NCBI GenBank assembly: GCA_937934305.1
Contig: CALHAG010000002.1
Span: 13,263 to 77,262 of the forward strand
DNA length: 64,000 nucleotides
Reading direction: 5' to 3'
DNA from: Candidatus Caldarchaeum subterraneum
GTDB lineage: Archaea > Thermoproteota > Nitrososphaeria_A > Caldarchaeales > Caldarchaeaceae
The translations under genes and the position numbers were made by a program. This document shows positions 1 to 64,000 of the stretch, piece after piece (the first letter of the stretch is position 1; every line of letters starts with the position of its first letter). Below the pieces are notes generated by a model. That model was not told the origin of the DNA and did no database searches. It saw nothing but the letters and a program-made list of their open reading frames with translations.

Positions 1-621
1 AACCAGCTCTGCGCTCAGCTCATCATCTATTATGCATCTATACGCGTAGCCTGTTCCCGTGTAATAGATTAGGTAGAACGCAATAACTGTGACTATAAGT
101 AGAGTAGTTAACGCGATGTAGTAGTATCTCATGTAGTATGGTAGATTGTCTAAAAACAGTAGGCTAACTCCTCTTATCCTGAACCCTGTTTCTCCCCCTG
201 TCAAGTCAACGAGGCCTGTGACAAGGTTGCTGAAGACGAGTGTGATGGCGAGGGTGAAAATTCCGGTGAAGATTGCGACGAGTTTGCGTCTCACGGAGAG
301 GATGCTGACTGCCCAGCCGACGATCGCGACGACGACCGTTGATAATGCGACAGCCTCTATTGGCCCAGCTATACCGTCTCTCAGCAATATTCCCGTGACG
401 TATGCACCTATTCCTGCGAAGGCTCCTATGCTGAGGAAAAGCTGTCGAGTGAATCCGAACAGGAAGTTGAAGCTGTAGGCGAATATCGTGAAGAAAGTCA
501 TCTGTGCAAGTATGAAAACCACATAGGGCGTGTTGATGAAGGGAAGAGGTAGCGCTATGTAGATGAGGATTAAAGCAGCTAAAACATACAGCCTCGTTTT
601 TACGTATTTATCGGTCACCAT
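1..621 (-). CDS. branched-chain amino acid ABC transporter permease (LivM-like), 3' end cut by window edge
   Basis: Hand translation of the minus strand from ATG at 621-619 gives an open 207-codon frame to position 1 (MVTDKYVKTRLYVLAALILIYIALPLPF...IDDELSAELV) with a hydrophobic multi-TM profile. It is absent from the ORF track because there is no in-window stop. It overlaps the livH-like gene by a few nt. Confidence 0.75.
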   Translation of the reverse strand, partial: MVTDKYVKTRLYVLAALILIYIALPLPFINTPYVVFILAQMTFFTIFAYSFNFLFGFTRQLFLSIGAFAGIGAYVTGILLRDGIAGPIEAVALSTVVVAIVGWAVSILSVRRKLVAIFTGIFTLAITLVFSNLVTGLVDLTGGETGFRIRGVSLLFLDNLPYYMRYYYIALTTLLIVTVIAFYLIYYTGTGYAYRCIIDDELSAELV

Positions 622-1487
622 CTCTCACCAAGTATTCCGTAAGGCCTTGTGAGAAGCAGCACCATGATGAGGATAAGTAGAGCCACATATGCGAGATAGG
701 TGCCCACGACGACAACAAGAAACGTGTATACAACGCCTATCACGAGCCCAGCCGCCATCGTTCCCGACACACTTCTTATTCCACCGACCACAGTCACTAG
801 CAAACCGAGTATAGTGAATTCGAGACCGCTCTCGGGAGCGACCGTAGCTATAAGGCTTCTCACGATACCCGCCATGCCAACTAAAACGGCTCCAACCATG
901 AACACAAGCAGCCTATATTTTTTTACGCTTATACCCACCAGCAAGGCTCCTGTCTCGTTTTGTGTAAGTGAACGAATCGCCCTGCCGGTCCACGTTTTCT
1001 TCAGGAATAGATATATGCCGAGAAGTATGACGGCCGATGAAACACCCGCTACTACTTGGGCTGTTCTAAACGATAAGCCGAGAAGCTCTATGTTTGGGGT
1101 TGGCATATTCAACGTCAGATAAGCAAGTGGAAAAGTGGTGATTATTCCACCATGCAGGAAAATCGAGAAAGCTAGAGTTATGTAGAGACCTAGCAACACC
1201 CTTTCCTCGCCCTCAAGCTTGTAAATAGGACTCAAGACTACACGGTCAAGAACAACCGCAACAGCAAGTGTAGCCGCGATACCTGCGATGAGCGCAAGCG
1301 GCAGCGGCAAGCCAAGCGACCCGGAAAGAACGGCTGCGGTGACTGTTGTGACAACAAGAAGCTCTCCATGCGCCAGATTGAGCACGCCCGCCAAGCCGTA
1401 TATCAGCGTCAGACCGGCTGCGATAAGGGATAGGACTAGCCCGAACACGATGCCGTCAAGAAGGTACAGAATTATAGATGCATCCAT
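615..1487 (-). CDS. branched-chain amino acid ABC transporter permease (LivH-like)
   Basis: 290-aa polytopic membrane protein (MDASIILYLLDGIVFGLVLSLIAAGLTLIYG...), typical LivH N-terminus. It is translationally coupled to its neighbours. Confidence 0.9.
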   Translation of the reverse strand: MDASIILYLLDGIVFGLVLSLIAAGLTLIYGLAGVLNLAHGELLVVTTVTAAVLSGSLGLPLPLALIAGIAATLAVAVVLDRVVLSPIYKLEGEERVLLGLYITLAFSIFLHGGIITTFPLAYLTLNMPTPNIELLGLSFRTAQVVAGVSSAVILLGIYLFLKKTWTGRAIRSLTQNETGALLVGISVKKYRLLVFMVGAVLVGMAGIVRSLIATVAPESGLEFTILGLLVTVVGGIRSVSGTMAAGLVIGVVYTFLVVVVGTYLAYVALLILIMVLLLTRPYGILGERW

Positions 1488-2237
1488 CTACATCCCCATG
1501 TATCTTCTCAAAAAAGATTTGGAGTATACGGCTTCTTTGATGTCGCCTTCATACACGATGCGCCCGTTTGACAAAACATAGCCTCTGTCACTAAGCTGAG
1601 CGGATTGCACGGTCCGCTGCTCCACGAGCAGTATGGATAGCTCCTTCTTTGTTTCCATAAGCTTACGCATTGCTTGGAAAATGGTTTTGACAAGGAGTGG
1701 TGCCAGGCCTGTTGATGGTTCATCCAATAGAAGTAGTTTCGAATCGGTCATCAAGGCTCTGCCTATTGCAAGCATCTGCTGCTCGCCTCCGCTCATTGTG
1801 CCCGCCTTCTGAGAAGCCCGCTCCTTTAACTTCGGGAAGATGCTGTAAACTATCTCGAGGTTTTCGTCTAATTTTTGGCGGGCCCGTTTATTGAAGGCGC
1901 CGAGTATGAGGTTTTCGTGAACGGTCATCAGCGGGAAAAGCTCTTTCTCAGCCAAGGCAAGCGCCACACCTTCTTCGACAATTTTCTCCGGCGGCTTGCC
2001 GTCAATCCTTTTTCCCTCTAACAGAATTCTTCCTTTCTTGGGTTTTATGATTCCTGCGATTGTTTTTAGTAGGGTGGTTTTGCCTGCGCCGTTGGGGCCA
2101 AGCACAGCAACCACCTCTCCTTTCTCCACAGTCAGCGAAACATTCCAGAGAATCTGTATGTCACCGTACCCCGAGTCCAATCCCTCAAGCTGAAGAAGAC
2201 TCGGCAACTTCTCTCTCACCCAGATATGCCTCAACAA
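1488..2237 (-). CDS. ABC transporter ATP-binding protein (LivF-like)
   Basis: Walker A GPNGAGKTTLLKTIAG, signature LSGGEQQMLAIGRAL, Walker B LLLLDEPSTGLAP. The true start is probably downstream of the tracked M (53-nt overlap with livG). Confidence 0.9.
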   Translation of the reverse strand: MLRHIWVREKLPSLLQLEGLDSGYGDIQILWNVSLTVEKGEVVAVLGPNGAGKTTLLKTIAGIIKPKKGRILLEGKRIDGKPPEKIVEEGVALALAEKELFPLMTVHENLILGAFNKRARQKLDENLEIVYSIFPKLKERASQKAGTMSGGEQQMLAIGRALMTDSKLLLLDEPSTGLAPLLVKTIFQAMRKLMETKKELSILLVEQRTVQSAQLSDRGYVLSNGRIVYEGDIKEAVYSKSFLRRYMGM

Positions 2238-2943
2238 CTTCTTGATCCATGACGACCTCCTCGGGCCTTCCCTCAGCCAGCTTCGACCCCTGATTAAGCA
2301 CAGTCACCTTATCGGCGAGAGACGCCACCGCGCTTATCACATGCTCCACCCAGACGATGGTTAACCCATATTCTCTCCGCAAGTCTTTGAAAAGTTGTAC
2401 GGCTTCCTCGACCTCAGCCGTGTTAAGCCCGCTCATATACTCATCAACCATAAGCACCTTAGGCTTCGAGGCAAGGGCCCGAGCCAGTTCAACCTTCTTC
2501 CTCTCCTGGAGATTCAGCAAACCCGCTTTCATCTCCGACTTCTCAGCGAGACCAAGCTTGTCTAAAAGAGTTGAAACATTTTTCTCCAGCTCCGTTCTGT
2601 CAAGTCTCTCGGTAAATAGCCCGCCAGCCAAGACATTTTCCCACACAGTTAAATCCTTGAAAGGTCTTGGAATCTGCAAAGTCCTGCTTATGCCAAGTTT
2701 GAATATCTCGTGAGGAGGCTTTCCCGTGATATCTTTTCCGTCAAAGAATATTTTTCCCGACGATGGTTTGTACACGCCGTTAACAACGTTAAAGAGAGTG
2801 GTTTTTCCCGCACCATTAGGGCCGATGATGGCCCTTATTTCATTAGCCTCTATCTCGAGATTGATGTTTTTCAGAGCCGGTAATCCTCCAAAATACTTCG
2901 TAACTTCAACACATTTAATTAAGGCGGTCAACCCGTAATCCAC
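2185..2943 (-). CDS. ABC transporter ATP-binding protein (LivG-like)
   Basis: GPNGAGKTTLFNVVNG, LSGLNTAEVEEA, VLMVDEYMSGL motifs. Confidence 0.9.
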   Translation of the reverse strand: MDYGLTALIKCVEVTKYFGGLPALKNINLEIEANEIRAIIGPNGAGKTTLFNVVNGVYKPSSGKIFFDGKDITGKPPHEIFKLGISRTLQIPRPFKDLTVWENVLAGGLFTERLDRTELEKNVSTLLDKLGLAEKSEMKAGLLNLQERKKVELARALASKPKVLMVDEYMSGLNTAEVEEAVQLFKDLRREYGLTIVWVEHVISAVASLADKVTVLNQGSKLAEGRPEEVVMDQEVVEAYLGEREVAESSSA

Positions 2944-2969
2944 TCCAATATAGAAAAATAAAAGGATGG

Positions 2970-4187
2970 TTACTTTTCGGGTACGTACGGCTGGACAGGC
3001 GGCGAGACGTAGAGTGTTTCGATTACCCAGTTGGCGCCGGGGTTGATGTTTCCTGGGTTACCTTGCTTGATTACAGCGAGTCTCATCGCAGGTTTCTTTA
3101 TCTCACCCCACTCGGTGTAGGAGAGAGGCCAAGCAAATATTGGCGAGTTGTATTCGCTTGTCCGAATGTGGTTGGCTACGGTGACAGGGTCAACTGACTT
3201 GGTCTTCTCAACCGCGTCAGCTATCATCATGACTGTTACATAGCCCGTGACAGCGTTGTGGTCAAAGAATTTTCCATATTTTTGATAGAATTTTTCGGCT
3301 AGCTGCCTGTACTCGGGTGCCTCCGAGTTGACGCACGTGGTTGTCACGAGTTTGCCGAGGCCGATGTCGCCTACACCTCTCAGCATCAGCTCAGGAGGCT
3401 GCACCGATGCGATGTAGTACGCGGACTGGAAACCGAGCTCGATGGCCTGTTTAGTGATTGTTGGGAAGCCTGGCGGATGTCCGGTGAGTATCATCACCTC
3501 TGGTTGAAGAGGCTGGAGCTTGCGCAGAACCGTTGTAAAGTCTGTTTCACCCAGAGGCGTCTCCTCAATCTGGTACTGTACACCCTGTAGCTGTTTCAGC
3601 CTTTGGTCCAAGACGTCTCTGATAGCGAATCCCCATTCATAGCTGGCTATCACTACTCCAACACGTTTGTATCCTTTGTCGCGTACAAAGTTCGCCAAGA
3701 GCTCACCGTTGGTGGGTGCGGGTGGAAGACAGGTTCTGAAGGTGTATCGCGACTCCTTGGTCAATATTGTGTGGGAGCCTGCCGCCACGAGGAATAGCGG
3801 CACTTTAGCCTGCTCAGCTTCGGCGGAAAGAACCGCGCCAATTCCGCTGGAAATTGTTCCGACAACCGCTGTCACCCTGTCAACCTCAGCCATTCTCTTA
3901 AAGATGGCCACAGCCTCTTTGGCGTCGTTCTTCTCATCAGCCTCCACAAGGACAACACGGGCGCCGAGAACACCTCCTCGGGCGTTTATCTCTTCGACAG
4001 CAAACCTCATGCCATCAAGGGTATAGGCGCCGTAAACAGCGAAAGGCCCCGTCAAAGGAACCAATGCACCGATTTTAACCTCTGACACACCGAGACTCTG
4101 CTGAGATAGAAAGAGAAAGCCCGCAGAAGCCGCGACAGCAGCGACAACAATCACCGCAACAATAGCGACCAATACGGACCTTTTCAC
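2970..4187 (-). CDS. ABC transporter substrate-binding protein (LivK / type I periplasmic-binding fold) with N-terminal TM/signal anchor
   Basis: 405 aa. N-terminal hydrophobic segment MKRSVLVAIVAVIVVAAVAASAGF, then KIGALVPLTGPFAVYG, typical of Leu/Ile/Val-binding family proteins. First gene of the liv-type set. Confidence 0.85.
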   Translation of the reverse strand: MKRSVLVAIVAVIVVAAVAASAGFLFLSQQSLGVSEVKIGALVPLTGPFAVYGAYTLDGMRFAVEEINARGGVLGARVVLVEADEKNDAKEAVAIFKRMAEVDRVTAVVGTISSGIGAVLSAEAEQAKVPLFLVAAGSHTILTKESRYTFRTCLPPAPTNGELLANFVRDKGYKRVGVVIASYEWGFAIRDVLDQRLKQLQGVQYQIEETPLGETDFTTVLRKLQPLQPEVMILTGHPPGFPTITKQAIELGFQSAYYIASVQPPELMLRGVGDIGLGKLVTTTCVNSEAPEYRQLAEKFYQKYGKFFDHNAVTGYVTVMMIADAVEKTKSVDPVTVANHIRTSEYNSPIFAWPLSYTEWGEIKKPAMRLAVIKQGNPGNINPGANWVIETLYVSPPVQPYVPEK

Positions 4188-4219
4188 AGCGGCATCACCT
4201 AAAACCCCGACATTTAAGT

Positions 4220-5206
4220 CTATACATTATCTACAAGGGGCAGAAGCTCATCGGTGATTTTACGCAGCTGACTCTCCTCATAGGTCACAGGGTTGAGGAC
4301 AATCCAGTCAACTCCTTCGAGAGACCTTATCCGGTTCTTTATTTTTTCAGCCAACTCCTCGACGGTGCCGTATAGGTAGAAGTTTCTCCAATAATCTAGG
4401 TTCATACCCGAGTAGAGTGAGAAACGTTTGACTGCTTCTTCATCTCCTTCGCCGGGGCTTTTGATGTAGACAAAGTTTGAGTATACTTTCTGGATTTTGT
4501 ATGGGTCGCGACCGAGCTCTGTAGCGTATTTCTTGACCTTCTCCCAGTCCTGTCTAGCCATCTCCGGTGTAGAGCTTGAATGTGGTATCCAGCCATCGGC
4601 GAATTTTGCGACACGATACAGTACCCTGTCTATGCCTTTGGCCGCGGCTCCGTATAGTATTTCATGAGGCTGGCTGCCTCCCCCAATCCAAATAGGTGGA
4701 TGAGGTTTTTGGAGAGGCTTCGGCTCCAGAACCAAGTCCCTCACGTTGAAGAACCTGCCCTCGAAGGTTATTTTATCCTCTGTCCACAGCTTCTTCAGAA
4801 GAACAAGATATTCATCCATTATTGCGCCCCGTTTCTCCAGCGGCGTATTCAAAAGCCTGAATTCGTCAGGGTTCCACCCAACCCCCGCCCCGAGAACAAA
4901 ACGACCCCCAGAGTATACATCCAGAGAAGCCAGCTGTTTCGCTAATAGGTACGGGTTTCTGAACGGTAGCACAAGTATCATGGGGCCTATGACTGCTTTC
5001 TTGGTTGCGGCGCCTATGAAAGAGAGAGCTATCAAGGGGTCGTGCCAGCTTGTCGAGTAAGCAGGCCTCGATGTGAGGAGATGATCAATCACGAAGAAAC
5101 CTTCAACGCCTAGCTCCTCAGCCTTCGCTACATAATTTTTCAGAGTCTCAAAGGAAGAGAATTCGCCGGGCCTCGCGTATGTGGGTAGTCTTAGACCGAG
5201 CTTCAT
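4220..5206 (-). CDS. LLM-class (luciferase-like) flavin/F420-dependent oxidoreductase
   Basis: 328 aa, MKLGLRLPTYARPGEF...FFVIDHLL, characteristic LLM N-terminus. Start ATG overlaps the upstream stop (cacTGATGaag). Confidence 0.8.
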   Translation of the reverse strand: MKLGLRLPTYARPGEFSSFETLKNYVAKAEELGVEGFFVIDHLLTSRPAYSTSWHDPLIALSFIGAATKKAVIGPMILVLPFRNPYLLAKQLASLDVYSGGRFVLGAGVGWNPDEFRLLNTPLEKRGAIMDEYLVLLKKLWTEDKITFEGRFFNVRDLVLEPKPLQKPHPPIWIGGGSQPHEILYGAAAKGIDRVLYRVAKFADGWIPHSSSTPEMARQDWEKVKKYATELGRDPYKIQKVYSNFVYIKSPGEGDEEAVKRFSLYSGMNLDYWRNFYLYGTVEELAEKIKNRIRSLEGVDWIVLNPVTYEESQLRKITDELLPLVDNV

Positions 5207-6390
5207 CAGTGACCAGCCTCCGGTAACTTTGCTGAGCCTTCTGTCTTGATTGAGCGGGTTGGGGGCGGAGTCATTCTGCTGCGTCCCACCCGTGGAAGAC
5301 CGTCAATCATAACCATTGCTATGCCTGGAATATCGCCGACTGAAAAAGCTTCAACAGCATCCTTCGCCACTGAGCCGTATGGAGCGTCGATGACCACGAG
5401 GTCGGCAGGCCTACCTGTCTCAATAATTCCCTCTCTAAGACCGAAAACTCTCGCCGTGTTGCCTGACGCGGCACAAACAACTCTCTCAGCCTCTACATCT
5501 GTGTTAGACGCTATGAAGGATATTGTTCTGATTATTCCTAGGGGGATGACGCCTGTTCCAGAGGGAGCGTCGTTACCTATTATAAGTCTATGAAGCTCGT
5601 TTCTCTGCTTGAGAATCTTGACGGTCTCCAGCATTGAGCGGAAGTTTCCGCATTGAACTACCTCGATGGCGGAGTTGAGGTTTTCAATAATTTTTCTGAT
5701 GTCCTGTAGAGATGGCGAAGTTGGGCCGCCGTTTATGTGTGACACGACATCTGGCCTGACTTTGAGAACTACTTCTGCGTTGTTTATTGTGCTTCCAGGA
5801 ATAGACGCGCCACCTGTATGGATGACGACCTTCATACCGTGTTTCTGCGCTGTCCGCACCATGGCAGCTGCCTCATCAGGGTCCTGCACGCTTCCGAGAC
5901 CCACCTCACCGACAAGCCATACCCCCGCCCTAACAACTTCTTCAAAATCTGACTCAGTCATCCCCTTCTCGAGTAAAAGGGCACCAGCATGTATCTTGGC
6001 GCCCAGCGGATGAATGTTTTTGAATGATTTGTGTGCGATGATTGCGAGAGCCTTTGATGCTTCTTTGTCACCTCTCGGCCTTCCGGGTAGATGCACCTCG
6101 CCTGCTGAAATAAATGTCGTTACACCTCCGTGGACTGAGGATTCTATGAAGCCGAGTGTGTTCTGCCGTGGTGTGAAGTCTCCGAAAACTGGGTGGACGT
6201 GTGAATCAAAAAGGCCCGGCATCACTGTCATGTTGTTGACGTCGAAGACACCGTCCGCAGGCCGTGAGATGTTCCAACCCACTTCCTCAATCACTCCGTC
6301 CTTGATGTAAATGCTGTTACCCTCGGCCACTGGCTTGTTGATGTCTCCTGACAGTATTTTTCCAGCATTTTTAATTATGTATGAAGGCAT
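5206..6390 (-). CDS. metal-dependent cyclic amidohydrolase (enamidase / dihydropyrimidinase-like superfamily)
   Basis: 394 aa with PGLFDSHVHPVFGDF (HxH metal motif) near the N-terminus, and GGASIPG/HINGGPT-type motifs further in. Confidence 0.8.
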   Translation of the reverse strand: MPSYIIKNAGKILSGDINKPVAEGNSIYIKDGVIEEVGWNISRPADGVFDVNNMTVMPGLFDSHVHPVFGDFTPRQNTLGFIESSVHGGVTTFISAGEVHLPGRPRGDKEASKALAIIAHKSFKNIHPLGAKIHAGALLLEKGMTESDFEEVVRAGVWLVGEVGLGSVQDPDEAAAMVRTAQKHGMKVVIHTGGASIPGSTINNAEVVLKVRPDVVSHINGGPTSPSLQDIRKIIENLNSAIEVVQCGNFRSMLETVKILKQRNELHRLIIGNDAPSGTGVIPLGIIRTISFIASNTDVEAERVVCAASGNTARVFGLREGIIETGRPADLVVIDAPYGSVAKDAVEAFSVGDIPGIAMVMIDGLPRVGRSRMTPPPTRSIKTEGSAKLPEAGH

Positions 6391-6414
6391 GTACCTCTGT
6401 GATTTTTGGAGGGT

Positions 6415-8724
6415 TTAAAGTCTTTGTCTATGAATCGCTGTCCAGAGCTGTCCCGGCGATAGGTGGGAGCGGGTTAGCCTTGTTTTGGTTGCGTCTTCCA
6501 AGGCGTTAACTATGGCGGCTGCCACCGGTATGAGCGGGCCTTCTCCCATGCCTTTGGAGCCGAGCTCCGAGAACAAAGACGGCGTCTCTATGTGGTCTAT
6601 GATAATTTCAGGTGTCTCCATGGCGGTTGGAAGCAGATAGTCGCTGAAGTGAGAGGTCAAAAGCTGGCCGTTTTCATCATAGACAAGCTCCTCGTAGAGA
6701 GTTGCTCCAATTCCCTGCAATACCCCTCCCAGTATCTGGCCATCGACAATTTTCTTGTTCAATATTTTTCCACAGTCATGGACGGCGACATATCTCAGAA
6801 TTTTTACCTCCCCTGTCTCTCTGTCGACCCTCACGACAGCAACATGGGCAGAGTTTCCATATGTGGCTGACATGTTGATTTTACCGGGTTCACCTGTGTT
6901 GAATGTCGGAAACTCATAGAAATATTCTGCTTGAAGGCTTGTGTGTTTGCCGTTAATCGTTAGAGAGTTGCGGTAAGCTATTGCGGCGATTTTCTCCAGC
7001 GATATGGAGACCTCCGAACCTTTTACCGATATTTTTCCATCACGTATCTCAAGGTCATCTGTTGATGTCTCGAGGATTTCGGCCGCTATCTCGAGGATTC
7101 TCTGTTTTAGTGTTTCGCATGATTTTTTGACGGCGGCCACTGTCATGACGCTGAATCTGCTTGCCCAAGTGCCGCCGTATGGGCTTGGGTACACAAAGTC
7201 GGTGTCGCCGAATATTACACGCACCTGTTCAGGCTTAACACCTAGAAGCTCGGAAACAAGTTCTGTAAGCACTGTTGCGTGTCCCTGCCCCTGTGGAATA
7301 GAGGCGGCATAAACAGTTATGGTGCCCGACTCCTCAAGCCTAACCACCGCACCCTCTCCTGAACCTGATGACTCGAACTCTGGGAATAGCAGCTTGTTTC
7401 GAGCTAGATTGGTGACTGCAGGCTCTACAACGCATGCGACTCCAACACCAACGTCCCCCTCATCTAGAAATTTTTCAGCCTGTGAAAGCCGCCATGCCTT
7501 GAGTAATGTGGCTTTATAGTCACCGCCGTCGTAGAGGCTTCCGAAAACAGTGCGGTAGGGCTGCTTCTCTTTTTCCACCATGTTTTTGAGACGTATCTCA
7601 ACTGGTGTCAACCCGAGCTCGCGAGCCGCGATGTCCATCATACGTTCTAAGACGAAGTAGGCCTGTTGGCATCCATAGCCTCGCACCGGGCCAGTGGGAC
7701 ATTTGTTTGTTAAGACAACCTTGAACTCGACATCGACGTTTTGTATGTCGTAGCATCCTAAGTAGGTCATTAGGGAACGCACAGTTCCACCCGGGTCTGG
7801 AAGCCGAGCATAGGCACCCACATCTTCTATGAAGCTTGTCCGGTAACCCGTCACCCGTCCGTCTTTTCTCAAAGCCATCTCAGCAACGGTGACCCTGTTT
7901 GAATTATGAGCCATCGCTGTCAAGTGTTCCCGACGTGTTTCCACCCATTTGACGGGTTTTCCGAGCTTGAGTGCGGCATAGCAGGTTAGGAAAACAATGG
8001 GGTAAAGCATTATTTTTACCCCGAATCCTCCTCCTATGTCGTGTTCGATGAACCGTAGTTTCTCCGGCTGAATTCCAAGTGATTGTGCGATGGATTTTTT
8101 GAAGAGCTGAGGGGTCTGCTGGTTGTCGTAAACGGTTAGTGAGCCGCCCTTGTCCGGGACCGCTACAACTCCGCATGTCTCTATAGGAGCCGCTGCGTAT
8201 CTGTCGAAATAGAACTTTTCTTTCACGACAGTGTCGGCTTCGGCGAACATTTTCTCTACTTCTCCAAAAACGAGTCGGCGGCTCAGAGCCACGTTTGAGC
8301 CTAGGTTTTCATGCACGAGGTTGGAGGAGTTCACCGCCTCCTCAGGGTCGACAATTGGTGGTAGCGGCTCGTAATCGATGTACACCTCCTCAGAAGCGTC
8401 GAGAGCATCTCCAAGAGTCTCGGCAGCAACCATGGCAACGGGTTCGCCGAAAAACCTTGCTTTCCCAACAGCAATTCCATAATATGGCACATCCCTAATC
8501 AGAGTATACAGCGGCTTAGTCTCATTTGCCACCGTTTTACCGTCGATAACCGCGACAGCCTTCTTGAGCGCATCACTGCTGTTTATCGATTTTATTTTTG
8601 CATGTCCATATGGGCTTCGGACAAAAACGAGATGAAGCATCTTGGGGAAAATGAGGTCATCTATGAATTGGCCTTCTCCACGCAGAAGACGCGGGTCTTC
8701 CACCCTTTTTTGCAGCTTCAACAA
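6415..8724 (-). CDS. xanthine dehydrogenase family molybdopterin-binding large subunit (CoxL / aldehyde oxidoreductase-like)
   Basis: 769 aa, MLKLQKRVEDPRLLRGEGQFIDDL..., typical Mo-hydroxylase large-subunit N-terminus. No adjacent FeS or FAD subunit genes. Confidence 0.9.
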   Translation of the reverse strand: MLKLQKRVEDPRLLRGEGQFIDDLIFPKMLHLVFVRSPYGHAKIKSINSSDALKKAVAVIDGKTVANETKPLYTLIRDVPYYGIAVGKARFFGEPVAMVAAETLGDALDASEEVYIDYEPLPPIVDPEEAVNSSNLVHENLGSNVALSRRLVFGEVEKMFAEADTVVKEKFYFDRYAAAPIETCGVVAVPDKGGSLTVYDNQQTPQLFKKSIAQSLGIQPEKLRFIEHDIGGGFGVKIMLYPIVFLTCYAALKLGKPVKWVETRREHLTAMAHNSNRVTVAEMALRKDGRVTGYRTSFIEDVGAYARLPDPGGTVRSLMTYLGCYDIQNVDVEFKVVLTNKCPTGPVRGYGCQQAYFVLERMMDIAARELGLTPVEIRLKNMVEKEKQPYRTVFGSLYDGGDYKATLLKAWRLSQAEKFLDEGDVGVGVACVVEPAVTNLARNKLLFPEFESSGSGEGAVVRLEESGTITVYAASIPQGQGHATVLTELVSELLGVKPEQVRVIFGDTDFVYPSPYGGTWASRFSVMTVAAVKKSCETLKQRILEIAAEILETSTDDLEIRDGKISVKGSEVSISLEKIAAIAYRNSLTINGKHTSLQAEYFYEFPTFNTGEPGKINMSATYGNSAHVAVVRVDRETGEVKILRYVAVHDCGKILNKKIVDGQILGGVLQGIGATLYEELVYDENGQLLTSHFSDYLLPTAMETPEIIIDHIETPSLFSELGSKGMGEGPLIPVAAAIVNALEDATKTRLTRSHLSPGQLWTAIHRQRL

Positions 8725-8829
8725 GGGTTGGGTTTGATGGGGTGAATTTTAAACTGTTTCAAAGATTGGTTGGCGGTGTTCGTGTTTCTGGACTTATTAT
8801 CTCGGGGCTGGATGTATGGCTGAGGAAAA

Positions 8830-9579
8830 ATGGACAAAAGCGCGTATGCGTTGGTTAGTGTTTCGGTGACGGCTGCGGTTTTAGCGGTTGCGCTGGCTGC
8901 GGTGACTTTGATGAGCGGCTCGACTCCGCAGATGTTGAACAACATGGCTGATGAGAGCCTGGTTTCTTCGACGTTGTCGGTGACTGGCACGGCTCAAACC
9001 ACTTTGGTGCCCGATACTTTGGTTGTTACCTTCGTTGTGCAGGAGAAGGCTGCCACATCTTCCGAGGCTTTGGCAAAGCTTTCAGAAAAAGCCAACAGGG
9101 TGGTTTCAGCGGTTCTCGGCCTCGGCATAAGCTCGGAGGACATAAAGACAACAGGTGTCAGCATCCATCCCGAATACATTTACCCTGACAAGGAGCCCCC
9201 GCGTCTAATAGGATACGTGGCCACATACAGCATAGAGGTGAGGACAAAGCGTGTCGCCGACGCAGGAACCTTGATAGACACCGCCGTGAACGCTGGAGCC
9301 GACCAAGTATCTGGGCTGTATTTCACGGTTTCGCCTGAGCAGTATGGCACTGTGTATAGACAGCTTCTTTCAGCGGCTGTCGGGGACGCCGATGCCAAGG
9401 CCGAGTCGGTTCTTCGCCCGCTTAACCTGAGGAAAACAGGCGTCAAATCCGTGTCGGTAATTGATGTGCAGCCCGTCTATCCTGCTCGCGGAGCCGTCGA
9501 AGCATCCTCAGGACCGCCGATATTGACTGGGACAACTACTCTTACGGTGTCGGTGAACGTCGTCTACACAATAGGCTAA
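8830..9579 (+). CDS. SIMPL/DUF541 domain protein with N-terminal membrane anchor
   Basis: 249 aa, TM segment then LSVTGTAQTTLVPDTLVVTFVV...IKTTGVSIHPEY pattern of SIMPL domain. Confidence 0.7.
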   Translation: MDKSAYALVSVSVTAAVLAVALAAVTLMSGSTPQMLNNMADESLVSSTLSVTGTAQTTLVPDTLVVTFVVQEKAATSSEALAKLSEKANRVVSAVLGLGISSEDIKTTGVSIHPEYIYPDKEPPRLIGYVATYSIEVRTKRVADAGTLIDTAVNAGADQVSGLYFTVSPEQYGTVYRQLLSAAVGDADAKAESVLRPLNLRKTGVKSVSVIDVQPVYPARGAVEASSGPPILTGTTTLTVSVNVVYTIG

Positions 9580-9618
9580 ACACTCTATCTTTTTTTCCTA
9601 CTTTTTATCTCCTGATGC

Positions 9619-10476
9619 ATGCCCAGGCTGTTCTATGTTTTGCAGGGTGTTGGCGCGGGTTTTTTCTTCGGCACCGCATCTATCTTTGTCAGGTTTCTGA
9701 CAGGTGTTGACGCTTTCACGATTGTTGTTTTCCGTGTATTGGTGGCGGGGCTTCTTCTTTCGGTCTTGGCTGCTTTTTTCTTCCGGAGTGATGTTGTAAA
9801 GGCTTTTCGCAGCTTTCCCGGAGAGATACCGCTGCTCGGTCTTCTCCTGAGCTTTCACTTCATCTTTTTCGTGCTCGGTGTCCAAAACACCTCCGTCGTC
9901 AACGCAACCACTCTCGTCAACACTACGCCCGCGATGGCTCTTGCTATAGGCTGGGGCCTCGGCTGGACCAGGCCCTCAAACCTCAACGTTGTTGGACTGG
10001 TTCTCGCTGTAGCAGGCTCTGCTACCATGGCGTTGGGCGAATCGTCTGGAGCAGGTGGAGGGTTGCTTGGCAACGTCTACGCCGTGTTGGGGGCTTTTTT
10101 CTGGGCCCTCTATCTCGTTGTTGGGAAAAGGGTTAGGCAGGAGGTGAACATCTTCGCCGTCTTTGGCCCGCTTCTACTCTTCACATCTCTACCGGCCCTG
10201 GCGGCGGCTTACCTACTGGGCCAAGGCCTCTACCCGCCTAACTTGGAGCAGACGCTTTTCCTCCTCGCTCTCGCGCTTTTCCCCACTGTTCTCGGCCACG
10301 GACTACAGTTCTCCAGCTTGAGAGGACTTCACCCATATCAAGCGTCCTCGCTTGCTCTGTTGGAGCCGATTGTTGCGGCTCTTCTCGCCGCTGTTTTGCT
10401 TGCTGAGGTCGCGGGCCCGGTGACCTATCTTGGAGCAGCCGCGGTGATTTTGGGCATCTATCTCGTCATAAGGTAG
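9619..10476 (+). CDS. DMT-superfamily (EamA-like) transporter
   Basis: 285 aa, about 10 TM helices, two EamA-like halves. Confidence 0.75.
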   Translation: MPRLFYVLQGVGAGFFFGTASIFVRFLTGVDAFTIVVFRVLVAGLLLSVLAAFFFRSDVVKAFRSFPGEIPLLGLLLSFHFIFFVLGVQNTSVVNATTLVNTTPAMALAIGWGLGWTRPSNLNVVGLVLAVAGSATMALGESSGAGGGLLGNVYAVLGAFFWALYLVVGKRVRQEVNIFAVFGPLLLFTSLPALAAAYLLGQGLYPPNLEQTLFLLALALFPTVLGHGLQFSSLRGLHPYQASSLALLEPIVAALLAAVLLAEVAGPVTYLGAAAVILGIYLVIR

Positions 10477-11408
10477 TCGATGAGGAGTTTGGCTGTGGCG
10501 GCGTCTTGGACGGCGAGGCCCACGCTCTTGAAAACAGTTATCTCACGCTCATCTGTTCTCCCGGGCTTGAGTCCCGCGGCTATTTCCCCTATCTCTGCGT
10601 AGATGTCCTCGAACCTCATCAGCCCAAGCTCAATAGGCTTGAGGATGTCGCCAGCCTCCTCCCGCACCGCTTCACGCGAGTCAACCACGAGCTTCGAGTT
10701 TGCGACGAGCGCTGGCTCGATTTCAACCATCTCGGGTGTGTAGCCTCCTATGGCGGATATGTGTGTGCCTTCTTTCACCCAGCTCTTGAGCACTACCGGC
10801 TGCTTAGAGGTTGTTACTGTTATCACTACGTCGCTCCATCTCACAAGCTCCTCCGCAGTCGGCGACGGCTTAACATCATGACCCAGGCGACCCATCTCCG
10901 CCACAAACTCGTTTAAGCGCTTCGAGTCGATGTCATAGGCCTTGAAGATGGTGTATGGATAGTTTGCCGCGACAACTCGAAGCTGCCACCTCGCCTGATA
11001 ACCTGTGCCGATTATGCCGACTCTGGTGAAGTCACGGCGTGCGAGATGTTTGATGGAGACGGTTGTTGCGGCCGCTGTCCGTAGACCTGTGAGGGCCCTG
11101 GCCTCTGCGACGAGCCGAGGCAGCCCCGTCGAGGCGTCCAAGGCTATGACTGTGGCGTTAATTGTTGGGAGACTTTTTTCAAGGTTCCGGGGATAGACTG
11201 TCACCAGCTTGAGGCTGAAAATCCCCATATCGGGAACAAGGCACGGCATCATCAATATGTCTCCTCCATGCTCCCTGTTTTCGACGCGTGAGCGGACAGG
11301 CATCACAACGCGGCCTGTGCTGTAAAGGATGTAGGCACGCTCCACAGCCTCAACAACCTTCACAGGGTCAACCAAAGAAGCCACTTCATCATCAGTCAAA
11401 AACTTCAT
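10458..11408 (-). CDS. ornithine cyclodeaminase / mu-crystallin family protein (archaeal alanine dehydrogenase / ketimine reductase-like)
   Basis: MKFLTDDEVASLVDPVKVVEAVERAYILYSTGRVVMPVRSRV..., Rossmann GIIGTGYQARWQL. Start taken at the internal MKFLTDD rather than the tracked upstream M at 11465. Confidence 0.85.
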   Translation of the reverse strand: MKFLTDDEVASLVDPVKVVEAVERAYILYSTGRVVMPVRSRVENREHGGDILMMPCLVPDMGIFSLKLVTVYPRNLEKSLPTINATVIALDASTGLPRLVAEARALTGLRTAAATTVSIKHLARRDFTRVGIIGTGYQARWQLRVVAANYPYTIFKAYDIDSKRLNEFVAEMGRLGHDVKPSPTAEELVRWSDVVITVTTSKQPVVLKSWVKEGTHISAIGGYTPEMVEIEPALVANSKLVVDSREAVREEAGDILKPIELGLMRFEDIYAEIGEIAAGLKPGRTDEREITVFKSVGLAVQDAATAKLLIDYLMTR

Positions 11409-11478
11409 ACATGGAACGGGCAGCAGCGCACTTATATCCTTGTATATGCACCATCTATAAATCATCTCAATTGAACTT

Positions 11479-13752
11479 TTGAACGTGTCCGCCGGACGGG
11501 CTGCAACGTTTCTAATTTTCGCGCTACTGCTGACTATTTCCTCAGTTCACGGCGGTGTTGTAGAGGAGTTGGTGCAGCGTCCGCCGGCTGAAAAGAGCGA
11601 TTCCTCATCCATGGTTGGGGAAATGTTCGCCGAGCTGGGTTTCGACGGCTACATTCAGCGGAGATATTATCCGCTTCTTGATGTAAGCTTGGTTGACATA
11701 GGTGTTGACAGGCTTTTGAATGTCTCGGGCTTGAATGCGGCGGCTGTTGATGGCCGCGGTGTCTTGATAGCTGTTGTGGACACGGGGGTGGATTACCGTC
11801 ATCCAGCCTTCAGAACAGCTAATGGCACGAGGATTGTTGCTATCTGGGACCAGACGGTCGAGGGGAAGCCGCCGCAAGGCTTCGGATACGGCTACGAATG
11901 CGATAGACAAGAGATTTTATCAGGCACTTGTCCTCAGCGCGACACGGTGGGCCATGGAACGGTGGTGGCCTCGATTGCGGCTGGAGGAGTTTACGGCGAG
12001 TGGGTGCTGAGAGGTGTTGCCTCTGGCGCGGAACTGGTTGTGGTAAAGACCGGAGGCCCTGCGTGTGGTGGGACGCGGTGGTTCTTCGGCGAAACGGGGC
12101 TGCTTGACGGCATAGCCTATGCGGTTGATAAGGCAAAGCAACTGGGTAGAAGGCTTGTCGTCGTCCTGAGTCTCGGAACAGACATCGGTGCACATGACGG
12201 CAGCACACCCCTTGAAAAAGCGCTAGACAAATGGGCCGAGGAGGATGGAGTCGTCTTCGTCGTCGCAGCAGGAAACTCGGCCAACGACTCCCGACACGTC
12301 GAAGCAACACTCACGCAAGGCATCCAGCTCACACTACGGATGACTATTCCTGAGCAGACAACAGAGGCCGCCCTTTCCCTCGTAACCCACTCCGGAAACG
12401 TTATGGAGCTAGCTCTTACATCACCGTCGCTGAACAGGGTGGAGCTGCCGCTAAACGGCTCCAAAACCTTCAGAGAAATCACGCTCGAAACAAGCACACA
12501 GAGAACAGGGCCTCTTCAGGAAATCGCCATCAGCATCAAAGCCAATCCTCTCGAGACAGGTGTTTGGAGGCTTTCTATAACACCGCGCCAAGTATTCGAC
12601 GGGAAAATGCATGCATGGCTCGAGTCAGACACATGTAGCCAAGAGTCGGAAGCCTTCCTCCCCTCAGAGGACTATGACATCACATCATCCTTCACGGTAA
12701 CTATTCCGGGCACAGCCAAGAAGGTCTTGACAGTCGGGGCCTATAACACTAGAAGAACTTGGACAGCGGGAGGACAGACATGGAGCGTGGGAGGCACAGT
12801 CGGAGACATCGAGTTCTACAGCGGACGCGGCCCCACCACAGACGGCAGAACCAAACCCGACATCACCGCACCCGGAGGCGTAGTGTTCGCAGCCCGTTCA
12901 AGAGATGCATCACGTCAAGCATTCAGCCCCAGCGAAGACACAGCGGTGAGCAGAGGCACCAGCATGGCCGCACCACATGCAGCTGGCGTGGCTGCGCTCA
13001 TCCTCCAACTCGCCCCAACCCTATCACCAGAAGAAGTTTTCGAAATTATCAGAAACACTGCGAGACGGGATAGCTACACAGGTGACACGGTGTCGAACAC
13101 ATGGGGGCATGGCAAGCTAAACGCAGACATAGCCTATGTACTTCTAGCCGAGGTGGATGGCCCGGTTGCAGAAGCTCGGCCGACGATTCTACTCGACAAC
13201 AAGGCAGTCGCCAACATCTCTACACCGAGCGTAACCAGCCTAGTGCTCTTGAGAAACAGACAAGCCAACATCTCTCTCCAGCTCCCCTCAACACCATACA
13301 CCCGATACACCACCACCCCCAGCCACTTCATCGTAAACGGTACACATGAGAAAGCACGTTTCATTCTCGATGCATATCATAGGGTTGATGTTCTATATCC
13401 CAACGGAACGATGATTGACACAGCCTGGGCACGGGAAGGAGACACACTGGACATCAACTCACTGCTAGGAGCCAAAGGGTTGAAACTTAGTTTGAGAGGC
13501 TATGTCGACGAGAAAGGTGTAGAACATAGCGGCACAACACTTCGCGTCACTGCTCCAACACGAATAACACTCATTCTAGAGGAGCCGAACATTCTCACGC
13601 CTGTGCTGGGAGCGCTCACCGCCTTAGTGCTGCTGGTTCTGCTGTCAACCGCTGTGATGCGGCTCAGACGCTACAGAAACTCTGGAACAAGGCCCTCGTC
13701 CACAACACACCTGCCTTCATCGTCCACGGAGCTTATCACGAAAAGCGGATGA
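11479..13752 (+). CDS. S8 subtilisin-like serine protease, secreted with C-terminal TM anchor
   Basis: Signal peptide. Asp box AVVDTGVDYRHPAF, His box DTVGHGTVVASIAAG, Ser box GTSMAAPHAAGVAALI. C-terminal LGALTALVLLVLLSTAV anchor. Confidence 0.9.
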   Translation: MNVSAGRAATFLIFALLLTISSVHGGVVEELVQRPPAEKSDSSSMVGEMFAELGFDGYIQRRYYPLLDVSLVDIGVDRLLNVSGLNAAAVDGRGVLIAVVDTGVDYRHPAFRTANGTRIVAIWDQTVEGKPPQGFGYGYECDRQEILSGTCPQRDTVGHGTVVASIAAGGVYGEWVLRGVASGAELVVVKTGGPACGGTRWFFGETGLLDGIAYAVDKAKQLGRRLVVVLSLGTDIGAHDGSTPLEKALDKWAEEDGVVFVVAAGNSANDSRHVEATLTQGIQLTLRMTIPEQTTEAALSLVTHSGNVMELALTSPSLNRVELPLNGSKTFREITLETSTQRTGPLQEIAISIKANPLETGVWRLSITPRQVFDGKMHAWLESDTCSQESEAFLPSEDYDITSSFTVTIPGTAKKVLTVGAYNTRRTWTAGGQTWSVGGTVGDIEFYSGRGPTTDGRTKPDITAPGGVVFAARSRDASRQAFSPSEDTAVSRGTSMAAPHAAGVAALILQLAPTLSPEEVFEIIRNTARRDSYTGDTVSNTWGHGKLNADIAYVLLAEVDGPVAEARPTILLDNKAVANISTPSVTSLVLLRNRQANISLQLPSTPYTRYTTTPSHFIVNGTHEKARFILDAYHRVDVLYPNGTMIDTAWAREGDTLDINSLLGAKGLKLSLRGYVDEKGVEHSGTTLRVTAPTRITLILEEPNILTPVLGALTALVLLVLLSTAVMRLRRYRNSGTRPSSTTHLPSSSTELITKSG

Positions 13753-14306
13753 TACCTATCACGTGGAATCATATCAGGTCTGGGATGCCCTGCAAACGCC
13801 AAGTCGATTATGACATAGCATGCCGTGACATGGACTCCGCATTCATTTAGAAGGGCGGCGGCCGTGTTTATCGTCGAAGAGGTCCGTCTCACATCGTCTA
13901 TGAGAAACACGTTGCGAAACCGGGATGCAACCGCCTTGTCCAAGTGAAGCGTCACGGGTTTACTTTCCGTGACTGAGAAACCTTCCGCCGCAACCGGCTG
14001 CTGAAAAATTAGTTTTCTCGCCTTGTGAATTGAGAAGTACGGTTTCCCAAGCTCGTTGGCCAAAGCCAAGCCATATTTGGCGCCCGAAGTCTCAACAGAG
14101 GCCACAGCATCCGCATCATACCCCATCTTCTCAGCATGCATTTTGACAAGCTTGGCAATCGCCCGGAAAACCATAGGCTCATGCACAACATTCAGCCAAA
14201 AAATCCTAAGTATCCTCTTGCCCTCCACTGGAACTATCTTTACATGGGCCCCTGTCCTAAGACCATTTAACAGCTTATGGAGAACATTGACAAAGTCGCT
14301 CTCCAC
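13671..14306 (-). CDS. phosphoribosyltransferase family protein (purine/pyrimidine PRTase or GfcR-like)
   Basis: PRPP-binding motif VFLIDDVRRTSSTINTA. Convergent 82-nt overlap with the protease 3' end. Confidence 0.65.
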   Translation of the reverse strand: MESDFVNVLHKLLNGLRTGAHVKIVPVEGKRILRIFWLNVVHEPMVFRAIAKLVKMHAEKMGYDADAVASVETSGAKYGLALANELGKPYFSIHKARKLIFQQPVAAEGFSVTESKPVTLHLDKAVASRFRNVFLIDDVRRTSSTINTAAALLNECGVHVTACYVIIDLAFAGHPRPDMIPRDRYHPLFVISSVDDEGRCVVDEGLVPEFL

Positions 14307-14327
14307 AAAACGTATTCAATTTGGCTC

Positions 14328-15449
14328 CTAATATATGGTGCGGGTCTTTGCGGCGGCTGGTGCCCACTGAAACAAGAGAGCAGCGATGAAAGGCATGAAA
14401 GCTAGGCTGAGCAGAACACTCTGGTATCCATAGACATCGACGGCGACGCCGACGAAGGGTACAATTAAGTGGCCTAATCCGAAGGTCAGCCCATACATCA
14501 GGGCCGAGGCTGCTCCTAGGTTTTGGGGTAAAAGGTCATGGGAGTATGCGACCAGTATGGGGTGGACGGCGAATATGAGGAACCCTAGGACACCGTATGA
14601 GAGATATGATAGCTGCGGGGGAGTAAGGACGGCGACGGGTATCCAGAGACCGGTCAGCAACAGAAACATTGAAACCGCTCTTCTCTTACCAATTTTCTCG
14701 GCAACATATCCGGCTGACAACATACCGCCAGCACCCGCGAGTATCATGACCGTCAACACCGTTCCAGCAATAGAGAAACTTAGACCACGCTCCGTGAGAT
14801 AGAGAGGGAGAAAAGTGACGAATGATAACGCGGCCACTGCGCGGAAAATAGCTGTGGCTAACGCGAAGCCGAGCTTCTTTACATCCGGCCTAACAGAGTT
14901 TTGAACATGTGCTTCAAGAGGTTGCCTCACCCCTACCAAGAGCATGCTTGCTGCCAAAGCGGGTAGTAAAATGAGGAGCCAAGTGCCTCGAACCCCCATG
15001 ACGGCGTAAGCTGTTGTAGCGTGGAAGGAGCCGACCGCCAACCCGACGTCCCCACCCGACATGAAGAAGGATACCGACGAAGCCCTTTTCTCTGAAACTG
15101 AGGCCAAGGAGGTTGCCGGAGGATGGAACAAGGCTGAACCGACTCCGCCGAGAAACCCGAGCAACAACATCAAGGAATAGCTTTCAACAAACCCGATGGC
15201 TGAGACCGCGACACCTCCCAAAAAAAGTCCGAGAGGCATCAAGATGGTTTTAGGCTTCCTGTCAAAGAAAAGCCCCACCGCTATTTGGAGGAATGATGCT
15301 GTCATCAAGTAGACAGTAGGAATCAAAGCTAGTGTGGCTGCAGATGATGTCTGCTGCGCCGCCAGTAGCGGAAGCAACGGAGGTAAGCTTGTGTAGAGAG
15401 TGTCGTTAGCTAAATGGCCGAAGAAAAGCAGCGGTAACCTTTTTGTCAT
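14328..15449 (-). CDS. MFS transporter
   Basis: 373 aa, 12-TM profile. Confidence 0.8.
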   Translation of the reverse strand: MTKRLPLLFFGHLANDTLYTSLPPLLPLLAAQQTSSAATLALIPTVYLMTASFLQIAVGLFFDRKPKTILMPLGLFLGGVAVSAIGFVESYSLMLLLGFLGGVGSALFHPPATSLASVSEKRASSVSFFMSGGDVGLAVGSFHATTAYAVMGVRGTWLLILLPALAASMLLVGVRQPLEAHVQNSVRPDVKKLGFALATAIFRAVAALSFVTFLPLYLTERGLSFSIAGTVLTVMILAGAGGMLSAGYVAEKIGKRRAVSMFLLLTGLWIPVAVLTPPQLSYLSYGVLGFLIFAVHPILVAYSHDLLPQNLGAASALMYGLTFGLGHLIVPFVGVAVDVYGYQSVLLSLAFMPFIAALLFQWAPAAAKTRTIY

Positions 15450-15518
15450 TTTTCCCGAGGTTTTTGAATAATCTGGGTTTTAGAGATTTCCATCCCCGAC
15501 AACCCTAAAACAAGGGCG

Positions 15519-16661
15519 TTGGTACTCTGCTATGTGAAAGAGGTTCTAGACCTGCCATCCCTTTTTCCGCTGAGCTACTGGGAGAAGATGAGTGACTCAG
15601 GCCTGTTTCCCGAGGAGTTTTGGCGAGAGTGTGGAAGACGTCGATTGCCCGGTTTCCTTATTCCAGCAACCTATGGTGGATTGGGTAAAACTGTCGGCGA
15701 CCTCGTCGAGGCCGTGATTTACCTCACTATGTATGGCTGCGGAACAGCTGTTTACCCACTTCTCAGCAACAACATGTCCTCGCTCGTGATAAACAAGTCA
15801 GGAACCGAGAAACAGCGACAAAAATTTCTCCCACGCCTCGCCATAGGCGAATACATCATGGGTCTCTCGATAACGGAGAGGGAGTCGGGCTCGGATGTGC
15901 TCTCGATAAAGACAACCGCGGTCAAACAGGGTGGAAAATATGTGATAAATGGTGAGAAGATGTATGTCAACAACTTTGACAGAGCTACTCACATGCTTCT
16001 CGCCGCTAGAACCACACCTGTTGAGCGTGCTGCGAAGAAGAGCCTGGGGCTTACGTTGTTTGTTCTCGACATGAAGAGCGCTGGGCTTAGCTTCTCGGAG
16101 CTCCCGAAGATGGGCACCAACTATTTCAGGACAGGTGTGATGAGGCTTGAAAATGTGGAGGTTGATGAAGAGGATGTTGTGGGGGAGCTGGACAATGGAT
16201 GGAAAGCTCTTGCACACGCCCTTAACCCGGACCGCATAGTTTACGCAGCTGTCGCCGTTGGCTCAGCGCTCTTCGCCATCAAAACAGCCACCTCATACGC
16301 CCAAGAGCGCAAAGTCTTCGGAAAACCGATAGGAGCTTATCAGGGCATACAGTTCCCACTCGCATCTCTCTACACAGAAACAGAGGCTGCAAGGCTTCTT
16401 ACACTAGACGCGGCTGCGAAATTTGACAGAGGTGAGGATGCGAGCGTGGCCGCGTGCTTGGCAAAGTACTTCGCCTCTGAGGTGGTGTTTAAGGCTGTTG
16501 GGCAGGCTGTTCAGGTTCTCGGCGGATACGGCTACCTTAGGGAGTCGGGGCTGGAGCGTGTGCTTAGAGACATCTACTTGCTCAGGTCAGGGCCGATTAC
16601 GCAGGAGCTGGCCCTCGCATTCATAGCAGAGAAAGGCCTCGGCTTGCCGCGGTCCTACTAA
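15519..16661 (+). CDS. acyl-CoA dehydrogenase family protein
   Basis: 380 aa, LTMYGCGTAVYPLLSNN, ERESGSDVLSIKTTA, C-terminal YQGIQFPLA...GGYGY motifs. Confidence 0.85.
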   Translation: MVLCYVKEVLDLPSLFPLSYWEKMSDSGLFPEEFWRECGRRRLPGFLIPATYGGLGKTVGDLVEAVIYLTMYGCGTAVYPLLSNNMSSLVINKSGTEKQRQKFLPRLAIGEYIMGLSITERESGSDVLSIKTTAVKQGGKYVINGEKMYVNNFDRATHMLLAARTTPVERAAKKSLGLTLFVLDMKSAGLSFSELPKMGTNYFRTGVMRLENVEVDEEDVVGELDNGWKALAHALNPDRIVYAAVAVGSALFAIKTATSYAQERKVFGKPIGAYQGIQFPLASLYTETEAARLLTLDAAAKFDRGEDASVAACLAKYFASEVVFKAVGQAVQVLGGYGYLRESGLERVLRDIYLLRSGPITQELALAFIAEKGLGLPRSY

Positions 16662-17635
16662 AGCTCCACAACCCGGCCCACATCCATCTTCTCAGCCATG
16701 CGCAAGACACGCGAAGTGAAGTAGAGGTCGAGAGCCGCAAACCCAACGGATTTGAGCAAAGATACATGAACGTTACGGGGCCTTGTCAAATTTTGTTTAA
16801 CAACTTCATGCAGCTCAAGAACCTTCGCCGGGTCCACGATGCCCTTCTCCACAGCCGCCATGATGTCACCCGCTTCCCTTAGCACGGATTTCTTGAGGTC
16901 GGCTGCTATCAACTCTGCGCGTCGAAAAGTCTCAAGGTCAAGTTCTCTACGCGTAGGAAGAGCACCTATGCTCGTCACATGCACGTTTTCCGCAAGCCAC
17001 TCACCCGATAAAACCGGTTCAGCCGAGTTCGTAGCCGTTAACACTACGTCAGCGTTTTCCACGGCTTCACGTGGGCTGTCAACAGCTTTTGCATCTATTC
17101 CAAGCGTTTTCGAAGCTTTTTCTGCAAGCTTCTCTCTGTTGGCCTTTGTTGGGCTGTAGATTTTGACACGCTCGATGTTGCGTACGGTGTGGAGGGCGGT
17201 TAACTGTGTCCAAGCTGTTCTCCCGCTTCCAATCAAAGCCGCGGACCTGCTGTCGACTGGCGCGAGATATTTTGCACCCACCCCACCAATAGCCCCTGTT
17301 CTCAGCGAAGTGAGTGCCACAGCGTCCAAAACACCTTTAAGCACGCCTGTTTCTATGTCGAAGAACAGCACAACACCATGAGCCGCCTCCATGCCGTGTA
17401 GAACAGGGTTTTTCCTGTACTCGTTTATCAGCTTCACCGCGTATCCTCCGACGTGGAGGCTCGCGGCCGGCATGTTGAGGTAGACAGCTTCACGCTCCTC
17501 AATCGCTGTAACCATCCGCGGCGGAGCAACATACTTCTCATCACCATAATCCCTGAAAAAATCTTCAACGATTTCCACAGAGGTTTTCATGTCAAGCCAG
17601 TTCTCGAGCTCGCTTCGAGAAATTACTCTGACCAA
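16658..17635 (-). CDS. ornithine cyclodeaminase / mu-crystallin family protein (second paralog)
   Basis: 325 aa, ...LHVGGYAVKLINEYRKNP, ALIGSGRTAWTQL Rossmann. About 35-40% similar to the 10458..11408 copy by eye. Confidence 0.85.
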   Translation of the reverse strand: MVRVISRSELENWLDMKTSVEIVEDFFRDYGDEKYVAPPRMVTAIEEREAVYLNMPAASLHVGGYAVKLINEYRKNPVLHGMEAAHGVVLFFDIETGVLKGVLDAVALTSLRTGAIGGVGAKYLAPVDSRSAALIGSGRTAWTQLTALHTVRNIERVKIYSPTKANREKLAEKASKTLGIDAKAVDSPREAVENADVVLTATNSAEPVLSGEWLAENVHVTSIGALPTRRELDLETFRRAELIAADLKKSVLREAGDIMAAVEKGIVDPAKVLELHEVVKQNLTRPRNVHVSLLKSVGFAALDLYFTSRVLRMAEKMDVGRVVEL

Positions 17636-17637
17636 TT

Positions 17638-18909
17638 TTATTCAGCCCGTTTATCGATGACGCGTTTGGCTTTGCCTACCTCTTGACGAGGTAGTGAGAG
17701 TGGTTCTGCGAGCTCCACCTGCACGCTTGTCAGCAGCGTCTCATGTAGTTCGCTCTCCAACTTGTTGCGGAGGGCTTCAGCCTCATCACCCTTCAATTCA
17801 TGGGCCAGCTCGGCGACGACTTTCATTTTATCAAGACCCTTCTCCCTCCAGATAATTATCTGATATTCGGGGCCGAGTTCACGGTGTCTGAGCAGCACTG
17901 CCTCGACGGCGCTGGGCCATACAGCAACCCCTGAAACCTTTATCATGTCATCAACCCTGCCCCTTATGTATCCAAGCCTGAGATGCGTTCTTCCACAGTC
18001 ACATGAACGAGCGTCGTAAATGTATGAGATGTCTCTGCAACGGTATCGCAGCAGCGGCGCAGCCTCCTTCGTCAAAGTAGTGAACACGAGCTCGCCTTTT
18101 TCCTCGGGGCCAACGGGTTCACCGGTCTTGGGGTCGATGACTTCTACGAGGAAATGGTCCTCCCAGAGATGCAGCCCATCGTGGAGAAAGCAGTCGTTCG
18201 CTACACCTGGTCCACAAAGCTCGGTGAACCCGTAGATATCGTACACATCCATGTTCCATTTCTCGGCGACCCATTTCTTCATCTCTGAAGTCCACATCTC
18301 CGAGCCGAAAACACCCTTCCTAACCAATGTATCCCTCGCCGGGTCCACACCCATCTCCAAAGCCGTCTCAGTCAACCTAAGAATGTATGAAACAACCGCG
18401 CAGACCATCGTGGTTCCAAAGTCAAGCATGTACTGGATTTGGCGGCGGCTGAAGCCTGCGCCTGTAGGGACAATCATGGCGCCTATCCTGCGTGCGCCGT
18501 AGTAGAACCCGAACCCGCCGGTAAACATTCCAAAGCTGGGTGTAATCTGGAAAACATCTTCCTTAGTAAGCCCGGACATGGCTAGGCTGCGGGCCGAGAC
18601 CTCAGCCCAGACCTCTATGTCGTTTTTTGTGTAGAACCCGAGAGTCGGCACACCTGTTGTCCCCGAGGTGGCGTGAACCTCGAGAACCTCGCTCCGCGGC
18701 ACCGCGAGAGTTCCGTATGGATAAAGTGAACGTAGCTCGTCTTTGGTTGTGAAAGGCAGCTTCACCAAGTCATCCACTGATTTAACGTCGTCTGGGCTGA
18801 CCTTAGCCTCATCAAGTTTCCTCCGGTAAAAGGGGTTGTTTCTGTAAGCGTGGCGAACAGTCCACCGGAGCATTTTATCACGGTTCTCCTCGATATCTTT
18901 CCTGCTCAT
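17638..18909 (-). CDS. phenylacetate-CoA ligase family adenylate-forming enzyme (PaaK / coenzyme F390 synthetase-like)
   Basis: HATSGTTGVPT (AMP-binding motif), FGMFTGGFGFYYGARRIGAMIVPTGAG, YGFTE. Start taken at MSRKDIEE, internal to the tracked ORF. Confidence 0.85.
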   Translation of the reverse strand: MSRKDIEENRDKMLRWTVRHAYRNNPFYRRKLDEAKVSPDDVKSVDDLVKLPFTTKDELRSLYPYGTLAVPRSEVLEVHATSGTTGVPTLGFYTKNDIEVWAEVSARSLAMSGLTKEDVFQITPSFGMFTGGFGFYYGARRIGAMIVPTGAGFSRRQIQYMLDFGTTMVCAVVSYILRLTETALEMGVDPARDTLVRKGVFGSEMWTSEMKKWVAEKWNMDVYDIYGFTELCGPGVANDCFLHDGLHLWEDHFLVEVIDPKTGEPVGPEEKGELVFTTLTKEAAPLLRYRCRDISYIYDARSCDCGRTHLRLGYIRGRVDDMIKVSGVAVWPSAVEAVLLRHRELGPEYQIIIWREKGLDKMKVVAELAHELKGDEAEALRNKLESELHETLLTSVQVELAEPLSLPRQEVGKAKRVIDKRAE

Positions 18910-19043
18910 AGTTTCAGCGGGCTTGTTGAAGAAGCGGGCTGAATTCACATCAAGGCTGAGGAGCCGCCGTTCTAAAAAATGTTTACAACACAACAAAACA
19001 CAAACCAAAGCTATAATACTACGCAGCAAACCAGATATCCGTT

Positions 19044-20009
19044 ATGAAGCTGGTTACTTTCCAACATCCCCATCGTCGCGAACCACGTCTCGGCATTGTG
19101 TACGGCGAATACGTGATTGACGGAAACATGGCCTACACCGTGTTGTTAAGTGAGGAGGGCGAAGAGGACCCGGATGTTTTGGCAAATGCTCTTCTGCCAT
19201 CGAACATGATTTCTTTCCTGCGTAGAGGCCGGAGAGCTTTTGAGGCCGCTGAGAGAGTTTTGTTCAAGGCAAGGTCCTTCATCAACATGTCCTATGGAGA
19301 AGGCCTTGTGTATGAGCTTAGCAAAGTACACCTATATGCACCCATACCGCGGCCGGGCAAAATTATACACACCGCAGGAAACTTCCGCGAACACGCGAAA
19401 GAAGCTGAGAAAGCAAAGTGGGAGTTTCCGATTCCTCAGTGGATATCTTTCCTGAAGAGTCCCACAGCCGTCATAGGGCCATACGACAACATAGTGTATC
19501 CCAAGTACACCAAGGAGCTCGACTACGAGCTCGAGATGGCGATTGTGATTGGGAAGCGTGGCAAATATATCACGAAGGAGAGGGCGTTCGACTATGTAGC
19601 CGGATTCATGGTGTTTAACGACATAACCGCGCGTGATATTCAGCGGCAGGAGATGAAGAATGGGTTGCTGAACTTCGGAAAAAACCTTGACACATTTGCT
19701 CCACTAGGCCCCTATCTCGTGACAAAGGACGAGGTAAGCAACCCCCATAACCTGAAGATGGAGCTGCGGGTTAACGGCGAGGTGCGGCAGTCGGGGAACA
19801 CCAACAGGCTCTCGGTCACGCTGCAGGAGATTATCGAGCATTATTCATGGGTAATGCTTGAACCAGGCGACATCATCACCACGGGAACAATATCCGGAGT
19901 GGCCGCATTCAGAGAAAACCCGGAGAAATATTATCTCAAGCCAGGTGACTTGGTCGAGTCTGAGATTGAGAGCCTCGGCGTGATGCGTAATCCTGTCGTG
20001 GCTGAGTAA
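19044..20009 (+). CDS. fumarylacetoacetate hydrolase (FAH) family protein
   Basis: 321 aa, KIIHTAGNFREH, LDYELEMAIVIGKRG, MVFNDITARDIQ motifs. Confidence 0.85.
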   Translation: MKLVTFQHPHRREPRLGIVYGEYVIDGNMAYTVLLSEEGEEDPDVLANALLPSNMISFLRRGRRAFEAAERVLFKARSFINMSYGEGLVYELSKVHLYAPIPRPGKIIHTAGNFREHAKEAEKAKWEFPIPQWISFLKSPTAVIGPYDNIVYPKYTKELDYELEMAIVIGKRGKYITKERAFDYVAGFMVFNDITARDIQRQEMKNGLLNFGKNLDTFAPLGPYLVTKDEVSNPHNLKMELRVNGEVRQSGNTNRLSVTLQEIIEHYSWVMLEPGDIITTGTISGVAAFRENPEKYYLKPGDLVESEIESLGVMRNPVVAE

Positions 20010-20010
20010 A

Positions 20011-21216
20011 ATGTCGTCAGAGTCTTGGCGTGGAGAAAAACACTGGGTCAGCCCATACAACTTCTCTCCACAGGTTGTTAGCCAATTCAACTTTCCCGAG
20101 AAGATTGAGATTTATGATGTTACGTTGAGGGATGGGGAGCAGACGCCCGGCGTTGTGCTGAAGGCTTCTGAGAAGCTGGAGATAGCGAAGGCATTGGATG
20201 AACTGGGTGTGCACAGGCTTGAGGCTGGGATGCCCGTTGTCTCCGAGGAGGACTTTAACGCAGTGAAGATGATTGCCAACGAGGGCCTTAGAGCGAGAGT
20301 CTTCGGGTTCGCCCGACTCGTGAAAGAAGACATCGACGCAGCCCTCAAAGCAGATGTCTCAGGAATAGTTACCGAGGGGCCTGTCGGGGTTCCGAAGCTG
20401 ATGCAGTTCGGGTGGCGGCCTGAAGACGTTGTGGAGAAGGCGGTGACGCATGTGCAGTATGCAAAGGACCATGGGCTGTACACTGTTTTCTTCGGTGTTG
20501 ACGGTACAAGAGCTGACATCAACTTTCTCAAACACATCTACTCGAGGGTTGTGACCGAGGCTAAGCCCGACGCTGTCGCGGTGGTTGACACATTTGGCTG
20601 CGCTTCTCCCGAGGGGTTCAGGTATCTTGTGGGGGAGATTGTGAGGACGGTGAAGGTGCCTGTCGAGGTTCACTGCCACAATGACTTCGGCATGGGGACT
20701 GCGGTGAGCATCGCCGGGTTGTCCGCGGGAGCGAGCGTGGTGCATGTATCTGTTAACGGGATTGGTGAGAGAGCTGGCAACGCGGCTCTTGAGGAAGTTG
20801 TTCTAAGCCTTGAGCTACTCTACGGCAGACGCCTCGGCCTCCGTCTCGAAAAGCTTGTCGAAGTCTCTCGGCTTGTGGAGAAGTTGACAGGTTTCAGACT
20901 CGCCGCCAACAAACCCGTCGTCGGAGAGAGAGTGTTCACGAGAGAATCCGGCATATCTGTCGCAGGCTGGGTAAAGTATCACCTCGGCTCCGAAGCCTTT
21001 CTACCAGAGCTTGTCGGAAACAGGCATGATGTCCTCGTCGGCAAAAAGAGCGGGAAACACTCTATCGAGTGGAAGCTCGAGAAACTCGGTGTAAAGGCGT
21101 CGCCCGAAGAGGTTCAGGCCCTTCTCCAGAAAGTAAAAGAGATATCCATCGCTAAGAAGAGGGCTTTGTCTGATGAGGAGCTTCTCGAATGTCTGGAGAC
21201 AGTGAGGCGGAGTTAG
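20011..21216 (+). CDS. DRE-TIM metallolyase, 2-isopropylmalate / homocitrate / citramalate synthase family
   Basis: IEIYDVTLRDGEQTPGVVL (LeuA-type TLRDGEQ, not DmpG TLRDGSH), HCHNDFGMGTA, 401 aa. Starts 1 nt after the FAH stop. Confidence 0.8.
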   Translation: MSSESWRGEKHWVSPYNFSPQVVSQFNFPEKIEIYDVTLRDGEQTPGVVLKASEKLEIAKALDELGVHRLEAGMPVVSEEDFNAVKMIANEGLRARVFGFARLVKEDIDAALKADVSGIVTEGPVGVPKLMQFGWRPEDVVEKAVTHVQYAKDHGLYTVFFGVDGTRADINFLKHIYSRVVTEAKPDAVAVVDTFGCASPEGFRYLVGEIVRTVKVPVEVHCHNDFGMGTAVSIAGLSAGASVVHVSVNGIGERAGNAALEEVVLSLELLYGRRLGLRLEKLVEVSRLVEKLTGFRLAANKPVVGERVFTRESGISVAGWVKYHLGSEAFLPELVGNRHDVLVGKKSGKHSIEWKLEKLGVKASPEEVQALLQKVKEISIAKKRALSDEELLECLETVRRS

Positions 21217-22265
21217 GGCTTTACAGGGTTTTGAGCCCTGAGGGGGAGGTCGTCGGAGAGCCTGACCCGGGCCTCTCCAACGAGACGATGCGTAAGATGA
21301 TGCATGACATGGTGGTTTTGAGAACGTTTGACCAGTGGATGCTCAAAATTCATCCTCTCGGAAAAGCATCTCGCTATGCGCCTGTCGAGGGACAGGAGGC
21401 TTCAGTTGTCGGAAGCGTTCACAGCTTGAGCGACGTTGACTGGACGTTTCCAACCTACCGTGAGCTTACCGTGGGTCTTCTCAGAGGAGCTCCTCTCACC
21501 ACGTTGATTCATAGGATGTTTGCCACGAGCCTCGACCACATGAAGGGCCATGAAATCACGTTGTACGGAGACAAACGTTACAGGATTGTCGTGGGCGCGG
21601 GAGCGGTTTCTCTGATGTGTCCAGTGGCGGTTGGCATGGCCATGGCGGCGAAAAAACGCGGCGAGAAGGAGGTGTTTCTGGTTTACTTGGGCGACGGCGC
21701 CACCTCCAAGGGCGATTTCCACGAAGCGATAAACTGGGCAGGTGTCTTCAAGCCGCCGGTTATCTTCTTTGTCCAAAACAACCAATGGGCCATCTCAACA
21801 CCCTTCAAGATACAGACAGCTGCACCCAACATAGCGGTAAAGGCCAAGGCCTATGGAGTCCCGGGTATACGGGTTGACGGGAACGATGTCCTAGCAGTCT
21901 ACACTATCTGCAAAAAGTTTGTGGAGAAGGCCCGTGAAGGCGGGGGAGCTGCTCTGATAGAGGCTGTCACATATAGGATGGGGCCTCATACAACCGCCGA
22001 CGACCCCTCGAAGTACCGCTCCGAAGAGGAGGTTGAAAAGATGAGAGCCCTTGACCCGTTGAAGCGGCTGCGGATTTACCTTACCCGCAACGGATTGTGG
22101 TCTAACGAGGAGGAGCAGAAGATTGTGGAGAACTTCAGGGAAGAGCTGCGCCGCGCCACCGAGGAAGCGGAGAAAACGCCGCCGCTCAACCCACGTGTTA
22201 TCTTTGAAGACGTTTACGCAGAGCTTCCATGGCATCTGAGAGAAGAGATGGCTGAACTGGGTTGA
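21189..22265 (+). CDS. TPP-dependent 2-oxoacid dehydrogenase E1 component alpha subunit (no beta subunit gene adjacent)
   Basis: YLGDGATSKGDFHEAINWAGVFKPPVIFFVQNNQWAISTP, 358 aa. Overlaps the upstream gene by 28 nt. Confidence 0.85.
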   Translation: MSGDSEAELGLYRVLSPEGEVVGEPDPGLSNETMRKMMHDMVVLRTFDQWMLKIHPLGKASRYAPVEGQEASVVGSVHSLSDVDWTFPTYRELTVGLLRGAPLTTLIHRMFATSLDHMKGHEITLYGDKRYRIVVGAGAVSLMCPVAVGMAMAAKKRGEKEVFLVYLGDGATSKGDFHEAINWAGVFKPPVIFFVQNNQWAISTPFKIQTAAPNIAVKAKAYGVPGIRVDGNDVLAVYTICKKFVEKAREGGGAALIEAVTYRMGPHTTADDPSKYRSEEEVEKMRALDPLKRLRIYLTRNGLWSNEEEQKIVENFREELRRATEEAEKTPPLNPRVIFEDVYAELPWHLREEMAELG

Positions 22266-23122
22266 AGCTAAAACCTTGGACAATAACCCTAGCCGACACC
22301 GAAAACCTTCACCCACATGAGCAATCCATTCCACAAGCAGTGGCCCGCATAGCCGAGGACATCGCTCAAAAAGAACGCTTCATAGACCCTGTGATAGTGG
22401 ACGCGGAGACAGGGCTGGTCGTTGACGGCACACATAGGGTTGAGGCGGCTATAAGGCTTGGCCTTGGAAAAATCCCTGTCTACACAGTCGACTACATGTC
22501 GCCACGGGTTGTCCTCGCCGGATGGGGACGGGCTGCATCAAAAAACATATCCAAAGATGAGCTTCGAGGATTATTTGGTCGACTAGGCTTCACGGAGTCC
22601 ATGGCAAGCTATGATGCACGTTTCATTTGGAGCGATGGCCATGTGCTACAGGTTAAGCATAGTGGAGAACTGTCGACCAAGCAGGTTTACGAAAAACTCT
22701 CCATCATAGACCAAAGCCTACAGCACCTCGGCATAGCTTATGTCAGGGACAGCGACGTTGAAGAGCTTGTCAAACAAGGTAAACATGTCTTCGGATACTT
22801 GCTGAGGCCCTTGAAGAAAGAGGAAGTCGTCTCAATCGTTAAACAGGGTTACAGGCTTCCCCCCAAGTCTACCCGCCACCTCATCGACCGAAGACCAATG
22901 TACATAAACTGTCCTCTCGAAATTCTCCGCAGCAGCGACGCCGTGGAAAAATTTACTGAATTTCTCTCAGAGGGGGTTTGGGTGGAGCTGGGCCCCGGCG
23001 CTGAGCTGGACAGGAGATATGATGAAAAAGTTATGGTTTTTTACAGGGAGGATTTGGCTGCTTTTTATCCCGAGAAGCTGCTCAAGCTTGTCAAGAGCTC
23101 GTTGAAGCAAACGCTTCGATGA
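22262..23122 (+). CDS. ParB/sulfiredoxin-like domain protein (possible ADP-dependent serine kinase SerK-type)
   Basis: DPVIVDAETGLVVDGTHRVEAAIRLG resembles the ParB-N DGhHR motif. TTG start overlapping the E1-alpha stop (gggTTGAag). Function not recognised. Confidence 0.4.
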   Translation: MKLKPWTITLADTENLHPHEQSIPQAVARIAEDIAQKERFIDPVIVDAETGLVVDGTHRVEAAIRLGLGKIPVYTVDYMSPRVVLAGWGRAASKNISKDELRGLFGRLGFTESMASYDARFIWSDGHVLQVKHSGELSTKQVYEKLSIIDQSLQHLGIAYVRDSDVEELVKQGKHVFGYLLRPLKKEEVVSIVKQGYRLPPKSTRHLIDRRPMYINCPLEILRSSDAVEKFTEFLSEGVWVELGPGAELDRRYDEKVMVFYREDLAAFYPEKLLKLVKSSLKQTLR

Positions 23123-24038
23123 CCTTTTTCGCCAGCATCGTCGCAGCGGCTTCCTGAGCCTCCAGAGTTTGCGCCCCTATGTGAGGAGTTAGCACGACGT
23201 TGTCGAGCTCGAGAAGTTTGCTTCCCGTGGGCGGTTCTTTCTCGAAAACATCGAGTCCCGCGCCAGCTATTCTACCGTTTTTTAGAGCGGTGTAGAGAGC
23301 CTCTTCATCTATGACCTCTCCCCGCGAGGCGTTTATGATTATCGCCCCCGGCTTCATCATCTCCAGTTTACTGGCGTTGATTAAGTGTCTTGTCTCGGGT
23401 GTGAGAGGGACGTGCAGTGTTATGATGTCTGCTGTCCGCAGCACTTCCTCGAGGCTGGTGAGCTTGGCCCCTGCTTTTGCAAGAACCTCCTCGGGTATCG
23501 GTATGACATCGTAGGCTACAATCTTCATTCCCATGGCGTATGCTATCTCAGCCACTCGCCGCCCAATCCGTCCATAGCCCACCACGCCAAGAGTCTTCCC
23601 AGCCAGCTCGACACCCATGGCCTCAGACTTCGGCCACCTACCCCCGCGAACCTGTCTATCACACCAAGCAATTTTACGGGCCACGGCTATCATCAACCCG
23701 ATGACAAGCTCCGCCACGCTCTCGGTCGAGGACTCGGGCGTGTTCAGCACCTTGACACCATGCCGCGCCGCAGCCTCGAGGTCGACGTTGTCAAGCCCCA
23801 CTCCAGCCCGGCCAACAACCTTCAACACAGGCACACCGCGTTCAATAACCTTGGCCGTCACCTTTGTCCTACCCCGGACAAGCAACACATCATAGCCGCC
23901 TATCACAGATTCAAGCTCCTCCGCCGAAATCCCAGGACGCAAATCCACCCTAAAACCCGCTTTCTCCAGCAAATCAACCGCCGACCTGTCAATCGCGTCG
24001 GCCACCAAAACCTTCCTGTTCACAATAACCCCATCCAC
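23091..24038 (-). CDS. D-isomer-specific 2-hydroxyacid dehydrogenase (SerA-like D-3-phosphoglycerate dehydrogenase)
   Basis: 315 aa, GKTLGVVGYGRIGRRVA NAD motif, ...HIGAQT. Confidence 0.85.
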   Translation of the reverse strand: MDGVIVNRKVLVADAIDRSAVDLLEKAGFRVDLRPGISAEELESVIGGYDVLLVRGRTKVTAKVIERGVPVLKVVGRAGVGLDNVDLEAAARHGVKVLNTPESSTESVAELVIGLMIAVARKIAWCDRQVRGGRWPKSEAMGVELAGKTLGVVGYGRIGRRVAEIAYAMGMKIVAYDVIPIPEEVLAKAGAKLTSLEEVLRTADIITLHVPLTPETRHLINASKLEMMKPGAIIINASRGEVIDEEALYTALKNGRIAGAGLDVFEKEPPTGSKLLELDNVVLTPHIGAQTLEAQEAAATMLAKKVIEAFASTSS

Positions 24039-24122
24039 TTCAACATATTTAAGAGCATACCGGGACAGGGTCTTGTTTAGCCTGCTAACTTATATGTAGG
24101 CTGCTTATGCTGTTACGTGGAT

Positions 24123-24407
24123 ATGCCGTTCAAGCGTAAGAGCCGTGGAAGGTCGAAAGGCGCTAAGGGGAAAGAGCCTACTGTTCAGTGTGACAACTGC
24201 GGAGCATATGTGCCGAGGAGCAAGGTGCAGCGTGTGACGCGGCGTGTTTCTCTTGTCCGGGGGGACCTGGCCCGTGAGCTAAAACAGGCAGGAGCTTATC
24301 TAGCCGAAAACATCGTCGTCAAAAACCTCTGCATCAGCTGCGCCATCCACTACGGTGTTCTCAAGGTAAGGGCCCGCGAGGAGAGAAAACCTGAGCAATT
24401 CCTCTGA
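24123..24407 (+). CDS. rps26e: 30S ribosomal protein S26e
   Basis: MPFKRKSRGRSKG...VQCDNCGAYVPRSK...CISCAIH zinc-binding pattern of eS26. TATA-like ttatat about 30 nt upstream. Confidence 0.85.
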   Translation: MPFKRKSRGRSKGAKGKEPTVQCDNCGAYVPRSKVQRVTRRVSLVRGDLARELKQAGAYLAENIVVKNLCISCAIHYGVLKVRAREERKPEQFL

Positions 24408-24463
24408 GATAAGGGATATGGTTTATTAGATGCCGGGTCAACCGGCGTTATAGGTGAGGTTTT

Positions 24464-25432
24464 TTGACCACTGCACAGGAGAGGGCAAGGCTATCTCTCG
24501 TCAAGCTCCGTCTCGCCATGGTTGGTACGTGGGCGTTGATAACGGGAGTGGCCTCGCTTCTCTTCGTGGCTGTGTTGACGTTTCTCCGCATACCGCTTCT
24601 CAACTTCTACACCATCATAGGGTTTGTCGTCGCCTTCCATGTTTTCCAGTGGCTCATAGGGCCCTACATAATCGGAGCGGTTTACAGGACCCGGCCGGCG
24701 GCGGAGGCTGGGCTTGGCTGGGTTGAGGAGGCTGTCAACCGCTTAAGCATAGCCGCGGGGATGGAGAAGCCGCCGAAAACCTATGTCGCTGAAATAGACA
24801 TCCCCAACGCATTCGCATACGGCAGCCCCCTCACAGGACCCATGGTAGCCGTCACCCGACGACTCGTCGAAAGCCTTCCACGGGAAGAGGTTGAGGCTGT
24901 CATCGGCCACGAGCTGGGCCACATCAAACACCGCGACGTAGCCTTCATGATGGCGATAAGCATCATACCAGCCATCATCTACTACCTCGGCTACACCCTG
25001 TTTGTTTCAGGGGCCTACGGCGGCCGCCGAGAAGGAGGAGCCTATACATTCCTCATCGGAATCGTCTTGATGGTTTTCAGCTTCATCTTCAACATATTCG
25101 TCTTCTACATGAGCAGGCTCCGCGAATACTACGCCGACTACTTCGCCGCAAAAACCGTGTCCAACGGCGCCCGAAACCTTCAACGTGCACTCGTCAGAAT
25201 CATGATGCTTGCGGGTAGGATGAGAAGGGAAGAGGTGGCCCACGTGGAGCAGTTCAAGGCATTCTTCATAGCTGACCCCGACGTCAAGCTACAGGCTTTC
25301 GGCGACATAGATAGAGTCGTAGAAGAAGTGAAGAACCGTAAACCCAGCACCTTGGCAGAGCTCTTCAGCACACACCCCGACCCGGCCAAACGGCTAAGAG
25401 CACTCGACAACTACGTCTTCAGTATGCCCTAG
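24464..25432 (+). CDS. htpX: M48 family zinc metalloprotease HtpX homolog
   Basis: Two N-terminal TMs and HELGHIKHRD (HExxH). Confidence 0.85.
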   Translation: MTTAQERARLSLVKLRLAMVGTWALITGVASLLFVAVLTFLRIPLLNFYTIIGFVVAFHVFQWLIGPYIIGAVYRTRPAAEAGLGWVEEAVNRLSIAAGMEKPPKTYVAEIDIPNAFAYGSPLTGPMVAVTRRLVESLPREEVEAVIGHELGHIKHRDVAFMMAISIIPAIIYYLGYTLFVSGAYGGRREGGAYTFLIGIVLMVFSFIFNIFVFYMSRLREYYADYFAAKTVSNGARNLQRALVRIMMLAGRMRREEVAHVEQFKAFFIADPDVKLQAFGDIDRVVEEVKNRKPSTLAELFSTHPDPAKRLRALDNYVFSMP

Positions 25433-26876
25433 CGAAGTAAACCACTTCAGCCGCGTTTTTTCCGCATACTATGCAGGGGCCGCTGGGCACCTCGAGCTCG
25501 TCAAACCTGCTTCCCCTCAACTCTCCCCCCGCCGCTGCTTTCAGCTGCTCAGCACACTCCACCGAGCCGCACCAGTCAAACTTGGCTATTCTTCTCTCGG
25601 AAATAACTTTCTTCACCTCATCTATGGATGATATCTCCACAACCATCTGACGCATGATGCGCCAGCTCCGCTCCGCGAGGCTCTGCCCAATACTTGTCAA
25701 CACTGTTTCCACAGCCTTCTCAATCTCCTCGACGGCGACAACCTGTTTCTCCAACGTATCCCGCCTAAACAAAGTAGCCCTGTTCTCAGCCACCTCACGA
25801 GGCCCAATCTCAAGCCTCACAGGCACACCCAATTTCTCCCAGTAGTAAAACTTCTCACCCGGAGTCACATCCTCTCTGTCATCAACCTTCACAGCAAACT
25901 TCTGAAGCCTCTCAGCGACACCGTAGCAGAATTGTTTAATGGACTCTTCCTGACCCTTGAAGACTATGGGGACAATCACTACGTGAAGAGGGGCCACAAC
26001 AGGAGGAAGCACAAGACCTCTGTCATCTCCGTGCTGGCTTATCAACGCAGCCAAAACCCTGCTGTAGCCAAACCCATAGCAGAGCTGATGAGGATTCTCA
26101 CGCTTACCGTCCCGTGTCTCAAACTCTATCTCAAACACTTTCGAGAAATTTTTCCCAAGGTTGTGGACGGTTGCGACCTGGTTAACTCTGCCATCCGGAT
26201 TCCATGCATCAAAAGCTATCGAGTATCTTGCGCCAGGGAACTTGTCGAAATCAGGTCTCTTCAACACCAGGTAAGCGAGCCCAAGCTGGTCCAACACCTT
26301 GCGATAAATTTCCACAGCTTTCTTAACCTGTTGCTCGGCCTCCGCAGCCGTAGCGTGAACAGTATGCGCCTCATTCCACGGAATCTCCCGCACACGTAGG
26401 AGAGGCCTCGTCGCCTTGGTCTCATGCCTATAAACCATGTTGCTCTGATGGACGAGGAGAGGAAGGTCTGCGTGACTCCTTATCCAGAGCTTGAACATTG
26501 GATACATGATGGTCTCGCTCGTCGGCCGAACAATCAGCTTAACGTCAAGAGGTTTACCTCCGGCAGACTCTATCACAAACACCTCTGTGCTGAAGCCTTT
26601 GATGTGCTGAGCCTCCTTGCCGAGAAGCTCCTCCGTGGTCACCAGCGGGAAAATCATCTCCTTATGACCCGTTTCCCGAAGCTCCTTCTCCAGCATCTCA
26701 CGCACACGTCTCAGAATATATGCCCCGTTCTCCAGATAGACAGAGAAACCCTTAACAGGAAAACGGTCATCCAAAATCCGCGCCTCGAGCAAAAGCTTGT
26801 CAAACCACTCGCTGAAATTACGGTATTTATTGAGCGCCGTAGCAGTCGACATCAAGCCATAGAAAATCCCAATCAT
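25419..26876 (-). CDS. proS: proline--tRNA ligase, archaeal/eukaryotic type
   Basis: 485 aa, class II motifs, RPTSETIMYPMF, C-terminal zinc-binding CIVCGKNA... Confidence 0.9.
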   Translation of the reverse strand: MIGIFYGLMSTATALNKYRNFSEWFDKLLLEARILDDRFPVKGFSVYLENGAYILRRVREMLEKELRETGHKEMIFPLVTTEELLGKEAQHIKGFSTEVFVIESAGGKPLDVKLIVRPTSETIMYPMFKLWIRSHADLPLLVHQSNMVYRHETKATRPLLRVREIPWNEAHTVHATAAEAEQQVKKAVEIYRKVLDQLGLAYLVLKRPDFDKFPGARYSIAFDAWNPDGRVNQVATVHNLGKNFSKVFEIEFETRDGKRENPHQLCYGFGYSRVLAALISQHGDDRGLVLPPVVAPLHVVIVPIVFKGQEESIKQFCYGVAERLQKFAVKVDDREDVTPGEKFYYWEKLGVPVRLEIGPREVAENRATLFRRDTLEKQVVAVEEIEKAVETVLTSIGQSLAERSWRIMRQMVVEISSIDEVKKVISERRIAKFDWCGSVECAEQLKAAAGGELRGSRFDELEVPSGPCIVCGKNAAEVVYFARAY

Positions 26877-27171
26877 ATATAACTGTATCCAGTTTGCCCA
26901 ATCACCTACTCACGAGGAAGGGCCCTAGGATGTTGGCTTGTAAGCCCCGTAAAGTGATTGCATTCTCGCTATAAGCTCTTCGTTGTAGGGGAGGAAAACA
27001 TGACAGTAGTATGGGTATTGGTGGACTCCTAATAGCATGTTCAGAGCGATGCCTAGAATGAAGCAAAATCCACATAGCATCAGAATCATCATGATGGAGG
27101 CACAGACATATTTGTATTGGGGTTGGACATTGTTTAAATTTGTTTTTATGGTGTATTGTTCTATGTGATGG

Positions 27172-27477
27172 TTGTTGAATTTAATACTTTCTAGACATGC
27201 GAGAGAGAAGATTGAGCTTAGAGGCTTGAAGATGGAACTTATCAATCAGGTGTTAAATAGCCCTGAGCAGATTTATTTCGATGTCGTTACAAGGCTTTAC
27301 GTAGCTATCAGAAATGTAGATTTTCACGATGAGAAGATTCCTATGGTGGTTGTTTACAGACCCGAGAATGACAGTTATTATATCGCTACAGCGTATCCCT
27401 GTAAAGAATTCAAAGAGGAGGTTGATAGAAAGGTTAAAAAAGGAAGATGGATAAAGGTAGGTGTAAGAGAGGAATGA
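27172..27477 (+). CDS. DUF4258 domain protein (putative toxin of DUF4258/DUF2283 pair)
   Basis: 101 aa, ILSRHAREKIELRGL... Low-GC context. Confidence 0.55.
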   Translation: MLNLILSRHAREKIELRGLKMELINQVLNSPEQIYFDVVTRLYVAIRNVDFHDEKIPMVVVYRPENDSYYIATAYPCKEFKEEVDRKVKKGRWIKVGVREE

Positions 27478-27692
27478 AGGTAACCTACGACCCGGAAGCA
27501 GATATTATTTACATGGTTTTGAGAGACGGGGAAATCTACGATAGCAGAGAGGAGAATGAGGACGTTAGACTGGAATATGATAAAGAAGGGCATCTAATAG
27601 GAATAGAGATAATGAACGCAAGAACAAACCTCATAGCAGCCATTGCAGAGGAAATATCAAGAGAGATAAACAACGCTCTACAGACAAGGTAA
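27474..27692 (+). CDS. DUF2283 domain protein (putative antitoxin)
   Basis: MKVTYDPEADIIYMVLRDGEIYDSRE, classic DUF2283 N-terminus. ATGA overlap with the upstream gene. Confidence 0.6.
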   Translation: MKVTYDPEADIIYMVLRDGEIYDSREENEDVRLEYDKEGHLIGIEIMNARTNLIAAIAEEISREINNALQTR

Positions 27693-28000
27693 AATGATTT
27701 TTACCGCGATGCATTGTCGCTCGTCGCACCCATCTCTTCGGCTCTTTTCGCCGTCGATATTCCAGCGGCGAGCCCATAATAACGCTGTGAGGCTTCCTAC
27801 CGGGCCTGCTTTATTCATGTGGAGAACCTATTGAAGATAGGTTTTTAGAGAGGTGTTTATGATAGGCTTTCGGTGCATCGCTTCTGTCGGTAAGCTTCGG
27901 TGGAAAGTTTCTCCCAACCAAGCTTGAGCTGATAAGGGCGAGGCGTAGTCTTCAGGTTGCAAAGAGCATTTACCGTATTCTGGAGGATAAGCGGGATGTC

Positions 28001-28546
28001 TTGGTGAGGCGGCTGAATGACTTGGTTGAGGTGGCGGAGACGGAGCGTGAGAAGATGGAGCAGCCTCTTCGACGGGCCTACATGTCTCTCTTCAAAGCCT
28101 ATGCGGAGATGGGTTCTGTCAAGGTGGAGGCAATCGCCGCCACTACGCCGCCATCCATAGAGGTTAAGGTGAGCGAGAAAACCATCCTCGGCATAAGGAT
28201 ACCGACCCTCGAGATAGCGAGCACGAAAATCCCCCTCAACTACGGCCTGCTCGACACCGCCTCATCATTCGACGAAGCAGTCAGAAACTTCAGAGAAATC
28301 ATAGCCACCCTCTGCAAAGTGGCCGAGATAGAGAACACCATATTCCGCCTCGCCGAGGAGCTGAAGAAGACACAGCGCCTACTAAACGCCCTCGAACACC
28401 TCATTATCCCAAGATACCAGGAAGCGATAAAATTCATCAGCGCAAGCCTCGAAGAACGTGAGAGAGAAGACTTTGTCAAGCTCAAGCATGTGAAACGTAT
28501 CCTCGAGAGAAGAAAAGAGGTGGAGACAGTTGGAGGAACAGGTTAG
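28001..28546 (+). CDS. atpD: V-type ATP synthase subunit D; both ends look frame-disrupted
   Basis: Tracked ORF (TTG start) lacks the conserved N-terminus. That N-terminus is encoded in-frame upstream (27902.. ...FLPTKLELIRARRSLQVAKSIYRILEDKRDVLVRR) with no start codon. The C-terminus ends early while a -1 frame continues as LEEQVRKEFEQLRQEIRKKKQEMAEALRKKAEEASA (to 28640). Confidence 0.75.
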   Translation: MVRRLNDLVEVAETEREKMEQPLRRAYMSLFKAYAEMGSVKVEAIAATTPPSIEVKVSEKTILGIRIPTLEIASTKIPLNYGLLDTASSFDEAVRNFREIIATLCKVAEIENTIFRLAEELKKTQRLLNALEHLIIPRYQEAIKFISASLEEREREDFVKLKHVKRILERRKEVETVGGTG

Positions 28547-28645
28547 GAAAGAGTTTGAGCAACTGAGGCAAGAGATTAGGAAGAAGAAGCAGGAGATGGC
28601 TGAGGCTCTGCGGAAAAAAGCAGAAGAAGCCTCTGCATAAGATTC

Positions 28646-29332
28646 TTGGTTAAAGACACGGAGTTAAATAACGAGCCAAATAAACCATTCCTAGAGTTGG
28701 ACATCCGTGGAGCAGCCGCGGCCACGATTATCGCAGCCTTCGCCTACATATCCCTTTTCCACTACCCGTTGGTGAGAGGCCTCGAGCTCACCAACCTGCT
28801 CTTCTACATGGATGTCTGGCCCACCTTCATCGCAGCGGTCGGCTACTCAACAGCCTATCTCATATCTAAGCGTCTGTACACCAACTTCGGCAAACCATGG
28901 AGCCGCTACATCGGCTTCAGCGCAGCAGCGGCCCTCATTTTCTACTGGCATCTACCCGCCAACTCATTCTTCGGATACGGAGTATGCCCAGCCGACCTCA
29001 ACAACCCAGCCCTCTACCAGCTCAAAAGAATATCCTACTTCATCGTAGGTGTTCTCATCTACTTCGCCGCAAAAGACTTCAACAAGCCCTGGCGCGAAGC
29101 ACTCGCCATCGCCTTCGGCAAAGTAATGGGATGGTACGGCTTCTACCTCACACTTGTAACAGAGCCACTATATGTAGCCCCGCCTGTCATATTCAGCCTC
29201 CAGCTCCACCACGAAGCAGGAGCGGCCATGATACTCTCGATGATAGCACTCGACTTCCTCGCCGCAGCATCACTCATAAACCACCTCTTCAAAGACAAAA
29301 AAGCAACACCCTACCCACTAACAACCAGCTAA
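28646..29332 (+). CDS. hypothetical polytopic membrane protein
   Basis: 228 aa, 5-6 predicted TM helices. No family recognised. TTG start uncertain. Confidence 0.45.
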   Translation: MVKDTELNNEPNKPFLELDIRGAAAATIIAAFAYISLFHYPLVRGLELTNLLFYMDVWPTFIAAVGYSTAYLISKRLYTNFGKPWSRYIGFSAAAALIFYWHLPANSFFGYGVCPADLNNPALYQLKRISYFIVGVLIYFAAKDFNKPWREALAIAFGKVMGWYGFYLTLVTEPLYVAPPVIFSLQLHHEAGAAMILSMIALDFLAAASLINHLFKDKKATPYPLTTS

Positions 29333-29353
29333 CAAAAAAGCAAATACACCGCA

Positions 29354-29370
29354 TATCCATCACAGATGGA
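29354..29370. promoter_or_regulatory. perfect 7-3-7 palindrome ATCCATC-ACA-GATGGAT immediately upstream of the aspartic protease gene
   Basis: Read directly at 29354-29370. Confidence 0.4.
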
Positions 29371-29379
29371 TAGATATAT

Positions 29380-29787
29380 TTGTCCGAATCTGCCCTATTA
29401 GTTGGTGCTAAGTGTTTGGGTCTTGTTTATGTCGATGCGGTGGTTAAGAAGGGTGGCAAAAGTGTCGTGTTGAGACTTCTTGTAGACTCCGGAGCAACCT
29501 ATACCGTGTTGAAAAAGGATGTCTGGACAATACTAGGACTAGAGCCGCTTGGTGAAATAGACCTCATTCTAGCCGACGGCACAACCATCACAAGGAAGGT
29601 CTCCGAAGCAATCATCGAACTACCCGGATACGGCGAACGACATACACCAGTTGTGCTCGGAGAAGAGGAGGACGAGAACCTTCTCGGAATCGTCACCCTG
29701 GAGATTTTTGGGCTGATTCTCGACCCTCTCAAGAGAACTCTGAAACCTATTAGAGCCATACTGAAGACAGAACATCATAGTGGATAG
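29380..29787 (+). CDS. retropepsin-like (clan AA) aspartic protease domain protein
   Basis: LLVDSGATYTVL (D-S-G-A active-site motif), about 135 aa. TTG start uncertain. Confidence 0.6.
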   Translation: MSESALLVGAKCLGLVYVDAVVKKGGKSVVLRLLVDSGATYTVLKKDVWTILGLEPLGEIDLILADGTTITRKVSEAIIELPGYGERHTPVVLGEEEDENLLGIVTLEIFGLILDPLKRTLKPIRAILKTEHHSG

Positions 29788-29866
29788 AAATGCTTAGGAT
29801 GAGGTCTTCGCGAGTGTGATGATGATGTGGCAAATTTAGGATGCTTAAATAATTGGGTTAAAAACA

Positions 29867-30289
29867 TTGTTTTGCAGAGAGTTGAGGTTCTCCAGAGTTG
29901 AGGCTGAATATTGGTTTAAACAAGCTGTGGAAGATTTTAAACTTGCTGAGAAACTGTTATCAGACGGCAAGTATAACTACTCGGCTTTTCTAGCTCATCA
30001 GGCTGCTGAGAAGATTCTGAACGCTCTCATTATCGAGGTTTTGAGAGAGATTCCGCCTAGGGTTCACAACTTGTTAGAGCTGGGAGAGGCTCTGAGAAAA
30101 ACGGGAATAGACATGGCTGAGGTGGAGGATGGCCTGAAATACCTAAACCCACACTACCTCACATCACGTTACCCAGATGCTGCGAACGGCGTCCCCACCG
30201 AGGTCTACAGCAGACGCATGGCCGAGCTATGTCTACAATCTGCAAAGAGGGTTCTGGCTTGGGCAGAAAACTTACTCGAGAAGAAGTAA
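29867..30289 (+). CDS. HEPN domain protein (PF05168-type)
   Basis: LNPHYLTSRYPDAANG (sRYPD HEPN motif), 140 aa. Confidence 0.75.
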   Translation: MFCRELRFSRVEAEYWFKQAVEDFKLAEKLLSDGKYNYSAFLAHQAAEKILNALIIEVLREIPPRVHNLLELGEALRKTGIDMAEVEDGLKYLNPHYLTSRYPDAANGVPTEVYSRRMAELCLQSAKRVLAWAENLLEKK

Positions 30290-30294
30290 CCCAA

Positions 30295-30714
30295 ATGGTT
30301 TCAAACTATGTTGACGCCGTCAGGGAAAACGGGTTTGACGTAGTCTCCGCCGTACTGTTCGGCTCGAGGGCGAGAGGTGTAGAACTTGTATACAGCGACG
30401 TTGACCTGCTTCTTGTGCTCAGTAACTGTTCTTACGGATTTGTTGAGAGGATTGAGGCTTTGTCAAAGTTTTGGCGGCATGAGCTCAGTTTAGAGGTTTT
30501 TCCATACACAAAAGACGAGGTGATGAGATTGTTCAAAAGAGGCTCCATAACGCTTTACGACTGTCTAGAACACGGCATAATCATCTATGATGATGGATTC
30601 TTCTCATCTCTGAGGAGGCTTTTCGCCGAGTTGGTTGGAAAAGGCGTCATCAGAAGAGGGCCAAACGGCTGGTGGATGTTTCCAGAGCCAGACACTATCC
30701 GCATCCAAGGCTAA
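30295..30714 (+). CDS. minimal nucleotidyltransferase (MNT) partner of HEPN
   Basis: LFGSRARG...YSDVDLLLVL (GSx10DxD). Start may be the TTG at 30259 inside the HEPN 3' end. Confidence 0.75.
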   Translation: MVSNYVDAVRENGFDVVSAVLFGSRARGVELVYSDVDLLLVLSNCSYGFVERIEALSKFWRHELSLEVFPYTKDEVMRLFKRGSITLYDCLEHGIIIYDDGFFSSLRRLFAELVGKGVIRRGPNGWWMFPEPDTIRIQG

Positions 30715-30753
30715 TGGTTATTTTCTAGAAGATGCCTCGATAAGCGGCTGAGA

Positions 30754-31620
30754 ATGATTAGGAAGGTTGTGATAACTGCGGCGGGCCTTGGAACACGGCT
30801 GCTGCCTACAACCAAGGAGATGCCGAAGGAGATGCTGCCCATATATGTCCGGGCTGGAAACGGCCAGGTCACGCTCAAACCTCTCCTACAGGCGCTGTTT
30901 GAACAGCTCTACAACTTCGGATTCAGACAATTCTGCTTCGTCGTGGGCCGCGGAAAAAGAGCCATCGAGGACCACTTCACACCCGACTGGGACTTTGTCG
31001 AGAAAATGGACAAGATGGGGAAATATTCAACGGTCTCAGAACTTGTAGCCTTCTACAAGATGCTTGAAGAATCGGTTATTGTCTGGGTGAGCCAGCATGT
31101 TCCACGGGGGTTCGGAGACGCCGTCAGAACAGCACGCCACTTCGTAGGCGACGACGACTTCCTCCTCTGCGCAGGAGACACAATCATCCTCGGAAGCAAC
31201 ACCAACTTTCTCCAGAGACTCTTGGATGCAGGACCGCGTAATGAGCTTGACGCATCTCTCCTCGTCCAAAAAGTCGAGAACCCACAGCAGTATGGTGTGG
31301 TCGTGTCAAAGCCCCTCAGCCACAACCTCCACCAAGTATCCAAAGTGGTTGAGAAACCCAAGACACCTCCCTCCAACCTCGCCATCATGCCCTTCTACAT
31401 ATTCACACCACACATCATGAAAATGTTGGACATGATATCCGAGGGTGTGGGTGGAGAGATTCAGCTCACAGACGCCATACAGAAACTCATCGACATGGGT
31501 GGGAAGGTGTTGGCTGTTGAGCTGCTGGATAACGAGCTGCGGCTGGACATAGGAACGCCTGAAACATACATGGAGGCCCTGTCGCTGTCCTACAAATACG
31601 CGAACAGTGGTGAAAAATGA
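30754..31620 (+). CDS. sugar-1-phosphate nucleotidylyltransferase (UTP--glucose-1-phosphate uridylyltransferase GalU-like)
   Basis: VVITAAGLGTRLLPTTKEMPKEMLPI. Confidence 0.85.
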   Translation: MIRKVVITAAGLGTRLLPTTKEMPKEMLPIYVRAGNGQVTLKPLLQALFEQLYNFGFRQFCFVVGRGKRAIEDHFTPDWDFVEKMDKMGKYSTVSELVAFYKMLEESVIVWVSQHVPRGFGDAVRTARHFVGDDDFLLCAGDTIILGSNTNFLQRLLDAGPRNELDASLLVQKVENPQQYGVVVSKPLSHNLHQVSKVVEKPKTPPSNLAIMPFYIFTPHIMKMLDMISEGVGGEIQLTDAIQKLIDMGGKVLAVELLDNELRLDIGTPETYMEALSLSYKYANSGEK

Positions 31621-32930
31621 AGATAGCGGTTGTCGGCCTCGGATACGTGGGGTTGACAACAGCCGCTTGCCTAGCATCACGCGGATTCAAAGTAACAGGA
31701 ATAGACATAGACAGGCACAAGGTTGAGACAATCAACGAGGGGAAAACACCGTTCAAGGAGCCCGGGCTCGATAAATTATTGAAGAGAAGCAGGCTGAGAT
31801 GCAGCACCGACTACGCTGAGGCAGGGGACGCGGACTTTGTCTTCATATCGGTTGGAACACCCGCTGGGCCCGGTGGAGAGATTGACCTCTCCTATGTTGC
31901 GAGTGCTGCACATAGTTTGGGCGAGGTTTTGGCAAACAGTAAGAAACCATGCACGGTTGTGGTGAGAAGCACTGTTGTACCTGGAACAACCCGCGGGCTT
32001 GTGAAAAACGAGTTGGAGAAATCGTCGGGGAAGAAAGTTGGCGAGGATTTGTTTCTCTGCGTTAACCCCGAGTTTCTCCGCGAAGGCAACGCTGTCCACG
32101 ACACTTTCAACCCTGATAGAATAGTTATTGGCGACGACTGGGGCAGAGGTGGGAAAAACCTTCTCAGGCTCTACCGACGGTTCTATCGACGGAGAAAACC
32201 AGCCACCATATTGACGAGCACCGTCAACGCGGAGATGATAAAATACGCCAGCAACGCCTTCCTAGCGGCGCGTATAAGCCTCATCAACGAGATAGCCAAC
32301 ATCTGCAACCATATACCAGGCGCAGACATCACCGTAGTCTCCAAAGCAGTCGGCCTCGACAAGAGAATAGGGCCCTATTTCTTGAACGCTGGACTGGGAT
32401 ACGGCGGCAGCTGCTTCCCGAAAGACGTGAAAGCCTTGATAAAATATGCGGAGAATCTGGGGGAGAGGCCGCAGGTGCTCGAGGCCGTTGACAGGGTAAA
32501 CATGGGACAGCCTCTCAAAGCAGTCGAGCTCGCCGAAAAACTCCTCGGAAACCTAGATGGAAAAACAGCCGCAATCCTAGGCCTCGCCTTCAAACCCAAC
32601 ACAGACGACATCCGGGAAGCCGTCTCACTCAAAATAATCAAAACACTTCAGGAAAAAGGATGCAACATCAAGGCCTACGACCCCGCGGCCATGGAAAATG
32701 CGAAAAAAATCCTCGGAGACTCTGTGATTTACGCATCCTCGGCAGAAGACTGTCTGAGAGGTTCGGATTTCTGCATAGTTGTCACGGAGTGGGGGGAGTT
32801 TAGAAGGCTAGGGCCTGATGTTTTCCGCAAGCTGATGAGAAACCCTGTGGTGATTGATGGAAGAAGGATATACGACCCCGTGAAGTTCAGGGAGAAGCTA
32901 AAGTTTGCCGCGGTGGGCTTTGGTTCATGA
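31617..32930 (+). CDS. UDP-glucose / nucleotide-sugar 6-dehydrogenase
   Basis: MKIAVVGLGYVGLTTAACLA, catalytic GGSCFPKDV. Confidence 0.9.
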   Translation: MKIAVVGLGYVGLTTAACLASRGFKVTGIDIDRHKVETINEGKTPFKEPGLDKLLKRSRLRCSTDYAEAGDADFVFISVGTPAGPGGEIDLSYVASAAHSLGEVLANSKKPCTVVVRSTVVPGTTRGLVKNELEKSSGKKVGEDLFLCVNPEFLREGNAVHDTFNPDRIVIGDDWGRGGKNLLRLYRRFYRRRKPATILTSTVNAEMIKYASNAFLAARISLINEIANICNHIPGADITVVSKAVGLDKRIGPYFLNAGLGYGGSCFPKDVKALIKYAENLGERPQVLEAVDRVNMGQPLKAVELAEKLLGNLDGKTAAILGLAFKPNTDDIREAVSLKIIKTLQEKGCNIKAYDPAAMENAKKILGDSVIYASSAEDCLRGSDFCIVVTEWGEFRRLGPDVFRKLMRNPVVIDGRRIYDPVKFREKLKFAAVGFGS

Positions 32931-33898
32931 GGGTTTTGATGGTTGGGCGAAAGCCTTCGATAGCCTTGGATGAGCTGAGAAAATACTGGGGAACGGTTGA
33001 GGTGGCTACAGGTTTCTTCACTCCGAGGCTGACACGCTACGACCTCGTGATAGCTCAGGAACCAACCGTCAAGATAGGGCTGCCCGCCCTTCTGCAGGCA
33101 AAGCTTTCAAACGCCCTCTTAGTCACAGAGGTGCATGGAGACTACTTGAGGGGAAATTTTCTTCCCTGGAAAGACCGGTTATTCGCATGGTTTGCTCTAA
33201 AGTCGTCGGATTTCGTGAGAGCCGTTAACAATGGCATCGCGTCATTTCTCAAATCAAGGGGATTATCTAATGTTCATGTGATTCCAGCCGTGTACATCAG
33301 GTTGGACATTTTCAAACCTTTGAAAAATCCCGATGAGAGAGGGCATGTTGTTGTAACCGCGGCGAGGCTGGTTCCTGAGAAAGGTCTGGACCTGTTGCTA
33401 AAATCTGTTCCACTTCTGCTGCGAGATTTTCGGGACTTGGAGGTTAGGATACTCGGTGATGGGCCGATGCGGGAAACCCTGCAGCGATTGGCTAGGGAGC
33501 TTGGTGTTGAGGAGGTTGTAAAGTTTCTGGGCTGGGTTTCTCTGGAGGAGCTTGTCAAACACTATAACGAGGCCGCTGTCTTTGTCTGCACATCTATCTA
33601 CGAGGGTGGCCCGAGGACAGTTTTCGAAGCAGCCGCTTGTTTAACACCCAGCGTATCAACACCAGTGGGCATAGTTCCTGAGGTGTTAAAGGAGGAGGAG
33701 AGTGTGTTGCTTGTTGAGAGAAGGGACCCAGTTCTGCTTGCGAAGAAAATAGCACTGCTTCTACATGACAGGGACAAACGCCGTCGACTCGCTGAGAAGG
33801 CTCGCGAGATTGTTCTAAGAGAGTTTGAATGGCCCAAGTCAGTTGAGAGATATGCTAGGTTTTACATCAATTTAGCTGAGAGACGTTTGCTTAAGTAG
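32927..33898 (+). CDS. glycosyltransferase family 4 (GT-B, group 1)
   Basis: C-terminal E-x7-E region ...VCTSIYEGGPRTVFEAAAC. Confidence 0.8.
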   Translation: MRVLMVGRKPSIALDELRKYWGTVEVATGFFTPRLTRYDLVIAQEPTVKIGLPALLQAKLSNALLVTEVHGDYLRGNFLPWKDRLFAWFALKSSDFVRAVNNGIASFLKSRGLSNVHVIPAVYIRLDIFKPLKNPDERGHVVVTAARLVPEKGLDLLLKSVPLLLRDFRDLEVRILGDGPMRETLQRLARELGVEEVVKFLGWVSLEELVKHYNEAAVFVCTSIYEGGPRTVFEAAACLTPSVSTPVGIVPEVLKEEESVLLVERRDPVLLAKKIALLLHDRDKRRRLAEKAREIVLREFEWPKSVERYARFYINLAERRLLK

Positions 33899-35044
33899 TT
33901 CTGCAATCTGAGGAATTACAACCTCGTGGCTGAACTCTTTCTCTATCTTTCTTCTAGCTGCCTCCCCAAGCCTTCGGGCTAGGTTTTTATCACCTAGCAA
34001 TGTAATGAGTGCATCAGCTAGTTGCTCTATGTTTTGGCGTTCAACCAACAGCCCAGTCCCACCATGAATAATTGCCTCGGGTATCCCTGAGACCTTTGTT
34101 GCAACAACAGGAGCTTCACATGCCATGGCTTCTAGGATTGCTCTAGGTATTCCCTCGCCTCCTCGGGACGGGTATGCGAAGACACTACAATTAGCCATAT
34201 AGCGGGGAACCTCTTCATTGGGGATACCGCCTATGAAAAGCACCTTACCTGCTAGCCCGAGCTCATCTGTTTTCTTTTTCAGATGTTTTACGTACAGGTT
34301 GTCGCCTGTTCCCGCTATCACTAGCTGAACGTCTTTTATGTGTTGACAGACTGTTTTGAAAGCTTCGATGAGGTCTCCGACACCTTTTCCTTCGTTGATG
34401 CGGCCAACCCAGAAAACTGTGTCTGCCCCGTTTTTTAGCAGGTTAGGGGGTGACAGTCCGGGTCTGAACCTTTGTATGTTTACCGAGTTGTGTATGATGC
34501 GTACTTTCGATGGGTCGAGTCTGGGTAAGAAGTATCTGATTTCCGGCATCATGTATCGGGAATAGACTGTTACAGCGTCTGCCGAGTATGCGGCTCTCCT
34601 GAGAATCCATCTAAAGATTGATTTCTTCAGCCCGGGTCTCTCGTAGGGTTTGCCGAAGAGCCAAGTGCCGCCAAGAGTCAAGAGCGTGCGCTTGCGTCCT
34701 AGCTTCTTCGACATCCAAAGACTCATGAGTTCAGGTGGGCTGAAGGTTCTGACATAAACTATGTCAGCATGCGTCGTCAGCGGCCCTAATGTGTAAAAGA
34801 GGGTTTTAGTTGCTCCATAGATTTTCGGTATCTTAATTTTTGGAACCTGCTGTATCGTAAGATTGCTGGGAAGATTATCGGGCAGGTATTCTACCGTGTC
34901 CGTTACTATCGTAATTTTGTCGAGATACTCCGCTAACCTGAGATATTCCTCAAAATACTGTGCGTGGAGTGAGGCTGCCTTTAGACCGCTAATACGCCCA
35001 GTAAATGTAACGACTGAGACCATGTGGACCAAATCATCTATCAT
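33872..35044 (-). CDS. glycosyltransferase family 4
   Basis: FAYPSRGGEGIPRAILEAMACEAPVVATKVSGIPE. Confidence 0.85.
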   Translation of the reverse strand: MIDDLVHMVSVVTFTGRISGLKAASLHAQYFEEYLRLAEYLDKITIVTDTVEYLPDNLPSNLTIQQVPKIKIPKIYGATKTLFYTLGPLTTHADIVYVRTFSPPELMSLWMSKKLGRKRTLLTLGGTWLFGKPYERPGLKKSIFRWILRRAAYSADAVTVYSRYMMPEIRYFLPRLDPSKVRIIHNSVNIQRFRPGLSPPNLLKNGADTVFWVGRINEGKGVGDLIEAFKTVCQHIKDVQLVIAGTGDNLYVKHLKKKTDELGLAGKVLFIGGIPNEEVPRYMANCSVFAYPSRGGEGIPRAILEAMACEAPVVATKVSGIPEAIIHGGTGLLVERQNIEQLADALITLLGDKNLARRLGEAARRKIEKEFSHEVVIPQIAELLKQTSLS

Positions 35045-35117
35045 TGAAATAGTATTTTTAGTTGTTTTGTAGCCTTTTATCTAGGAAATTGTTTGGGAGG
35101 ACTGCCGGCTATATTTT

Positions 35118-36013
35118 CTATAATCCCGCCTTTAGTGAGCTTGGCGCAAAAAGATATATTTCCCATGGCGGCGAGAATCTTCCTAGGTTGGTGTATACAT
35201 AAAGTATTGATGCAGATATATTGACTATATAGAGTAGGATTTTGATGTTTCTGAGTCCTATTTTGTTGAGTAGAGGTTTACTGCCCAGCGAAATAGAAAT
35301 TTCTTCTAATCCTAATCCTGCAACGGGCATAGTGGCGTAGTAGGTTACGACGGCTATCCTTAAGTCACAGAATGGCCATGCTGCGTATGAGGCTAGGACC
35401 GGGATTAGCAGGGCGTAGAAGTTCAGGTTTAGCTTTCTGTCTGAAGTGTTTATAAATCCAATGAGTACGGCAGCGGCGCCGAGGGGAAATGACCTAAAGC
35501 AAGGGCCTTTAGTATGTCAATCAAATCCGAGTAGAAAGGGATACTGTAGCGTGTCTGGCTGTATTCGATACCAGCCCGCAGGTAGTGTGTTATGTAATTC
35601 TCGCCAAATGCAAGTGTTGTATATGTTTGCCAGACAATGGCCGGAATTGCTAGTAGGATGGTGAATTTTATTGTTTTTCTATATTCCTTGTCTATTAATC
35701 CCAATAAGACTATAGATAAAACAACTGGTAGTGTTGATTCTTTAGCTAGAAGCCCTACCCCTGCCAAGATAGGGACGAACAGAAGTTTACGCTCGTTCCG
35801 GAATTTTAGGTAAAGCCATAGTGTTAGAAAGGCGAAGAATGTAGCTCCGGCGAACGTGCCCGCATTTGTTGGCCGTTTTAGAAAACATGTTTTCGCTGTT
35901 CTAGAAATTAATAGGTTGAAGAACATGAGGCTTCCATCAAAGAGCTTACAGCCCAAGCACTGGAACAGCGGCTTGACCAACAATAGGTTCAAGCCCACTA
36001 TTATTATATGCAT
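35118..36013 (-). pseudogene. disrupted polytopic membrane protein (GT-C / mannosyltransferase-like?) split by a frameshift near 35485
   Basis: ORFs 36013..35450 and 35330..35118 are in different frames. Hand translation shows the second frame is open from about 35516 and overlaps the first (HFPSAPLP vs SFPLGAAAVLIGF). Low-GC segment. Confidence 0.4.
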
Positions 36014-36031
36014 GCATGAGCCATTCTACTG

Positions 36032-36694
36032 TTACGTTATTTTCTTCAACGCTTCAAGCCCGAATCCGGTTTCTGGTATTATGCGTGCAACCGGTGTCCA
36101 GACATAGTCAGCTAGAAGATATAATTTGTCTATTTTTCCTCTGCCAATTACTGGCCTGAATCCATATCCTTTTACAATGTATCCACGTTCGGCAAAATCT
36201 TGAACAGTCCATCCGGACCTGTGTTGTAAGGGGCCACACCTTTCTGGTTTTGTTTGGTGCCAGCCGTTTGGCGTTGTGAGATAGACATAACCTCCTTTCC
36301 TAGTTATTCTCTCCATTTCACTTAAGAGATGGTGTCCAGCTTGTTTGCTTAGATGCTCGATGACTTCTATGCATATGGTCAAGTCTGCGAAGCCGTCGGA
36401 GAGGGGTATGGGTTCTTTCGCCGAGTCAACTTTAACCGGTTTGTAGATTTTGCTGATTTCCGACAACGTCCTTAGATAAGGCTCGTAAACATTTAATCCA
36501 ACTACCTCAACAGGTCTACCGGCAATAGCTGCCAGCATGTGGCCCGCCCAGCCAAGCCTACAGCCAACATCAACAACAACCCTCTACTCATCACCCAACT
36601 CTCGGCAAAATGAAGCAAATCTAAAGGCGACAATCCCCTCGAGAAGACCCATATCAGCCACTTGTTTACCGCAGATGTATAAAAATTTGTTCAC
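36032..36694 (-). CDS. class I SAM-dependent methyltransferase, interrupted by an in-frame TAG (36586-36584) just before motif I
   Basis: Tracked ORF 36032..36538 starts inside motif I. In-frame upstream: VNKFLYICGKQVADMGLLEGIVAFRFASFCRELGDE-TAG-RVVVDVGCRLGWAGHMLAAIAG... (VVDVGCxxG is the SAM motif). Confidence 0.7.
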
Positions 36695-36699
36695 GTTGT

Positions 36700-38187
36700 T
36701 TATGAAAACATTCTGTTGAAAACGAGTTTTATCATGGTTTTGGCTTCGGTGTCTATGAGCATTATTGTTGCTGTGTAGGCTGCGGCTCCTGTGAGCAGTA
36801 TGGTGATTATTCGTGTTAGCTGGATGATGGCTGTGTTGCTTGGTGGGATGATGAGGTAGATGGGTGTTATGGCGGCTGTCATGAGGAGGGCGGCGATGAT
36901 GTATTTTGCGAGAGGCTTTGCGGGGAGTTGAAATTTTATTCGGCGACGCGAGAAGAGATAACCTACAGTGGTCAGAGATATGCTGAAGCCGAGGTGTGCA
37001 TAGGCCCAGAGCTGAGCGGTCTCCAGATGGGACATGGCCGCAGATTTTGCATACATCGTTGCGAACGAGAAGGCCGCTACATATGCGCTTGCGAGAACAA
37101 GGTAGAAAAGGTTGTAGCGGAAAATTCCCGACCTAAGATAATCGGCCAGAGAGACATCGCTTCTCTTATCCACTTCATCCAAGCCTCCGACAACGCTGGT
37201 GAAGAAATAGCTAAGCCCGTTTATGAAGTAGCTAATCGATAAGACAACGAGTATTGAGGAGGCCTCTGCATATGCCGGCCGGAGAAGCTGTAGAATGTCT
37301 CTTCCCAAGATTAGAGCGCCGAATAGTAGTGGGACACCGAGAAGCATAGCAAACCGGAAAACCTTCTCGATGTCTCTTGAGCCTCCTCCACCGAGTAATA
37401 CGGGGTAGAGACCCACCACGAGGTTGTTGTACATGCCGACGACAAGGGCGACGGTTAAAGCGGCTTGCCAGTAGGCGAGGGGTAGAGCGGAGCCGTAGAG
37501 TACGCCTCCGAGAAAAACATCCAACCCATACACGAACCCGCCCAGAACGGTCAGCAGAGGCACCGCGAACCCCTTCAACCATCTCAGCAAATCTCCAAAC
37601 CTAAAAGAGTCCAGAGTATTTCTCTGTAGGTAGATGAGAATGCTTGCTTGGAGAAGTTGGGCTAACGCGAGGGAGATGAAGACACCCGCGAGTCCGAGGC
37701 CGAGAAAATATACCGCGACAACCGCGAATGTGACTTTAGCCACTTCAAAGACTGCAAAGCCGTAGGCCGATGCGATGGGCTTATGGCCGTAGGACACACC
37801 CTCAGCCGTGTTCAAGAGATGTAGGATGGGGAGCTGTATCAGGCCCAGCATGACAACCCATGGTTCTCGGCCGATGGCCTCAGCTGAAAAAGCCACAACC
37901 CCGAGATAAGCTATGGATAGAATCAGTGACATAAGGACTGAGCCGGCTAACGCGGTTTTGAGAGGTTTGCCGCCTCGGCCCGCGTCCCTCCCGGCCCAGA
38001 AGCTGATAAAAGAAGCCGTTACCGCGAAATATGAGACCAGTCTACCGACGTAGGTCCATGCCCCGAAATCCTCTTCCGAAAGCCTTCTCGCGACAATCAC
38101 TGAGAAGATGAGGCCCGAGGCCAGGCTCGCCATCCTAACCACAAACGACACAAACCCTGTAAGACGGAGCCTCGGCCTCCCGGACAT
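36700..38187 (-). CDS. MOP-superfamily oligosaccharide/polysaccharide flippase (Wzx-like)
   Basis: 495 aa, about 14 TM helices. Confidence 0.85.
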   Translation of the reverse strand: MSGRPRLRLTGFVSFVVRMASLASGLIFSVIVARRLSEEDFGAWTYVGRLVSYFAVTASFISFWAGRDAGRGGKPLKTALAGSVLMSLILSIAYLGVVAFSAEAIGREPWVVMLGLIQLPILHLLNTAEGVSYGHKPIASAYGFAVFEVAKVTFAVVAVYFLGLGLAGVFISLALAQLLQASILIYLQRNTLDSFRFGDLLRWLKGFAVPLLTVLGGFVYGLDVFLGGVLYGSALPLAYWQAALTVALVVGMYNNLVVGLYPVLLGGGGSRDIEKVFRFAMLLGVPLLFGALILGRDILQLLRPAYAEASSILVVLSISYFINGLSYFFTSVVGGLDEVDKRSDVSLADYLRSGIFRYNLFYLVLASAYVAAFSFATMYAKSAAMSHLETAQLWAYAHLGFSISLTTVGYLFSRRRIKFQLPAKPLAKYIIAALLMTAAITPIYLIIPPSNTAIIQLTRIITILLTGAAAYTATIMLIDTEAKTMIKLVFNRMFS

Positions 38188-38259
38188 CGGAGAACCCTTA
38201 AAAACCTATATAATAACGATGAAAACAAGCCGCCAACATTAGATGAGAGTGATGGTAGC

Positions 38260-39339
38260 TTGATGAGAGTTAGGCTGGTTACGGCTGTCTCTGCTTATCC
38301 TTTCTATAACTTTAGGTATCTTAAGCTTTTGGACGAGTTTGCGAGGGTTTTTGATGTTTATTGTTTCGCGGGCAGGGCTTTGGGGAGAAGGGTTAGGCGA
38401 GCTGGTTTTAGGCTGGTGCATGTTTATCCCTTCACGGTTCCTCATAGAATCAGCTACGTTGTCGGCCCATACGTGGCCCAGTTTTTCATGAATGTTATTC
38501 GGGCGGATGTTGTTTGGGTGTTCGACACGGCAACGGCTTTGGCTCCCAACTTTTTACGGTCTCCTGCTGTGCTTGACGTAGAGGACCCGAAGGTTGTTCT
38601 TCCACCGGATGAGCTGGCTAAGCAGTCGAGGCTGTCTTTCGTTCATGAGATGAGGATGCTGAGGGATAAGCGGTTTAGGAAAATAGTTGTAACTACGGAG
38701 ATGATTCGACGAAAGTTTGTTAGTCTCGGGGTTGATAAAGAGAGAATAGAGGTTATTCCATACGGTGTTGATACAGAGTTGTTCAAGCCCTCTCCCCTGC
38801 CCGACGAGCCGGTGGTGCTATACTATGGCACGTTTCAGCCCCATCGGGCACAACTCCTCGTCAAGGTCGTGGAAAAGGTGGCGTCTATGCGGAGTGATAT
38901 AAGGTTTCTGCTGGTGGGGGATGTGCCACAGCCCGTAGCGACCATGTTGAAAAAGGTTGCTGGTGATAGGGTTGAGATGCCCGGTTTTGTTCCACATGAC
39001 GAGCTTCCAAAATGGATTCAGAAATCAAGAATATGTATCTTGACACAGGACAGGTCTTTAGGCGGGAGACTCTCTTTCAAACTACTTGAATACATGGCCT
39101 CTGGAAGGCCTGTGGTCTCAACCGACGTCGACGAATCTTTTCCAGTTCGGGATTCGGGCGCGGGAATAGTAACCCCCATAGACGCCGACGCTATGGCTAA
39201 CGCCATAATCCAATTAATAGATGACGATGCATTGGCTAAGCAGATGGCTGAAAGAGGCGTCAACTACGCAAAACAGTTTGACTGGCGCATGATGGTTGAC
39301 AAATACGTCAACCTAATCAAACAAGTAGCCCAGACGTAG
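38260..39339 (+). CDS. glycosyltransferase family 4
   Basis: GFVPHDELPKW...LLEYMASGRPVVSTDV. Confidence 0.8.
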   Translation: MMRVRLVTAVSAYPFYNFRYLKLLDEFARVFDVYCFAGRALGRRVRRAGFRLVHVYPFTVPHRISYVVGPYVAQFFMNVIRADVVWVFDTATALAPNFLRSPAVLDVEDPKVVLPPDELAKQSRLSFVHEMRMLRDKRFRKIVVTTEMIRRKFVSLGVDKERIEVIPYGVDTELFKPSPLPDEPVVLYYGTFQPHRAQLLVKVVEKVASMRSDIRFLLVGDVPQPVATMLKKVAGDRVEMPGFVPHDELPKWIQKSRICILTQDRSLGGRLSFKLLEYMASGRPVVSTDVDESFPVRDSGAGIVTPIDADAMANAIIQLIDDDALAKQMAERGVNYAKQFDWRMMVDKYVNLIKQVAQT

Positions 39340-39344
39340 AGTGC

Positions 39345-40226
39345 TCAAAATTCCCATAGAACTTTTACAATTCGCCGCGAAGCGCCCGAACCCGTCTGAG
39401 TAGCCTTTTCACGGAGAATTTTGCCCAAGCCCATCTTTTCCCTTAATTTATCCAGTGAGCTGTAGGCGTCGAACTCTCCAGTATCATGAAAATCTACTGC
39501 CAGCTTCTTCACCCCTAAACTGGGGAGCAGAGAGAGTTCATCGATAACGTAGTGCTCACATCCTTCACAGTTTAGCTTAACCACTTCAGGCCTGTATCTG
39601 TTAACTAAATCCAGTAAACCAACTACCGGCACTTGAAGCTTATCGCCAGCACCAGCCCCAAACTCAAGTCCGTATCCCATAGAGCCATATTGTGAAGGAA
39701 GATCCGGAACAGCAGTACCTATAGACGCGTTTAAACATTCAACAGGAAGGCCCCTGACGTTAAGCTCGAGAAACCTAAAGTGGAATTGGACAGGTTCTAC
39801 TGCGATGACCTTTCTGGCATTTTTATGAATCCATAGAAGCGGGGTATCCCCAAGATAAGCCCCTACGTCAAGCACAACCATCCCCTCAACATCAAAATTA
39901 TAGAATTGGTGAAATGCAGAAGGCGGCGCCACTCCCTCAGCCCTAAGAGGAATAGTAAAATCTCTACCGAAATAATTCGGTATAACAAGGGCGTCGGACC
40001 CGAACTTGACAAGGGGAAGCACTTCACCATAATGTCGCCAACTGTTCTCGAGTCTAACAAGCTGTTTCAAAAGAGACCGCCCACTACACACAATTTCACC
40101 TCCTCCCCTTGAAACAAACCTGCCATCCATCCTAAGCAAAGCCCTAAACATAAGAGAAACCCAGTTAACCACATGCTTCCGAGCAACATGAAAAGCAAAC
40201 AAGTAACTTCTAAGCCTGTTCGTCAT
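39345..40226 (-). CDS. FkbM family methyltransferase
   Basis: VVLDVGAYLGDT, AVEPVQFHFRFLELN. Confidence 0.8.
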   Translation of the reverse strand: MTNRLRSYLFAFHVARKHVVNWVSLMFRALLRMDGRFVSRGGGEIVCSGRSLLKQLVRLENSWRHYGEVLPLVKFGSDALVIPNYFGRDFTIPLRAEGVAPPSAFHQFYNFDVEGMVVLDVGAYLGDTPLLWIHKNARKVIAVEPVQFHFRFLELNVRGLPVECLNASIGTAVPDLPSQYGSMGYGLEFGAGAGDKLQVPVVGLLDLVNRYRPEVVKLNCEGCEHYVIDELSLLPSLGVKKLAVDFHDTGEFDAYSSLDKLREKMGLGKILREKATQTGSGASRRIVKVLWEF

Positions 40227-40578
40227 ACCTCAACCCAAACTCAAAAACGCGCAAATATAAAACAATATCCCGCAGACTAGAGGACACAAGATTGTCTAAA
40301 AATTGCGGGAAGATCTCTAACACCCAGATACTTTAAAACAAGATGCGCATCGAGAAAACGTCAAGGTAGGCAACAAAATATATGTGAATTGGACCGAAGC
40401 ATCAAGAAACGTGATGGCTGGGAAGATACATCCGCAGCCATAGAACAATATCACAAAGACACACATTAGCCTAAGGAAAACTAGCAAAACCGCGAACCTT
40501 TAAAAACCAAAACTCCAACGCCTAAACAGGCCCAGGCCATGCATCAAAACAGAAGGAATACACCGAGGCTGGACAAGT

Positions 40579-41682
40579 ATGAAGGTGCTATTCACGGCAA
40601 GCGGTGAAAAAGTGGGCGGAGCCACGCTCGCCATGCTTCATCTAATGCTAGGCCTACCCAGCCAAGGCATCCAACCCATACTCCTCACACCAAACACCTC
40701 CGCAATAAACCCAAACCTAACCAAAAAACTCATGCAAAAAGGTGTCAAAATAGTCGAGGGCCGACACAGACTAAAAGGCCTCCTTCACTGGCTATGGCTA
40801 CTCATAACAACCCTAAAGCTCTCCAGAAAACTCGGCGTCAAGATAATCCACACACACGGCCCAAAAGAGGCCACGGTTTTAGGCATCGCAGCAAAAATAC
40901 TCGGGCTAAAACATGTCTACACAGTCGAGGGGGACCCTATCATAGAAACCTACATCAACAGAAGCGGCCCCGTAGCCACTCTGGTCAACAAAATCCTCTT
41001 CAAAACAGGCCTCCGACTCGCAGACGAGGTGGTAGGATGCAGCCGATGGATGGCCACACACATCACGAAAACCTACGGAATAAAAGCCACACCGATATGG
41101 AACCCCATCGACCACGAAAAATTCTCCAACACCACAACATCCCACCCCGACGAACAAACCATCCTCACCGCAGCCAGACTCGACAAAGTCAAAGACATAG
41201 AAACACTGCTACACGCCGTCGAAGACATAGAACCCATGAACCGCCCCAAACTCCTAATCGCGGGAGACGGCCCACTCAAGGAAACCCTCACCGAAATGGT
41301 GAAAACAAAAAAACTACAAGACAAGGTCATCTTCCTCGGACACAGAACAGACGTTGAAGAACTAATGGCCAAGGCCCACATCTTCATACTTCCATCACTC
41401 TACGAGCCCTTCGGCATGGCGGCCGCAGAAGCCATGGCAGCAGGCAGACCAGTCATAGCATCAAACGTCGGCGGCCTCAGAGAAATAGTAGACCACGGCG
41501 TAAACGGCCTCCTCTTCACACCAAAAAACCACCGCGAACTCGCACAACACATAACAAAACTCCTACAAGACAAAAAACTATGGACCACTCTCTCACAAAA
41601 CGCCAGAGAAAAATCAGCCATCTTCAAACCCGAGAACATAGCGAAACGATACCTAGAGGTTTACATGCGATGCTTAGGTTAA
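40579..41682 (+). CDS. glycosyltransferase family 4
   Basis: ILPSLYEPFGMAAAEAMAAGRPVIASNVGGLREIV. Coding strand strongly A+C-rich and T-poor. Confidence 0.85.
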   Translation: MKVLFTASGEKVGGATLAMLHLMLGLPSQGIQPILLTPNTSAINPNLTKKLMQKGVKIVEGRHRLKGLLHWLWLLITTLKLSRKLGVKIIHTHGPKEATVLGIAAKILGLKHVYTVEGDPIIETYINRSGPVATLVNKILFKTGLRLADEVVGCSRWMATHITKTYGIKATPIWNPIDHEKFSNTTTSHPDEQTILTAARLDKVKDIETLLHAVEDIEPMNRPKLLIAGDGPLKETLTEMVKTKKLQDKVIFLGHRTDVEELMAKAHIFILPSLYEPFGMAAAEAMAAGRPVIASNVGGLREIVDHGVNGLLFTPKNHRELAQHITKLLQDKKLWTTLSQNAREKSAIFKPENIAKRYLEVYMRCLG

Positions 41683-41707
41683 AAAATCGGTCAACAACCC
41701 TCGATGC

Positions 41708-42664
41708 ATGATAATGGTCACGGGGGCGCTTGGGTTCATAGGCAGCCACCTAACCGAAGATCTCCTCGACAAAGGCGAAAAAGTAGCAGGCGTCAGCCAC
41801 CCGACACCACCTGAAAACAACATCAACATCCTAACAAGCCACAAAGCCGCATCAAACCTCCACATAATATACAGCGACCTGAAAAACCTCGACGAAGTAA
41901 AACAGATACTGAAAACAAACGCCCCCACACATGTATACCATCTCGCGGCACTCGCCTCCCACAGACTGAGCATGTCCGAGCCATACAAATACCTCGAAAA
42001 CAACATACTAACCACACTCAACATCCTAGAAGCAGCACGCCTCACAGAACCCAGCCCGCGTATAATTTATTCATCAAGCAGCAGCATCTACGGAAACAAC
42101 AAACCGCCGTTGAGAGAGGACATGAAGCCCGACCCAAGAGGACCATACGCTCTAAGCAAATGGATATGCGAAGAGCTCTGCAGCCAATACGTCAAAGACT
42201 ATGGACTCGACGTCGTCACGGTGAGATACTTCAACGTCGTCGGTGAAAGATGCAGAGGAAACATAGTTTTCCGAGTTTTCGCCGAACGCGCATCAAAAAA
42301 CTTGGACCTTGAGGTCTACGGGCGATTCATCAACGGCGTCTTCAAACCCGCTGCAAGAGACTTCACATACGTCAAAGACGCAGTCCAAGGAACGATTCTA
42401 GCCGCTGAGAAAGGTGTAAAAGGTGAGGTCTACAACATCGGGTTCGGCAGACCGGTCAGCGTCAAAACAGTGGCTGAACTAATCATAAAAAACCTGGGAA
42501 GTCGTTCAAGAATAGTGGAGAAGGAGCTCAAGCCACATGAAAGCCTCGAAAGCTACTCCGATAACAACAAAGCGCGGACACAACTCGGCTGGACGCCGAA
42601 GAAAGACGTAGAGGAAATGGTGCATAGATTCTTAGTATACTGGAAAAATATCCAACAACCATAA
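41708..42664 (+). CDS. NAD-dependent epimerase/dehydratase (extended SDR; UDP-sugar 4-epimerase-like)
   Basis: MIMVTGALGFIGSHL, YALSKWICE (YxxxK). Confidence 0.9.
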   Translation: MIMVTGALGFIGSHLTEDLLDKGEKVAGVSHPTPPENNINILTSHKAASNLHIIYSDLKNLDEVKQILKTNAPTHVYHLAALASHRLSMSEPYKYLENNILTTLNILEAARLTEPSPRIIYSSSSSIYGNNKPPLREDMKPDPRGPYALSKWICEELCSQYVKDYGLDVVTVRYFNVVGERCRGNIVFRVFAERASKNLDLEVYGRFINGVFKPAARDFTYVKDAVQGTILAAEKGVKGEVYNIGFGRPVSVKTVAELIIKNLGSRSRIVEKELKPHESLESYSDNNKARTQLGWTPKKDVEEMVHRFLVYWKNIQQP

Positions 42665-42838
42665 ACCATAATCGCTCAAAAACTTAGAAACAATCTCCAA
42701 CGTGCCGTCAACAGAGCCACCATCAACCACCACAACATCACCAACCATATCACCCAACTCCACCAAACCTTCTAGACAATCACGAATAGTCCTCGAAGAA
42801 TTCCTAGTTAAAATGACGAACGAAACTTCTGCAACAGA
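42632..42838 (-). pseudogene. remnant of a family-2 glycosyltransferase (N-terminal about 65 codons only, no start codon)
   Basis: Hand translation of the minus strand: SVAEVSFVILTRNSSRTIRDCLEGLVELGDMVGDVVVVDGGSVDGTLEIVSKFLSDYGLWLLDIFPVY*. VIxxxN and VVDxGSxDGT are GT2 hallmarks. Ends inside the epimerase 3' end. Confidence 0.5.
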
Positions 42839-43079
42839 TTACAAACAGGCCCTATTTATTTTTCAAGAGAGACAACATCACTAAAATACACTCGGCACCA
42901 ACAACGATGCTAACAGAGCAGATTATTCCTCAAATTCCTTTTTCGTAAAAAATTCTGAATCCTAAATATGAGCACCAACCCCATATGCTTGAAACCTTGG
43001 ATAAGAAGCTGAGCTGGCAGTGGTTATTACCTCGGGTAAAACAGGTAATACCTAGATACCGAGAAATATTTCATTAAAC

Positions 43080-43331
43080 ATGAAGGTTGTTAGCGTCAAG
43101 GTAGACGACAGCACTAAAGCCAAAATGGAAAAGTTTAAAGACGTTAACTGGTCTGAGGTAATAAGAAAAGCCATCATTGAAAGGATTAAGTTCAAGGAAA
43201 GTTTACGTACAGAGATAGACAAGCGCCGTGCGCATCATGCTTCTGAGCGGATGGAGAAGCTTAGGGAGAAAACAACCGGTAAATGGAGCGGGGGCGAGGA
43301 GATTAGGAAGTGGCGCGAGCTGAGACTATAG
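43080..43331 (+). CDS. VapB-like antitoxin (archaeal RHH/AbrB-like family), paralog of 45078..45329
   Basis: MKVVSVKVDDSTKAKMEKFKDVNWSEVIRKAIIERI compared with 45078 copy VVAVKVNKRLKEAMRRYSNRVDWPSEIRTFIMEKI. Confidence 0.5.
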   Translation: MKVVSVKVDDSTKAKMEKFKDVNWSEVIRKAIIERIKFKESLRTEIDKRRAHHASERMEKLREKTTGKWSGGEEIRKWRELRL

Positions 43332-43498
43332 TTATTGACGCGTCTGTGGCCGTTAAATGGTTTAACAAAGAGGAATATTCAGATGACGCAGATCGGTTGA
43401 AGGATGCCCATGTGAGGGGGAGGATAAGACTTGCGGCTCCTGAGCTACTTTTGTATGAGGTTTTAAACGCGCTACGCTATAACGCTGAGCAGCCCTAA
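43310..43498 (+). pseudogene. truncated PIN-domain (VapC) gene, N-terminal about 60 codons only
   Basis: IVIDASVAVKWF...LAAPELLLYEVLNAL is the PIN N-terminus. Stop after 62 codons, whereas VapC is about 130 aa. Confidence 0.5.
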
Positions 43499-43504
43499 GA
43501 CTAG

Positions 43505-43729
43505 TTCGCCAAACATGTTCTCACTAATGCCGCATCGAATCTTCGCATAATTTACAGATACCTGAAAAAGACGAAACAGGGCCTCGAAAGCTACTCAGAC
43601 AACACCAAAGCACGTAAACATCTATGTTGGGAGCCGAAAACAGACATCGAGCAGATGATGAAAAAATTCACAGAATATTGGAAGAACACAAACCACTTAA
43701 CTGATAAGATTATAAACCAGGTCACATGA
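43505..43729 (+). pseudogene. 3' fragment of a second NAD-dependent epimerase gene (no start)
   Basis: Open frame ...NLRIIYRYLKKTKQGLESYSDNTKARKHLCWEPKTDIEQMMKKFTEYWKN aligns with the C-terminus of 41708..42664 (ELKPHESLESYSDNNKARTQLGWTPKKDVEEMVHRFLVYWKN), about 75% nt identity. Confidence 0.55.
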
Positions 43730-44808
43730 TTATCTTTTGGACAATGGCCCAGAGGCTGAGGAAGCAGTTCATCGATTTGCTGGAGAAGGATGTCGAGTTC
43801 CGGTACACAGTGGCAGGCTACCTTGGGTTATCCGAGGTTTTGAAGAGGCTTGACGCAGTGGAGGCGGAGCTACGAGGTCTACGCGAGGATGTGAAGAAGC
43901 TGTGGGAGGAGGTGAAAAGCCTCCGAGAGGAAGAGAACAAGCTATGGGAAGAGGTAAAGAGCCTTAGAGAAGGGCAGAACAAACTGTGGGAAGGCCAGAA
44001 CAGGCTATGGGAAGAGGTCAAGAGCTTGAGAGATGGTCAGAACAAACTGTGGGAAAGCGTTGAGAAGCTTTGGGTAGAAGTCAAAAACCTTAGAGAGGGT
44101 CAGGAGAAACTCTGGGAAAACCAGAACAGGCTTTGGGAGGGGCAGAATAAGCTGTGGGAAGAGGTGAAGAGCCTTAGAGAAGGGCAGGAGAAGCTGTGGG
44201 AGGAGGTGAAAAGCCTCCGAGAGGGGGAGAATAAGCTATGGGAGGAGGTGAAGAACCTTAGAGAGGGTCAGGAGAAACTCTGGGAAAACCAGAACAGGCT
44301 TTGGGAGGGGCAGAACAAGCTATGGGAGGAGGTGAAGAACATGAGGGATAGTTTGAACAGGTTGTGGGAGTCTCATTTCCGTCTAGAGAAATATGTCAGG
44401 ACTGGATTTGAGGGGCTTCGGAAGGCGCTTCACATCACATTCGAAGACTACTCCCGCTCCTTTACCCAGCTGCTTCTCGAGGAAATGGGGTATGGCTGGC
44501 GTGAAGTGGATAGGAAGATTCTGGTTTCCGACGGTGAACCGGTTGAGGTTGATATCTTCTGTGAGGAGCCGCTGGTTGTGGGTGAGGTTACCTCGTTGCT
44601 GGAGAGGTGGGAGGACGTGGAGAGGGAGCTTGATAGATTGGAGAAACGGGTTGAGCTCGCCAGCCGTGTTTATGGGAGAAAGCCCGAGATGGTGCTTCTC
44701 TGCGTTGGCCGTGTCTCTGAGGACATTGCTCCAAGCCTCCGACGCGCTGCCTCGACCAAGGGTGTGAGGCTTGTTCTCGGCGGCGAGATAAAGGAGGCCG
44801 TTGTCTAA
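43726..44808 (+). CDS. coiled-coil protein with about 25 tandem 11-residue repeats (LWEEVKxLREG) and a C-terminal alpha/beta domain of unknown function
   Basis: 360 aa. Residues about 55-225 are near-perfect undecad repeats. C-terminal 135 aa are non-repetitive (…ILVSDGEPVEVDIFCEEPLVVGEVTSLLE…). Family not recognised. Confidence 0.6.
   Translation: MIIFWTMAQRLRKQFIDLLEKDVEFRYTVAGYLGLSEVLKRLDAVEAELRGLREDVKKLWEEVKSLREEENKLWEEVKSLREGQNKLWEGQNRLWEEVKSLRDGQNKLWESVEKLWVEVKNLREGQEKLWENQNRLWEGQNKLWEEVKSLREGQEKLWEEVKSLREGENKLWEEVKNLREGQEKLWENQNRLWEGQNKLWEEVKNMRDSLNRLWESHFRLEKYVRTGFEGLRKALHITFEDYSRSFTQLLLEEMGYGWREVDRKILVSDGEPVEVDIFCEEPLVVGEVTSLLERWEDVERELDRLEKRVELASRVYGRKPEMVLLCVGRVSEDIAPSLRRAASTKGVRLVLGGEIKEAVV
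43897..44350 (+). repeat. intragenic tandem repeat array (33-bp units, with a higher-order 168-bp unit)
   Basis: A 61-bp stretch at 44084-44144 is repeated exactly at 44252-44312 (spacing 168 bp). Many 33-bp units such as gaggtgaagagccttagagaagggcagaacaag. Confidence 0.85.
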
Positions 44809-44825
44809 GCTATTCTGTCTGTGAA

Positions 44826-44861
44826 ATGGCTGTTGTGTGAACCGATACAGAAGCAAATAAC
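44826..44861. repeat. 36-bp direct repeat, copy 1 (31/36 identical to 46804..46839)
   Basis: aagctattctgtctgtgaaatggctgttgtgtgaac versus aagctattctgtctgtgaggtggctggtgcgagaac. Confidence 0.7.
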
Positions 44862-45077
44862 TTTACAACAGAGGTTGGTGAACCTATACCTTCAGATGGA
44901 GGGGCTTTCTCCACGCGCAAAGTTCTTTGAGGAGCTTGTGAATTCTTGGAGCGGGTTAACCCGACGAGTGAGGATGCTGATGAGGAGCCCGATGAAGCCA
45001 AGAGCCATATCTCCATATGATGTCTACATGGCTGCAGAACCCGTAAATAAGTTAGGTATAACCGTAGGTTTATAAAA

Positions 45078-45329
45078 GTGTATAACGATGAGTTTACTGT
45101 GAGCAGTGTAGTCGCCGTCAAAGTCAACAAAAGATTGAAGGAGGCTATGAGACGCTACAGCAATCGGGTTGACTGGCCTTCCGAGATCAGGACATTTATC
45201 ATGGAAAAAATTAGGAGGCTTGAGGCTGAGGAAAATCTTGAAAGAGTGGTGAAGATGTTGGAGGAAACGGGGAGTGTCGAGGAGGGGTTCAGCCTCAAAG
45301 CCGTGAGGGAGGACCGTGATAGTCATTGA
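45078..45329 (+). CDS. vapB: VapB-like antitoxin
   Basis: 83 aa. 14-nt overlap with the downstream PIN gene. Confidence 0.6.
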   Translation: MYNDEFTVSSVVAVKVNKRLKEAMRRYSNRVDWPSEIRTFIMEKIRRLEAEENLERVVKMLEETGSVEEGFSLKAVREDRDSH

Positions 45330-45714
45330 CAGCTCGATACTAGCATCGTTCATCCTAAAAGAGCCCGGTTGGGAAAAAATCAAAGAACTAATGCTTGATG
45401 CCGTGACAGTTGACCTAGCAATCAAAGAAGTCTTTAATGCTCTGTTGATAGCGTGCCAAACCGGTCGGATAACCTTCGAAGATGCGCAGAAGAAGGCCGA
45501 GGCTCTCGAAAAACTCATCACAATTAATGTCAAAACTTTCAATCAAGAAGATATACTGATGGAATCTTTCGAGCTTGCATACAAAGAAAAATTGACAATT
45601 TACGACAGCTTGTTCATTGTTTTGGCCCGGAAGCTCAAGCTACCCCTCGCCACGAAAGACCGGCGCCAGCACGAGGTGGCGCTTTTGGCTGGTGTGCCAG
45701 CATCACTTTACTAA
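45316..45714 (+). CDS. vapC: PIN-domain ribonuclease VapC
   Basis: MIVIDSSILASFILKE... D-x-E-D-D PIN acidic residues, 132 aa. Confidence 0.8.
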   Translation: MIVIDSSILASFILKEPGWEKIKELMLDAVTVDLAIKEVFNALLIACQTGRITFEDAQKKAEALEKLITINVKTFNQEDILMESFELAYKEKLTIYDSLFIVLARKLKLPLATKDRRQHEVALLAGVPASLY

Positions 45715-45741
45715 TCGGAACACATCTTTCTAGATGGAATG

Positions 45742-46167
45742 TCACAGTTGTAAGCTGTTCATTAATTTTCTGACCGCCTCGAATACTTTTTCGGCGTCTG
45801 AGAGAGCTTTTTCGGCATCGATTTTTGCATAAATTTCTTCTGGCGGAAGGTTAAGCTCTTCGTCGCCGTACATGGCCGTTTCTCTCTCCTTCCTTAAAGC
45901 TCTCGATATGGAGGCCAGTTCATCAATCTGTTCGTTCATCCACGATGGGAACCTGCTTTTCTCTCTTCTGAGTATTGGTCCGACATCATGCCATTTAGGC
46001 GGCTCGACTCCGACCAGTCTCAACGCAGCTTTGAGGGAAAGCTCCACACATTCTTGACAAAGTCTTACGGCGTATGCGTAGCTGCCTTTCTGTAGGGCTG
46101 TTTTCGCTGTTGTCAACCGCTCCTCGGCCTGTCTAAGGTTGGACTTGGCCATCTCCAGATTGTCCAT
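45742..46167 (-). CDS. HEPN domain protein
   Basis: 141 aa, all-alpha, ...RALRKERETAMYGDEE (R-x4-6-H/Y-type HEPN motif). Confidence 0.65.
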   Translation of the reverse strand: MDNLEMAKSNLRQAEERLTTAKTALQKGSYAYAVRLCQECVELSLKAALRLVGVEPPKWHDVGPILRREKSRFPSWMNEQIDELASISRALRKERETAMYGDEELNLPPEEIYAKIDAEKALSDAEKVFEAVRKLMNSLQL

Positions 46168-46726
46168 TTATCTTCACCCTCTTCACTCCGCCGCCTTTCC
46201 AGAGCCTCCAGTACCATTTCCTCCCTATCCACACCCTTTCAGCACCCATCTTCTCTAGATTAGCCCTTAGAGAATTGAGGAGGTTTGTAAGGAAACTGTC
46301 TTTGTCGTATAGTATTACGGCGTCTTCGGTCATGTCTAGGAGAATGCTGGGTATTCGCGCGGCCTCTTGGGGTGTGAGGATGATTGGTGAGATGGAGACG
46401 CCGTAGCCCCGTTCATAAAGAGTGTCCAGGAACTTGTCCAAATCTTTCTCGCATTCTATGAACAGCTCTGTTCTATCCAGCCTGTTCTTAGGGAGCTTCT
46501 CACACACAACCATCACATCCAAATCGCTTTCTTTCCCCGCTTCACCTCTTGCAACAGAGCCGAAAACAGCGACGGAGACCAGCCGATCACCCAGCCGTCG
46601 GTGAAGGCTTTCCACCAGCTTTTGAGCAAGTGTTCTGTACGGCTCCTCCAGCAAAGCTTCAGTCACAAAATACGGGTTTACCGGTATAATTAAAGCTAAG
46701 CCAAAAAGCGTCGCGTGACATTCCAT
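46133..46726 (-). CDS. nucleotidyltransferase (MNT) with C-terminal extension, partner of HEPN
   Basis: VFGSVARGEAGKESDLDVMVV. Confidence 0.75.
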   Translation of the reverse strand: MECHATLFGLALIIPVNPYFVTEALLEEPYRTLAQKLVESLHRRLGDRLVSVAVFGSVARGEAGKESDLDVMVVCEKLPKNRLDRTELFIECEKDLDKFLDTLYERGYGVSISPIILTPQEAARIPSILLDMTEDAVILYDKDSFLTNLLNSLRANLEKMGAERVWIGRKWYWRLWKGGGVKRVKINGQSGDGQVQP

Positions 46727-46803
46727 AACTTGTATAGTAATTGCTCTGGCGGCTGATGCGATTTTGTTGCGGGTGGTGACTTTTGTAGGCTACGGGGTTG
46801 TTG

Positions 46804-46839
46804 AAGCTATTCTGTCTGTGAGGTGGCTGGTGCGAGAAC
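46804..46839. repeat. 36-bp direct repeat, copy 2
   Basis: See copy 1. Confidence 0.7.
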
Positions 46840-47001
46840 TCTCTTGATGTAGTTTTGTCTGTTTCTTTGTCGTGGGAAGGGTGATTTGCGTGGCTTGGCC
46901 TCGAGCTTGGGTGTCTGGCTTCTCACTTTTCCCGCTTTTGTGATGCTTCCGTGGGACGGCATGCCAATATGTTGACTGTTTTTCCTGTATATTAGGGCTA
47001 T

Positions 47002-47008
47002 CTCGTTT
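47002..47008 (+). promoter_or_regulatory. TATA-like box (tttatat) about 30 nt upstream of the nop5 ATG; leaderless-type promoter
   Basis: Sequence and spacing only. Confidence 0.4.
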
Positions 47009-47037
47009 ATATCGCGGGATGGTGTTCTTTTCCGCGG

Positions 47038-48216
47038 ATGTCTCGGGCTGTTGTGGTGCCGATGGGTGTTGGCTGGGCTGGTTTGGACGATGATGGAAGG
47101 CTTGTTTTGCTGAGGTTTTTTTCGGAGAAGGTGGATGAGCTTGTGCGGATTGTTTCCTCGAATGATTTACCCTCGGGGTTTGTTGAGGCTTTTCTCAAGG
47201 AGCTGCGGGAACGTGGATACTCTGTTCTGGGTTACTGGGATGAGAGAGTGGGCGATGTGTTGAACAAGTATGCGGCTTCTTTTGGTTTTTCTCTTGAGAG
47301 GGTTGAGAAGAGGCTGGTGGATGTTGAGTCTCTTTTGCCATCTTCAGAGGTGGAGAGGTTTCGCGAGCTTGTTCGAGAGGTTTCCTTGGCGGTGGCCCGG
47401 CAGCGTATCATGGCCGAGGCCGGGCGGAGAGACCTTCACATCGTCCACGCTGTGAGGGTGCTCGACGACCTTGAGAAGACGAAAAACCAGCTCTACGTCC
47501 GTGTGAGAGAATGGTATAGTGTTCATTTCCCTGAGCTATCCTCTCTCCTGACCGATGGCGATGATTTTCTCAAGTTCGCGTCGGTGCCGGTTTTGCGGCA
47601 TAGTTTGGATGAGCGGGTGGTTTCGAAGCTGCTGGGCCCTGATTTGGCTAGACGGGTTATGGAGGCTGCTGAGAAGTCTGTCGGCGGTGACATGGGGCCC
47701 GGTGACGCGGCGATGCTTTCGGCAACGGCTTCACTTGGGCTAGAGGTGAGCAAGCTTGCTGAAAAAACCGCCGAATACATACGTGAGTTGATGGCTTCCG
47801 AGGCACCGAACCTATCGGCAGTGGCTGGCCCTGTTCTGGGCAGTAGGCTGATTTCTTTGGCGGGCGGGCTTGAGCGTCTCGCACGGCTTCCCGCAAGCAC
47901 CATTCAAGTCCTCGGAGCGGAGAAGGCCTTGTTCAGGTTCCTGAAAACAGGACGCGGCTCCCCCAAACATGGCGTGATATTCCAGCACCCGCTTATACAC
48001 ACGGCGCCGAAGTGGCAGAGAGGCAAGATTGCAAGGGCCCTCGCCACCAAGATAAGTATAGCCGCGCGCATAGACTATTTCTCTAAAGGGGACAGGGGTG
48101 CGCAGCTACGTGAAGCCTTGGAGAAAAGGGTTGAGGAGATACGTCGTAAATATGCTTCACCGCCTGCGAAGAAACCTTTGGCGAAACCCGTTGAAAGGAG
48201 GCGTAGAAGAAGGTGA
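47038..48216 (+). CDS. nop5: C/D box sRNP protein Nop5 (Nop56/58)
   Basis: NOP domain ...[20 protein letters not shown]...[19 protein letters not shown], Lys/Arg tail. Confidence 0.9.
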
Positions 48217-48908
48217 AGCCGTCGATTAAGCCTCATCCACGTTTTGAAGGTGTTTATTTCGTCGAGGGGGTTGAGGGGCTTAGGCCTGCGACCAAGAGCT
48301 TGGACCCAGGGTTTCAGGTCTATGGTGAGGAGCTTGTCAAGGCAGGTGACGGGGAGTATCGTGTGTGGAACCCTTTCCGAAGCAAGCTTGCAGCCGCCAT
48401 CCTGAGGGATGTGAAGGAGATTTTCATACGACCCGGGTCAAGGGTTCTTTATCTCGGCTCCGCATCGGGGACAACTGTTTCACATGTCTCCGACATCGTG
48501 GGGCCGCGGGGGATTGTGTATGGCGTCGATTTTGCTCCAAAGGTTATGCAGCAGTTTATCCAGAAAGTTGCCGAGCGCAGGAGAAATGTTGTACCTATAT
48601 TGGCTGATGCGTCGAAGCCTGAGACCTATGCTCATCTCGTCGGTGTGGTGGACGTTATCTATGCTGATGTTGCGTGGCCTGCTCAAGCCGACCTCGTCGC
48701 CGCCAATGCGCGGCTTATGCTGCGGAAGGGAGGAGGTGTTTTGCTGGCTGTGAAGGCGCGGAGCATCGACAGCGTAGAGGAGCCGGGCAAGGTTGTAGAC
48801 CGAGAGGTGCGTACGCTTGCCTCTAGCGGGTTTGAGATAAGGGAGACTCTTGGGCTCGAGCCTTTTGAGAAGGACCATGTGATGGTTGCGGCGGTCTACC
48901 TTGGCTAA
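48213..48908 (+). CDS. flpA: fibrillarin-like rRNA/tRNA 2'-O-methyltransferase
   Basis: YRVWNPFRSKLAAAIL, VLYLGSASGTTVSHVSDIVG, IYADVA. ATGA-type overlap with nop5. Confidence 0.92.
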   Translation: MKPSIKPHPRFEGVYFVEGVEGLRPATKSLDPGFQVYGEELVKAGDGEYRVWNPFRSKLAAAILRDVKEIFIRPGSRVLYLGSASGTTVSHVSDIVGPRGIVYGVDFAPKVMQQFIQKVAERRRNVVPILADASKPETYAHLVGVVDVIYADVAWPAQADLVAANARLMLRKGGGVLLAVKARSIDSVEEPGKVVDREVRTLASSGFEIRETLGLEPFEKDHVMVAAVYLG

Positions 48909-49551
48909 GGGTTTGCTTTGCGGTGTTGATGAAGCAGGTAGAGGCTGTGTGGTCGGGCCTCTGGTTATCGCGGCTGTCGCCGCCGAGCGTGATGAACTAC
49001 CTCTGCTCAAGGCTTTGGGTGTGGCTGATTCGAAGACGCTTTCTCCGAGAAGACGTGAAGAGATTTTTGAGAAGCTGCGGACGAGTTTTCGGGTCGGGTA
49101 TATGGCGGTTACGCCGAGACGTATCTCCTCGTGTCTCAGGGTTAACGGCGGCGATGGGTTGAACGAGCTTGAATATGGTGTGATGGCGGAGCTTGTGCAG
49201 AGTTTTCGGCCGCGGATTTTGTTTGTTGATTCGCCTGACAGGGATGTGAGACGTGCTCGTCGGAGGCTTTTGGAGAAGCTTGAGATGGAGATGGATGTTA
49301 GGTGTATGGTGAAGGGTGATAGGCGGCATGTTTTGGTCGCCGCGGCCTCTATAGTTGCGAAAGTGGTGAGGGACAGGAAAGTGGAGATGCTACGGAGGCG
49401 GCTGGGCGACTTCGGCTCAGGGTATCCATCCGACCCGAAGACACGGAAATGGCTTCTCGAGAACCTTGGACAAGCAGCCATAAAACCATACATTCGCACG
49501 GGTTGGGCCACCCTTGAAAACCTCAGACAAACAAGGCTCGACGAGTTCTAG
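48886..49551 (+). CDS. rnhB: ribonuclease HII
   Basis: LCGVDEAGRGCVVGPLVIAAV. Confidence 0.9.
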   Translation: MRRSTLAKGLLCGVDEAGRGCVVGPLVIAAVAAERDELPLLKALGVADSKTLSPRRREEIFEKLRTSFRVGYMAVTPRRISSCLRVNGGDGLNELEYGVMAELVQSFRPRILFVDSPDRDVRRARRRLLEKLEMEMDVRCMVKGDRRHVLVAAASIVAKVVRDRKVEMLRRRLGDFGSGYPSDPKTRKWLLENLGQAAIKPYIRTGWATLENLRQTRLDEF

Positions 49552-50086
49552 GATAGCGGCGTTGACGGGCCGACCGGGTGTGGGCAAGACAACGGCGTTG
49601 ATGCGTGTTGTTGAGTTGCTTAGGAGAGACGGGTTCAGGGTTGGCGGGTTCTACACCCGTGAGCTGCGGGAGACGGGTGTGAGGAAAGGGTTTGAGGTCG
49701 TAGACATCGAGAGCGGTGAAACGGCGTTGCTTGCATCGGCTTCAGCTGGACCGGGCCCCCGCATAGGCAGATACGTCGTCATGCTCAGCAACTTAGAGAA
49801 GCTGGGAGTAGCATCTCTTGAAAAAAGCTTGGAGACCTGTGATGTTTTGGCGGTTGATGAGGTGGGGCCCATGGAGCTCCTCAGCAACAAATTCGTGGAA
49901 ACCGTTGAAAAAATTCTGCGGAGCGGCAAACCCTCGGTCTTCACCGTCCACGTCTCTGCCACACATCCCATAGCAGAATCCATAAGGAGATTGGCTGGGG
50001 AAAACCTCTATGTTCTCGACACGGTGAACAGGGATAGGGTTCCGCGGGTTATTTACGAGGTGGTGAAAAAGTGGCTGAGAAGCTGA
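49514..50086 (+). CDS. nucleoside-triphosphatase (THEP1/MJ1559-like P-loop NTPase)
   Basis: IAALTGRPGVGKTT (Walker A), DEVGPMEL (Walker B). True start possibly the TTG near 49561. Confidence 0.75.
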   Translation: MKTSDKQGSTSSRIAALTGRPGVGKTTALMRVVELLRRDGFRVGGFYTRELRETGVRKGFEVVDIESGETALLASASAGPGPRIGRYVVMLSNLEKLGVASLEKSLETCDVLAVDEVGPMELLSNKFVETVEKILRSGKPSVFTVHVSATHPIAESIRRLAGENLYVLDTVNRDRVPRVIYEVVKKWLRS

Positions 50087-51246
50087 GCTTGCTGCAGTCG
50101 CTGGATTTTCCCGCGAAATGGTACCGAGAGGGCCGTGTAGAGTTTGTTGCGCCCGTGTTTCCGACAACGAAGGTGGGTGAACCAGCTGCGCCGACACGTT
50201 CCCCTGTCTTTTACAACCCCTACTCTGCCCTGTCAAGAGATTTGACGGTTGTTTTGGCCAGAACGTTTGGAGAAGAGGTGGTGGCCGCGGAGCCTCTCGC
50301 CGGCTCGGGTGTGAGAGCCATTCGTCTGCTGGTTGAGACAACCACGGTCGCACGGGTTTTGATGAACGACATCAACCCAAACGCGGTTAAGGTCATGCGC
50401 CTCAATGCGGAGTGGAACAGTGTAGCCGAGAGGTGTGAGGTTTTCGAGGGGGATGCGGCTGTTTTTTTGACGAGGCTCAGCGGATGGCGGGACCGTGTTC
50501 AATATGTTGACGTGGACCCTGTAGGCGCACCTGTGAAGTTTGTGGAAAACAGTCTGCGTGCTGTTGCGAACGGCGGATACATCGGTGTCTCGGCCACCGA
50601 CCTTGCGCCTCTTGTTGGAAACCATCCCGAGACATGCTTCAGAAAATATGGGCTATTCTCTGGAAAAACCTTTTTCGCTAAAGAAGCGGCCATCCGCCTC
50701 CTTGCATCATTCGTCATAATGCGTGGGGCCTCGTTGAACATTGCGGCAACCCCTGTTCTCAGCGTCCAGCACAGACATTTTGTCCGCGTTTTTTTCCACG
50801 TCCTACGCGGCAGGTCACGTGTAATCAAGCTGCTCGAGAAGATGGGCTGGATAAAAGCCTGCAAATGCCTACATAGCGAGACCCATCCGCTGCATGATTT
50901 TCCAGCCAAAATTTGTCCGAGATGCGGAGGCGAGGCGGCTGTTGTAGGGCCTGCTTGGCTGGGGCCATTGCACAGCGGAGAACTGGTTGAGAAGATGCTT
51001 TCACAGTCTAATGATTTGCCGAAGGCTCGGAAAATTTTGGAGAGAATAAGCGGAGAGGTCGATGTTGTGGGCTACTATCCAGTGGATAGGATAGCTCATG
51101 TCAATGGTTCGACTCCTCGGTCGCCGATAGTTCTTGTGGCTTCTTTAAGGTCGATGGGTTACCGGGCCTCTCTGACACATGTGGACCCGACGGCTGTTAA
51201 GACTGATGCTCCTCTTGAGGATGTGCTGCGGGCCGCTGCTGGCTGA
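50071..51246 (+). CDS. trm1: tRNA (guanine26-N2)-dimethyltransferase Trm1
   Basis: 391 aa, ...VDVDPVGAPVKFVE..., C-terminal CxxC...CPRCGG. Confidence 0.85.
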   Translation: MAEKLSLLQSLDFPAKWYREGRVEFVAPVFPTTKVGEPAAPTRSPVFYNPYSALSRDLTVVLARTFGEEVVAAEPLAGSGVRAIRLLVETTTVARVLMNDINPNAVKVMRLNAEWNSVAERCEVFEGDAAVFLTRLSGWRDRVQYVDVDPVGAPVKFVENSLRAVANGGYIGVSATDLAPLVGNHPETCFRKYGLFSGKTFFAKEAAIRLLASFVIMRGASLNIAATPVLSVQHRHFVRVFFHVLRGRSRVIKLLEKMGWIKACKCLHSETHPLHDFPAKICPRCGGEAAVVGPAWLGPLHSGELVEKMLSQSNDLPKARKILERISGEVDVVGYYPVDRIAHVNGSTPRSPIVLVASLRSMGYRASLTHVDPTAVKTDAPLEDVLRAAAG

Positions 51247-51873
51247 GCCTCCGCCTCGCCGGGCCTCTGTAGCCGAGGCCGAGTAGAAAGATTTCGCTGC
51301 TACCTTTCTTGGTTGACCGTGGCACATACCGCTCAACCCTCCAGAAACACGTCATCATCTTCCTCTCGAAAACTCTTAGACGGGGATGCTCGAAGGCCTT
51401 GAACACGGCGTTTCCTCCCCTGCGGAGAAACCTGTGGCAGAGGCTGAGGGATGCCTCGAGGAGGTCTAATTGCTGTTCGACCAATAGGTCATAGTCTCCC
51501 GAGTGATGGGGAGAGAGGTCGGAGACCACGACATCGAAAAACCCCTGGCCCAAAGCTGTTTGAACATCTTTCGTCAACCGGGCTTCATAGATGTCAGTCT
51601 GTATTGGGACAATGTTAGGCCTTATGAGCTGAAGCGGCTCCCTGTCCACTGCCACGACCAGCCCTTTCTCGCCGACGATGTCTGACGCGACCGCCGCCAT
51701 GCCTCCCGGCGCTGCCCCTAGGTCCAGCACCCTATATCCCTCGCGGATAATTTTCCACCGTCTCTGTATTTCGAGGAGCTTGAAGGCGGCGCGTGATGGA
51801 TAACCCAGTTCCTTGGCTCTCCGCCAATAGGGGTCCTCTCTCCTCCGCTGAAGCCACTGTTCCTTCGTCAAAT
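51197..51873 (-). CDS. rlmE: 23S rRNA U2552 2'-O-methyltransferase RlmE/FtsJ
   Basis: DPYWRRAKELGYPSRAAFKL, VLDLGAAPGGMAAV, VVSDLSP. Start taken as TTG at 51873-51871, directly abutting the upstream wHTH gene stop. Confidence 0.85.
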
Positions 51874-52220
51874 TACTTCCGGCCGCTAAGCCACTCCTCG
51901 AGCAGTATGCATGTTTTGTAGTGGTGTTCGCCTCTTGGGCCACAGACGTTGTCATACACGCATGAGGGGCATGGCACGCCGATGAGCGGCTCTATGTTTA
52001 TCTGCTTGATAAGAGGGACAAGCCTCCGGGTCCATCTGTCGTTGCTGAAAGCCTTAACCCGTTTAATGTAGCCTTTACGCTCCAGCTTAATACCTATCCT
52101 CGAGCCTTCGCGGCTCGTCACACCAAGCTTATGCCACAGCTCCGACTGAAGCATCCCAACCTCGTTCTGCATCAACAGGGCTAACGCCTTCTCCTCCAGC
52201 TTAGAAAGCTTCGCGGGCAA
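51874..52220 (-). CDS. winged-helix DNA-binding protein with C-terminal Cys/His cluster (putative regulator)
   Basis: 115 aa, KALALLMQNEVGMLQSELWHKLGVTSREGSRIGIKLERKGYIKR (wHTH-like), then CPSC...C...HH. Confidence 0.4.
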
Positions 52221-52278
52221 GTTTATCCAAAATCATATATAGTGACCGCCTATTCATAAAGATGTCTCCCTTTAGCGG

Positions 52279-53070
52279 CTATGGGTTGTTGATTGATTCG
52301 AGGAGGGCTATGGCTTTGCGGAGAGTTAGGACGCTGACTCCCGCTGCTTCGGAGACTGTGCTAAGCGGTTTCTTAACCCCTTCTCGGCGGCAGGCGAGGT
52401 AGACGGCGGCCGCGGATATGGCGGCGGGCTTTCTGCCCGAGATTTTTCCCGAACTGGCCGCGGATTGGTAGATTCTGCAGGCTGTGTTGGCCGTGGTCTG
52501 CGGCAGCTCCAGCGTTCTCGTCAGCTTGTCTATGAGGGCCGCGACGTTGAAGGGTTTAAGCCTTAAGTTGAGGCCGAAAACAAGCCTTGATACCTCGCGG
52601 TTGAGCTGGTTGAGCGGAACATCTGCCGCCGAGGCAATCTCCTCCATGGATTTGCAGAGGCCGTTGTTGTTGGCTGACAGGTAAACAAGAGCGGCTGCGG
52701 CTGGTCTTCTAGAACGCTTGACCAGTTTCGAGAAAACAGCTTTTCTCGCCAGCTCGCCCGCTCCCTCTGCAGCTTGACGCGGCAAACCAATTTTGTCAGC
52801 TATCCAGAAAACTTCGCTCAGCAAACGGGTCAGCAGCCTCTCTTCAGAGGAGAGCAGACGGCCCTTGCTGATTGTCCCTATGCCTCCGTCGTGGAGAAGG
52901 CTTGTAACCCTTGGCCCCACGCCGCCACGGCTGTCGAGCAGCATCTTTTTCGTGGGGGTTGTTGACGTTGTTCTCTCCGCCACCACTGCTCCGCAGATGC
53001 TGCAGAAAAGCTCACCCGACACAGGGTCATTGACGAGAGAAGGTTCTCCACATTGGGGACACGTGTTCAG
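52279..53070 (-). CDS. tfb: transcription initiation factor IIB (TFB) family protein; start codon unresolved
   Basis: Two cyclin-like repeats. The zinc ribbon TCPQCGEPSLVNDPVSGELFCSICG is encoded in-frame upstream of the tracked GTG start (53022). No ATG/GTG/TTG lies between the in-frame stop and the ribbon. Confidence 0.8.
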   Translation of the reverse strand: MNTCPQCGEPSLVNDPVSGELFCSICGAVVAERTTSTTPTKKMLLDSRGGVGPRVTSLLHDGGIGTISKGRLLSSEERLLTRLLSEVFWIADKIGLPRQAAEGAGELARKAVFSKLVKRSRRPAAAALVYLSANNNGLCKSMEEIASAADVPLNQLNREVSRLVFGLNLRLKPFNVAALIDKLTRTLELPQTTANTACRIYQSAASSGKISGRKPAAISAAAVYLACRREGVKKPLSTVSEAAGVSVLTLRKAIALLESINNP

Positions 53071-53315
53071 CTCTTCTCTACGTATAGCGCCTCACCCTCC
53101 ACAACCTCGGCCTCCGCGGCGGGCTTAACAGCTACATACGGAGACGCCACCGGCCCGAAAATGTTTGATACATAACCAACCTCCCGTCCCTTGCCGTTGT
53201 ATACCTTGTCACCGAGCCGTGGCACCGTGTAGGCCCTGATGACGAGATAGTCTCTGCGGCTGTGGAGGACTTCTCCGAGAAGCTTCAGCCTTCGCAGCGT
53301 CTGTCTATTTACCAT
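53067..53315 (-). CDS. gar1: H/ACA RNP protein Gar1
   Basis: 82 aa, KLLGEVLHSRRDYLVIRA...KVYNGKGREVGYVSNIFGPVASPYVAVKP. Confidence 0.85.
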   Translation of the reverse strand: MVNRQTLRRLKLLGEVLHSRRDYLVIRAYTVPRLGDKVYNGKGREVGYVSNIFGPVASPYVAVKPAAEAEVVEGEALYVEKS

Positions 53316-53592
53316 GTTTCCGCAGCTCCTCAGCCACCATCTTGAGAAACATGTTCTTAGACATCTTGGGCCGCGGCTTCACAACAACGTAGCCTGTTCT
53401 CCTGCTCCATCTCCGTGGATAAGCGGCATCAGTCTTCTCAACCTCGTAGCCAAGCCTCTTACACGCTGCCGCCAAATCATCCGCCGAAGGCCTCTGAACA
53501 GCGAGACCCCGTGAAACACGACGCCCCTGTTTACGGCTGCTCTTAGAATCGAAGTAAACAGGCCACAGGATTAAGCCTTCACGTCTGATCAA
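53305..53592 (-). CDS. srp19: signal recognition particle protein SRP19
   Basis: ILWPVYFDSKSSRKQGRRV. Confidence 0.85.
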   Translation of the reverse strand: MIRREGLILWPVYFDSKSSRKQGRRVSRGLAVQRPSADDLAAACKRLGYEVEKTDAAYPRRWSRRTGYVVVKPRPKMSKNMFLKMVAEELRKHGK

Positions 53593-53978
53593 GCCCCTCC
53601 CTGCTTCACCAATACGGCGTTGACTGTGCCGTCTTGTCCGGGTCTTGACGTGACTCTTGCCAAGCCCTCAGGTGTCTCTATTAACGCGCCTTTTGTGATT
53701 ACTTTTCTTCTGTCGTAGTCTCTGTTGCTGGGGTTGGATACTACGCGTAGTATCTCGAGACGCTTGACCACGGAGCCGACGACGACGTTGGCTGTTTTCG
53801 TCGACAAAGCGGCTGCCTTGAGGTTTCCTCCCAATGCTCTCCGTGTAACCACTTTCTGCTCTCCCAGGGAAACGAGGTTTATCTCGCCGCCACGTTCTCT
53901 TTTTCTCCTACCCCTCGCTGGATGAGCTTTTGCCCCCGTCTTTTTGCGTTTGTGAAGGTCGCTGTGCCACTGAACCAT
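53589..53978 (-). CDS. rps8e: 30S ribosomal protein S8e
   Basis: ...GGNLKAAALSTKTANVV...ITKGALIETPEGLARVTSRPGQDGTVNAVLV. Confidence 0.85.
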   Translation of the reverse strand: MVQWHSDLHKRKKTGAKAHPARGRRKRERGGEINLVSLGEQKVVTRRALGGNLKAAALSTKTANVVVGSVVKRLEILRVVSNPSNRDYDRRKVITKGALIETPEGLARVTSRPGQDGTVNAVLVKQGGA

Positions 53979-54519
53979 TCTGCTTCTTCAGAGTTGAAGC
54001 ATGTTTTATACTTGTTTCGCCTCCTGAGGCCAGCATCTTATCTATCAGCGACTTGATTGCGGATGGGGTGTTCTCCACGCCGAAAAAGTCTGCGAAGAGC
54101 CGCGAGGTTCTGAGAACAGATGTGCGGCCTTTTTTCTCAGACTCGACCAACCCTCTTTCCTGAAGTATCTTGATTTGTCTGTAGCTGTCTTTTCCACGTA
54201 TAGCTGCCAACGTTGAAAGAGGTATGGGCTGGTAGTATGCGATTGTCGCCAGTGTTTTGAGGACACCGTGTGGAAGCATTTTGCGGCGTGTGTATTTTTT
54301 GACCTGGGCTGCGAGGTCGGGCCTTAGCCGCATATAGTATCTTCCTCCGTCCAGCTCAACAATCTCTACAGCTCTTCCGCTGTATTCGTTCTTCAGCGTC
54401 TCGACAATTTTCCGAACCTTTTCAGGAGACCTTGTCCTGAGGGCTCGCTGCAGCGTCTTGATGTCCACGGGTTTGTCTGATGCGAAGAGAAGAGCCTCAG
54501 CCACCAGCTTGCTGTCCAT
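53908..54519 (-). CDS. scpB: segregation and condensation protein B (ScpB)
   Basis: Tandem winged-helix pattern EALLFASDKPV...LVESEKKGRTSVLRTS. 71-nt overlap with the rps8e start. Confidence 0.8.
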   Translation of the reverse strand: MDSKLVAEALLFASDKPVDIKTLQRALRTRSPEKVRKIVETLKNEYSGRAVEIVELDGGRYYMRLRPDLAAQVKKYTRRKMLPHGVLKTLATIAYYQPIPLSTLAAIRGKDSYRQIKILQERGLVESEKKGRTSVLRTSRLFADFFGVENTPSAIKSLIDKMLASGGETSIKHASTLKKQNGSVAQRPSQTQKDGGKSSSSEG

Positions 54520-55186
54520 CTGAGGCTCCAAAAAGCTCACCCCCGAGTATGACGAGGTCGCTGAACTCATCGGCTTGTAGAAGCATCACATAGCGGCGCG
54601 CGGCTGCGAAGAGCAGAAGAATGAAGGTTTTCGCGGCTTCGAGACGGGGCATTCCCTCGACAAGCTCGGAGAAGGTGATAGACGTTCTCACACTGAAAAT
54701 TTCTCTCAGCTTCTCGAGAAACTTGTCAAGCTCTTCCTCAATCTTGACGATGAACTCGTTGAGTATCAACCTGTTCTCCATTATCTGGGGTGGCGCGGCC
54801 TCGGTTTTGCTGCGGCCAGATTGTGAAAGAGCTTTTTGAAGAGCTGTCACAATTTCCTGTAACGTTGCTGTGATTAGCTCGGGTTTGAAGGGAAGCTCGA
54901 TAGGGGGCATGATGTTTATCTCGGGCTTGGGCTTGGGTTTGGGCGGCTGGTCTGCTTGGAGAAGCTTCTCGCTCTTTATCCGATGTATTATTGCGGCCGA
55001 GTGGACAGCTATTCCGCAGATGTTGAAGTCTATGTAGCCTTGGACGCGGAGAACCTGCGCAAACTCCGTCAAAACCTCCGAGAGCCTGACCTCCCACACC
55101 TTCACCCTATCCAGCCGCGTTACATCAAACAGTATACGCCAAGGAGCCGTCATCAATTGCTCAGCAAAACCATTATCCAGCCTCAA
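54497..55186 (-). CDS. scpA: segregation and condensation protein A (ScpA kleisin)
   Basis: 229 aa, located between smc and scpB. Confidence 0.8.
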   Translation of the reverse strand: MRLDNGFAEQLMTAPWRILFDVTRLDRVKVWEVRLSEVLTEFAQVLRVQGYIDFNICGIAVHSAAIIHRIKSEKLLQADQPPKPKPKPEINIMPPIELPFKPELITATLQEIVTALQKALSQSGRSKTEAAPPQIMENRLILNEFIVKIEEELDKFLEKLREIFSVRTSITFSELVEGMPRLEAAKTFILLLFAAARRYVMLLQADEFSDLVILGGELFGASDGQQAGG

Positions 55187-58100
55187 CCACCTCGCTCAAC
55201 CGTGTCCTAACAACTTGAGAAGACTCGTTAACCATGTAGACACCAAACAGCGCATCAGCCTGCTCCGCGATAATGTCCTTCAAAGTGATGATTATTATCT
55301 GTTTCTTGGTGGACATCTTCTTTAAAAGGTTGACCAGGTTTTTGACGTATACGACGTCTAGGTGGGCGTCGATTTCGTCGAAGATGTAGAACTGGGCGGG
55401 TGTAAGGTCCTGCAACGCGAGTATCAACGCAACAGCCGAGACCGATTTCTCTCCACCGCTTATCGAGACAGTGCTACGTGTCTGTTTCCCGACAAACTTG
55501 ACAAGCATCTCTACCCCTGAGTTAAGCGGGTCATCAGGGTTTTCAAGCTTGAGGAAACCCTCGCCACCAGTCAACTGGTTAAAGTAGAAGCTGAAACTAT
55601 CCGAAACTCTCTCCAAGGCTCTCCGGAACGCGTCAACCTCCTCCCTGTTAATCGACTCAATCAGGTCGAGTATGCGTTTCCTCTCCATCTCGAGCTCGTT
55701 TATCCTTGTTGAGCGGAGACGATAGTTTTCTACTATGCTGTCATACTGCATCGCCGCAAGCTGGTTGACTACCGGTATCTCTGCTACCTCGGTTTCGAGA
55801 TGCGGAATTAGTTCAAGTGGAAGAGATGTCTCAGCTTCCTCACCTGAGCCGAAGCTCTGAAGCCGTTCCCCGATAGACTTGAGGGTGGTCTCTATGCGGA
55901 CTCTCTCTATTGCCAGGTTGTTGTTCTCCCTCTCAAGCGCAGAAACCTCGTTTAACAAGATGGAGAGGTTCTGCTCGAGCTGCTTAACCTCTTTACTCTT
56001 CTCCACGAGAGCCTCTGTGAGCTGGCTCAACTCATTGTCCATCTTCTCCTTCATCTCACTGGCCTCGGCTATTTTCTGGTCCAGCTCCTCTATCCTGACA
56101 CGGAGTTGCTCAAGCTCCTCGGCGAGCTCGCGTTCACGCAGGGCAATTTGCTCAAACTCTTTCTCGGAGCTGGCAAGCGACTCCTCTATGTTTCTAAGCT
56201 CAATCAAAATCCTGTCCCTCTCTCTTTCGGCGTTCACATATACCCGGTATGTTGTGGATGATTCCTGTGATTTTCGTCGCATGTCTTCCTCAGCTCTCCG
56301 CAGCGCCTGTTTCTTCTCGGCCACCATCTGTCTTAGATGGGTCAGGGCCGTTATCTCATCCGTCTTGTCTGACAGCAGCTGCGTCAGCTTCTCTTTTTCT
56401 TGAACCAGTCGTGAGACCTCTTCCTCGAGTTGGTTGAGACGTTGGACGCTGTTTTCCACGGATTTGGAGAGGTTGTTTAGCTCTGTCTCGAGACGGGTTT
56501 TCTCAAGAGCCTTTATGTTTAGTTGACGCCTCGTCTCCTCCATCTCGGCCTCTGTCTCTCTAAGACGTTTTTCAGCAAGCTTGGCCTCCCTGTCAAAAGC
56601 CTCCCTCGCGTTTAGGAGTTTGGCCTCAACGGCTTCGAGCCTTTCCATGCTACGGTTTACACGCTCGGCTGCAACAGCCTCGCTCATCTCACCGGCGACA
56701 CTGATTATCGCCGGGTCACCCACGTAGACACCGTCCATCGTGGCAACATCTCTGTCGCCTGGTTGAAGCTGTTTCACAGACTCCACAACCCTAAACCCTA
56801 CACCATGGGTCAAGGCCTTCACCAGCGAATCAAGGTCGAGAGAATCGGCGACAATCTTCAGCGGAATCTTCTTCTCAGCAGCCTCCCTCGCCAGCGACAG
56901 ACCCGCTTCAGCATCGGCGACATAAACAGCGTTAAGCCAATCGCCGAGAACAGCCCGATGAACCCCCGAGAGCCTCTCTCCAAATACTTCACGCACCGTT
57001 CTGAGTCCGCTTGATTTCCTATCCTCTTTCACCGCTGTCTGCAGCGTTTCGAGGAGCTGTTGTCCAGCGGCCTTGAGCAGACGTGTCTTCTCTATGAGTT
57101 TGTCGATTGAAGCGATTTTTTCTCGGCTGTTTTCGAGTTCTCGCCGGATGTTTTTTGCGGTGTTTATCTGTGTTTCATGAAGTTGTGAAAGCTGTTCCAT
57201 CGATTCGATTAGGCGGGTTAGTTGCTCGTTTTTTTCGCTGAGGATGTTTCTGGTTTCTGCGAGCTTTTTTTCAGCCTCCTCCTTCTCGTGTTGTCTGTGT
57301 GTTAGCTGTTTCTGGATGTTGTCAAGGAGTAGGGATTTGCCGTCGTCGCTTAGCTTGAGGAAACGCAGCTCCTCAACCTTTGCCGCATAACGGTTCTCAA
57401 CCTCGTCAACCTCTTTCTGAAGCTCTTCGAGAAGCTTTTTGGACTCGTTGTACTCCGCCTCTTTGAATGCCCATTGTTCACGTAGATTTTCCACCTGTTG
57501 TGTTTTCTTCTCAAATTCTTCTTTGAGCTGGCTTTGTCTCTCCCGCCACTTGGCTACACGCGTCTCCAGAGACCTGCGCTGTAGGTCCAGCTGTTTCAAC
57601 GCGTTTTCCGCAGAGTTTTTCTCAGCTATTTTCCGCGATTTCTCCGTCTCTAGACTGAGGACAGCCCGGTCTATTTTGCTGACCTCGGCGGCCAATTCCC
57701 GCCGCCTCCTCTCAAGCTCCTCAGCCTCGTTCTTCAGAGCAGCGGCCCGGGCCCGAACATGCTCGGCTTCAGCCTGTTTCTCCGCAAGCTTGTTCAACAG
57801 CTCCGCCGCCCGTGCATCAAGCTCTTTCAAAGCCTGTGCATGAGAGTTGTACTCGTTAATCAGGGAGAGTGATTTCAAACTGTTTAGGATTTTTTCGGAG
57901 AGGGTTTTCCGTAGAAGCTGGTTGCGCTCCAGCTCTAGTTGTTTAACGCGTGACCTTACCTCTGATGTTGCAGCTTTAGCGATGTCGATGTTTTTCTGCG
58001 CTATTTCAAGCTCTTTATGGGCCTCGTCGCGTCTCTTCTTGTAGCCCGATATTCCCGCTGCGTCCTCCAAAACCTCCCTCAGCTCCCTGCTGGTCATCTC

Positions 58101-58550
58101 GGCTATGCCGACAACCGAGCCCTGGGTCACGAGGTTCAACCCGTCAGGTTTTATGTTGGCTGCGGAGAGGATTGTGAGAAGCTCGTTTCTCGACACGATG
58201 CGGTTGTTGAGCATGTATTCGCTTTCTCCCGTCGCGTAGAGCCGCCTGCTTATGACAACTTCTTCGGAGTCGACGGGGATGCTGTGGTCTGAGTTGTCGA
58301 GCGTGAGGGTTACAAGGGCCTGAGAATCGGTGCCCTTGCTTGATTCATGCAAAAGCTTAGAAAACCTATCAACCCTGAGATTGTGTGCGCTAAGCTCTCC
58401 GAGCGCAAACTTGACGGCGTCGAGGACCGTTGACTTCCCCCCGCCGTTAGGCCCCGTTATAACCACGAGGCCAGGCGGCAGCTTTATCACGGTTCTCTTA
58501 TTCCCAAACGATTTGAAACCCGTGATAGCCACCGACTTTATTCTAACCAT
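55173..58550 (-). CDS. smc: chromosome segregation ATPase SMC
   Basis: 1125 aa, GPNGGGKSTVLDAV Walker A, long coiled coils, hinge, C-terminal LSGGEKSVSAVALILAL signature and FDEIDAHLD. Confidence 0.92.
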   Translation of the reverse strand: MVRIKSVAITGFKSFGNKRTVIKLPPGLVVITGPNGGGKSTVLDAVKFALGELSAHNLRVDRFSKLLHESSKGTDSQALVTLTLDNSDHSIPVDSEEVVISRRLYATGESEYMLNNRIVSRNELLTILSAANIKPDGLNLVTQGSVVGIAEMTSRELREVLEDAAGISGYKKRRDEAHKELEIAQKNIDIAKAATSEVRSRVKQLELERNQLLRKTLSEKILNSLKSLSLINEYNSHAQALKELDARAAELLNKLAEKQAEAEHVRARAAALKNEAEELERRRRELAAEVSKIDRAVLSLETEKSRKIAEKNSAENALKQLDLQRRSLETRVAKWRERQSQLKEEFEKKTQQVENLREQWAFKEAEYNESKKLLEELQKEVDEVENRYAAKVEELRFLKLSDDGKSLLLDNIQKQLTHRQHEKEEAEKKLAETRNILSEKNEQLTRLIESMEQLSQLHETQINTAKNIRRELENSREKIASIDKLIEKTRLLKAAGQQLLETLQTAVKEDRKSSGLRTVREVFGERLSGVHRAVLGDWLNAVYVADAEAGLSLAREAAEKKIPLKIVADSLDLDSLVKALTHGVGFRVVESVKQLQPGDRDVATMDGVYVGDPAIISVAGEMSEAVAAERVNRSMERLEAVEAKLLNAREAFDREAKLAEKRLRETEAEMEETRRQLNIKALEKTRLETELNNLSKSVENSVQRLNQLEEEVSRLVQEKEKLTQLLSDKTDEITALTHLRQMVAEKKQALRRAEEDMRRKSQESSTTYRVYVNAERERDRILIELRNIEESLASSEKEFEQIALRERELAEELEQLRVRIEELDQKIAEASEMKEKMDNELSQLTEALVEKSKEVKQLEQNLSILLNEVSALERENNNLAIERVRIETTLKSIGERLQSFGSGEEAETSLPLELIPHLETEVAEIPVVNQLAAMQYDSIVENYRLRSTRINELEMERKRILDLIESINREEVDAFRRALERVSDSFSFYFNQLTGGEGFLKLENPDDPLNSGVEMLVKFVGKQTRSTVSISGGEKSVSAVALILALQDLTPAQFYIFDEIDAHLDVVYVKNLVNLLKKMSTKKQIIIITLKDIIAEQADALFGVYMVNESSQVVRTRLSEVVEAG

Positions 58551-58625
58551 TCGCCTAAATCAACGTAAAGGGATGTTTATCAACATGCCTCCAGATGTCG
58601 AAGGCGGTCATATGCGCCAATTACC

Positions 58626-59741
58626 TTGGTAAAACCATCAAGAGGCATAAATACGGATTCTACGGGTTTTACACCGTTGAGCGAGCGGCTTTTTGAGGAG
58701 AGGCTGGAGAGTTTTGTTTCGCGGCTCAGAAGCTCACCTGTTGAATCGGTTATTCTTTCCAAGAAATCCAACGTCATGTATTTTACGGGTTCAGAGAACG
58801 GTGTGTTGCTGATAACCGCGGACGGCACAGTCAGCGTCTTCTCAAACACCCCCGTAAACACTCCTCTAGCCGGCAGGGTTCACATAGTCGAGAAACTCGG
58901 CCGCAGAGAAATCTACCCCATCGTCTTCGAGTACATAGGTGATAGGAGGATGACAGTGGGCTATGACACCATGCCCGCCGAAACATATCAGTCAATAATC
59001 AAAAACTATCCATCCCTCTCACTCACCTGCATCAAAGACATTGTCTACGAGCAGCGGCAGAGCAAATCCGATTACGAGATAATGCTTATCCGCAAAGCCT
59101 CGTCAATCGTCTCCTTCGCCATGGAAATCGTCAGAGAGGTCATCGCCGGAGGAACAACTGCCTCGGATATTAGACGGGCTTTGGCTGACAACATTTACCG
59201 CCTCGAAGCCGACCTCCCATACAGCCCACGCATATCGATAGGGGAAGAAACCTTCCTCAACATAGATAGCCCTCCTAACCGAGGGATAAGAGAAGGTGAA
59301 ATCGTCAAAATATCATTCGCCGCATCGGTCGAGGGATACATATCACATATCTCACGCACCTACTTCTACAAAAAATCGCAGGAAAAAATCTTGAAAACCT
59401 ATCAACAGCTCATCCGCCTAAAAGAATACATAACTTCGCTTCTCTCGGTGTGGTCCTCCGCTGTCTCGATATACGATAGGGCAAGAGCCTTTGCGATGGA
59501 GATTGGGCTCGACCCCACATCTCTAACATTGTTTGGAAGAGGTGTGGGTCTCGAGGCGGAGGAGCATCCATTCATCGACGCGGCTAGCACCGACATCATA
59601 CGCGAGGGGTCTGTCATCAGCATAGGCCCCGACCTGCTTCTCCCAGGGCGATATGGCTTATCGGTTTCAGACATATATCTTGTCACTTCCAGAGGTGTGG
59701 AGAAGTTAACTGATGCCGATGTCGAAATGGAGGTTGGCTAG
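58626..59741 (+). CDS. M24 family metallopeptidase (Xaa-Pro peptidase/creatinase fold)
   Basis: 371 aa, N-terminal creatinase-like domain then pita-bread domain. Confidence 0.75.
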   Translation: MVKPSRGINTDSTGFTPLSERLFEERLESFVSRLRSSPVESVILSKKSNVMYFTGSENGVLLITADGTVSVFSNTPVNTPLAGRVHIVEKLGRREIYPIVFEYIGDRRMTVGYDTMPAETYQSIIKNYPSLSLTCIKDIVYEQRQSKSDYEIMLIRKASSIVSFAMEIVREVIAGGTTASDIRRALADNIYRLEADLPYSPRISIGEETFLNIDSPPNRGIREGEIVKISFAASVEGYISHISRTYFYKKSQEKILKTYQQLIRLKEYITSLLSVWSSAVSIYDRARAFAMEIGLDPTSLTLFGRGVGLEAEEHPFIDAASTDIIREGSVISIGPDLLLPGRYGLSVSDIYLVTSRGVEKLTDADVEMEVG

Positions 59742-60493
59742 AGCCCGAACCTGCGTTCCCTGCTCTGATAAGTGCGTATCGCTCTGAGAAGGTCAATGTA
59801 CCTGAAGTCGGGCAGGTTAACGTCTTGGAAGACGAACTCACTGTAAGCCGATTGCCACAGCAGAAAGTTACTTATCCGTGTTTCACCGGACGTTCTTATG
59901 ATGAGGTCGGGCTCCGGGTTGGGTACACCGTTTGTGTAGAGATGTTTCTCGAAAGTTTTCTCATCGATTTGCTCGGGTGACAGCTGGCCCATCTTCACCT
60001 CCTCCGCTATCTGTTTGACGGCTTCGAGTATCTCCAGCCGGCCGCCGTATGCTATCGCGAGGTTGAGGAACCGGTTGTCATGCAGCTCGGTCGCATGCTC
60101 AAGCTTCTCAAGCGCCTCCACAACATTTGGCGGAAGCATGTCTTTTCTGCCGATGACCTTGACTTTTACTCGGTACTTGTATATCTTCGGGTCTTTGAGA
60201 AGCTTGTGAGCCTTCTCCTCTATTAGCCGGAATATCTCCTCAACCTCGTGCATGGGACGTCTCAGGTTCTCCGTGGAGAGGATGTATAGGGTTACTGTTT
60301 TTATGCCCAGCTCCAGCAACCAGTCAAGAATCTCCTCAACCTTATCCGCCCCCGCTTCATGACCCTTCCACGGAGGCCATCCCCGCACCCTCGCCCACCT
60401 CCTATTACCGTCGAGAATCAGCCCCACATGGCTAGGCATCTGACCCGAAGAAACGTTCCTCAGCAACCATTTCTCATATAGCCAGTAAACACC
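59738..60493 (-). CDS. uppS: cis-prenyltransferase (undecaprenyl-diphosphate synthase UppS family)
   Basis: HVGLILDGNRRWA, ...IRTSGETRISNFLLWQSAYSE. Start taken at MGVYWLYEK, downstream of the neighbouring gene end. Confidence 0.85.
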   Translation of the reverse strand, partial: GVYWLYEKWLLRNVSSGQMPSHVGLILDGNRRWARVRGWPPWKGHEAGADKVEEILDWLLELGIKTVTLYILSTENLRRPMHEVEEIFRLIEEKAHKLLKDPKIYKYRVKVKVIGRKDMLPPNVVEALEKLEHATELHDNRFLNLAIAYGGRLEILEAVKQIAEEVKMGQLSPEQIDEKTFEKHLYTNGVPNPEPDLIIRTSGETRISNFLLWQSAYSEFVFQDVNLPDFRYIDLLRAIRTYQSRERRFGL

Positions 60494-60527
60494 CATTAGC
60501 TGTAGAAGTTTTTTCAACAAACCAGGG

Positions 60528-61712
60528 TCACTGTTTCTTGGCCGCTCCTTTTCTGAACTGTTTTCCATATATTGAGCGGAGGACACGTGTCATAGCGAAG
60601 GTTACTCCAAGCGTAACCACACCCATCACAGCCGTAAGTATGAACAGGAAGGTTGAGCTCTCGGTTATCGTCGTCGGCTGAGGCTGCTGCAAAAGCACTC
60701 CCGCCCGTTTGAGCAGGGCCCACAGCCATATTGACAGAACACCCGCGTGAATGGTTCGCCAGAATCCATAGTATCTTATGATGTAGTAGTAGATCATGTT
60801 GGAGAGAACCACGAGTATCGCGCTAATCGCTATAAAGTCGATGCTCTGGCTTATGAAAACTCCGGAGAGTCTGAGCACGGTGGGCAGCAGTATCGCTGGG
60901 TCGATGAGCTGTTCACTCGTCAGGTTGAGGGAGATGTAGGTCGTGTAGGTAGATGATAGGCCGAGGTACAGCCCGATGAGCAGGGAAGCTCCTGCACCGA
61001 GGTAGGCGAAGGCCCTTATCTGCCCGATTGCAGGCATCTGAGATATTCTGTAGAAGCCTGTGAAAAGGCGTGAAAAATGAATGTCTATCCTAAACCCCCA
61101 GAGAAAAAGAAGTAGGCCTAGGAAGAGGAGTAGGATGGAGGGTTGTGCGAGTCCGAAGATGCTTAGGAGAGCGGAGAGAGCGATGAAGCCTCCTGGTATG
61201 CCTATGATGAACTTGGCGTAGCGCGGGTCGGTTATGCCGAGTCGCAGATACTTGCCTAGAATGAGCCATGACTGCTCAACGGTCTGGCTCTGTTTGACGG
61301 TGACCCGTTGAACCGAGGCGATGGCGACTTGTGAGGAGATTATCGGGGTCACTATCGCGTCTGTCTCGCCGTCGCTCACGAATATGCAGCGCTGTGCCGG
61401 AAACTTTTCAAGCACCTCACGCAGCTGGTTGAATATGTTCATGTCCGCCTCCATCCCTTCTTTACGGGAGCCCGTGAGCGTGGCCACCTCAACCTCCTCT
61501 CCCGTTTTACTCTGGGTCAACTGGTCATAGAGTTTGACCGCGTAGAAGAGCGCGTTGGCGTCGGGGTCCTCGGGGTCCGCCAAAGCAAGCCGCACAGCTG
61601 CATCCAGGTTAGCCTCCCGCCCAACAACAGGGCCGCTTATCCCTGTTTTCACCCCGAGGTCATCATCCCTGTCAACAACTATGATAAGCAGCCTGTCACC
61701 GTCCTCAGCCAT
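60528..61712 (-). CDS. DUF373-like archaeal membrane protein
   Basis: N-terminal soluble domain LLIIVVDRDDDLGVKTGISGPVVGRE followed by about 7 TM helices. Family call made from memory. Confidence 0.5.
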   Translation of the reverse strand: MAEDGDRLLIIVVDRDDDLGVKTGISGPVVGREANLDAAVRLALADPEDPDANALFYAVKLYDQLTQSKTGEEVEVATLTGSRKEGMEADMNIFNQLREVLEKFPAQRCIFVSDGETDAIVTPIISSQVAIASVQRVTVKQSQTVEQSWLILGKYLRLGITDPRYAKFIIGIPGGFIALSALLSIFGLAQPSILLLFLGLLLFLWGFRIDIHFSRLFTGFYRISQMPAIGQIRAFAYLGAGASLLIGLYLGLSSTYTTYISLNLTSEQLIDPAILLPTVLRLSGVFISQSIDFIAISAILVVLSNMIYYYIIRYYGFWRTIHAGVLSIWLWALLKRAGVLLQQPQPTTITESSTFLFILTAVMGVVTLGVTFAMTRVLRSIYGKQFRKGAAKKQ

Positions 61713-61999
61713 TCCCCAACATTCTCTCCCACAACAATGATTTAAAGGCTCTCAAGTCCTCTGCCCACCCCTCACATCATATACAAACAGAATATCCGGT
61801 CTCAAGTCAAAATTTCACCTCAATGCATCTCTCCTTAACAAACAGCTTCAAACCACTGGACAACCTAGACCCTGCAACAATGCATGCAATCACCCTTCTC
61901 AGCAAGGTTTCTTCGAGGCTGAGTAAACTTGCCAAGAGAACTCATAGTGAGCTGTGAACTATATTTTCCTTCCGAATAACCACAAAGTGCCACCGCTCA

Positions 62000-62446
62000 T
62001 TAAAAACGCCGGTAAGTGTCTACGTTGAAGTTCAACACGCTCTTCAGCGAGGCGGTAGAGGAGCTCCAGAACACTGAGGAGAGATTAAGCCCTGTATATG
62101 GGATAGCCTGTATAAGCCCTGTTACCTCTAATGTGGGCAATATAACTCGGCGGAATCGCTGGAGATGTTCAGACGCAGAGACCATCACAGGTAACGTCAA
62201 AGTTTCCTGAGCAGCAGGAACAGCAATGAAGATACTCCATACTGCACCACCTATCCAAAGGCCAAAGGCGAGTAAATGAAACGGCCGCAGCACCCAAGCC
62301 GAAGGCTGTGTTGGAAATGTCAAACGGGCGTCAAGAAGCGCAGTCAACACAATGCTCAAAGCCAGCAGAACCAAGTTTAGTCTAACTAGGCTGAGTTTAA
62401 AGACTCGCACGCAATGGCTGGACCGGTAACTAGGCAGTTGAACCAT
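62000..62446 (-). CDS. hypothetical membrane protein
   Basis: 148 aa, 3-4 TM segments. No family recognised. Confidence 0.3.
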   Translation of the reverse strand: MVQLPSYRSSHCVRVFKLSLVRLNLVLLALSIVLTALLDARLTFPTQPSAWVLRPFHLLAFGLWIGGAVWSIFIAVPAAQETLTLPVMVSASEHLQRFRRVILPTLEVTGLIQAIPYTGLNLSSVFWSSSTASLKSVLNFNVDTYRRF

Positions 62447-62592
62447 ATGCTAGAATAAGCTTGAAGAGACCGGCTCCCCAGAGCGCACGGTCCATGGCTG
62501 GGGTGGACCATGAATATATCAAGGCCGCGAAGGAGAGGATGGTTTCCCTACTCGATGAGCTCGACAAAATCCTACAAAATATGTTGCAAAGC

Positions 62593-62982
62593 TTAATTCT
62601 TCCCTTCTCTAAGCTTTATTTCCACGTCCATATTCTCAGAAAGAGCTCTGCTCAGGAGCGATGATGGGATGGCGCTGTCTCTAGTGATAACCCTGATGCC
62701 TTCAGTAAGTATCTTCACTCGCTGCTTTGGCGATGTCTGCTCTATGGGCATGAGGTCCACCGGTGTCCTGAGCAGGTCTTCCAAAACGTTTGCAACCTCG
62801 ATCAACTTCCGCAAACTCAGTTCTGGACGGGAATACACAGCTATATCAATGTCCCGCACCAACCTCCGCCTTACCGCGGAACCGAATATAACTGCAAACT
62901 TAATCTCCGGCATCCTTTCGAAGAAATCTCTCACCTTATCCACCACTTCATGCAACAGAACCTCATGGTATATTATGCTCAA
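62593..62982 (-). CDS. nucleotidyltransferase (MntA-like)
   Basis: IFGSAVRRRLVRDIDIAV. Confidence 0.8.
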   Translation of the reverse strand: MSIIYHEVLLHEVVDKVRDFFERMPEIKFAVIFGSAVRRRLVRDIDIAVYSRPELSLRKLIEVANVLEDLLRTPVDLMPIEQTSPKQRVKILTEGIRVITRDSAIPSSLLSRALSENMDVEIKLREGKN

Positions 62983-63404
62983 CGAGTGAAAGCCTCCTCA
63001 ACCGCATATAAGAATTCCTCTACACATTTAAAGTCATCCAAAATCTCCCGGTAAACCCTCTCGTCATCCACCGTCCAGTAGCGATGTATCAGCAGATTCC
63101 TGAATCCCACCAAGGCCTGAAGATCCTTCACGCATGAAAGAGTTAGTCTTTCAGCCACACATTTAATTGCCTCCCTATACGAGGTGGGAGTCTTGCCGTA
63201 TGCCTCCATGCAAAGATGCGTGCATAGGGACACGAGAGATTCCACCAAAGTAATCAAATTGTATCTCATCGAATATCTCTGGTCCACATCTAGCTCCGAG
63301 AATGGTCTGGAAGTTAGCCTCAGTAGCTCGTTGACCGATAGTCTAACATCCGAAATCCTAGCCCTCACCAAAGCAGGGTCAACAGGCATTCGTAACCAGC
63401 CCAC
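62979..63404 (-). CDS. DUF86 / HepT-like HEPN toxin
   Basis: GFRNLLIHRYWTVDDERV (RNxxxHxY motif). 4-nt overlap with the MNT gene. Confidence 0.8.
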   Translation of the reverse strand: MGWLRMPVDPALVRARISDVRLSVNELLRLTSRPFSELDVDQRYSMRYNLITLVESLVSLCTHLCMEAYGKTPTSYREAIKCVAERLTLSCVKDLQALVGFRNLLIHRYWTVDDERVYREILDDFKCVEEFLYAVEEAFTR

Positions 63405-64000
63405 ATCTATGTAGGCGGGTTAATAATCCTTCCTTCAAAGGAGCCCCCCGATACTCTGTTCAACCTAATTCGGCGGCGGGTGAAGAAAAATTCCTCAAGC
63501 TATAGAAAGCCATGTCAAGACCGGAGAGGCCAGAGACATCAGCAGCTATGTGAGAAAAGCCTTAGAACTCAAGCTCAGACAAGACAACCCCCAGGCAACC
63601 GCAGACATCCCAAAACTTCTCACCGCTGAAATTGAGAAAGAGATGGACAACTTTCTAAACTCCCAGCTGGCTATTGACCTAGGGATAGAGGACAAGCATC
63701 AGCTAGTCTCCCAAGCCGTCAGATACTTCCTACACATCCATCGCCTGCATATCTAAAGAGTAGACAGTACACGACTAAACGACACATTATACGTTACGAT
63801 ATGCACAACGCGTCCAGGGCTGGCACACCATTGGAGACAGCTCCTAAAATTCATCCACGAAAACGGTATAGCAACAAAGGTCAAGCTCTACTTATCCAGA
63901 GACAGCGAACACTTCATAGAAGCATACCTAGCAGCCCTAACCATCGACGCCACCTTCATCATAGGCAAGTTCACCGCAACAATAACCGCCAAAATGGAGC

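Follow-up and report, generated by a model that had tools for sequence, protein, structure and literature searches.

A displaced copy of the rps30e 3' end beside toxin-antitoxin genes: a probable old, decaying insertion scar in Candidatus Caldarchaeum subterraneum

Toxin-antitoxin genes lie between rps30e and a fragment of its 3' end

The window analyzed here is a 64-kb stretch of DNA (64,000 nucleotides) from Candidatus Caldarchaeum subterraneum. Within it, a 1.95-kb insert (44843-46796), filled by four toxin-antitoxin (TA) genes plus 235 nt, is bordered by a pair of imperfect direct repeats. The features are:

43726..44808, plus strand: coiled-coil repeat protein of 21-nt tandem units, its native stop codon within the left copy
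44800..44842, minus strand: left copy, displaced and apparently non-functional 3' fragment of rps30e (minus-strand reading VHTTAISQTE*), abutting the repeat-protein stop
44807..44824, no strand assigned: 18-nt block AAGCTATTCTGTCTGTGA, which in this strain recurs unchanged at 46804-46821
44843..45077, plus strand: left end of the insert, with ORF84 (44821..45075), which has no Pfam family
45078..45329, plus strand: vapB2, putative RHH-type antitoxin (PF26688 RHH_12, a weak match from precomputed annotation), with a 14-nt overlap with vapC2
45316..45714, plus strand: vapC2, predicted PIN-domain toxin of 132 aa (PF01850, E 2.8e-11, profile positions 1-118 of 120)
45742..46167, minus strand: HEPN-domain protein of 141 aa (PF05168, E 1.3e-23)
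46133..46726, minus strand: MNT, minimal nucleotidyltransferase, the HEPN partner (PF01909, E 9.8e-11)
46797..46839, minus strand: right copy, the authentic rps30e 3' end (last 10 codons and stop, plus 10 nt downstream)
46807..46962, minus strand: rps30e, ribosomal protein eS30 of 51 aa (PF04758, E 1.3e-12, 48 bits against a cutoff of 27)

The ORFs of the insert encode PIN, RHH, HEPN or MNT proteins or match no family, and these profile matches bear out the gene content that an earlier sequence-only reading had given for the interval between the repeats, namely vapBC, an 84-codon ORF and an MNT-HEPN pair. With a PIN toxin gene after a small overlapping antitoxin gene, vapB2 and vapC2 form a predicted type II TA module, and the HEPN and MNT genes, which overlap by 35 nt, form a putative HEPN-MNT module; for MNT, gene callers favor a 177-aa form ending at 46666. 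The ORF84 frame is interrupted by a stop codon in sister strains (L182), and it is probably not a gene. The G+C content of the segment (0.44-0.50) is lower than that of the nop5 side (0.54-0.58). In their PIN toxin with an overlapping RHH antitoxin gene, their overlapping HEPN-MNT pair and their setting in a strain-variable island, the modules resemble other archaeal addiction cassettes, and an MNT-HEPN pair of 65% identity occurs in another archaeon in an unrelated context. The modules themselves are ordinary; just the duplicated host-gene ends that flank them are noteworthy.

The divergent pair of rps30e (minus strand) and nop5 (plus strand) is kept in more than 15 related loci, occurs in many Caldarchaeales and is ancestral. 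The likely target or anchor gene of the insertion is rps30e. The eS30 gene is skipped by some gene callers, for example in L002.

The repeat is the coding end of the eS30 gene

Both 36-mers described previously were found, with the same identity (31 of 36 nt) and, for the right copy, at the same position (46804-46839). The left copy had been placed at 44826-44861 and actually lies 19 nt further left, at 44807-44842. Ungapped extension lengthened the pair to 43 nt (44800-44842 and 46797-46839; 36 of 43 identical; spacing 1997), the 5 matches among 7 positions left of the core being non-significant taken alone. Similarity ends abruptly at 44842/44843, and no significant DNA similarity was found beyond the 43 nt on either side of the repeats. 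A 26-nt degenerate version of the repeat matches just these two places in the 64-kb window and gave no match in 100 dinucleotide shuffles; the repeat thus exists as described and did not arise as a chance match. The 18-nt block shared by the two copies is a possible crossover region. It is not conserved, the sister strains carrying AAGTTATT at 44807..44824.

The right copy lies inside the eS30 gene, and its earlier description as "upstream of nop5" therefore holds positionally only. The same finding disposes of the possibility that the repeat is a conserved nop5 upstream element, since the right copy instead forms part of the rps30e coding sequence, at its 3' end, and it amends the annotation, what had been called "att-like" being the terminal part of the eS30 gene. 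Whether the 36-mer marks other insertions had been raised as a check; it marks none, either elsewhere in the window or at the 41 rps30e loci compared from relatives.

The left copy is decaying

The two copies are asymmetric. The right copy is identical in strains L182-184 and in L085, and it differs from its orthologues at 3 of 36 positions in L181 and at 5 of 36 in L086. When the right copy and L086 were taken as reference, all five differences within the 36-mer were derived in the left copy. Among strains that are ~97% identical, the left copy carries 3 SNPs in 43 nt relative to L182-184 and the right copy none; of 10 SNPs relative to L182, 8 fall within 44800-44905, the fastest-evolving stretch. 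No further rps30e similarity was found around the left copy, and the stop codon that it contains belongs to the repeat protein, whose C terminus (...EAVV*) is native and conserved in homologues located elsewhere. These comparisons indicate that the left copy is an orphan without function, in decay. Its 6 derived changes in 43 nt are compatible with simple neutral decay that began around the time the L181 lineage split off; non-coding identity to that lineage is 59-74%. Because the changes fit drift, a diverged piece of rps30e on the incoming DNA cannot be demonstrated from them, and the in-gene copy of rps30e looks native.

Scans of the window found no Rfam family and no tRNA, and no significant attC-like or hairpin structure was present at either boundary (z -1.35 to +1.38).

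The arrangement is old and borders a variable island

HEPN-MNT beside rps30e is shared with a lineage of ~87% identity, and the MNT orthologue adjoining rps30e in L181 has ~90% nucleotide identity. The arrangement is therefore old. We searched for an empty site, in which the repeat-protein gene would abut rps30e, and found none among relatives or in ~20 same-species contigs, all of which are filled; in L181 a deletion spans the left junction. Insertion at this exact point is thus argued by analogy. The predicted empty junction, with 44825-46821 deleted, is GTTGTCTAAGCTATTCTGTCTGTGAGGTGGCTGG, and the hybrid 27-mer across it had no match in metagenome contigs, a zero that is uninformative because the collection apparently does not contain this species. 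The core 17-mer matched 94 stretches in the same contigs, and among the 80 listed the sole real relative is L117, the sister species; the other listed stretches have no eS30, Nop5 or extended repeat and look like chance matches. A junction from the repeat protein to rps30e was also sought through repeat-protein homologues and none was found: the homologue of L189 and that of L192 sit upstream of the epimerase gene, and that of L190 has an unrelated context.

Downstream of rps30e the content is lineage-specific, with a GT4 gene, a GT2 gene, a 310-nt spacer or TA genes, which places rps30e at the edge of a variable island. In contigs L085 and L183, sequence switches from window-like (97-100%) to sister-species-like (80-84%) inside rps30e, at 46880-46905, and two different window-like haplotypes join the same backbone at the same place. 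If the switch is real, rps30e acts as a homology anchor for island exchange; the two contigs could also be assembly chimeras of co-occurring species.

A neighboring insert has an uninterrupted counterpart

A second insert lies next door, at the end of an epimerase gene, with a mirror-image layout: the full epimerase gene, then a vapBC1 remnant, then a displaced epimerase 3' fragment. Its features are:

42543..42648, plus strand: in-gene copy, which forms the 3' end of the epimerase (gene 41708..42664) and is foreign from the 16-nt core GCCTCGAAAGCTACTC onward
43080..43498, plus strand: vapB1 and the N-terminal half of vapC1, within the epimerase-end insert
43581..43686, plus strand: displaced copy, which is the epimerase's original 3' end, has 75% identity with the in-gene copy and is contiguous with the gene in L181

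The uninterrupted site is found in L181, where the epimerase is a single unbroken gene. Up to the 16-nt core, the L181 epimerase tracks the gene of the window (97% in the last 100 nt). Past the core it tracks the displaced fragment (86%) over the in-gene end (79%), and continues into the spacer and the repeat-protein gene; the first 40 nt of the displaced fragment are identical to L181. With the insert removed, the window is 87.4% identical to L181 over 1122 nt. These alignments indicate that the insert entered the epimerase gene at the 16-nt identical core and brought a foreign replacement 3' end with it; two copies of the anchor resulted, and the one within the gene turns foreign at the core. 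A foreign in-gene end cannot have been produced by a staggered-cut duplication. Upstream of the core, the displaced fragment has weak collinear protein similarity (p ~0.003), as would be expected if the insert came from a donor epimerase-vapBC1 locus as a piece that was circularly permuted.

Strains L182-184 keep only a C-terminal PIN motif in place of the vapB1/vapC1 part. The idea that ORF84 is the missing C-terminal half of a truncated vapC1, into which the repeat-protein segment had been inserted, was rejected: joining vapC1 and ORF84 raised the PIN score just from 21 to 23 bits, over profile positions 1-63 only, and in L182-184 the genuine C-terminal PIN motif stands where it would be expected.

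Both junctions of the epimerase case coincide at the same 16-nt core. The core is at the 5' edge of the homology there and near the 3' edge in the rps30e case, and the two events need not share a mechanism.

Mobile-element signatures are sparse

That the insert has no integrase was upheld: none is present among its ORFs, no recombinase family occurs in the gene calls within 10 kb on either side, and neither an integrase or transposase family over that range nor a recognizable integrase fragment in the insert was detected. The 43-nt direct repeats, of which the right one overlaps the 3' end of rps30e, have the form of attL and attR. The target is not recurrent, with a second rps30e fragment in 0 of 41 rps30e loci of relatives. 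The core 18-mer has no match in viral contigs, and these contigs hold no relatives of MNT or VapC2. No inverted repeats were found at the boundaries. Two classes of element were considered and rejected: a transposon or insertion sequence with target-site duplication (no transposase, no terminal inverted repeats, and a repeat that is 43 nt long and imperfect) and an integron gene cassette (no integrase, and boundaries without significant single-stranded DNA folding or inverted-repeat arms).

Discussion

The locus is best read as an insertion scar, old and in decay, of a type already known: a duplicated target-gene 3' end from a single crossover, Campbell-type or site-specific. The sequence-only reading had proposed an att-like duplication or a recombination scar, and in general terms this is still the best description, given that the rps30e 3' end is duplicated, that TA genes lie between gene and fragment, and that a neighboring cassette of the same architecture has an uninterrupted site. 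Two of its elements change: the repeat is coding and not intergenic, and site-specific recombination is undemonstrated against a homologous single crossover.

The explanation we prefer, to which we give slightly less than an even chance, is that the repeat is a duplication of the target gene's 3' end, left when a ~2-kb vapBC2 plus HEPN-MNT segment inserted behind rps30e by single-crossover integration. Incoming DNA would have borne a short piece with homology to the rps30e end and would have undergone one crossover with the chromosome, as a circular molecule does in Campbell-type integration, probably within the still-identical 18-nt block. The outcome would be an intact rps30e on one side and an orphan 3' end of 36-43 nt on the other, by the repeat-protein gene. 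As to how this came about, we infer host homologous recombination of a circularized fragment from the equivalent locus of a relative, in which the TA genes already lay behind rps30e; a dedicated integrase would then be unnecessary. As in Campbell-type or homology-facilitated illegitimate recombination, one-sided homology to a conserved gene stands beside non-homologous DNA and the anchor is duplicated around the insert, with a hybrid in-gene copy in the epimerase case, where the switch falls exactly at the core. These processes were reportedly described by experiment in bacteria (de Vries and Wackernagel 2002), with anchors of at least 150 nt, whereas here the blocks of identity measure 16-18 nt and sit in stretches of 43-106 nt with 75-84% similarity, and the case is read from the DNA of uncultured archaea. 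The reading is in keeping with the record of mobile DNA integrated in 3'-distal gene parts, with short att sites, in this phylum (PMC6563490). Counting against it, most systems carry out homologous recombination inefficiently when just 16-18 nt are identical within DNA of 75-85% similarity.

Somewhat unlikely, in our judgment, is a decayed integrated element or provirus that encoded an integrase and inserted site-specifically in the 3'-distal part of rps30e, its integrase and most of its cargo being deleted later from between attL and attR and the addictive TA genes kept. TA modules are frequent cargo of mobile elements and resist loss, the 16-18-nt identical cores would suit typical att cores, and the lower G+C content of the segment fits as well. 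Among 68 integrated elements of Thaumarchaeota, 14 lie in the 3'-distal parts of genes that encode proteins, and the att sites are short, with a median of 17 bp (Krupovic et al. 2019, PMC6563490). Our locus shares with these elements of Thaumarchaeota/Nitrososphaerota, from what is broadly the same phylum, the direct repeats of tens of nucleotides around foreign DNA, one of them over the 3' end of a protein gene, and, at the epimerase-end insert, a replacement gene end supplied by the element. It differs in having no integrase, mobility, replication or structural gene and only TA genes as cargo, in its size of ~2 kb (~1-1.25 kb for the sister insert), in the 16% divergence of its copies and in that no empty site was found for the rps30e insert. 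The absence of any integrase gene or fragment from the 1.95-kb insert and the surrounding 10 kb, the non-recurrent target and the lack of viral relatives all count against a decayed element, as does the epimerase-end insert, which resembles a permuted piece of a chromosomal locus more than a dedicated attP.

An imprecise replacement of the island by homology-facilitated illegitimate recombination appears unlikely. Here linear donor DNA, homologous on the nop5/rps30e side, would have been joined illegitimately at its opposite end, at a point 33 nt into the resident rps30e, making the left copy the resident tail and the right copy that of the donor. The switch inside rps30e in the hybrid contigs L085 and L183, the different island content after rps30e in every lineage and the sharp stop of similarity at 44842/44843 agree with such an event, and the five differences in the 36-mer could be allelic. 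A linear double crossover, however, normally replaces or deletes recipient sequence and does not duplicate it; illegitimate joining does not predict two epimerase junctions at one 16-nt core; and it is the right copy, not the left, that resembles the rps30e of related lineages.

That the repeat is functional (as a small RNA, a terminator or a regulatory site), arose by chance or is the target-site duplication of a transposon is very improbable, for although both copies sit at gene ends, where terminators might be, and the left-flank minus-strand fold is slightly more stable than shuffles (z -1.35), the shuffles never reproduced the repeat, no Rfam family or significant structure was found, the left copy decays between strains while the right one is coding, and a transposon would call for terminal inverted repeats, a transposase and a duplication far shorter than 43 nt, with the foreign epimerase end excluding a staggered cut there.

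The single-crossover reading can be extended, as a quite unlikely generalization, to TA cassettes of these hot-spring Caldarchaeales that would spread between lineages without a recombinase of their own, as small circularized fragments homing through the tail of a conserved neighboring gene (rps30e or epimerase), integrating by host recombination at 16-18-nt cores and leaving orphan gene ends. Together with the one clean empty/filled comparison next door, the locus indicates that small TA cassettes settle behind conserved genes at the edge of a variable glycosylation island, and in each case here an orphan duplicate of the conserved gene's 3' end stays behind. Should the integrase-free reading be false, the locus would add another decayed integrated element to those of its type on record for the phylum. 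If it is true, it would point to a general integrase-free route for TA genes, with a genome-wide signature of full gene, TA cassette and orphan 3' fragment, and would help to explain how TA genes move among archaeal genomes without obvious mobile-element machinery.

The repeat corresponds to the 3′ end of rps30e

The ~2-kb toxin-antitoxin (TA) segment carrying vapBC2 and a HEPN-MNT pair is flanked by two direct 36-mers, identical at 31 of 36 positions. The sequence-only reading had placed the right one correctly (46804-46839) and the left one at 44826-44861; its actual position is 44807-44842. Ungapped extension lengthened the repeat to 43 nt (44800-44842 and 46797-46839; 36/43 identical; spacing 1997 nt), beyond which neither flank gave significant similarity between the copies. 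A 26-nt degenerate form of the repeat has 2 matches in the window, at these two sites only, and 0 across 100 dinucleotide-preserving shuffles. Chance similarity, a functional motif and a transposon-generated duplication can all effectively be dismissed as explanations. The right copy, described in that reading as lying upstream of nop5, is not intergenic but coding, comprising the final ten codons and stop codon of rps30e, the gene for ribosomal protein eS30, together with 10 nt downstream.

Features adjoining the two repeat copies
46807..46962, minus strand: rps30e (eS30, 51 codons), matching PF04758 at 48 bits (cutoff 27)
43726..44808: coiled-coil repeat-protein gene, whose stop codon adjoins the orphan left copy

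The minus-strand translation of the left copy is VHTTAISQTE*, and upstream of this reading nothing rps30e-like was found. Because the right copy lies within rps30e and the left copy shows no further likeness to it, the repeat represents a duplicated rps30e 3′ end; judged from the sequences, the right copy belongs to the working gene and the left is an orphan. The divergent rps30e(-)/nop5(+) pair is kept in >15 related loci, and each of the 5 mismatches between the 36-mers is derived on the left, the right copy matching rps30e of the sister species there. The source is a hot-spring archaeon of Aigarchaeota or 'Candidatus Caldarchaeum'-like affiliation (Nitrososphaerota).

The gene content between the copies was as previously described: vapBC, an 84-codon ORF, and HEPN and MNT genes, one of each. 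Precomputed gene calls make vapB2 an RHH-type antitoxin, vapC2 encodes a PIN protein, and the 84-codon ORF belongs to no family and has a stop codon in its frame in sister strains. The window MNT and HEPN are two ORFs with a 35-nt overlap (46133-46167); in strains L182-L184 they are called as a single fused 295-aa ORF (protein P0031). Two further weak MNT-like matches in the window, at 30322-30612 (29% over 111 aa) and 54701-54787 (41% over 29 aa), suggest additional nucleotidyltransferase-type genes. The TA modules themselves are ordinary. In the neighboring repeat-protein gene, about 18 tandem 21-nt units (7-aa, LWEEVKSLREGQNK-like) occupy 43853-44390; the protein varies in length (360 aa in the window, 340 aa in L182, 242 aa in L183, 193-264 aa elsewhere), no Pfam family matches its C-terminal domain, and a distant homologue (P0163, 43% identical) carries the JGI annotation 'predicted nuclease with TOPRIM domain'.

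The rps30e locus in related genomes

The arrangement is identical in same-species contigs L001-L004 and in about 16 more reported as similar. Both copies are present in the about 97% identical strains L182-L184, the right one unaltered and the left one with 3 extra substitutions in 43 nt, 1 of them inside the 18-nt 'core' identical in both copies; in these strains 44800-44905 is the fastest-evolving stretch of the region (about 9%, with 0-3% in the surrounding sequence). The third lineage, L181, is about 87% identical and has the order GT4 gene, epimerase gene, spacer, repeat-protein gene (first 137 nt only), deletion, partial HEPN, MNT and rps30e. Its deletion, at a GGCGGA microhomology, removed the equivalent of window 43863-45840 (junction at about position 2485 of the reverse complement, window 43862/45841) and with it the greater part of the repeat-protein gene, vapBC2 together with the orphan rps30e fragment, and the C-terminus of HEPN. 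This gene order implies that two placements, that of the repeat protein after the epimerase and that of HEPN-MNT after rps30e, are older than the split of these lineages. In the sister species (L086, L117; Nop5 83%) just a 310-nt spacer separates the epimerase gene from rps30e, and in more distant species a glycosyltransferase gene takes its place. An empty site, with the repeat-protein gene directly abutting rps30e, was found in none of the relatives compared; the scanned metagenome collection gave no contig of this species, so those scans do not bear on it. On the other side of rps30e, a 2.7-kb insertion encoding a protein of 835-841 aa that matches fn3 weakly parts it from nop5, elsewhere adjacent, in the sister species and L181 (L086 7140-9930, L117, L181).

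Identity of the window to L181 is 90-95% in coding DNA and 59-74% in non-coding DNA, so that six derived changes over the orphan's 43 nt approximate the neutral decay expected since the split. The repeat has the appearance of an old, decaying scar; the orphan's differences could equally have been carried by the incoming DNA, and the data fit decay and import alike.

A second insertion at the epimerase 3′ end

Another repeat pair, which looks older than that at rps30e, brackets vapB1 and a truncated vapC1.

Features of the epimerase-end insertion
41708..42664: epimerase gene
42543-42648: in-gene repeat copy, the 3′ end of the epimerase gene
43581-43686: displaced epimerase 3′ fragment, 75% identical to 42543-42648

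In L181 the epimerase gene is uninterrupted. It tracks the window gene up to the 16-nt block GCCTCGAAAGCTACTC (97% in the last 100 nt), past which it tracks the displaced fragment (overall identity 86%, with no mismatch in the first 40 nt; the window's in-gene end reaches 79%) before running on into the spacer and repeat-protein gene. With 42559-43596 removed, the window is 87.4% identical to L181 over 1122 nt, compared with 74.9% unedited; this and the switch at the block indicate that a 1,038-nt segment entered there. The insert gave the epimerase a foreign replacement 3′ end and moved the original one downstream. Target duplication by a staggered cut cannot yield a foreign in-gene end; site-specific recombination can, and so can a single crossover involving a circular molecule. 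About 20 residues upstream of the block, the displaced fragment retains collinear protein similarity, though weak (p about 0.003), as predicted for an insert derived in circularly permuted form from a donor 'epimerase-vapBC1' locus.

The window strain retains vapB1 and the N-terminal half of vapC1 (42999-43494), and L182-L184 retain just the last 40 or so vapC1 codons, with the C-terminal PIN motif (FYDAAYLALAKYLNTKLFTAD...; L182 reverse complement 7678-7797). The PIN score of the joined halves is 35 bits; two independent, complementary deletions inactivated a single ancestral vapC1 toxin gene in strains that are 97% identical. A low-complexity motif rich in A and C, CAACAxCAACAACAxCC...CACCCAACTC, occurs in 3 copies in the glycosylation gene cluster (36565-36601, 39863-39899 and 42724-42760), the third just 3′ of the epimerase stop codon.

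Origin of the TA segment

The rps30e case mirrors the epimerase-end layout of intact gene, TA genes and orphan 3′ fragment from the same gene, and an event of the same class is the best-supported reading. The TA segment would have integrated at the rps30e 3′ end through a single crossover, probably inside the 18 nt still identical between the copies, duplicating the homologous stretch. The earlier reading of an insertion or recombination scar is partly supported: the duplicated stretch is the rps30e 3′ end, and any att function for it would be hypothetical. We favor homologous recombination by the host, acting on a circularised fragment of the corresponding locus in a relative, because the segment has neither room for nor trace of an integrase (its absence had been noted before), rps30e was not a recurrent target among 41 related loci, no viral or plasmid counterpart of the segment was found, and the epimerase-end insert looks like permuted chromosomal DNA.

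A serious rival is a decayed integrase-bearing element; of 68 integrated elements in Thaumarchaeota, 14 sit within the 3′-distal portion of a protein gene and use short att sites (PMC6563490). Both the lack of integrase space and the lack of recurrent targeting speak against it. The architecture at rps30e is of a known kind, namely insertions that duplicate the 3′ end of their target gene; the insert is unusual in being tiny, in having no integrase and in lying just a few hundred bases from a mirror-image counterpart. Imprecise island replacement anchored in rps30e is a third possibility, hinted at by two independent contigs, L085 and L183, in which a window-like island (97-100% identical; L085 1-214, and joined near rps30e on the L183 reverse complement) switches in rps30e, between 46880 and 46905, to a backbone whose nop5 is about 80-84% identical to the window and 96.7-98% to the sister species (L086); these joins are, however, either inter-species recombination or assembly chimeras.

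Beyond the favored host recombination, integrase-free 'homing' of TA minicircles via the tail of a neighboring conserved gene seems to us unlikely. The varying content beside rps30e marks this gene as the border at which a conserved block of informational genes meets a variable glycosylation/TA island.
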